Source: Lytechinus pictus (lineage: Eukaryota). From it: 64,000 bases of DNA. This document shows positions 1 through 64,000 of the stretch, piece after piece. A program made the translations under genes and the position numbers. The number at the start of each line of letters is the position of its first letter. Positions within the stretch are counted from its first letter, which is position 1. The notes beneath the pieces were generated by a model. The model saw only the letters and a list, made by a program, of their open reading frames with translations, did not search any database and was not told the origin of the DNA. The stretch covers positions 44,766,001 to 44,830,000 of the forward strand of contig NC_087251.1 of the NCBI RefSeq assembly GCF_037042905.1, read 5' to 3'.

Positions 1-3000
1 GTGCAAAATATCTTCTACTTATGTTATTTCGTTTGTGGTGTACAAATTATGAAGTGGAGAAAAATAAAATGAGGAATGATTTGCCATGAGTTGTTTTTTA
101 TACTAAACATAAGACATATTTTTGTACTTTATTCTGTGGATGTGCTCATTTTCTATTGATATTTGCAAGAAAAAAAAAAGTTGAGTTCTGCAATGGTTTC
201 AGAAAATTTGGATGTCCCATTTGTGTTTTATCAATGTTAAAAAGTTTGGAAAACTTCATTTTGATATTGAGATTTATTTGGGGAATAGTTGTTAGGTGTT
301 TGTCCTGATGAGTGGGCAATGATCCCCCTCCCCACATCCATATCCATGTACCAAGTATCAAGGTTGCTTGAAATTAAATATAAATCCTGTTTAGTTTGTT
401 GCAACTGCTATGGTATGGGCTTGGGTACATGCAATATTCCCTGGTATGGATGGCCCATACAGTATATCCATCTAATTATCAATTGTTCCGTCAGTACCAA
501 GCCCACACTTTGTAAAGACAACGGTCAAGGATTGTCATCGGTTGTGTGGGTGGTTTTGATGGTTTAATGATTAATTGTTCAAAACTTGAATTAATCTTCT
601 TCATCTGATTGTTGCAAAGTCCAATTCCGTGATTAATTGGGTCATAATGAGTTGAAACCGCATGAGATAAGTATCCTTTGGTGTGAATTGCTTGTCATCT
701 TCCGGCTGTTGGTCTCCCTGAAGCACCCAACTCAAGTCATCATACAGAGACCCCCCCCCCCCCCATTCTTCTGCTCTTTTATTAAGGATTTCTTTGAAAT
801 TCAGCATTGGTCTAAGTCTTTTTGTGTGTATGTATATGTGAATGTGGGTTGAAAAAGGTAAGTGGGAAATTAAATCTGTGTTTTGAATGCTTGGATATTG
901 GAAGCATGAAATCCCACTGGTTCATGAGCAATATCCCCCCCCCCCCCCACACGAACCTTTGTTGTTATTTTACTGATCTCATAACACTCAGAGAAAACTT
1001 CACTCATTCTTCCAAAGGATCCCTTATATTCAAATGATCTACCAAGATTTATTACTTGGCTTGAATCCACATTGGTATTATAAAACATGTCTTTTCCTGT
1101 AAAAAACAACAACCTTAAAACTACCATCCTTGTCATTCACTTTATTAGCAGAATTCAGTCATTTTTTATTTCCAACCAGACCAATTATTTATAGAATGAC
1201 TTGCCATATTCATATTAATGTAAGTAATTATGTATGTATTCCCCATGTTCTTAATTTCTTTTTTTTTATAATTATTATTTTGATTCAGGTGTTTTCAAAG
1301 TAGTAATTAAAAAAATGCTTGCATGATATTCACAGGCTACTATAAAACTTGTACTTTGATTTCTTCATGTTGTAGCTCTATGTGATCAGTGATGATCATT
1401 CATAATTATGCACTGTATTTTCTATTCTAGATTTTTTCCAATGTACAATTTGTATAAATTGCTTTGTAAGACATGTTTTGGCATGGCTTTGTGACATGGA
1501 CTGAATTTAATATCAGGTGAAAATAAAGGTATTGATTAATAAAACATGTCATGTTCCATTTCCTATTTCTCTTTACGGACTTGCATTTTTTCATTCAGTA
1601 TTTGAATTTTGATGGTGTGAAACAATTATGATCACGTGTGGTATAGACCAGAGAGTAGGACAATGTGAGAAAGGGAAAGAAAGAAGCAGAGAGGGGAGTG
1701 ACTATTGAAAAAAAAGAAGAGAAGAGAGAGAGAGAGTGATTTCAGATCTCATTTGTTTTGGGTTATCAGTCCTAAAGACCTTTGTTGTGTCACTAAAATC
1801 AATGTTTATATTTGATTACAATATTTATGGACGAGCAATCATTGATAAAAACCCGCCACACTAACCCCTCTTTAAGAATTTGGAATTACGCACATTTTTC
1901 TTTCTTTTGATAGACAATTTAATAATATTTGTATTTGCCTTGGATAGTAAGTTCAAGGAAGTGAAATCAAAATAATTCACATATCGCCTAATACATAGCA
2001 CCATGAATGAACTCCTCTTGCGAAAGACATGTCAACAATGGATAAGTCTTCATCATGCAATTGAATGTCCACGTAAAGGATACATTCTAAACATTATAAG
2101 TGAACTTTGTACTTTTGAGTCGTTCGATAAACTGATGATTATCAAACGAAAGAAGTGATCAGCTGAATCTGAGTTTACAAGTTTTTTGTGGTAATTCCAG
2201 GCGGTGATGACACGTTATCTGGTTTTCCTCGGCTCTCATTTTTTCTATTTCCCATTTCTGTTTTTGGTGGTTGTCTATTACTTTGTTTTATTTCTAAAGA
2301 CGGAGGCGGGAGCGTTGTAATTCGTGATTACATGGAAATGCAATTGCAATGTATAACCACTTGCATGTTTTCCATTTTAGATTTCTATTTATATCTAAGT
2401 AGCTGTTTGTAATGTACGTGTATATAATATTTGCTATCTAAAGGAACTGTTGCTGGCCTAGCGCCATGAGCGTCTCTGGACGGTGTGCGCGCTATATAAA
2501 ATATCACTATTATTATTATGTGAGATTTTTTTTAAAGCAGTAGGCTTAAAAACTATTATTTGAAATTCCTTTACTGAATTAAAAAATATATATTTGCTTT
2601 CTTTTTATCGTGACAGACAGGATCGTGGACTTATAGACTTATTATTATCATATTATTATAGTATAGTAGTAGTATAGTATTTATTCAAACCATATCAAAC
2701 ACAAACAGTGGTACAAAGCACATCATAGAACTCAGAATTATAGGTTTGGGACCTCAGTGAAGCACAGCTTGTTGACGGGGCCCCTTTACATAGTGGTATA
2801 TAACAAAATTAGCATATTTACATTGAGTATAAACTTAATTAAGAACAAATGATTAACAGTATGATAAAAGGGGTAGGTTATAAAATGGCGATGTTTCTGC
2901 TTGCCCAAGGTAACAGCCTAAATGAAGCAGGGCCAGGACATTCCCCGGAGGATCCTACAACCTCGTTCATTAAAATCGGTCCAAATTTGTGAATTCATCA

Positions 3001-3646
3001 AAAATGCTCAGGAAAAGACACCGCATCAAATGTACAGGAGCCCTAAGGAAACCGAAACACCACCCTTTTTTACCCCTGTATAGACAACCTCTAATAATAA
3101 ATGCACACATGTAACACCCCCCCCCCCCTTATACACAGGCGTACTAACGCACACACTCTTTTTTTTCAACATGTTTTTATTAAGGATTTCATTCAAATGA
3201 ATTACATAAACTCCAGATAAATACAAAAACACACACCCTCTCACACACTTTTTTTAATACTGTTTTTATTCTGATTTCATGAACAAATAGTTACATAACA
3301 TTTCAATTTAACATTTCAAATCACATAGAATACTTTACAGTTCATATTTTCACCTTTTTTTCACTAACTTATTATAATCATGAATCATATATATCTTAAC
3401 AGAAAACAATGAAATCAGTTATTATAAAAATGCTTAAACACCATCTTCCCCCTCCCTCCCCCCCCGCCCCAACACACACACACACGCACACACACACCAC
3501 TGTCCAGAAGATCTGCTCACACTCATCATAAATAGATCATATTTACATGTACAAAACAATTCGATGAACAATTTTGAATATAACAAGCTCACGGGAGAAG
3601 CATTACATATATTGAAAGTAAATAAAGACTTGCAAACTTAACCTTG

Positions 3647-5706
3647 TCATAATTTTACTGTTTCCCATTTTTGCAAGTGCCGCCCTAATTTCCCCATTTT
3701 AATAGCTATTTTCTTCTCTTGATCCTTATATTCTAAAATACGTTTATGTATATCGTCAATGGTTGGTAATACCCCCTCCTTTCTAAATATAAATAATATA
3801 TATTTTACCATAAAGATAATAGTATTACAACTTTTTATTCTATTTGTATTGCCTGACAGACCAACAAATATATCCCGCCAATTCAAGTCCTTTATTTCAT
3901 CTAATTCAAATTGCTCTATCAAAGTTTCCCATATCAGTTTAACCTTTAAGCAAGACAAAAATATATGTGAATATGTTTCCGTTTCCCGTTTACAGTACGA
4001 ACAGAGATTATCTTCAACAAATCCAAATCTAAACAAATTAACTTTAGTGTAAATTGCCCCATGCAGTAGCTTAAATTGAAATTCTCTCTGTCTCCCAATC
4101 AATAATGTTATTCTTGGTCTAAAATAGCATTCACCAATTTCTTTCTCTGTATAATTATAATTATTTTGTCCATCTCTTATCTGTAAATCATATGACTTTT
4201 GCAATTCTTTAATAAGATAATCATATATTTTTCTTGATGGTACCTCCTTAAAGCTAATTTCCCTCCCCAACAGAAGCAAGTTTATATTATAGTTAATTAA
4301 GTCTATCTCACAAAATTGTATCGAACCTAAATCATTTCTCCAGTCACTTGGAATTGCATGATATATTTCACCTATTGTAAACAAATGATCACTTCCCATA
4401 CCAAGGTTAAAAAAGTACGCCACTGGTTTAACATGTCCATTGTCAATGATATGTTTCACCTTAATTAACCCTCATTCTAATAAATCTTTATCAAATATCG
4501 TCTTATTTTCTATACAAATATTCTTATTATTGAAAATGATTGGATTTTTAGAACCATTAAAATGTCTTAAATTATCGATCTCTTGCAAAGCATCTAGCAT
4601 TTCCAAATAATACGATGGAATCTTCAACTTACTTTTTATCTTTTTCATTTCATAATAACATAGAAAAATTAACTTTCCTCCAACTGAACTGAAAAAAATA
4701 GCTTCCACCCCAAATTTCTTTCTCCATACAAAAGTCTTTTTACCCACATTATACGCTGCGTTCTAACAAATATTTCAAAATTTATAATTTTAACCCCACC
4801 ACAATTATAATTCTGATACATAATTTTTCTTTTAATACGATCTTTCCCTCCCCATATAAAATCAAATGATAATTTCTCGATTTCTATATACACCCATGAG
4901 GGGACAACAAGGATGGATGAAACATAATTTAACTTTGTCAATGCATATGTTTTCAATAAATGTATTCTTCCCATAATAGTCAAATCTCGTTGTTTCCACC
5001 AACCTAAAAGCTTTTTTTATTTTACTTAATATTTCTTTATAGTTCAGATCATCTTTTAATCTAAAATCAACTGAAAAGATAACTCCTAAAATGTTGAACT
5101 CCCTAACATATTTACCAAATACATATACAGGGTCATTTGTTTTTCCATTTTCCTTACCCATGTACATAAAGTGTGTCTTGTCCTTATTTACCTTTAAGCC
5201 ACTGACTTTTTCAAATTATTCAAAATTATAATGCAACCTTTTTATTGAATCCATGTCTTTCAAAAAAATTGTCATATCATCGGCATACAATACCTGTCTT
5301 ATTTCATACTCCCCAAAACTTATCCCTTTAATGATTTTGTCTTTTCTTATTTCATGTGCCAGTAATTCTATTGCAATAAAAAACAAATAGGGCGACAGTG
5401 GGTCACCTTGTCTGACCCCCCCTTTCTACATTAAAGTAACCGCTGGAATACCCTCCATTCATAACACAACTACTTATATCCTTGTATATATTTTCACCCA
5501 AGAACAGAATGACTCCCCAAAACCAAAAAAAATGAGTGCTTTCAATAAGTATTGATGAGAAACAGAGTCAAAAGCTTTTTCAAAATCTACCGCAATAAAA
5601 AATCCTTGTCCTTGCTCCAAGTAATGTTTAGAGTAAAATAATATATCCTCTATTAGTCGAACTGCTTCCCCAATATTTCTGTCTTTTATGTATCCCACCT
5701 GATCAT
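3647..5706 (-). mobile_element. 5'-truncated, frameshifted non-LTR retrotransposon ORF2 (L1/Tx1-like reverse transcriptase plus C-terminal Cys/His region)
   Basis: Successive minus-strand ORF pieces give RT motifs DQVGYIKDRNIGEAVRLI, AVDFEKAFDSVSH, RQGDPLSPYLF and QVLYADDMTIF (~5270-5300), then GRIHLLKTYALTKLNY, FIWGGKDRIKR and FQFKLLHGAIYT..CSYC..ETYSHIFLSC. Several frameshifts. The 5' end abuts an (ATT)n/(CA)n microsatellite. Confidence 0.9.
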
Positions 5707-5736
5707 AATGAATTATTATTATTACACACACACACC

Positions 5737-5775
<39 letters not shown>

Positions 5776-8700
5776 ACACATGGATACCTCACTCATTGCA
5801 ATCTGCTTCATGATTTCTACACTCACACCCGACCGCAATCTATCGAAAAGGTGTTTTTTACACAATATTTTAAATCGAGACAGAGCCAAGCTATTTCTAA
5901 CGTCATGAGGTAACTTATTCCATTCTTTAACACAAACTATTCAAAATGAATTCAAAGCAGTTTGAGTTCTTGCTAATGGCTGATAGAGAAGGTTTCTCTG
6001 ACGAGTATGATACTTATTATCAAGCTCGTTGAATACCGAATCATATACAGTTTATCCGAAAGGTAAACTTCACGGGAATCACGGCCCTGGAATTCATGAG
6101 ATATGATCTCAAAATGGAGATTATGGCCCTCATACGTTTGACGTCACAAATTCAAAGGTTTAAATACCTATATCGTTGTTTATTCTTTGAAAGATTTTTG
6201 TTAAATTATGATTTGTTTGCGTCATTAAATATCAACTTTCACATTAGGGTGTGCTTCCTCTTTAATCATAAGCAAACATGACCCCAGAAGATTGGAAAGG
6301 TTGACTCTAATTTTTAATTCCCACCATATTCCATTCGTATTCAAAGCTCACTCTGTCAAACAAAATAGATTTTCAATATAGTTATGCGTGTACAGAGATT
6401 TTTCTGAATATAATCGGGGAATCGTTTATGAGATTTTCTCTGATATATTAATAGGCCTCTGGGGACCGTTTCACTGTTATCTGACAGGACAGGGCCGTGG
6501 GAACAATTTTAATTTAATGGAGGTCAAATTTATCACGAGAAATTAAAAATGAAAGGGGTTTTCACAACAAATGAAGATAATTTGAGTTATAATTTGTCAA
6601 TTTGTACACATCTTCCAGAATACTTGGGGGTGCTGCATATGGAGAATGACAGCACCCCCAAGGAAATTTTAGGGGGTGCTTCAGCACCACCGCTTCCCAG
6701 GGCCATGGTAAGACCTGAGTCAGCTGACAACTTTGCTCGATCGATTCGTTTGGCTAAGAAATGCCGTTCCTTTTGGAACTTTTTAGAACTTTTAGAAAAA
6801 CGACTTTGTCGGGTAAATAATATCTGACAAGACTTTTTATGAAATGCACCTCAGACTTGTGTGAACTATGTACCCTCTATCAACCTAAACTACTAACCAT
6901 TTTCCTTCCTCATTTTTGAGCGCACTCCACCCCCTCTCCCCCTCCCCCTCTCCCCCCTCCCCCTCTCTCCCCCCTCCCCTCTCCCCCCTCCCCCTCTCCC
7001 CCTCCCCCTCTCTCTCCCCTCTTTCTCATTTGTATTTCTCTCTCCTCCCAGTAGCATAACTGTAGCTCCCCAGAAAAAATATAATCATAAAAATTAATTA
7101 CTTGAATATTTTTTACGATGATGGGCACATTAAAGGGCAAACTTCAATAAATTCAGGATCGCGCAATAAAATCATGATACCTGGCTTTTGAAAATAAAAA
7201 TCTAATTTTTATGATAGAATTTGACTTCGTATTAATAAAATAATGGCATATGTCACCCTTTTCTCTTTTTTTTCTTTTGGCGATGGCACTATAGCTTGGC
7301 TGCCAACATCACTAATCTAAGCCCCTCCCATCTACACGTGCCCTCGATCCCTCCACGTTTCCATCTTCATTCCCTTCTCTTCCTCTCTATAAATCATCAG
7401 TGACATAATTATCTTAGAGAATCAGGTCCCGGAGCAAGTGCGAAAATTGCGTCCCTTCCATTAGTTTTACTGCATACAGGGATACAGACTATCACTGAAA
7501 TCGCGCCCCTTCATATTTTCGCAATATTTTTCATATGATTAACATTCTCTGGGGTTTTTTCATTCCCTTTTTTCCTACATTAAAAAAAAACGTTGCCTTG
7601 TTTGCGCCCCCTGAAAGTAATTGACCCGTGATGCCCCCTATAGAATACATAATATAGGTACTTTTAGTGCCTCCCTTCGATACTCGCCACTCTCTCCCTT
7701 TGCTTGAATCATTTCCTCATATCTTCTCTGTCGTCTCGATCTCCCTCCCTCCTTTGAAGAAAAAGAAATACATTTTCGCTTAACGCTCCCTCCCTTTGCC
7801 TAGCTGTTTGCTCACTTTTTTTCCGTTTCTCATATTTCCCCTTCCCACTCTCTCATTATCCTTTTTAAATAAATCGCCGTAAACTTAAGTAAATTTGCCA
7901 GAAATTCACAATGATGTACGTGCTGTGAGGGCCCAATTTGGTATTTTTATTCAACCTGTTCAAGCGGATCGGGGTCGCCGAAATGAAAAGATTCTAAGGT
8001 CAGGAGAATTAAGAGAATTTGTGAGTGCCTTGTTTCGTATTCAAAGCAAGACTTTCTCTCTTGAATGCGTACCCCTCCCATGACAATAGAAGAGGGGAAG
8101 ACTTGCCCCCCGTGTAGGGAATCTGTTATTGTTTGGACGCCATTGCATTGCATGGGGTGTTTTCACCCATGCAGTTACATCAACCGTTGTAGTACATCGT
8201 GCCAGGTGCCAGCGATAGCTGATTTCGCAACAACTTTCCGTGAGTATAATCCATCTTTATAAACTTACTTTTCAATTCCTTGTATTCACTTATTTTAAAG
8301 AAAAAATCCAAATGAATGATACAGTAGACATGTTCAGAATACACTATATGTTTAGTATATTACCCCGGATTATTAACCCATTTAGGAGGCCTGCATGGCG
8401 GTCCACCTATAGGGGGACAGCTAGGGTACGTGATATGCATGTTAATGAAAATTGTAAAAATAATGCTTCGTGTTTTATTTGTATGTAACCGTCAAACTCG
8501 TCCAAATAAATGTATCAGTCATGTTACCAATGCGCCCTGTAAATATATAATATATCGAAAACGAAATATCTTTCATCGGATGATATATGAAAACTCTGAT
8601 TGATATATTCCCCCCGAATATTTTGCTTCAATAAATACCGGCCTTAGCCTAGCTGAACAAAAATAAAGTGGATGCATGTTTATAACTTAATGTAACATCG

Positions 8701-9865
8701 ATGATATTTTATCCAGGATTTCTGTAATTACTTAATGATTACCAAATTCTCAGGACCACTATACGCTTTTATTATTTTAGACGTACACACAATATCCTGC
8801 TTCTTCTTGATCTCTCGATCTAGCTCATTCTATATTTCTGTCTACGTATCTCTCCCCCCCCCCCCTCTCTCTCTCTCACACAGTACTGCCCTATAACGTT
8901 CCCTATATCCGCTCACCATACCCCCGCCCCCCCTCTCTCTCTCTCTTCCCCCCCCCCCCCTCTCTCTCTCTCCCCCGGCCCCGGGCCTCTCTCCCTCTCT
9001 CTATTTATTTTACCCTCTTTCATTCATGGTAGGCCCACTATTAACCATTTCTGGTCAAGGGTAAACAAACAAAAAAGTTGTATGAAATCCTAATAGTTTG
9101 CCAGATTTGAATAGAAAACCTCCGGTCTGTTCAATGATGTTACATAACTCTGTTCTCGTATATAGGGACAAAAGACGACGATCAGAGGAAGGCCAGACCT
9201 GTTTATTATTTACACAAAAAGTGGTATGTTTATCATTTATACCAAAACCACCCCATTTAACAAACAGATGGATTTGGAGTTGTGGCATTTCAGAGGGAGA
9301 GATACGTTGTGTTTGCGAGATTTTCCATGAAGTAAGATTGAAGCCCAGTAACATGCACAGTCATGCGAGTTCTACATTATTTCTACTTTTTTCTTTATAA
9401 GGACAAACCGTCTGATGTATTTGAGCAATACTGTGCCCTTTTAAAAATTCTTATGAAGGAAATTTTACAAATGGATATACCCATGCACGTATAGTTATGT
9501 ATAAATGGATGGCACAACCCTCAACGGTAGTTGACGGTCCGCAATGTAATGAGTAAACTATAAATATTCACGAATATTATTGATTAATTTCAATAGAGAC
9601 ATAATCCTTTTGGCATTAATGATAAAGCGCTGTCTTCCATCTTCAGGAAAATGAAGTGGGGGGGGGGTATAGAGGAATATATATATATTTTGCCCCTCTA
9701 ATGTAAATATATAGATTTGAGCAATGATCAACCTGCAATGCTCTTTTTTTTTAAAGGAGATAAATTCCGGCAAGGGCGCCAAAAGCGGAGGGACACGGCT
9801 GATGCCACCCAAAGCCGATAAGATGATGCCCCCCCCCACCGAAACTCACTTCCGGTACACCTGGC

Positions 9866-11931
9866 CAAAGGCGGATCCAGGGGGCCGAGGGGCCCGCCCC
9901 CCCCCCCTTATTGGCGGAGCAAAAAAGAAGAAAAAAAGGAAAGAAAGAAAAAAAGATTAAAAAGGAGGGAAATGAGGAGAGAAAAAAGAAGAGGGGGAAA
10001 ACGAGTGAATAAAATAAGATGAAGGAAAGACTTGGAAAATAAAAATAATCTTTCATGTCACTATATAAAATTTTCGCTCGCGCTTCGCGCTCGCAATGCC
10101 TGATAGGTCATTTTCATATCTTGTTCAATATGGAGTTTAAATATCAAGATTGGAAGTCAATATACAAAACATATTTCACCTCGGAAATCGAACTTTCATT
10201 ATTTTGTGTGATTTACAAATTGATTTTTTTAAAGTACTCTGTTAAAATGTTAGTTTTATGGTCTGAATATTCTGCTCGCGCTGCGCACTCGCAAATTTTG
10301 ATTTATCAGGTACCTATTATTTTCGTGTATTCCGTAAAGTTTTCAAAATATCCCTTTTCAGGTCTGATTGTCAAAACGTATCAGCTAGCGCTGCGCTCGC
10401 ATTTTGATTGGAGAGGTATGTTTCAATATTGATTATACAACAAACTACTTAAAATCCCCATTTATTGACAGTTTATCAAAAAATTTGGCTCGCGATTTGC
10501 GCTCGCATTAATGCTTAAAATATATTAACTGATGCATCCTTATAATTACAAAAGTGCTTGAAATGTCCAGTTTTCAGGCCATAATATCATCAGATTTCGA
10601 GCCCTCATTAGCCATTAATGAGTAAGATATTAATTTAGAAATTAAATTGTCCCTTTTGTTTTATCTCGCGCTTAGTAAGAGGAATAGGAAGATAGTCATT
10701 ATTTTCATATGATGACATGTCCTAAGGATGTCCCGGTCATATATGTAAAAACTCAAAGTAATAATAATGGAACGTATCAGCTCTTTATTAAGTGCGATCC
10801 ATATCCACCTCACAATTTTCCTACAAAATGCTTGACATATAGAGCAGAAATTGACCCTTTTTTTCAGTCGGAATATCAAATAGTTTAAACTATTTAAATC
10901 ATTATCCAGTTTCAGATCACAATATCAAAAAATTTCTGCACGCGCTTTGTGCTTGCATTATCAAGGTATGAAGATCCCTTATTACTCATTCTTTTCATGA
11001 TTTACAAAACATGAATAGAGTGTCCCGTTTTTAGGTCTATATATCTCGATTTTTCCGCTTGCGCTTCGCGCTCACATGAATTGTTTAGTTTTATAGCTAT
11101 CCTGTTCACGATTACAAAAATTGATTAAAATTTTTCCATTCTTTATGTAGAATTGTCAAAATGTTTCAGCTCGCGCTTAGCATTCGCATTATTTGATTGT
11201 TAAAATACGTAGCGTCTTCATGGCTAAGTGCAAGCAGTCTTTAACAGGTACCTTTTCGACCACTTTAATATGTATACATATAAAAATTTTCTGCTCGCAC
11301 TTTGCGCTCGCATTATTAATGTAAGGAAGATCCCCAATTACTCATCCTTTTCATGATTTACAAACATGAATAGAGTGTCTCGTTCAGTAGTTCTAAATCT
11401 CGAAATTTTCCGCTCGCATCAATTGTTTATACCTATTCTGTTTAAGTTACAAAAGTGCTGAGAATTTCCATTTTGTAGGTAAAAATGTCAAAAAATTTCA
11501 GCTCGCGCTTCGCGCTCGCATTATTTTAATTTTAAAGTATTTAACGTCTTCATGGCTAACTCCAAGCAGTCTTTAACAGGTACCTTTTTTATCGGTTCAT
11601 TTCTGCTCGCGCTTCGCGTTCGTAGTAATTATTTAATTGCATACACATCTTTTCAAAATAACAAACATTGCCCAGAATGTTCAAATTTTAGGAAAAAGAC
11701 ATCAAATTTCCCAAAAATATTGAGCTCGCGCTTCGCGCTCGCATTATATAAATAATGATTATATTATATATTTATGTTGATTTATAAGAATAAAACTAAG
11801 AAGTGACTATTAGGACTACCCCCTTCAAAGAAACCAAAAATCATCTTCGAGCGGCCGATCGTGGAAAATATGGCTGAAAAAAAATTCCGGGCAACCCACC
11901 CCCCTATTGGCGAAGGATGGATCCGCCCCCG
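9866..11931. mobile_element. ~2.1-kb non-autonomous DNA transposon (hAT-type 8-bp TSD)
   Basis: TIRs CAAAGGCGGATCCA / TGGATCCGCCCCCG; perfect TSD CACCTGGC at 9858-9865 and 11932-11939; internal subrepeats containing GCGCTTCGCGCTCGCA; no transposase ORF. Confidence 0.85.
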
Positions 11932-12798
11932 CACCTGGCATATGCATTATTTAAAAGAAAATACATACCAATATGTAATACATGTAGGTTACTATTATGT
12001 TTGCTAGTATACTTCAACTGCACTAAAACTGGCCGAAGGGAACCAATGATGTATTCATGAATATCAATTCAATCTCGTGCATGCGATCGCGATATTGATT
12101 ATGGCACTGCATTGTGTTCCCATAGCAACTACAGGGACTGGATGAGACAATGACATCTTGTCTGCATTTACCATCATCAAGTCTTGATGATATCGCAATT
12201 GATATATCGTGTGTGTTGGTATATTCATTTTGAAAGCCAAAAGAGCCTAATTTTGATTGCGTGTTCAACAATTGTGAAGACATAATAATGTGCAGAAAGT
12301 CTGATTATAAAATAATATATGTGCAAACACTGGCTTGGTGAGGTAACGTTAATTGTCATCATTAATTTCGTCTGATTGTCAAAACTACTTTTATTTGATC
12401 ATTACCAACGTACCCTGATCGGTATACGACACCGGATGATCAGCAGATATAGGCATACGTGCATGACGTTTCAATTTGATTTGTCCTATGTTTTCCGTAA
12501 GAGTAAAAGCATTTCCGACTACAGCCAAAATAAGTAAATAAATAAGGGGTAGCGCTACGCCTAGGAGGGGGGGGGGGTGGCATGGAGGCGAGCACCCCTA
12601 TGGTTTTAAATCAGTGAAAAAAGGGATAAAAATGAGGAAGAGAAAGGAAACAAAAATAGAGACCCAATTGAGTGTTGAAGAATTAGGGAATGATGTCAGC
12701 TTGGGGAGAGGGTTAATTGGAGAGATGAAGAGAGATGGTGAGAACTCTTTGACTCTTGGGAGACGAAGGGCAAATCTGTAGCCTCTGGGGCATATAGG

Positions 12799-12832
<34 letters not shown>

Positions 12833-12848
12833 GGTGAGCTTTATTGTA

Positions 12849-12887
12849 TCCCTGAAGAAGACGTGGGATTTACGTCGAAAATTTGGA
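12849..12887 (+). ncRNA. Degenerate minimal hammerhead ribozyme-like motif (Penelope-like element remnant)
   Basis: TCC-CTGAAGA-A-GACGT(GGGATTT)ACGTC-GAAA-ATTT-GGA: catalytic boxes, 5-bp stem II, palindromic AATT stem III, but only a 3-bp stem I. Lies between (TA)n tracts. Confidence 0.5.
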
Positions 12888-12997
12888 CTTGGAAATAAAC
12901 TCTGTTGGAACTAGTACAATGCATTACCTCTTTGCCTCTTTTATCTCATCTATGTCCAACACGCGAAATGTAATATCGTTATATACAGTATATATAA

Positions 12998-13033
<36 letters not shown>

Positions 13034-13063
13034 TAGTAATAGGTCGGAGCGAGTTGCTTAGAT

Positions 13064-13110
13064 TTTAGTTGTACAGACTGTTTCCCCCTGAGGGTTCATC
13101 AGCAACTAAA
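13064..13110 (-). ncRNA. Minimal type-I hammerhead ribozyme (minus-strand copy)
   Basis: Exact reverse complement of the 13453-13499 motif. Confidence 0.7.
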
Positions 13111-13452
13111 TCAAATTTAATGTTGAACTAAAGTACAACCTGTGTCTGTGGGAGAAGTACCACATAATCACGGCCAAGAAAGCAGCAATGATAAACTCAA
13201 GAACAGATCTCATTTCAACTTGTAAACACAAGAAGAAATTTTTACTTTCAGGTTATGGTTAACCATAGAACACCCCCCCCCCCCTTATGTGTCAAACCCA
13301 CTCCACCCCAACATTACCCCAGTTTAAAGAATAGCTATTATCTGTTCACTGTAGTTATTTATCCCCCTTACATTGTGTCTTTTGTTTGTTTGCTTGACTG
13401 CACTAGAGTTATTGTTCTCTTTAACTGTACTTTAGTTAAACATTAAATTTTA

Positions 13453-13499
13453 TTTAGTTGCTGATGAACCCTCAGGGGGAAACAGTCTGTACAACTAAA
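13453..13499 (+). ncRNA. Minimal type-I hammerhead ribozyme
   Basis: Stem I TTTAGTTG/CAACTAAA (8 bp), CTGATGA box, extra A, stem II CCC-TCAG-GGG, GAAA box, quasi-palindromic stem III ACAG-T-CTGT, cleavage triplet GUA (predicted cut after 13491). Confidence 0.72.
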
Positions 13500-13716
13500 A
13501 TCTAAGCAACTCGCTCCACCCTATTACTATACTACATGAAGATCCTATATGTACATGTAGTTGAGCACTTTTCAGTAACTGTAGTTTCGTATAGTCATTA
13601 TATATATATATGTAAACATAGATGAAAACATAATTATCTAACACACTGAATTTTCTTTTGTAAAACAGACTTGAAGTTCTAGAGACGGCTTATTTTATAG
13701 TCAAAATCTCCACAAC

Positions 13717-15183
13717 ATGCCTGTCAACGGAAAAACCTGTTGCAGGGCCCTGCAGCGGGTCGTACCTCGGCTTATCCTCATCACCGCCTACATCTTCTAC
13801 CTCCTCTTCGGCGGCCTGGTCTTCTCCATGATCGAAGGTCCAAGGTACGACCAACTCGTAGCCGAGGAGGAGTACGACTTCGAGATGGCCAAAGACCTGC
13901 TCATCCAGGCTTACGGGAACGACACGAGCAGTATCGACGGAGATGCTGTCTTCGAGAGACTTAAGAGATTGGTCTATGCCGCGGAACACGGCGATGGTGT
14001 GATGATAGGTCAGCATAACAAGACAGTCGTGATCGGAGAGGAGTGGAGCTTTGGGAACTCCATGCTGTTTTGCATGACCAGTATCTCGACAATTGGTAAG
14101 GAAATCGATCCGATCACTATTGGATAATTATTTTAACAATGACATGTCCTCTAGTGCATGGTGATCCTTGGTCGAGTCCCATCTTTAGTCCCGATGAAAT
14201 CAATTATGATTACATTCTTCATGCTATTTGTCTAAGATACATTGGTAATAGGCCCTATACCGAGACGGGCGGGCTAATTGCTTACAGTATTATCTTAATG
14301 ATTAAAATCAGAGTCATTAAAACCACATCTTGATTAATCGATATCCATGCATTCACAACTGTGATACCAGAAATTCGGTTAAAAGGTGGTGAATTATTGT
14401 ATTTGTATTTTGTGATCTATTGCAGGATATGGTCATCTTGTCCCTCATACATTCATTGGAGGCTTCATCTGCGTCATGTACACAAGCGTCGGGATACCTC
14501 TGACAATGCTTCTGCTCGCCGACCTCGGTCGCCTGTATGCAGTAATCATCATGAAAATGTACTACAAGTGTCTGGCAATGTGTTGCAGATGCGGGAAGGA
14601 CAAAGGACAGAAGAGCAGTCAGCGCGATTCCCAAGACCCAGGAGCTGGTGGCAGCGGTGGGATGGATCCCGATGGAGAAAAGGAGAACAACCGGGAGCTA
14701 GATCTTACAGAGATCGAAGTTACCCCTGAGGAAGAGGGCGCCCTGCATAGTCCGAATGGAGCTGAGAACCACCACGTAGACGAACCCCAGATCCAGGTGA
14801 TCGGTCACAACCATCAACAGGACATCGATGCTGACGACGCATTGCTGGACGACGTCCCGATTTTCCTGCCGCCAATCGTGTTCTGGAGCTACATCATCCT
14901 CAGCGCTCCTATGTTTGCCCTCATCGAAGGTTGGTCTTTCCCTACGTCCATTTATTTCCTCTACATCTCCATCACCACCATCGGTTTCGGGGATGTTGTA
15001 CCGGAATGCTCCATAGGGCTTGTCTTTGCTTGGATGGGTCTGGTCACCACGGCGACATGCGTCGTTCTTGCGTACCGCAAGATCATCAAAGTGGCCACAT
15101 GGGTGCTAGAATTCCTGGATTCACTAGTCAGAAGAGAACGTATTCGGCAGAGGGATGCACGCTATTCTAGCATGTCGATTTAG
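13717..15183 (+). CDS. Two-pore-domain (K2P/KCNK, TWIK/TRESK-like) potassium channel, 378 aa, 2 coding exons
   Basis: Exons 13717-14095 and 14426-15183 (phase-1 GT..AG intron) rebuild P1 WSFGNSMLFCMTSISTIG|YGHLVP; P2 WSFPTSIYFLYISITTIGFGDVVP; M1 YLLFGGLVFSMIE; M2 YTSVGIPLTMLLL. An acceptor at 13667-13668 suggests an upstream 5'UTR exon. Confidence 0.93.
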
Positions 15184-15580
15184 ATACCTTGATAGCGAGT
15201 TTTTGCTGACGACGCACAACGAATTCATAACAAATAACAGCCAAGAAGCCCGTGTCGAAAATTGGCGAATCAAAACAGCAGTTTCGTCCTAATTGCAAAT
15301 TATGTCGCTGTCCAGAGTCCGGGACGAAACTGCTGTTCCGGTTCACCAGTTTTCCAGAAGACATCCCGACTGCTCTTTGTCATTATTTTGACGGGTGTTT
15401 TCCTTACATTTACAGTGTTCTTGAATGCGTCGTGCGTCCCGGTGCGAAAACACCCTATTGAAACAGTCACACGAAAACGAAACCGACTCCAAAACGACCG
15501 ATAGTATGCCATTGGTAATAACGTCATAGAATTGATCGGTCTGGAATCGGTATCGCTCGTGTGACTGTGGCATACGTGGA

Positions 15581-15771
15581 GGTGCCGTGGCCGAGTGGTC
15601 TAAGGCGCCTGGCTATACATGAAAATGTCCGGGGTTCGATCCCCGGCCGCGGCAGCTATGCCCGTGAGCAAGCTAGCATTTAATCTACAATGCTCTTTTA
15701 TCCTGCTTTCAAATACATGAAAATGCTATATGCATTTTCGGTAACTAGGTGTGAACTTGTTTAAAAAAAAA
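15581..15771 (+). mobile_element. tRNA-derived SINE
   Basis: A box TGGCCGAGTGG, B box GGTTCGATCCC, then TGCCCGTGAGCAAG body and an A-rich tail; no proper anticodon arm. Confidence 0.7.
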
Positions 15772-18211
15772 CAAGAGGCAGATGTAATGATAAGGATCCC
15801 ATTTCATAAAGACTTTTTATCACAATTTCTAATAATGAATTTACTTTCAGCCAATCAGATTGAAGGATTTCAATGCATGGTTCTTATAACTGTTATTGCA
15901 AAATTGTTATAATCTAAAAAGTTCTATGAAACGGACCCAACGTTAATTGACAAAAGTTATATTTGTCATGTAGGCCTGTACAATTAAAAAAAAATAGTCG
16001 TAATTGCGTATGGGACATCGATAAGTTTTTAAGACACTGTATTTTACTTAATTGTATTTTTTAGCATTTTTATCAAAAAAAGTTATTGTATATTTTTTAC
16101 ATGATCATATACTTGGAAAGAAAATATGATCAGAAAAGGAAGTGAATAACTATTTATAGTGCATTTAACGTAACTGTACATACGTGTATTTTGCTCTTCT
16201 GTATATAATATAAAATGAACTTCATTTTATACTTTAATGTATATATTCACTATCACTATGTCTTTAACCTTGGAAGATATGCGGCGGCATTGGAAAAGGA
16301 AACGTATAATTTTTGTTGATGCTTTAAGCCTTCATGAATACCTAATCAGCAATACGCCTATGTACAAAATATTAATTGTTACTCCAATATATATATATTT
16401 TTGTGTAAGTCCAATTATATTCTAACTGCAATTATGTAATGCAATAACTTTAACCGGTCTTGTTATTATATGTATTCAATCATAATTATGTATCACTACC
16501 GATTTACCGTTTTTATAAACCAATGTATTTTGTCAATGAATGTAAAACGATATTTTTAAACTTAGTGCTTAGTATTATAGAAACAGAGCTATTAGCTTCA
16601 TAACAGATAGTCTTAGAATTATCTTAACGTACAATTTTTGCATGGTTATTAGTTTCAGAGAAGAAGTTGCTTACTTCTATTTCCACGTAGATCAGATGTA
16701 AAGGATTGGACTGAAGGGTGCCAACATAGGATTTCAAAATATTTTTAGAATTCGTTTGTGTTTTCGCTTCCTTCCATAAAACTGCAGTTAAGAAATGCTG
16801 CTCTTGGGTAAATGTTGGATATTAAAAGAAACCGAGACGAAGTAGATAGACTCTTAACACAATTAGGCAATTGATAACTTCTGTTTCTAATTAACTTTTC
16901 AAATTGGTTTTACCAAAGTCGAAAGATATATATCACTTATTCGTAAAAAAAAAAGACAAACTCACCGCTCAAAGAAAAAATACACGAAGTTGAAATGAAT
17001 GAATCTGTGGGAAGATTCAGACGATAAGAAATAATTTCTCCTCAGTTTTTAGCATAACTATTTTTATTCAACATGATGTGCTTTTGTAAATTGAATATCA
17101 TTCACTATCCTCAAGATATCGGAACCTCATCAAAATAATTTCATAAAGAGGCGATGACTTATGATCATAACTTGAACGGATAATTTTAAGTAGACCATAG
17201 CACCATCTGAGTTTGAATATTTGGGCTTCTATATGACAGGGTTTTCATATCAAAGCTGATTTTATGAAGTTTTTACTATGTATTAGTTTTGATAGTGTTA
17301 TAATGATGTTGACTTTTTAAGCAAAATTTCGTCTCGTACTGATCATGCTTGGGGAGATAACCCCGGGAGAAAACACGACATGGATTTTACAATTGTGTAT
17401 AATCATTTACGAACCTAAATGTTTGTAAATAATTTGCACCAAAGCTATACAGGAGCTTTTATAATTGCGTTGGCATGAGATAATAAACTTTTCCTATTGG
17501 CATGGTTGAGGCCATGTTTTCTGTGTAACCCAAACACTGTGTAGAATGTGCTTTTCTTATTGAGAATATAAATAATGAAGTAGTTTACATTACAAGATTT
17601 TATTTTACCAGGTAATTAGACTCTCGTCATGTGACCGATGTTTAACTCGGGTCACGACCTCTATCGATCCCACTTTGTTTCCTAATTCCTCGATCACACA
17701 TATAGGGGCAGCGCCTCAACGGGTCAGGGGGTATATAATCACCCCCTTATAAGACTTATAAATAGTGGGAAATTGGGAAAGGAGAAAGAAGAGTAAAAGA
17801 AGAGGTATTATGTGTGCCGTGTAACCTCCCCTCTATGAATACGGAACCAATATAGGTCTAGCTTGTTTGCCTTCTCTCAAATCATCACAGTGCCCCCGGC
17901 CCCCTGCTCATTTATGTTATATTTCCCATTGTATTTCGGATTCGGCTTTAGAATTAATTTCTCATATTTATCAGTCTCTATCTACATGATCAACGCTATA
18001 TCATTTTATTTTATCAGCTTTCTTTGACGATGATCAAAAGGGTTTGGGTCGGCGTATACCTGGACTTAAGACAAATTCTGAGGAGTTATCTTTTTCAATT
18101 CTATATGATTTCTATATTATCCAAAAGATGTTCTTCTTTTGGGAACATCAAATGCAGCTGAAACAGCCAAGCGCCGCGAAAGCGTTAGGAGTAGAAGAAA
18201 GTTGCCTTTAA

Positions 18212-19355
18212 AGGGATGGTCCAGGCTGGAGATATATATCATGCAGAGTAAAATTCACAAAGCAAAGTGCTGAAAATTGTTATCAAAATCGGATAACAAA
18301 TAACGAAGTTATTGAATTTTAAAGATTTGCATTATTCCGATGAAACAGTATAGGCATTTATTAATATTCATTAGGTGGGCTGATGATGTCATATCCCAAC
18401 TTGTTCTTTTGTATTTTATCATATGAAATTAGGTTTATTTAAATATTTTCTACCAAGAACTAAAATAATTGGATTGAAAACTGAATAAGTGCATTAGTTA
18501 TTTATTGCCGCAACATATTTCATCATAATGGAGACAAATCTACACATGTATGAAAAAATTTAACATTTGTTATTTCATGTAATAACATAAGAAAAGGGAA
18601 AGTGGGGATGTGACATCGTCAGCCCACCTAATGAATATTCATTTATTTATTTATTTACAATATTTCAACAGGATACCCAATCAACATAAAAATTGCTCTC
18701 CCTTGGGGTCCTGCATATTAAAAAAACAATCACAATATATCTTGTTATACACAGTAGAATTAACATGAGAAAATGTACATACATTATGATAGAACATAAT
18801 AGTTGAAGTCAAATATAAACGAAACTATAAATAACTATTAACTACGCACATCATTAGAACGAAGGGTCTGTACATATAACATAATAATCGAAATTGACAT
18901 CGGAGATATCTACTATTGGAAAAAAGCTGCAACTGGGTTTAAAGGTTATCTTTTAAATATTTCTTAAAAATTGAGAGGGAATTTATGTTTTGAGATTCAG
19001 GTTGAAGACTATTCCATAATGAGACGGCTTGATAATGAAATGAGTGTTTGAATGATTCAATATGACATTTGGGGAAGTGTAACTTATTTTGTGAGGAACT
19101 TCTTGTACAGTGTGAGTGAATTTCTTTTCTAAAAGTAAATAGTTTGAACAGACATGTGGGAGCAATACTTTTCATACATTTGAACATTTAAATAAATTCA
19201 TGACGATGTGCATACAACTGTTTTCACAAAATATTGATAAACTTTAAAATTTGATAACTTCGTTATTTTGATTTTGATAAAATTTTTAGCATTTTGCTCT
19301 GTGAATTTGAATTGAATTTATTTAGATAAAAATATTTTCTTCCCGGACCATCCCT
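18212..19355. mobile_element. TTAA-flanked MITE (Kolobok/piggyBac-type TSD), family A, interrupted by a LINE fragment
   Basis: TTAA|AGGGATGGTCC ... GGACCATCCCT|TTAT; homologous to 25241-25821. Confidence 0.8.
18642..19195 (-). mobile_element. 3' fragment of a CR1/L2-group LINE inserted in the MITE
   Basis: ORF 18939-19187 (MFKCMKSIAP..H.HCTRSS..SFHYQAVSLWNSL) resembles the CR1/L2-group ORF2 C-terminus; (TAAA)n tail at 18642-18656; host MITE sequence resumes on both sides. Confidence 0.75.
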
Positions 19356-19407
19356 TTATGGTGTTGAGATACGTGAAATGTAGGCCTATATCAAGAACAA
19401 TGTTATT

Positions 19408-19915
19408 CAATAAGAAAGTTATGAAATTTTAAAGTTTCGCTTATATTTCACAAAACAGTGCATATGCACAACTCAGTGACATTCAAATGAGACAGTCGAT
19501 GATGTCCATCACTCACTATTTCTTTTGTTTTTTATTGTTTGAATTATACAATATTTATTTTTTTACAAATTTGACAATAGGGACCAACTTGACTGAACTA
19601 TAGTGTAATCAATGCTAATTCCACATGTTCAGGGAGGAATTAATAATTGTTTCACTTGACCATGAGGAGAAAATTAGAATATTTCATATTCCATATAATA
19701 AAATACAAAAGAAATAGTGAGTGGATGACGTCATCAGTCTCCTCATTTGCATACTGACCAGGATGTGCAGAATTGTTTTGTGAAATTATGCGAACTTTGA
19801 AATGTCATAACTTTCTTATTTTACATCCGATTTTGATGAAATTTTCAGTGTTATATGCTTGTTGGATTTTTCTCTTTTTATTCAAATTAACTTTTTGTTG
19901 CGGTGGACTTGTCCT
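19408..19915. mobile_element. TTAA MITE family B, left-truncated copy
   Basis: Homologous to 51578-52180; ends GGTGGACTTGTCCT|TTAA. Confidence 0.7.
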
Positions 19916-22900
19916 TTAAAACAAATAGTTTAGAGCTAGAAGTGTCGATACATGTTTCGGATGGCGATAGGGGGTAAAGATAATGTTCAAATTTTTTAAT
20001 TTATGAATTATAATACAGAATTTTGCACGTGTAGCACATCGAAAAATTTACAATTTCATATCTTTAATAGCATTTTTATGTCAAGTTCCAAAATATTCTT
20101 TCTGAATTCGATACCTTTACATGTAGCTGAAGAAACAATTTTACTTGTGTTCAATATTATTACTAAGAGATACCTTCCACACACACACACACACTCACAC
20201 ATGCAAGCACACTCCCTTCCCCCCCCCCCCCCACCCACATGCAAATTGACTGTGGTATGGGAATAGATCTGATCTTTTTTTTGAGTGATATATAAAATGA
20301 AATCTTTAGAAATAGTTGCCCTTTGAACCACTCGCTAGAACGCCCTTTCACATTTTCAATTTTTAAAGCAAGTCTCGAACTCATGACCAGCAATAAACAC
20401 ATACAAATTCTTATACCATTCTTTTTTTATATTTCTCTTTAATCTATGCATAGAGCACTATACAATTTTGCATACATGTACGCGTACATCACTATGTCCT
20501 ACATGAATACACAGATATAAACATGAATGAATTCAGGAAAATATTTCATTGCACGAATGTTAGTGTATATCTTAAATACATCAAAATCATTTTAAAAATG
20601 CAGTTTTCTACTTAAAATTTACAAACAATATATACAGCACAAGGGGTTAAATAAGCACATACTAATACAAACAATTTGGATCAATAAGAATAGCATAGGA
20701 GTGGGGTATCAACTCAAATTAATTTACAAGCTACTTGACTGAAAAGAAACACAAATCAAACATATTCACTTACTTATACAGTTGCCAAAGACCAATGAAA
20801 ACATTTTTAAAATGCACATTATAACAAATAATATTTCATAAGAGAACAAAAATATCATGTACATAGCATAATTTTCAAGGATATATATATGCAATGTCTG
20901 TACAAAATCTGAATAATTTCAATAATTTTTTGTTTTTTTAACTTCTAATTGGGGTGCCATCTTGTCATTGTGGTATCAACTAACAGAGGATTACAAAGTA
21001 AAATACATAAGATAAGAAAAGACACAAACCAAGAGGAAAAATCATTAGTCTGAATCGATTACAGCAGCATTTTCCCTGAGAATTATTAATATTAAATACT
21101 TAATCATAATCACTATGGTAAATATATCTGGACCCAGGTTTCACTAAACCTTTTCACCAATCAAATGACACTGTACTTAACCTGTACTGTGCCATTGACA
21201 TCAAGTTCTGTGAAACAGGTCCATGTTAATTCATCCACAGGTAATCAGCAAATACAATCAATAAAATGTTTTTACAATAAGTAACATTATCTCAAGGTGT
21301 CTGAAAAAACATATTTAGAAAGTAATGCTCTCCCTAAAATATGGTATAATGAATTTCGGTAGATATTAAGAGGAAAAGACAGAAATACTACACTTCCTGA
21401 AATATGGTATGATGATATTGGCTGAATACTATAGCTATAGAAAATGACGGAAATAGTAAACTTCCTGAAATATGGTATGATCGCTATGACGATCTTGGGT
21501 CAAAGAATGTAATGTACATCTAGGAAAACACAGGAAGTAGCAAGGCGGCTCACATGGTATATGTAGCTGCAAGGTGGTGCAGAAAAGGAAAGTTGAAAAA
21601 ATAAGATGAAGATATTGATTGATACATGTCACTACGATGGTAATTCACTTCTTTCGCACCCAAGCCTGACCTAAGGGTATATTTTGTGCAGAAATTTTGT
21701 TGTAAGCGGTTATGGTCATACAACAAATCATGCACAGCCAAAAACATGAATTAGAACTTCATTTCAATTGACCCGTCTAATATAAGTGTTATGATGATGA
21801 TGAGTTATATTGTGCATTTATCCACTAGACAAATTGCTTGAGGTGATCTATTAATAAATACCAACTTAGCCTGGCTCTCAAATATGGAACTAACAGCATT
21901 TCATGGAACCCCATCTACACCTGGGTGGAGAGTGGCGGAAGTAGAGCCACATCTTGTCAAACGACAATATTCAGTCACTGGGACTTATCAAACCATGCCT
22001 CTACAGTAATCCTAGTCACACCAACGAAATCAATTGAAGAGAGCTGTTACACTTGTTTAAGCATACCAACAGTTGGTTTGAAGTCGGTTCGTTGGTATGA
22101 CTGTCGCATAAGAAATGATGTACTTACTACATGATGATCAGTGTATGGAAAGCCAAAGGGGAGGGGGATAATATGAAACAACTACTTCACAAAGTACTGT
22201 TATCATAGGACTATAGTCATCATGCTACTGTACATATCCTAGTCTGTTTCACAAACAAGGAACATGCGTGCATCATGATTCTTTGGTAATAACACAAACA
22301 TATCACAATTGAAAAGAAACAAGCATAAAATTGAAACCGAAAATAACATTTATCCTTAACATATATGTTGTACACAATATAACCCATCCCAACCCATATA
22401 AATATGATAATTTTTCGAATTCCTTCCCCTTTTGACGCATCACCAATCAGTATGTCAAAGTGCTTTTTAAAGTTACATTAAATACTAATGCATCCTCTCC
22501 TTGAATCATATGTTTTCATAACCTAACAACCAGGTTACAAAAAATGATAGATTTTTTTAACGTAATTAAGAGAGAAAGACATTTACCTGACTGCCTGTCA
22601 AAATAATGGAAATTTCTTACAAAAATTAGCTTAAAAAAAAACAAAATATAAAATATTTGGCACAAATCAAATATGTATTTCAAAGCAATACCCATACACA
22701 AAAATTAAAGGTATCCCAATTTGACAACTGTAATCAAAGCATATTATTTTATATTGCTGGAACCCCCTCCCCCCACCTCTCTCAATACATGCAAGTGAAG
22801 ACAATGAAAAAACATTACTTCCACCATACCTTATTTAATAGCTATCCTTTGTACTTTGCAAACTCTCAAGATACTGAGAAGACTTACATATGAAATTTGA

Positions 22901-23588
22901 ACATGATTGTCATGACATAAAAAGTTAAATGTCCTAACCATACTAATCAAAATATGGACTGGTACAGGTTAATTCTCTATCATAAATAAGCATTTCAGTA
23001 TAAATATCTACCCTAGTCCATCATTATTAATTATCAATATTAAGCTTTGTACAAAGAAAATGTTTTCACGATCATTTTAGTTAACTCTTGCATGATGTTA
23101 TACTGAATTAATTAAATTGAACACAACATATACAATCTGTACACTTTGTACAATATAACTACAAAGTTCACTGTATACAAACAACTAACATTCAGCCATA
23201 AACAATCTACCTTTTAGAAAACTATATCAAAATGTCTCAAAAGTAATTTCACTTTTAGAGCCCCAGTCCTGCCCCCCCCCCATATCCCATCCTCAATCCA
23301 CTGGATTATATTTACTGTTTTAACGACAGTACAATGATAAATAAAGTTATTCTTGCATTTGGGTTGTGACACAAAGCATAACTTATGAAAACATTTATAT
23401 TCTTAAAGATAGATTTGTTCAAGTTTGGGCACCTCATATTTTTTGTTCACAACTACAAAGGAGAACCCATTGATGATTCACTTATTTCCCAGAAAAGGAA
23501 GAAAAATATCAAATATTTTCTCAATGTCCAGGAGCATTTATAAATTTTACAATCAAGGTTTTCTTTTACTAATGAGGTAATTAATATT

Positions 23589-26500
23589 TTAGTAGACTTC
23601 TGTACGGACAACCTTCTTCCTGGTTGGTGACAGAGACCGCGTCCCTGACCTGTTCATCCTGGTGTTGCCTAGGAGAGCTGATGCCTCTTGGTAACCCTGT
23701 TTGAACCCCCTCTCCATCTCTGTCAGGGTATTCTCCACCCCGAGGCTGGTGATGGCGTGCGAATGGTGGGCCTGGATGACCTTCTCCAGCCTGGCGATGA
23801 TCTCGTAGTCGGGTACGGCCAGGACGCCCACGTCCATGCCCAGCATCCTGCCGATGACCTGTCGGAAGTCGGTCAGCTGCTGCTCTCGCCGTTGGAGATC
23901 AGCCAGCAGCACCTTGGAGGTGTGGAGCTCCTCCGACATGGAACCCATTGATTGCTCAGAGCGGGCTTTGGTCTCGTTGGCCTCGTGCTCCGTGAAGTCC
24001 AATTCCTGCTTCATCCCAGCCAGCTTGCGGGCCTGTTTCTCCTTGATCTTCTCCAGCTTCTCTACAACCTTCTGCAGATCTTCTATTGTGGCATGCTGAT
24101 GCATTGAAGAGAGCTAGAAGATGAGAAGAGAAAAATGCAAAATACTATTATGATGTGGACATTTTTGGGTTTGTGTCTGACTGTCCTACTGTTTGTCCTT
24201 TTTTTCTCTGTAATCTGCTACCAAATCACCTTGGGGCAGGAAATCCCAATTTGCTATCAGAATCAAATTTAACATTTACTGATGGAGATGTATTTCGCAT
24301 TTGACAACCCATAAAGTCAAAGTATAGATTTTAATGAACTACAGTTCATAATACTGATCAACAGAAGAAAAAAAAAAATACATTAGATTTTTTTTTTTTC
24401 AATTGAGATTTGAGAACAAACTTATCTCACCCAAACTCAAACTCACCTTAATGTTGCTGACATCCATCATCTCTGCCTTGAGTTCCACCACCATCTTCTT
24501 GGCCCGAGCGAGCTCGGCGCGGAGCCTGTCGTTCTCCTTGCCGAGCTTCTTATAGCTCCATTCCATCTCGTCCTTGTCCTTCTGGAGATTGGAGCGTCCC
24601 ATCACCCCTTCCTCCAGGTTGGCTACCTTCTTCCTCATCAGATCCAGGTGGAGGTCTTTGCTCTCCAGTTGCTGCTTCAGGGTCTTGACCTGATGAAGGC
24701 AAGGACAGAGATGAGAAAAAGGTTACCTCTAATGTAAATGTTAACCGGTGTGTTGGCTCAGTCGGTAGAGCGTCAATCTCACAACCGGAAGGTCGGTGGT
24801 TCAAACCCCGGCCGCATCAGACCGAAAGAAAGACAGATAAAGATGGGAGTTGCTGCTACCCTGATTGGCGTTCAACATTTAAGGGATAGAGCCTCGTCGA
24901 TCTGGCACTGTACAGTGGCTGCCGGGCCCACGATCATTTAGGAAAAATGAATTTTCTGAATATTTCTATTCTCAGATTGCTATTTCGAACAATAGAATGA
25001 ATTTTTCATTTTCATTTTAATCTAATTATCAAATGTAGCAATCATATCATGATGTTAAAGGTTACAGATACTGGCATATCAAGGACTTACACCTTTTCTA
25101 GTCAAAGAATAATTGAATAAAATCAGTTTAACTAGCTTTGACTTTAACATTAGATGAAACTGAATTATTCACTATAATCAAGCACTGAATACTGCTGGAA
25201 GGTGATCTTAGCAGTAAACTATTCCTGTTACATTCCTTAAAGGGATAGTCCGGGCTGAAAATATTTATATCTTAATACATAGAGTAGAATTCACTGAGCA
25301 AAATGCCGAAAATTTCATCAAAATCGGATAACAAGTAATAAAATTATTGAAGTTTAAAGTTTAGCACTATTTTGCAAAAACAGTCGTCATGAATATTCAT
25401 TAGGTGGGCTGATGATGTAACATCTCCACTACCTGTTTTCTTATGTTTTAACATAAAATCATAATTTTTTCATTATTTCATACTTGTGTGAATAATATGT
25501 TTCCCTTATAATGAAATAAGTTGCAGCATTAAATATCTAATGCACTAAATCAGTTGTCAATCCAATTTTCTAGTTCTTGGAGGAAAAAATTTAAATAAAC
25601 CTAATTTTATATAATAAAATACAAAAGAACAAGTGGAGATGTGACATCATCAACCCACCTAATGAATATTCATGACGACTGTTTTCACAAAATATTGCTA
25701 AACTTTAAAATTCAATAACTTTGTTATTTGTTATCCGATTTCGATGAAATTTTCTACATTTTGCTCAGTGAATTCTACTCTACTTATTAAGCTAAAAATA
25801 ATTTCAGCCCGGACCATCCCTTTAACATATGAGCACACATGATTAATCAACATGATCCCTACTACTGCATACATACCATCACCCCCCTCCTGCTACATAA
25901 AAGATGAATTTTTATCATTGTTAAACAGTTGTAAGTAACAAGGCAAGAAAAACCTTGTTTGGTCTCGTGTTCAAGCCCTTACCTTTCGTTGGAGTGCATA
26001 AACGTGCGTATTCTTGTCAGCAAGGACACCGCCCTCTCTAGATGCCAGTTGCTCAGCCCGAGCGAGGAGAGCCTCTCCATTCATGTCGAAGCCTACATCC
26101 TTACAGACACCATCCATGTTCATGACATTGGCGAGCTTCTCCAGGAATGCCATGTACTGAAGGATAAAAACAGAATATAGCATTATAATTTGTTATCGTA
26201 ATGAATCTAATTGAGATATGGTTTACAAAGCTAGGAATTGTTTTCTTATCAAAGAATAATTCAAACACAGAGAATTCCAAGATTATTTACAAAATAATTT
26301 CAATGAAATCATTAAAAAAAAGAAGGGTGGTTGTGTGTTGGTTTATTGAGCCGTGTCTTTTCTTTAAACAAAATCCGCATGCCAACCCACTAGTTAAAGG
26401 GATTCTCATGTCACTGCAAATTTCTGGGGTCACAGACAGGTAGAATATATCCCTTAATCTGCATGAAAATAAGATAACCTCACTAACTTTCTTCTTAAAT

Positions 26501-29500
26501 CTACTTGTAAAATTTCTATGGTGATAATTTTCTTTTTAACCACTTGTAGATAGTCTTCATGTGTTCATTCAAAGGTTTGAGGGGGCATAACTCTCTCTGG
26601 CCACATGAGATAATTTGGCCAGAATTAAAAAAGGTGGTTTTTAAAACCATCAGTTGAACCCATGGTATATGCAGATTTCCTGTATAAATTACGCGTATTT
26701 ACTGCGTATAATAAAAAATGTCCAATGCTGATGCGCGCTTTGTCTCAGTGACGCAAATTGACGCCTTTTGCCATGGTTATCCACGCTATTTTACTCATGA
26801 GTCCACTGTTTAAAGAGTGGACTCATCAATTCAAAACAGTAGCCACGTGAATAAAATAGCATGGATAACCTTGGCAACAGGTGTCAATTTGGCACACTGT
26901 GACAAAAGCGCCCATCAGCATTGGACATTTTTTATTATGCGCAGTAAATAAGCGTAATTTATACAGGAAATCTTCATACACCATGGGTTCAACCAATGGT
27001 TTTAAGAACTGCCTTTTTTAATTCTGGCCAAATTATTTCTCGTGGGCAGAGAGTTATGCCCCCTCAAACCTTTGAATTAACCCATTAAGACTATGTGCAA
27101 GTGGTTAAAAAAAGAAAATTATCACCATAGAAATGTTACAAGTAGATTTGAAAGTAAATGTAAAAGTCAAAATCTGCATAAATCACAGGTTGAACTGATG
27201 GTTGTAAAAAGCATCTTTGTGTTTCTTTAAAATAAACTTACTTTCTGCCTCTCCCCTCTGAGGCTGTCTCTAAGAGCATCGCTCGAGGCCAGACCGCCTT
27301 CCAGAGTCCGGATCCTATCCTTGTGGTCCTCATAGTAGCCCTCCGCCTCCCTGGCGCGTCGGATGGCTGCCTGGTGAAGGTTGGCTTGACTTTCAAGCTG
27401 ATCGGAGAGCTGTCTCACCTTGCTTTCCATTGCATCCACATGCTGGTGGTTGAAAAGACAACCCCCAAAAAAATCAACATTTGAAAGTGAACTCTTGCAT
27501 AAATTAAAAATATATATTATTTGAAATATTCATCCAACAAAAATGAAGAATTGCAATAGCTTGCTATTTATTCATGTTTAAAAAAGAATTTTCATCTACA
27601 TGCATAAAGATTAAAGCTTCACTGTAAATGTTGGTGCATTAATGAGGCAAGGGACTATTGAGAACCAACACACTAAAATCTGCACAGAAAACAACACAAT
27701 CGTACATTTTGACTGTTGTTGACAATCTGATGGATACAGCCTGCCTCAGGTCCATGTGAGATTGCAACAAGGAAAAGACACAAATAATTTGATATCTTAA
27801 AGAATGAAACACACAAAGAGAATAATATGACAAATAAACTTAGAAATATAGCAAGCAAGAACGGCCATATTTATCATTTGTCATCATCTAGTATTAGAGC
27901 ACAGCATTAAATCTTCAATTTATGACCATTACTTACCACATTGTTTTCCCTGGAAGCAACCTGTAGAGCTTTGATTCTCTCCTTGATGACATCATCATGT
28001 GGCTGGCAGTTGGAGGTACCTTCGGAAAGCAGAAGAGCAAGGGACTCCTTGAAAGACTTCAGCTCTGTCTTAGCTACCTGAGAATCAAACTCGATGGTCT
28101 TGAACTCCTTGCCGAGGTTCGCTACCCTCACCTCTCTCTCTTCCAGCTCCTTCTGGCGATTGGCCCACATGCCCTGGCTGGCATCAAGACGCTCACGGAG
28201 AGAACGGTTCTCTGCCTCGAGGTGGCTGCGATCTCGGAAAGCAATGTCACGTTCCTGGAATACAATGGAGACAGAAATGCCAATAAATTTTCAGCATGCT
28301 AGGACTGATTCTTTGCTGTTACAAGTTTCTAAATAGACTTTGTGTTTCACAACTCCCAAACAAATGTTTAATGGAGATATATAGTTATAACAGTATCAAA
28401 CTTGCCTAATTTGAATGAAAGAAATCTATTTGAATTTACAGAAGAGGTAAATCACATGATTTTGCATTTGGTATTAGAAATTGCTTGAACTTTGACCATT
28501 ATTCAACTTGGAGGTCAGCTTATGCAGACATAGCTGTGTATGCATACAGTTATTATTGTGAATTACACAATACAACTCAATCAATTCTACATCATGTAGA
28601 TAGGTATTTCAATCAAAATGCCAATGATGATGAGCTGTGTAAAAGACAGTATGAACTACATTATGTGACTGCCCATAATGTCAGCTACCTCAAATTCGGA
28701 CCAAGCAATAACCTACATCCTTAGGCAGCTTCAAAAGATACTCACCATTTTCAGTTTCTCCACTGAGGTAGCCTTCTCGACGTAGGTCTTCTGTTCTCTT
28801 TCGATCTCTCCCACCAGTCTCTGGATGGTTTCTCGGCTTGCCTTGGACTCCAGCTCGCTGCTGTTGTGGGCTTCAGTGAGAGAGGACAACCTCCCTCGAA
28901 GCATGATATTCTCCTGGGCAAGGTCATTCACCTATCAAAAATAAAATGATTACTAAATAAATTTAGATTACCAATGGCTTGATTCTAAAAAGGGCTTTTT
29001 AATTTTTTTTTATCAAGTAAAAGAATTTAGGACAAATGAGAATGATAGACATACAACAATGGAAAAAATAATAGAAAATGGAAATATTAATAGTGTCATA
29101 TATCTAAAAAATGTAGTATTCCAAGTTGCAAAAACAAAATTAGAAAAACCAGCAATGTTTGGACGAGTGTCATAGTGGACTTAACTAGTAATGCTAGAAA
29201 CGATAGAATCAATGAACATAAAGCAAATGAGCAGTCTAGAAAAAAGTTATGTTTGGCTGTCTACATTTGTCTAGAAAGCATAATTTCCTCCTGTTACCTT
29301 TAGAGGGCTAATCATAGCTTGTGAATTCAATATGCCATCATTTTCTCATCTACCTTTATTACTAATTTTGGTTTTTGGCTTTCCGTCTCTAAACACTTAG
29401 GCTATTTCAATGTAAAGAGGTTCCTGTAGATCTCATTCTTGACTAACCTTATCTAGCATCCTCTCAGGAGAAGAACTCTCCAGCTTCATGGCTCCTCGAA

Positions 29501-32500
29501 GCTGCAGGAACACCTCATCAAACTTCCTCTGCAGCGTCTGGGCCTTCTGCTCCGAGTCCTCCCTCTCCGTGGTCAGGTCTCGGATCCTGGACTCCAGCTC
29601 CAGGATCCTCTCCGCCTGGACACCGGACTCCTTCTGGAGCGCCTCGATGGTGTACTCGCCCCGGGCGTGCGCGCCCTCCAGCACCCCGCTCTGGTTGTTG
29701 AGCTCCCCGATGCGATCTCGCAGGGACTGGATGATGGTGAGGTGCTGGGCCGCATCGGATTGCTGGTGCTCCAGCTGGGAGTTGACTTCTTTCAGCTGGA
29801 GTTCACGAGCAGCAACTTTGGCCTGGGCTTCAGCAAGCTACAAATAAAAAGGAAAAACAAAGAAAATTCAATCAAGAATTACCTTGATAATTCCAAGCTC
29901 ATGACAATATTGTCTCAATAAACAAAGTCGCACTGACACACTGCATTTTTTATTTTGATATTCTGTTTGGTGTATAACTTTCTATGTTTACCAATAACTT
30001 GCAAATACATTACGCATATATCATAAAAACACAAATAACACAATTTGATTTCATGTCGGTAATAATTTTTTAACAAATTATTTAACAGTGAAACACATAT
30101 GGTCTGTTTCCATAAAATATATTTATTTTTGACAGATTGTTAACTCCTTACCCATGGAACAATTAGTGTTTGTAAAAGATTGTAAGCATAGCTCCTACAT
30201 GTAGTAGGAGAGTCGGTATCATTACCTCAGTTTCGAGTTGTTCATTTTTTAGATGCAGAAGAGCCAGGTCTCTCTTGGGTGCTGATTCCGCTTGCATCTT
30301 GAGTTGTGAGAGTTTAGAAGATAGCACCGCATCAGAGTACATACGGCTGGACTGTTGGGATGGGAAGAATGAATAATATATCAAGCTTTCTGTTCTTGTT
30401 AATCTTCTTGCGATTATTATCTGATATAAAATGTTACACTGGATTACTTAAACAGGATTTTTTTTTTATACCTCACTTCTTTACCAATTTATGACTGCTA
30501 GTGAAAGATTCAATTTGAATGTTCTAAGTACCTTGTATATTTAACACACAGAACACAGAGACTAATACTTATAGAAATCTGTATGATTGCTGAGCACTAT
30601 ATTTCATCACTTTAAATAATTTATCACTGTCCTATCACTATCTCTACTTTGTCCTGAAGTTTGATAATAATAAATAAACAATGATAATGATCAAATACAG
30701 TTATAAACCATCCTTACCTTGTCTTCAAATGCAACATGTTTCCTGTGAGCCAAGATATCCCCTCTGAAAAGCAATATGAGACAATTGAATTAGGCCTAAT
30801 ATTTCCAATACATGTATATATTCTACATGCTACCACACTCATTACATTAGATCATGATTGACATTTAAATCAAAGGAACATCAATTTGAATCCAACTATT
30901 AACAATAGATGCACCTTCAGTTATGAATTCATAAAAAAACAAGTGGAATGCCTCTGGCCGTCTCACCTGCATCACGCGATTCAATATAGCAGCAGTGCTG
31001 ATTTTGAAAACTACTATAACTCGCACAAGATGTTCAGTGATACTTGGTTACTCTTATTTCCACGTTTTATGAACTAGACCAATACACTTATAGAGATATG
31101 ATGGCAATTCAACAAATACCCCCAACGTGGCCAAAGTTCTTTGACCTTACATGACCTTTGACCTTGATCATGTGACCTGAAACTCGCACAGGATGTTCAG
31201 TGATACTTGATTACTATTATGTCCAAGTTTTATGAACTAGACCAACACACTTTCAAATTTATGGCTGTAATTCAACAAATACCCCAATTTGGCCAAAGTT
31301 CATTGACCCTAAATGACCTTTGACCTTGATCATGTGACCTGAAACTTGCACAGGATGTTCAGTAATACTTGATTAACCTTATGGCCAAGTTTCATGAACT
31401 AGGTCCATATACTTTCTAAGTTATGCTGTCATTTCAAAAACTTAACCTCAGGTTAAGATTTGGTGTTGACGCCGCCGTCGCCGCCGTCGGAAAAGCGGCG
31501 CCTATAGTCTCACTCTGCTATGCAGGTGAGACAAAAACCAGGCATCTTTCTGAGAAAAAAAATGTCTGACATTCAGAGGTCGCAAATACTTTTCCAAACT
31601 ACCGGAAATCCAATTGTCCATCCTTCCTGAGAATTTTCCTATATTTGATATCAAACATCAACTCTGGATTTGAATATCTACATCCAACATAAAAAGGGTG
31701 ATTTCAATCTATTTTCAGACCCAAATTGGTCACCCACTTGGATAATTCTAAAAGATTCTTCCCATCTTACCTGGATAAGTCTTGTATGAGTTTGTCTTTC
31801 TTTTCTGCTTCTGTTCTGTACAATTTGACTTGTTCATGTAGCTGCATAAAAAAAGAAAAGAAGAAGACTAAAATTATACATGTACTGTACATAGAGCATG
31901 CAGGAGCAAACAAACAAATGTAATTGTTATGAAATAAATTATAAAACCATGGCAATTTCATTACTTGACCAAGTTTAGTCAATACATTTTATACAGTTGC
32001 ATTACCTTGGTGAAGGGTGGCTGATGTTTAAATTAAGGTTGTTGTTTTTTTTCATTTAAATCCATAAAAATAATTTATATAGCATAGCAATAAAGTGATG
32101 TCTTGTTGACTTTCTTGATTCAAACCCACCATCTAATGTAAATAGACCAAATGTCTGGCTCCGCTGTCCCCGGGAGAGCCAGTCAAATGTATTGCTGTAC
32201 ACACGGGTGGCAAAATTATTTCCAAACAGTTCTCTTTGTGCAAAATAACCCCCTAAACAAGTTTTCGCGGGCTACACATTTTGGCCCCTTAAGTTGTCGC
32301 CAGAATATGACCTCGGGGAAAAAGCTTGGGGGAAAAAACATACCCTAAACACGTTTAGCTAGTCTTAAAAAAAAAAAAAGCTTTGGAAGAAAAACATACC
32401 CTAAATACGTTTGACCTAGCGATTGACCATTGACCAGTCTTTCGAAATACCCTTTTGAAATTGGTGTTTTTGTTAAACGAGTGCACGCACGGCCCGCTTC

Positions 32501-33016
32501 CAAAACTGAAAAAACACCCCTTTAAACATGTTTTTCTGGTCATGCGTGTGTACAGCAATATATTTGACTGCCCCCCCCCCCCCCCCCCCCGGGACACTGT
32601 CTCACCTGTCTGGTCATTCCGGTTAATAAGAGTTTAACTAATATAGTCAAACTCAAACAAAGACTTTATTATTCAGCTAACTTAAGTTAAATTCTATCCC
32701 AAATTTCTTCTTCAAGTTCAAGCCAACTGGTGTATTGTAGAATAACGTAGTAGAAAGCCTACTCTTAATCATTTACACATTATTTCATCACCATATCTGC
32801 CATTCCGTGACTACTTACATCTTGCACCAGTTTTCTCGACTGCATCGGGCTTGCATACGCCGAAGCGTTAGGCGACCCAGATGGGGGAGCAGAGCGATTG
32901 TGGACAAGTCGTTGAATTTCATCGTCTAAAAGTCGCAAATCCGCTGCTCTTCCTCCTCCTCCTCCCGATAATCTTGGGAGACCATCCTCGATACGATCTC
33001 TACTGTAATATGCCAT
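23589..33016 (-). CDS. CCDC170: Coiled-coil domain-containing protein 170, 825 aa, 11 coding exons
   Basis: Exons (minus) 33016-32819, 31841-31771, 30763-30718, 30351-30226, 29837-29448, 28931-28746, 28254-27937, 27442-27242, 26156-25983, 24689-24447, 24113-23589. All GT-AG and phase-consistent (2478 nt). Family-like motifs ESKASRETIQRLVGE, LLARAEQL, LQRK|VKTLKQQLESKDLHLDLMRKK, REQQLTDFRQVIGRMLG..VPDYEIIARLEK. Confidence 0.88.
24744..25015 (+). mobile_element. tRNA-derived SINE in a CCDC170 intron
   Basis: A box TGGCTCAGTCGG, B box GGTTCAAACCC, acceptor stem not paired, followed by a non-tRNA body. Confidence 0.65.
25241..25821. mobile_element. TTAA-flanked, largely palindromic MITE, family A
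   Basis: TTAA|AGGGATAGTCCGGGCTGAAA ... TTTCAGCCCGGACCATCCCT|TTAA; long inverted arms. Confidence 0.88.
26497..27149. mobile_element. ~650-bp hairpin-type (foldback) MITE
   Basis: AAATCTACTTGTAAAATTTCTATGGTGATAATTTTC ... GAAAATTATCACCATAGAAATGTTACAAGTAGATTT; arms complementary to the centre near 26810. Confidence 0.8.
30938..31537 (-). mobile_element. Helentron/HINE (DINE-1-like) non-autonomous element
   Basis: Subterminal IRs GTCTCACCTGCAT / ATGCAGGTGAGAC, short 5' IR followed by a GC microsatellite, internal tandem repeats with TGACCTTTGACCTT, end CTTGTT in a T-rich site. Confidence 0.65.
32169..32593. mobile_element. CCCGGG-terminated MITE
   Basis: TIRs CAGTCAAATGTATTGCTGTACAC / GTGTACAGCAATATATTTGACTG; degraded 8-bp TSD CCGCTGTC/ACACTGTC; shares the ACCCTAAACACG motif with 39949-40502. 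Confidence 0.7.
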
Positions 33017-33148
33017 TTCCAAGATTTATTATGAGGTACATACAACTTTATTTTCACTTATGAATTGGCGAGATCAACAACAATTTTGCGAAAATCACTG
33101 GAATGCGAATGAAATTGTACATACACATTGCGTGTACACATTACAACC

Positions 33149-33170
33149 TTTGCTAGGCAACAAACAAACA
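33149..33170 (-). promoter_or_regulatory. RFX X-box plus adjacent forkhead (FoxJ1-type) site upstream of CCDC170
   Basis: Minus strand TGTTTGTTT-GTTGCCTAGCAAA, ~135-155 bp upstream of the ATG. Confidence 0.6.
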
Positions 33171-36100
33171 CCTGCTATACGGCGCTCCAGCGTAAATCGG
33201 ATCGTATCTCGTCGCTGGTTTTCGGGTTGATGACAGAATTAATTAATTGGACGAATCGATTATGTGCATGGGGGAATCAGCCTGGCTGTCACAAGTAATA
33301 CAATATCATATTATGAACTGAGATTGAACGTTCAAAATACATTTGGGAAAATAAAGATCACATATAATTGCCAATAATCAAAATTATCTCGCTTAGTTTT
33401 CGACTGTTTTGTGTGAGTCATTTGGAAAATTTGATTAGATTTTGTATATCATGAACATGATAATAATAATGGAGCACTCCACCTGTTTTACCATTTTCCC
33501 ATTTTTCTCGAGGACATATATTTCACCTCATTAGAGTTGCTTTGGCGACGATTGAACACAATTTATGATGCCTTTTTTTTGCATAGATCTAAATTGTATT
33601 ATAATATAACATGATTAGATAAGATAAAATGATTTATGATAAGATTTTATAAGATAAAAAGAGAATACGAGAGAGGGAGAAAGATGGGACCCGAGATGGG
33701 ATAATGGAGAAGAGACAGGGAGAAGAGAGAAAAGGAGAGAAGAGAGGAGAATAGATCGAATGGTGGGGGGAGGACCCGGGGGCGAAATTATTTTTCCCAC
33801 CGAGTTCTGGACCAACATATGAATATTCATTACTTGCGTCTTCGGATTAAGAGTACGCATGCGCGTGGACTCTGCCTCGACCAGTGATGGTCGTAAGCAT
33901 TCACGTTCAGTTGCTCAGAATGAATATTAGCATCGTCAAATTACCGGTACTCTTACATAGTTACATATGCCTTATATATATCCAATTCTTAAACACTTTT
34001 CAAACTAGCTGCCATTAATGGCAAGACATGTGCTAGGCTAGGGCTCGATCGCTTAGGCTAGCGCATTAACTTTACCTCAAATCTGGACCTGTCTAATGCC
34101 TAGTACTAATCAGTGTTGTAGTGCCTTGGCCTTGAACATTCAAGCCTTGGCCTTGGCCTTGAGGATTTTGAGCCTTGAAATTTCAAGGCATTTTCAAGGC
34201 ATTTTGTATTATGTACTTTCATTTGTTTTATAAGTAATTATAAATGTTTCAGTTTTTTTTTTAATAGTTAATGACACTAATGGTCAATACTACCAGTCAC
34301 CAGTAACATCAGCAGCAGCAGTAGTATGTGTACTAGCAGTGTCATCAATTGTAATTGTCACCATTATCAAGAATTTTCAAACAAAGAATACATCAGTTAT
34401 GAAAAATAGCATTATGTATTGGTAATGTGTTGTAATCATGACTAATGATGTTAATGACAGTAAATAATAATGATCAAGATCAAGATAATAGTGCTTTGAT
34501 GACAAGAATAAATTTGACATCTGACTGCAATTTTGACAACAATATTCATACTTTAAACATAGCTAACTCTAACGCACGATAACAAGGTTGATTTCTATTC
34601 CATTAGGATTTTCCTTGTATTATTTTCTTTGGCCAACAAGAATGAAAAGATTTGGTAAACTTGAACACAGTCTTCAATTTTGTCATATCCAAATGGGTTA
34701 TGTCAATGGCATGATGAGCCAGAAACTTTGAGGGGCCAAGTATGGCATATAGAGCAAAACTTCTGTAAAAAAAAAGAAGAAAGCGATTGAAGCGAGCGAG
34801 TGAACAAAATTTGTCCCCCTCTTTCTATAGGAAAAGCTAATTTTGCGATAGATTGTTTAAAAAATAATATCACATTTACTCTATCTTTTCATTTCCCTTC
34901 CCCCTTATCTAAGTGTATTCTTGGTGGTGGAACTTCTTCTTCTCTCTATCTCTTTTCTAAATTGTATATTTGTTTTGGGTCAGATTGACAAAACAAAGGG
35001 GGAAAATGTTTACTTCTTTTTAATCATATATCGTTCAACAGTGAATTTCATTTCTTTACAGTTTCAAGGAAATAAACAACGTATTTGTTTTTGTGTCAAT
35101 ATGGTTTCAAGAAATAATGATTAATTAAAAAAAAGTAATTTAATAATTAATTATTATTAATATTATCAACAAGTATTAATAATTAATGATTGATTAACTG
35201 TTTAAAGAAATAATTAAGATTTACCCTCTCCCAACTAAGGGTATGGGGTGCGCCCTGTTTACTTTATATCCTTTTGAATATAACTTTATTTTGTTAGTAT
35301 TCTTTATTCTGTTTTTTTTTTTAAGGTAAAATAAGTGTAGAAGATACAAGAAATGAGAATTGAAATTTAAAAGTGGTTGTAAGCAGAAAAAAAAAAGAAA
35401 GCTGACAAGAGTCCTAAAAATGACTCATTTTTAGTTTAAGCATTTAAAAATTTTAACTTGCGTTTTGTGCTCTCTAGCCCCCCCCCAAAAAAAAAAAATC
35501 CCTGTAGGATTTTTATTTCCAAATGAAATATGCCCTTTTTAAAAAAGAAATATACCTTCTTTAATAATAAAACATAATACATTTTAGGTTCGAAAATCAC
35601 AGATTTTGAATCGTGCTTGCATCAATTATTGTTTAGTACAGTACTAATCCTGCTCATGGTTACAAAAATGTATAGAATGTTGCTTAATGGTTGGAATATC
35701 ACAAAAAAGCAAGGACCCCCCAGTGCCCCCCCCCCATAAAAAAATCCTAGCTACGCCACTGCATTGCATGGAACGTATTATAACGTCAGGCACTTGATCA
35801 GTGATCTTGATCCCCGTCTTCCCCCCCCCCCAAATTAAGGATTTCTTAGCTGAAAAAAAATTGACAAGCAAAAAAAAAAATCTTCACGTTCAAAAGAGGG
35901 GACATAAGTCTTTTTTTGTTGCATTTTGACATTACAAATTATTGATTTGGCTTCTCAAAGGGGGGAGGGCACGTCCCCTGGATCAGTTGTAAATTGTCAG
36001 GGGGCAGTCTGCGCCCCCCCCCCCCCCTTGGTACACTAGTTGTTCCATGCTGATACAGCGTAGATCAGAGTCTAGATCTAGAGACTAGACTAGAACTAAG

Positions 36101-36304
36101 ATATCTTTTAGATCTAGGACTGGTTCTGTATACGGACTAGAAATATTAAACCATGTTAAATAAAATCAAACGTAAAGTTCGGAATTTGGTTCGAAGTTTT
36201 AAACCATGGCATTAGTCGGCTATTACTATTAGTATTAGGCATTAGACAGGTCCAGATTTGAGGTAAAGTTAATGCGTTAGCCTAAGCTAGCCCTAGCCTA
36301 GCAC

Positions 36305-36879
36305 GGTTACACTTCGTAATTCCGAAGGTTCTTTATTCCGAAGGTTCGTAATTCCGAAACACGAAAATTGCCTTTACCTCGATGCTCGTTAATCCGAAAA
36401 CGTAGAAGGGTTCGTTAATCCGAACATTTGTGGCGTTATTCCGAAGGTTCGTTATTCCGAAGGTTCGATAATCCGAAAACGAAATAAGGTTCGATGTACC
36501 GAAGGTTCGTTAATCCAAAAACGAAATAAGGTTCGTTGTTCCGAAGGTTCGTTAATCCGAAAACGAAATAAGGTTCGTTGTTCCGAAGGTTTGTTAGTCC
36601 GAAAACGAAATAAGGTTCGTTAATCATTTCGTTTTCGGACTAACAAACCTTCGGAATTACGAATCTCATTTCGTTTTCGGATTAACGAACCTTCGGAATT
36701 ACGAACCTCACTTCGTTTTCGGACTAAGGAACCTTCGGAATTACGAACCTCATTTCTTTTTCGGACTAACGAACCTTCGGAATTACGAACCTTCGGAAAT
36801 ACGAACCTTCGGAATAACGAACCTTCGGAATATCCGAACCTTCGGAATAACGAAGCTTCGGAATTACGAATGTATGCGG
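36305..36879. mobile_element. Palindromic element built of ~16-bp TTCCGAAGGTTCG subrepeats
   Basis: Subrepeats switch orientation near 36625; 8-bp TSD-like CCTAGCAC (36297-36304) / CCTAGGAC (36880-36887). Confidence 0.75.
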
Positions 36880-39708
36880 CCTAGGACATGTCTTGCCATC
36901 ATTAATACTTGTTGATAATATTAATAATAATTAATTATTCAATTACTATTTTTTTATTAATCATTATTTCTTGAAACCATATTGACACAAAAACAAATAC
37001 GTTGTTTATTTCCTTGAAACTGTAGAGAAATGAAATTCACTGTTGAACGATATATGATTAAAAAGAAGTAAACATTTTCCCCCCTTTGTTTTGTCAATCT
37101 GACCCAAAACAAATATACAATTTAGAAAAGAGATAGAGAGAAGAAGAAGTTCCACCACCAAGAATACACTTAGATAAGGGGGGAAGGGAAAGGAAAAGAT
37201 GGAGTAAATGTGATATTATTTTTTAAACAATCTATCGCAAAATTAGCTTTTCCTATAGAAAGAGGGGGACAAATTTTGTTCACTCGCTCGCTTCAATCGC
37301 TTTCTTCTTTTTTTTTGACAGAAATTTTGCTCTATATGCCATGCTTGGCCCCTCAAAGTTTCTGGCTCATCATGCCATTGACATAACCCATTTGGATATG
37401 ACAAAATTGAAGACTGTGTTCAAGTTTACCAAATCTTTTCAGAATATCATTAAGACTTAAAACATTCTTGTTGGCCAAAGAAAATAATACAAGGAAAATC
37501 CTAATGGAATAGAAATCAACCTTGTTATCGTGCTTTAGAGTTAGCTATGTTTAAAGTACGAAAATTGTTGTCAAAATTGCAGTCAGATGTCAAATTTATT
37601 CTTGTCATCAAAGCACTATTATCTTGATCTTGATCATTATTATTTACTGTCATTATCATCATTAGTCATGATTACAACACATTACCAATACATAATGCTA
37701 ATTTTCATAACTGATGTATTCTTTGTTTGAAAATTCTTGATAATGGTGACAATTACAATCGATGACACTGCTAGTACACTTACTACTGCTGCTGCTGCTA
37801 ATGTTACTGCTGACTGGTAGTATTGACCATTATAGTGTCATTAAATATTAAAAAAAACAACTGAAACATTTATAATTACTTATAAAACAAATGAAAGTAC
37901 ATAATACAAAATGCCTTGAAAATGCCTTGAAAATGCCTTGAAAATGCCTTGAAATTTCAAGGCTCAAAATCCTCAAGGCCAAGGCCAAGGCTTGAATGTT
38001 CAAGGCCAAGGCACTACAACACTGATTAGTACTAGGCATTAGACAGGTCCAGATTTGAGGTAAAGTTAATGCGCTAGCCTAAGCGAGCCCGAAGGTTCGA
38101 TAATCCGAAAACGAAATAAGGTTCGATGTACCGAAGGTTCGTTAATCCAAAAACGAAATAAGGTTCGTTAATCCGAAAACGAAATAAGGTTCGTTGTTCC
38201 GAAGGTTTGTTAGTCCGAAAACGAAATAAGGTTCGTTAATCATTTCGTTTTCGGACTAACAAACCTTCGGAATTACGAATCTCATTTCGTTTTCGGATTA
38301 ACGAACCTTCGGAATTACGAACCTCACTTCGTTTTCGGACTAAGGAACCTTCGGAATTACGAACCTCATTTCTTTTTCGGACTAACGAACCTTCGGAATT
38401 ACGAACCTTCGGAAATACGAACCTTCGGAATAACGAACCTTCGGAATATCCGAACCTTCGGAATAACGAAGCTTCGGAATTACGAATGTATGCGGCCTAG
38501 GACATGTCTTGCCATCATTAATACTTGTTGATAATATTAATAATAATTAATTATTCAATTACTATTTTTTTATTAATCATTATTTCTTGAAACCATATTG
38601 ACACAAAAACAAATACGTTGTTTATTTCCTTGAAACTGTAGAGAAATGAAATTCACTGTTGAACGATATATGATTAAAAAGAAGTAAACATTTTCCCCCC
38701 TTTGTTTTGTCAATCTGACCCAAAACAAATATACAATTTAGAAAAGAGATAGAGAGAAGAAGAAGTTCCACCACCAAGAATACACTTAGATAAGGGGGGA
38801 AGGGAAAGGAAAAGATGGAGTAAATGTGATATTATTTTTTAAACAATCTATCGCAAAATTAGCTTTTCCTATAGAAAGAGGGGGACAAATTTTGTTCACT
38901 CGCTCGCTTCAATCGCTTTCTTCTTTTTTTTTGACAGAAATTTTGCTCTATATGCCATGCTTGGCCCCTCAAAGTTTCTGGCTCATCATGCCATTGACAT
39001 AACCCATTTGGATATGACAAAATTGAAGACTGTGTTCAAGTTTACCAAATCTTTTCAGAATATCATTAAGACTTAAAACATTCTTGTTGGCCAAAGAAAA
39101 TAATACAAGGAAAATCCTAATGGAATAGAAATCAACCTTGTTATCGTGCTTTAGAGTTAGCTATGTTTAAAGTACGAAAATTGTTGTCAAAATTGCAGTC
39201 AGATGTCAAATTTATTCTTGTCATCAAAGCACTATTATCTTGATCTTGATCATTATTATTTACTGTCATTATCATCATTAGTCATGATTACAACACATTA
39301 CCAATACATAATGCTAATTTTCATAACTGATGTATTCTTTGTTTGAAAATTCTTGATAATGGTGACAATTACAATCGATGACACTGCTAGTACACTTACT
39401 ACTGCTGCTGCTGCTAATGTTACTGCTGACTGGTAGTATTGACCATTATAGTGTCATTAAATATTAAAAAAAACAACTGAAACATTTATAATTACTTATA
39501 AAACAAATGAAAGTACATAATACAAAATGCCTTGAAAATGCCTTGAAAATGCCTTGAAAATGCCTTGAAATTTCAAGGCTCAAAATCCTCAAGGCCAAGG
39601 CCAAGGCTTGAATGTTCAAGGCCAAGGCACTACAACACTGATTAGTACTAGGCATTAGACAGGTCCAGATTTGAGGTAAAGTTAATGCGCTAGCCTAAGC
39701 GAGCCCTA
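36459..39708 (+). repeat. ~1.62-kb direct tandem duplication
   Basis: ~36459-38089 repeated at ~38090-39708; identical ORFs at 37848 and 39464 (offset 1616). Confidence 0.9.
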
Positions 39709-39948
39709 GCCTAGCACATGTCTTGCCATTAATGGCAGCTAGTTTGAAAAGTGTTTAAGAATTGTATATATATAAGAGTACCGGTAATTTGACGATGCTA
39801 ATATTCATTCTGAGCAACTGAACGTGAATGCTTACGACCATCACTGGTCGAGGCAGAGTCCACGCGCATGCGTACTCTTAATCCGAAGACGCAAGTCATG
39901 AATATTCATATGTTGGTCCAGAACTCGGTGGGAAAAATAATTTCGCGA

Positions 39949-40502
39949 CCCGGGGGGTCACTTCCATTCACGAGTGGATACCATGCGCGACCATGGGGTC
40001 TCGAAAAGCACCCTAAACACGTAATTTCCATATTCTGAAAATGCACCCCTTAACAAGTATTGGCGCGTGAAACCCTACCCTTAACAAGTATTGGAAACAA
40101 AACGATACTCTTGGCAAATATTCCCTGAAATGAACCCCTAAACAAGTACAGGAATGTTTTATTGTTATGGGTCCTTCGGTCGTCGGCTTTACCTCATTTG
40201 GTTTAGTACGACCCCACTTTAATTCTACACCTCGCGCAAATCGGACTCTAAACACGAAGTGTTGGGGCAAAATGGACATCCTTTATAAAACATTTTAATT
40301 TTGTTTTATCATTCCCGCAAATTCGACCCTAAACACGTAATTTTCCTAGCGAAATAGACACCCTTTTTTCATTATTTTTGTGTTTTTGACACCCTTATCA
40401 CGTTACGTACGTAACGTGCCCTATCGTGAAAAGGACATCCTTTTTACGTGTTTTTTTGGTCGCGCATGGTATCCACTCGTCAATGTAAGTGGCCCCCCCG
40501 GG
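39949..40502. mobile_element. CCCGGG-terminated MITE with 8-bp TSD, split from its left TSD by the foldback element
   Basis: ~45-bp TIRs CCCGGGGGGTCACTTCCATTCACGAGTGGATACCATGCGCGACCA / reverse complement at ~40457-40502; TSD GGGGAGGA at 33767-33774 and 40503-40510. Confidence 0.85.
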
Positions 40503-41993
40503 GGGGAGGATGGGAAAGGCAGTGGCGTAACAGGCAGGGGGAACCCCCCCCCCCCCCTCCCGGCGGATTACACCGGGAAAAATAAAAAACGGGAAAAAGA
40601 GAAGAGGGAGAAAGAGAGAAAGGAAAAGGGAAAGAAAGAAAGAAAGAAAAAGAGGAAAGGGAAAGGGAAAAAGTGAAAAGAAAGGGACAGAAAGAAAGAA
40701 CATACACAGAGAATGCTGTGGAAGGAAAGCGGGGAAAGGAACGAAAGAACAATTGAGAAAGTACAAAATATCCTGAGATACTAATACATTAGCATGATTA
40801 GCAATTAAGAGAGGGATATAAAATCAAAAGATATGACTAAATAATGGCCGGCATGGGGAAGAATGGCGGGAAAATGGGAGAAAGAGGCAAGAATTAAGAA
40901 ACGCCGGAAATGAAGGTAGAGCCAAAAGCTAAATTGAAAAATCAAAAATAAAATTATGAAGAAAAGGGACAGGAAAAGAAAGAAAAGAATTTATACGATC
41001 GGGCCGCCGAGGAATGAAAAATAAAATAAAGAACGGGAAGAAAGGTGGAAGGCGTCTATTATAAGCTTGCTAAATTTATAATGGTCGCAATCAGGACAAC
41101 AAATATACAAGGGCTCAGTATAGTACTATCCCCCTATGTCATAACCTAAAAGTAAAGCGTTACGCCTGCTAGATTTACCAAAAAAAAACTTTGTCTAAAT
41201 TTACAAAGCTACTATTACATAATTAGAAATGTCAAAATTTTTAAAGGCCAATTTTTTTTACAAATTTTACCACATTTGCTATGTTACTTTTGCCTCAAAA
41301 TATTTCGCTTATTATCCGCAACTGCTTTGAAGTTATGTGTTGTGTATGTAAGGTTTGATCAAAAGTGACCATCTGCAACTGGACATTTTAAACACTTATG
41401 TAATTTTGAATAGGATGCATGGATTATTTAATATATTGTTAAACATTAATGCGAGTGCAAACCGTGAGCCGTAATTTTTAATAAACTGTCATAAAAAAGG
41501 GAGATTTTAAGGACTTGATGGAATACACGAAGACAATAGTTACTTGTCAATATATATAACATATCTCGCCAACTCGTCAAGTCGATGGCACTTTGAAGGC
41601 TCCGTAATTTTAATCATAAAGAAAGAAGAAAAAAAACCTCGATCTTGGTTAGAATAATCACACACATATATAAATTGGCAAATCAGGCCCCAATTATTTA
41701 CGTTGGAAATCAGTTTCTCGTATCATGAAGAATTGTTACAATAACTAATACACACTTTTTATAAATATAGTTAAATATATAGTAGACCTATATGTTATTC
41801 TATTATAATTGATCTTAAACCTTTTTGTTCATACTCACTCTTTTATCCGCTTCTGTTTTATGTAAGCACCCACTGGATAGGGTCAAATGGCCTTTATTGA
41901 CTACAGTAATTCAGCCAGTTAACTTTATTTGACCCTGGCAGTCCAGTAAGTGCTCAATCTATACTCTGTTATGTTTATTATGTGTTGTACTAC

Positions 41994-44320
<2,327 letters not shown>

Positions 44321-44647
44321 TGTACTACTGTACCAATTTCTTATACTTTTCATTGCCGAAATAAATAATGATAATAATAATAATAAAAATTTACTAGCAG
44401 CCAATCAAATTGAATAATTTTAATTTCAACTATTTCAATTTCAACTATTATCGCAAATTTGTTGTTATATTGATAAGTTTTAAGTTTTGATTAAAATAAT
44501 TCATTAAAAATAGACAAAATGTTTGTATATCAAAATATAAATGATAGAAACAATGTCATGTTATACCGAGGTTGTTGTTCATACTCTTTTATAATTAAGG
44601 CCTTTGGGGAGGCTAGACTGCATTTTTGTATTTCATTTTAATTAGTA

Positions 44648-44661
44648 CTACCCACAATGCA
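44648..44661 (+). promoter_or_regulatory. ZNF143/Staf-like motif, candidate ENOPH1 promoter region
   Basis: CTACCCACAATGCA in one of the few non-repetitive segments upstream of ENOPH1; GC-rich patch at ~45190-45400. Confidence 0.35.
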
Positions 44662-45511
44662 GTTCGGGTTTTTCTGGCGATGAACACTGAACTAGAAATA
44701 TTTCTAGTTCAGTGGCAATGAACTGGCCGAAATTATGGTTAGTCTTATTTCAGGCCATTTAACTTTTGATTGAGCTGGACAAGTACCCGATTGACATATC
44801 AAGTCCTAATGTACTGTTAATTGTGACTAATGTCAGTGAATTAAAGCAAAATCTATCGAAGGATTGATTTTTGATGAGCTATGATTTAACACGTGAGTGA
44901 ATGGGGGTCTACATGTAACCCAAATGGCATGCATGATGTTGATGAAAAAGCCCTCTACGTTTACGGTATTATACAACCACATGCTGTTTACCTTTTGTAC
45001 AAGCGCAAGCAGACAGCACTGTGTGGAGTGTGTAAATAACGTAGAATATTGGCCCTTTGCGAGTAGATGCTGACGGATCGATCATTGATTGGGTTGCTCT
45101 GAGCTCTAATCCAAGTAATTAGTAAGTTTGTTAATGGCAAATTTATTTTTGAATGGTCATGATGATGATGGTGAAATTTCATCTATGACACTCGCAACTA
45201 GCAGCGAGAGCTGGGCCTGGGAGTGGGAGGCTGGCGCTGGCCACCCACCCAGGCCCACGCCACGGGACTCCGACGGCGTCGTCATCGGGCTAGCCGGTAG
45301 GTACTCGGAGAGCTCCGGCCCGCGGATCCAGATCAGACGGGTCCAGGGGCCGATTGCACGAAAGGGTCTTTGCATTTTCGTCTTTCGTGTCGCCCATTTA
45401 TTATAATGTGCCAAGTGAAAAAGCATTTTAAATAAATTACCTGCAAACATACCGTATGGCGTATCTAGACTTAAGATCTTATTCATCTGTTAAAGTTTAA
45501 ACTTAACTTAA

Positions 45512-45906
45512 AGAGAAATGCCAGTAATTGCAGTAAACACTGATTTCATGAGAAAGTCTGTAAAACCAGGATTAATTGTCAGTATATCATCGAGGATCTA
45601 GATCTGGTACAGTTATATAAACTGAACTTTGTGAAATCTTGAAATCTACGCTGAAAAAATGTTCACACTGAAGATCACCAACACAGATAGGCACACGTGG
45701 GACAGTGTATTATTATTGCTGGAATAAAGACCCGACGGAAGTGACCGAATCTGCGCTTATTTTGCTTATTTCTCAGCAATAACACAATTTCTTCCAGAAT
45801 CCTTTGGCACATATTTTTTATTCATACAAACAGACACTTGGGTGGTCATTATATTAGATTCTGTAAAAAGTCATTTTGAGATCGTTACCAAAACTGGAAT
45901 TTATCT
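45512..45906. mobile_element. TTAA-flanked MITE, family C
   Basis: TTAA|AGAGAAATGCCAGT ... ACTGGAATTTATCT|TTAA. Confidence 0.7.
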
Positions 45907-46769
45907 TTAAGTAAACAAAATATTTATTCTTTGTTTATAAAATGATGTGATAATACTGATGAAATTGTTTACAAATTGATTTAAATGCTAGTGTAACAGT
46001 AAATTTTGCTAGGTTTATTTATTTAATCTGTACTCTTACATTTGGCTTTCCATACTTTATTGTCTACGTTCAACTTGTTTATTTCCATTCTAACTCATCT
46101 CATCCTCCTTTCCATCCTCACAATCCACATACATTGTCATGATCTCATCTTTCATTCCATCTCCACAATACATCTCACATAGCAACACAGGATCATTGCA
46201 TTTCAATCTTTCATTCAGTTTCCCCTCAGTCATGCTTCCTGGTTTTCCATTAGCTTTCCACTCCACATGGTCCTATTGTTTAATTCTCATTAGGATTCGG
46301 TTTAACTCATGATCACCCTTCTCTATTCTCTGATTGGTTCTTATTTTTAAATAGGGTTAGTTCATTTTATAGTTCATACCATTTTCCTTGTATTTGATTG
46401 GTTGATTTCTATGATTATCCAATGTGGGTACATTGGCAGAACTTCCCAGAAGATTAGATTGGAAAGTAAAGTCAGTGCTGATCTGGACTTCGTGTTAAGT
46501 TCTAATTTATTCTGCGTTCACCCTATCTTCAGTTTAATAATTTTAGTTTAATTAAAGTAAGGAGAGCTTTGGAGATTGAATTTACAGGAGAGCATAGGAG
46601 ACTGAAGTGCAAGAGTTTATGATTTTGGAGTGTACAAACGGTCATGTTACACAAGCTAACAAATTCTATTTGTTTATCATACATTTCAGAAATATCCCGC
46701 ATACAGCGCATCATAAAAGTTGGGCGATCCGAAAGACGGTCCTTGGAAAGACCCTTTTGGGCCAGGTCC

Positions 46770-49546
46770 CCCCCCCCCCCCCCCTATTGGCGGAGCAAAA
46801 CAAAAAAGGGGAAAAGAGCTGGAGAGGAGAAAAAAAAGGAGGGGAAACATAATGTCATATTCATAAGAGGAGTAAGTTAGGAGGAAGACAAGTGAATAGA
46901 ATATTAGATGAATAGTCAGAATAACAAAAAATATGAGGCCTTTTTTTTTTAGTTTTGAGGGGAAATAATTTTACTAATATTGATTGTTTTTCATAAAAAT
47001 GCACTTTCCAAAAAAAAAATATCTCTGAAGTCTGAATTTCACTTTTAAGTAGATTAAAATTAAGTAATTTATCTTTCTTTTTCATATATATGAAAGGGAG
47101 AAATTGATAAAATGGTATTAAAAGCACAAAAATAAAATGATCTAATTCCAAATAAATTTAATTCTTGATCAAACTGTAAATTAATATTTGAAAGTTCTCT
47201 TAACCATTGTATAATTTTGTTCCAAAATAATAAAGTTATCAGACATTCAGAGAACAAATGAATTAATGTTTCTTCTTCAATTTTACAAAAAGAACATAAT
47301 CCTTAATCAATTTTATTTATTTTTAAAAGAAATGAATTAACTCCCAAAATTCTGTGAATGAGCCGAAACTGAAACCATCTCAATTTAGTGTCTGTTGTAC
47401 ATTTCTGTGGAAAGTTGTAAACTGCAGCCCAGTTATCTTGACTGTAATGAACATTTAATTTTGTGGTCCATTTATCTACAAACTTCCTTGCAACCTTTTT
47501 AACAGAAACTAGCTTGTCATAGATATTCCTTGATCCTTTTTTGTCTTTTAAATGAAAATTAAAGTTGAAAGTTTCAAAAAGTTGAGTAATGACATTCGAT
47601 ATATTTTTCAGAAAAGAACCAAAAGACTTTAATAGCACTCACTATACCCCGTACTCTATAAAGTTTGTACGAACATTGAATCTTCCTCTAAATTTATTTA
47701 GCGAAAGATATTTCCCTGAATCATCCAAAATTTCATTCATAAATCTCACTCCCTTCTTTGCCCAATGATGATAAAATATACAATCACATCACCACCAATT
47801 TTAACTCTATCATTAAACCATAAAGAGTTTGTCATTACTTCGTAACTGTTTTGAGGAACATAAGAGGAATTGATTTACAAATTGATTTTTTTAAAGTGCT
47901 CTGTAAAAAATTATGTTTTATGGTCTGAATATTAACATTTTCTGTCGTGCTGCGCGCTCGCAAAATTTGATTTGTCAGGTACCTATTATTTTCCTGTATT
48001 CCATAAAGTTCTCAAAATATCCCTATACAGGTCAGATTGTCAAAACATATCAGCTAGCGCTGCATGCTCACATTTTGATTGTTGAGTTATACTTATTAAA
48101 CTACTTAAAATCCCCATTCATGACAGTTTATCAAAAATTTCAGCTCGCGATTTGCGCGCGCATTGATTGTTGAAAATATATATACTTATGTATCTTATTC
48201 ATAATTACAAAAGTGCTTTAAATGTCTAGTTTTCAGGCCATAATATTAACATATTTTGCGCTCTTATTAGGCTTATTAGATTAATAAATAAGATACTAAA
48301 TTTTTCCTTTTTTCAGAATGGAATATCAACAAGTTTCATCTGGTGCTTAGGAAAAGGAATAGGAAGATATAGTCATCATTTTCATATGATGACATAATGT
48401 TCTTAGAGTTAGAATGTCCAGGTCCTATGTTAAAACTCAGAGTAATAATGATGAAACATATCAGCTCTTTTTAACTGTGATCCATATCCTCCTCACAATT
48501 TTCCTACAAAGTATATGAAATACAGAGCTTAAACTGACCCTTTTTCAAATCGGAATATTTTATGTACCGGTACTTGCTTTTAATATGATTTTCAGGATAA
48601 AAAAAGGTATTTAGAATGCCCAGATTCTAGCTCGAAATCTGAAACAGATTTCCAATTACTCATCCTTTTCATGATTTACAAAACATGAATAGACTGTCCC
48701 ATTTTTAGGTGTAAATCTTAAATTTTCCGCTCTTGCTCGCATCAAATGTTTAATTATATACTTATTTTTTTCATGTTTACAAAAAGTGCTCAGAATTTCC
48801 ATTCTTTAGGTAGAAATGTCAAAATTTTCAGCTTGCGCTTCACACTCACATTATTTGATTATTAAAATATGTAACGACTTTATGGCTAACTGCAAGCAGC
48901 CGTTAACAGATCCTTTTTTATCAGATCAAAACGTATATTAAAAATTTATGCGAGCGGGAAAGTAATTATTTCGTTGGATACACATCTCGTTTAGGATCAC
49001 AAATTTTGCCCAGAATGTTAAAATTTTAGGACAAAATACATAAATTTAAAAAAATAGCTTGCGCTTCGCATTATTTAAATAAGGCTTATGAGATTATTAT
49101 ATAGGCCCGTATTCTGAACTCGGGTTTAAATTAAACCATGGTTTAAAGTTGTGGTTTAACTATGGAGAGCCAATTGGGGCACAAATCCCTAACAGTACAC
49201 ATCAAATTTACTAACTCATATGACACCCGAATTGTCTGGGAATGACAACTGATGTATTTTAAAGTATTTTTCATCATTATGCAAGCAAAAGGAAGAAAAA
49301 TAGTAAACATATCAAATATCCAATATAAACAGAATTTTAGGCTCCCCATAATTTTAGCACAGACTTAGACCGTGGTCTAAGTTAAACCTGACTTCAGAAT
49401 ACGAGCCGGAATCTATTTATGTTGATTTATAAGAATAAAGCTTAAAAGTGACTATTAGGATTACCCCTTCAAAGGAGCGGCCGATCAGGGAAAATGTTGC
49501 TGAAAAAATCCCCCCCCCTAGTTGGCGAAGGCTGGATCCGCCTCTG
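46770..49546. mobile_element. Second, interrupted copy of the 9866-11931 element
   Basis: Shares TATTGGCGGAGCAAAA near its left part, colinear homology from ~47870 and right end GGATCCGCCTCTG; interrupted by a LINE fragment and a palindromic MITE (~49104-49407). Confidence 0.75.
46860..47868 (-). mobile_element. 3' fragment of an L1/Tx1-like LINE
   Basis: SLWFNDRVKIGG-like sequence, KLRWFQFRLIHRILGVNSFL and C..C..EETLIHLFSEC motifs across frameshifts. Confidence 0.8.
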
Positions 49547-49648
49547 TAGATCTATGGGTCAAATGCCATGTATCAGTATTCTAAACATGGTGTGTTTTAG
49601 ATTAATTAGTATCCAATCTTCATTTTTTTTCATCTTTTTAGATCCAAG

Positions 49649-63797
<14,149 letters not shown>

Positions 63798-64000
63798 TCA
63801 ATTTCCAAGAAAGTAATTTGAAAAAGTATTGATGATATGAGGCTGAACATAAAGGCCCGTTTTCACAAAAAAGGTTTCAATTATACCGTGGTACAAAATC
63901 ATGGATTATGCAGATTTCTTGTATTGTCGCGCTTCCCTTTTAGCGCCCTTTGCGAAAAGCGCACATTAAGTTGAATTATTCGTAGTGTTTGAGGTGAAAT

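Follow-up and report, generated by a model that had tools for sequence, protein, structure and literature searches.

A 5'-truncated, two-armed Penelope-like insertion in a K2P channel gene intron of Lytechinus pictus carries a sense hammerhead motif that is likely to be inert, being predicted to fold into a hairpin

The locus described here raised two questions: how did an inverted pair of minimal hammerhead ribozyme motifs come to lie just upstream of a K2P channel coding exon, and could the pair act on the channel transcript? We addressed these questions in a 64,000-nucleotide stretch of the Lytechinus pictus genome, referred to below as the window. It was very probable, in our judgment, that a Penelope-like element (PLE) of the Hydra clade had left a two-armed copy, truncated at its 5' end, in the 5'-UTR intron of the K2P gene, and that the sense hammerhead of this copy, which was predicted to be locked in a hairpin, was likely to be inert.

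An inverted repeat with identical hammerhead motifs in both arms

The original prediction described a 109-bp inverted repeat with a complete type-I hammerhead in each arm, and that description was borne out. Positions 13029-13137 and 13426-13534 matched at 105 of 109 positions (arms of ~109 to 112 nt, ~96%), with mismatches at right-arm positions 13438, 13451, 13518, and 13519 and a 288-nt spacer between the arms. Both arms contained the same 47-nt minimal type-I hammerhead, which was made up of an 8-bp stem I, CUGAUGA, A-CCC-UCAG-GGG, GAAA, ACAG-U-CUGU, and GUA. The CUGAUGA box was located at 13461 (+) and 13102 (-), and the GAAA box of the + copy was located at 13479.

The CUGANGA, GAAA, and UH core and stems I and II were all present. 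The core boxes, the 8-bp stem I, and the quasi-palindromic stem III around its 1-nt loop were as originally predicted; stem II, which had been given as CCC-UCAG-GGG, could also be read as an A.G mismatch plus CCC-UCA-GGG. The G10.1-C11.1 pair, which is conserved in most minimal hammerheads (PMC4209133), was absent; domain II opened with A and closed with G. The stem III sequence ACAGUCUGU was self-complementary around a U.U mismatch, and two copies of it were predicted to pair intermolecularly over 8 bp, at -8.3 kcal/mol. We also observed that the UCAG of loop II and the catalytic-box CUGA (window 13461-13475) were complementary, which may allow a 4-bp misfold; the corresponding loop was UUCG in the two closest relatives.

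Rfam yielded no hammerhead at the gathering threshold or at an E value of ≤10. When the 64-kb window was scanned with a hammerhead descriptor, three motifs were recovered, namely those in both arms and one at 12852 that belonged to another repeat. In 200 block-wise dinucleotide shuffles, the mean number of relaxed matches was 0.025, and none of the matches had an 8-bp stem I. The isolated hammerhead folded no better than shuffled sequences (z about -1.3), as expected for a minimal motif.

The repeat belongs to a truncated PLE insertion

The feature in the window was a 573-bp, 5'-truncated PLE insertion in a (TA)n tract, spanning positions 13029-13601. As shown in Table 1, the copy consisted, in order, of (TA)15, the inverted arm, a 2-nt overlap, the end of the ORF, the 3' UTR with a hammerhead, a tail of ~65 nt, and (TA)6. 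The first 127 nt of the spacer between the arms coded for the end of the PLE ORF. No target-site duplication could be discerned at the insertion because of the (TA)n tract.

The interval originally proposed (13029..13534) was real but too short, since it missed the tail and the element reached ~13601. The feature had also been called a PLE or retrozyme relic. The PLE part of this claim was supported by the ORF end, the family copies, and the tail; the retrozyme part did not fit the coding remnant, the inverted pair, and the variable truncation.

Table 1. Features of the PLE insertion and of the K2P gene that contains it (window positions)
Feature	Position	Strand	Evidence or comment
3' end of upstream non-coding K2P exon; GT donor at 8240	8210..8239	+	Spliced RNA reads
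5'-UTR intron of K2P gene, 5,429 nt, GT..AG, hosts the insertion	8240..13668	+	RNA reads
Left (TA)n target tract	13001..13030		Sequence
Inverted, 5'-truncated arm of PLE terminal repeat, without tail	13029..13137	-	2-nt overlap with direct copy (CA, 13136-13137)
Minimal type-I hammerhead, antisense to K2P transcript	13064..13110	-	Motif parsing and descriptor scan
Last 41 codons and stop of PLE RT-GIY-YIG ORF (end of CxxC..E..N..CxH region)	13136..13262	+	40/41 residues identical to L033 700-codon frame
PLE 3' UTR / pseudo-LTR	13263..13534	+	Contains the direct repeat arm (13426-13534)
Minimal type-I hammerhead, sense to K2P transcript; A13491 precedes predicted cut	13453..13499	+	Motif parsing and descriptor scan
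PLE tail, ~65 nt	13535..13601	+	In tandem copies, the sequence after the repeat, leading into the ORF
Right (TA)n tract	13600..13611		Sequence
K2P first coding exon; ATG at 13717; first pore motif completed across splice	13669..14094	+	RNA and translation
K2P second coding exon to stop; 378-aa protein, TIGYG and TIGFG pore motifs	14425..15183	+	RNA and translation

The insertion lies in a 5'-UTR intron of the K2P gene

In RNA runs labelled with the same species, reads crossing 13668/13669 ran on into the upstream exon (20 reads in X22 and 17 in X23), with 29 of 30 letters matching. These reads had one extra G at the joint; the GT..AG intron 8240-13668 was matched by the X1 and X5 contigs, which started at 13669. 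The X1 contig (1,663 nt) was spliced at 13669, had 307 nt before that position, and showed no differences from the assembly over the aligned part, and X22 and X23 differed from the assembly at many exon positions. The K2P exon had a single match in the assembly, and no second copy (paralogue or haplotype) was found there. Stranded reads indicated that the K2P locus was transcribed on the + strand. Because an in-frame TGA at 13672 precedes the ATG, the intron is in the 5' UTR.

Thus, the RNA check for an upstream K2P exon was positive, and the suggestion that the sense hammerhead is inside the channel pre-mRNA was confirmed: the motif was 177 nt before the 13668 acceptor, in an intron shown by reads. 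A K2P transcription start site downstream of 13534 was rejected for the sampled transcripts, whose reads were joined to 8210-8239. An acceptor-like TTTCAG in the tail (13570-13575) was likewise rejected as a cryptic splice site, as the sense depth behind it was 0.2-0.6 versus 26-55 in the exon.

The RNA reads that aligned to the element itself came from other copies. Specifically, 10/10 X22 reads and 2/2 X23 reads at 13208 carried the other letter, and 11 (X22) and 3 (X23) of the element reads extended into upstream ORF sequence. Unique intron sequence (11948-12640) had zero RNA depth, so the reads neither showed nor excluded cleavage of the intron. At the orthologous site, the DNA contigs of organism B broke at repeats on both sides.

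Several other features were observed in and around the gene. In the K2P 3' UTR, one contig and two sets of RNA reads (26 and 36) lacked the segment 15572-15770, which ends AT..AA; an insertion that those animals do not carry is a likelier explanation than an intron. A 33-nt inverted repeat with 85% complementarity was also present in the 3' UTR (15257-15354). Upstream of the K2P 5' exon, ~4000-5715 (-) resembled, by eye, a degraded LINE reverse-transcriptase fragment. The intron that hosts the insertion also contained a diverged array at ~10050-11800 with a recurring CTCGCGCTTCGCGCTCGC-like motif, which was present at high copy in the reads.

A young family with variable truncation points

The genome-wide search for copies that had been suggested at the outset recovered copies linked to an RT/GIY-YIG ORF and copies in tandem. 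At least 53 genomic matches to query 13130-13540 were found in the 812-Mb genome. Two loci (L031 and L032) were near-full-length partial tandems that formed pseudo-LTRs, with a unit of 2,491 bp and RT and GIY-YIG frames. The 719-codon frame in L031 and the 700-codon frame in L033 contained YRDD and VIY..VYIG motifs, and 2,313 of 8,000 scored proteins matched the family protein frame at an E value of ≤1e-30. Among the 120 homologues listed, one had PF01541 and one had PF00078; a local Pfam scan of the 719-codon frame and of the 47-residue window remnant gave no RT or GIY-YIG match.

When 36 locus groups were mapped on the unit, an inverted part was found in 18 and the tail in 27. The hammerhead was spanned by both arms in 5 of the 36 groups, and in all five of them the tail was on exactly one arm. 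These loci were picked by similarity to the window, and the fractions are therefore not genome-wide rates. Eight groups on C21 and two on C10 were probably duplications, which would leave ~28 independent events, ~11 of them with an inversion. The eight C21 copies (L002, L003, L006, L008, L010, L012, L018, and L027) were ~100 kb apart at 5.70-6.40 Mb; seven had breakpoints in common and all eight had flanking letters in common, which suggests that a single insertion was multiplied as part of a large tandem duplication. Most copy ends, like the window flanks, were (TA)n.

Sequence divergence indicated that the family is young. Among 29 loci compared, 11 of the 12 closest differed from the window copy by 7-10 substitutions over 416-484 aligned bases, and the remaining one differed by 3 substitutions over 332 bases. 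Of the family copies that spanned the hammerhead, 25/35 were identical to the window in the motif, and the CUGAUGA and GAAA boxes, whose loss would have counted against the original prediction, were kept in 34/35. This near-identity reflects the youth of the family. The window was the only one of the five two-armed loci in which both hammerheads were unmutated; about half would be expected to be intact at 25/35 per copy.

Assignment to the Hydra clade

The motifs of the protein pointed to a place for the family in the Hydra clade of C-terminal EN+ PLEs, with a single reference, Hydra-1_Ajap, compared by eye. This clade is defined by features that include a length of <3 kb, DKT, a CxCx5C linker, CxxC/CxH around E and N, and no CCHH (PMC8557442). 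The corresponding traits in the family were ADKTN, CNCRKKEDC, and CNLCLWE..N..CKH, and in the alignment the stretch from the GIY-like to the YIG-like motif was free of cysteines. Like the clade, of which Hydra-1_Ajap and Hydra-2_Amil are examples, the family had a unit of <3 kb, a single RT and GIY-YIG ORF, DKT, CxCx5C, and (TA)n targets (PMC8557442). The family protein also resembled that of Hydra-1_Ajap when compared by eye with the text of the supplement to PMC8557442. Published hammerheads of the clade also follow the ORF, have a 4-bp palindrome and a 1-nt loop in stem III, and often lack the G10.1-C11.1 pair (PMC8557442), as was observed here.

There were a few differences. The family had RWR where RWK is typical of the clade (PMC8557442); among nine aligned homologues, RWK was found in four, RWR in four, and RWQ in one. 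The family tail was ~65 nt, compared to the 30-40 bp quoted for PLEs, and the short domain II was opened by A.G in the family and by U.U in several of the Hydra motifs published in PMC8557442. Taken together, the sequences appeared to represent one putatively new, young Hydra-clade PLE family in a layout already described.

A GAGCACT(T/C)TCAG-like motif was observed after the repeat end in the window (13564-13575), in the two closest related loci (L055 and L056), and near the start of the published Hydra-1_Ajap (PMC8557442). It is possibly a promoter element, a 3' splice site, or a protein-binding site of the clade.

The hammerhead in related elements

Structural comparison gave stronger evidence on the ribozyme than this near-identity. 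Among 18 related metagenome loci, a strict scan detected a hammerhead in 7 (one of them on the opposite strand) and inspection by eye added 3, for a total of 10; the other 8 had none. Nine of the ten were in the sense orientation downstream of the ORF. When 11 motifs were aligned, 93% of the 44 cells in the four core-proximal stem I pairs were paired, with 17 double changes, and none of 500 shuffles reached that level of pairing; because the rows are related, this is not a probability. Covariation was counted for stem I only, and stem III and domain II were parsed by motif. One related motif (L056:1579-1610) had GAAG for GAAA and CAG-C-CUG, indicating that the A15.1-U16.1 position varies.

Origin of the pair and predicted fate in the pre-mRNA

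The PLE literature suggests how such a copy may arise. The RT-GIY-YIG protein would have nicked the (TA)n tract, two short cDNAs would have been made from the 3' end of the element, with the tail as the start of the first and the repeat end as the start of the second, and the cDNAs would have been joined head to head through the 2-nt overlap. The PLE tail has been tied to two reverse-transcription start sites (PMC11167929). In the mobile element, the hammerhead would be under structural selection, and tandem copies could swap stem III strands, which would allow cleavage as dimers; the dimer model of minimal hammerhead cleavage is summarised in PMC6765202. Cleavage was dispensable for PLE insertion in vitro (PMC11167929).

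The inverted pair itself was a standard by-product of PLE insertion; such pairs were found at other family loci and have already been published (PMC4209133, PMC8557442, PMC3846280). In Schistosoma, "dual min-HHRs ~100-700 bp apart in opposite strands" have been reported (PMC4209133), which is the same observation as the pair in the window. An inverted arm plus a tail has been described for PLEs (PMC8557442 Fig. 2; PMC3846280), and Pen2a_Av of Adineta vaga has a head-to-head inverted 5'-truncated arm, a tail on one arm, and a short junction overlap (PMC3846280; PMC8557442), as the window copy does. Unlike the layouts given for Pen2a_Av and Schistosoma in these sources, the window copy kept only 41 ORF codons and had no discernible target-site duplication. 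The locus illustrates why inverted hammerhead pairs in animal introns are usually footprints of insertion.

Folding of 13029-13534 was modelled at equilibrium, without kinetics, proteins, or tertiary contacts. In the ensemble, the hammerhead region was paired to the left arm with a probability of 0.999, and stem I had a probability of 0.000. Forcing stems I and II changed the free energy from -226 to -148 kcal/mol, a cost of ~78 kcal/mol; the duplex was worth -176 kcal/mol, compared to about -7.5 to -12 kcal/mol for the hammerhead. In transcription snapshots ending at 13460-13520, hairpin pairing was already 0.91-0.94, and when the left arm was removed, the probability of stem I was only 0.12-0.17. 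The proposal that the antisense copy sequesters the sense copy was therefore supported by the model. The accompanying proposal of competing cleavage-competent and blocked folds was not, given the dominance of the hairpin and the size of the energy gap in silico.

No same-sense family copy was found in the 64-kb window; the only copy in cis was antisense. In the K2P pre-mRNA, the antisense arm would be made first and is predicted to capture the emerging sense arm, and because of this capture and the lack of a same-sense family partner in the intron, no cleavage is predicted. The sense hammerhead is predicted to be held in the 109-bp hairpin and is likely inert and removed by splicing, and the pair probably does not act as a channel switch. 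The insertion would matter more only if K2P expression differed between carriers and non-carriers.

Alternative readings of the locus

An improbable alternative accepts the same origin and gives the duplex a role: in a Pol II intron, the 109-bp duplex could undergo editing, be processed by Dicer to small RNAs that target the family, or slightly alter splicing at 13668. The hairpin was predicted to be formed almost always in a transcribed intron, other family copies showed low-level transcription on both strands, and small-RNA coverage has been reported for Penelope families with inverted structures (PMC3846280). Against this reading, spliced mRNA was observed, and ~130 nt separated the end of the hairpin from the acceptor. 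Slightly less probable still is the idea that the inverted arm is a built-in muzzle. PLE copies in the sense orientation in introns would be tolerated where the antisense arm of the copy itself covers the hammerhead. At this locus, the hairpin, or else occasional cleavage of trans-dimers formed with transcripts of the family, would turn the insertion into a cis-acting allele that alters K2P expression or supplies anti-family small RNAs.

We considered it very unlikely that the pair is an intronic switch in which a cleavage-competent hammerhead and a blocked hairpin tune K2P mRNA. The sense hammerhead was intact and in the pre-mRNA, in vitro cleavage has been reported for a related PLE hammerhead (PMC11167929), and the CPEB3 HDV-like ribozyme (PMC10919898), like amniote intronic hammerheads (PMC6765202), provides a precedent for a self-cleaving type of motif that is intronic and sense to its host. 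However, for CPEB3, self-cleavage and an effect on host mRNA have been measured (PMC10919898), whereas the window motif was a young dispersed copy that would depend on dimers and was predicted to be masked. A switch would also have to bridge the 78-kcal/mol gap, and with a 1-nt loop III the motif cannot close as a monomer. A single minimal PLE hammerhead gave no detectable cleavage, and dimers gave low cleavage (PMC4209133). The anole RNA-seq data in PMC11167929 contained no reads ending at the PLE cut site, and we observed no pile-up of read ends at 13491, a weak point given the low depth. The insertion was also young, and its layout recurred at other loci.

The least probable reading, that of a MITE-like or retrozyme-type non-autonomous 573-bp unit, has the long inverted termini in a TA context on its side, but it was rejected because truncation points varied while 3' ends were fixed, the interior was ORF sequence, the window breakpoints were found in no other of the 36 locus groups (breakpoints in common occurred only among the eight C21 and two C10 groups, which also had flanks in common), and no tandem array of short hammerhead units was present. 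Metazoan non-LTR retrozymes share a type-I hammerhead and PLE ancestry with the insertion, but they are described as non-coding tandem arrays with same-sense hammerheads (bioRxiv 10.64898/2026.07.22.740005), unlike the coding sequence and inverted pair in the window.

With regard to the preferred reading, a two-armed PLE insertion, the near-identical copies with two sharp 3' ends (the repeat end and the tail end) would suit tests of PLE reverse transcription from two start sites (PMC11167929). No biochemical study of the Hydra clade was found in the PLE literature examined.

A second hammerhead-like repeat in the same intron

A second minimal hammerhead-like motif (~12849-12890) was observed in a repeat at 12833-12986 (+), 45 nt from the focal insertion and in the sense orientation in the intron. 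The motif had CUGAAGA, a 7-bp stem II, GAAA-AU-UU, a 3-bp stem I, and a stem III unlike the focal one. This was a different and more abundant repeat, located between (CT)n(TA)n and (TA)n. A search with 40 Hydra-like proteins found no ORF remnant in 12 of its loci. From 519 candidates, 55 matches to the repeat were obtained, and many of them had an inverted partner next to them. No parent element was found; the copies probably represent another PLE family that inserted as very short pieces.
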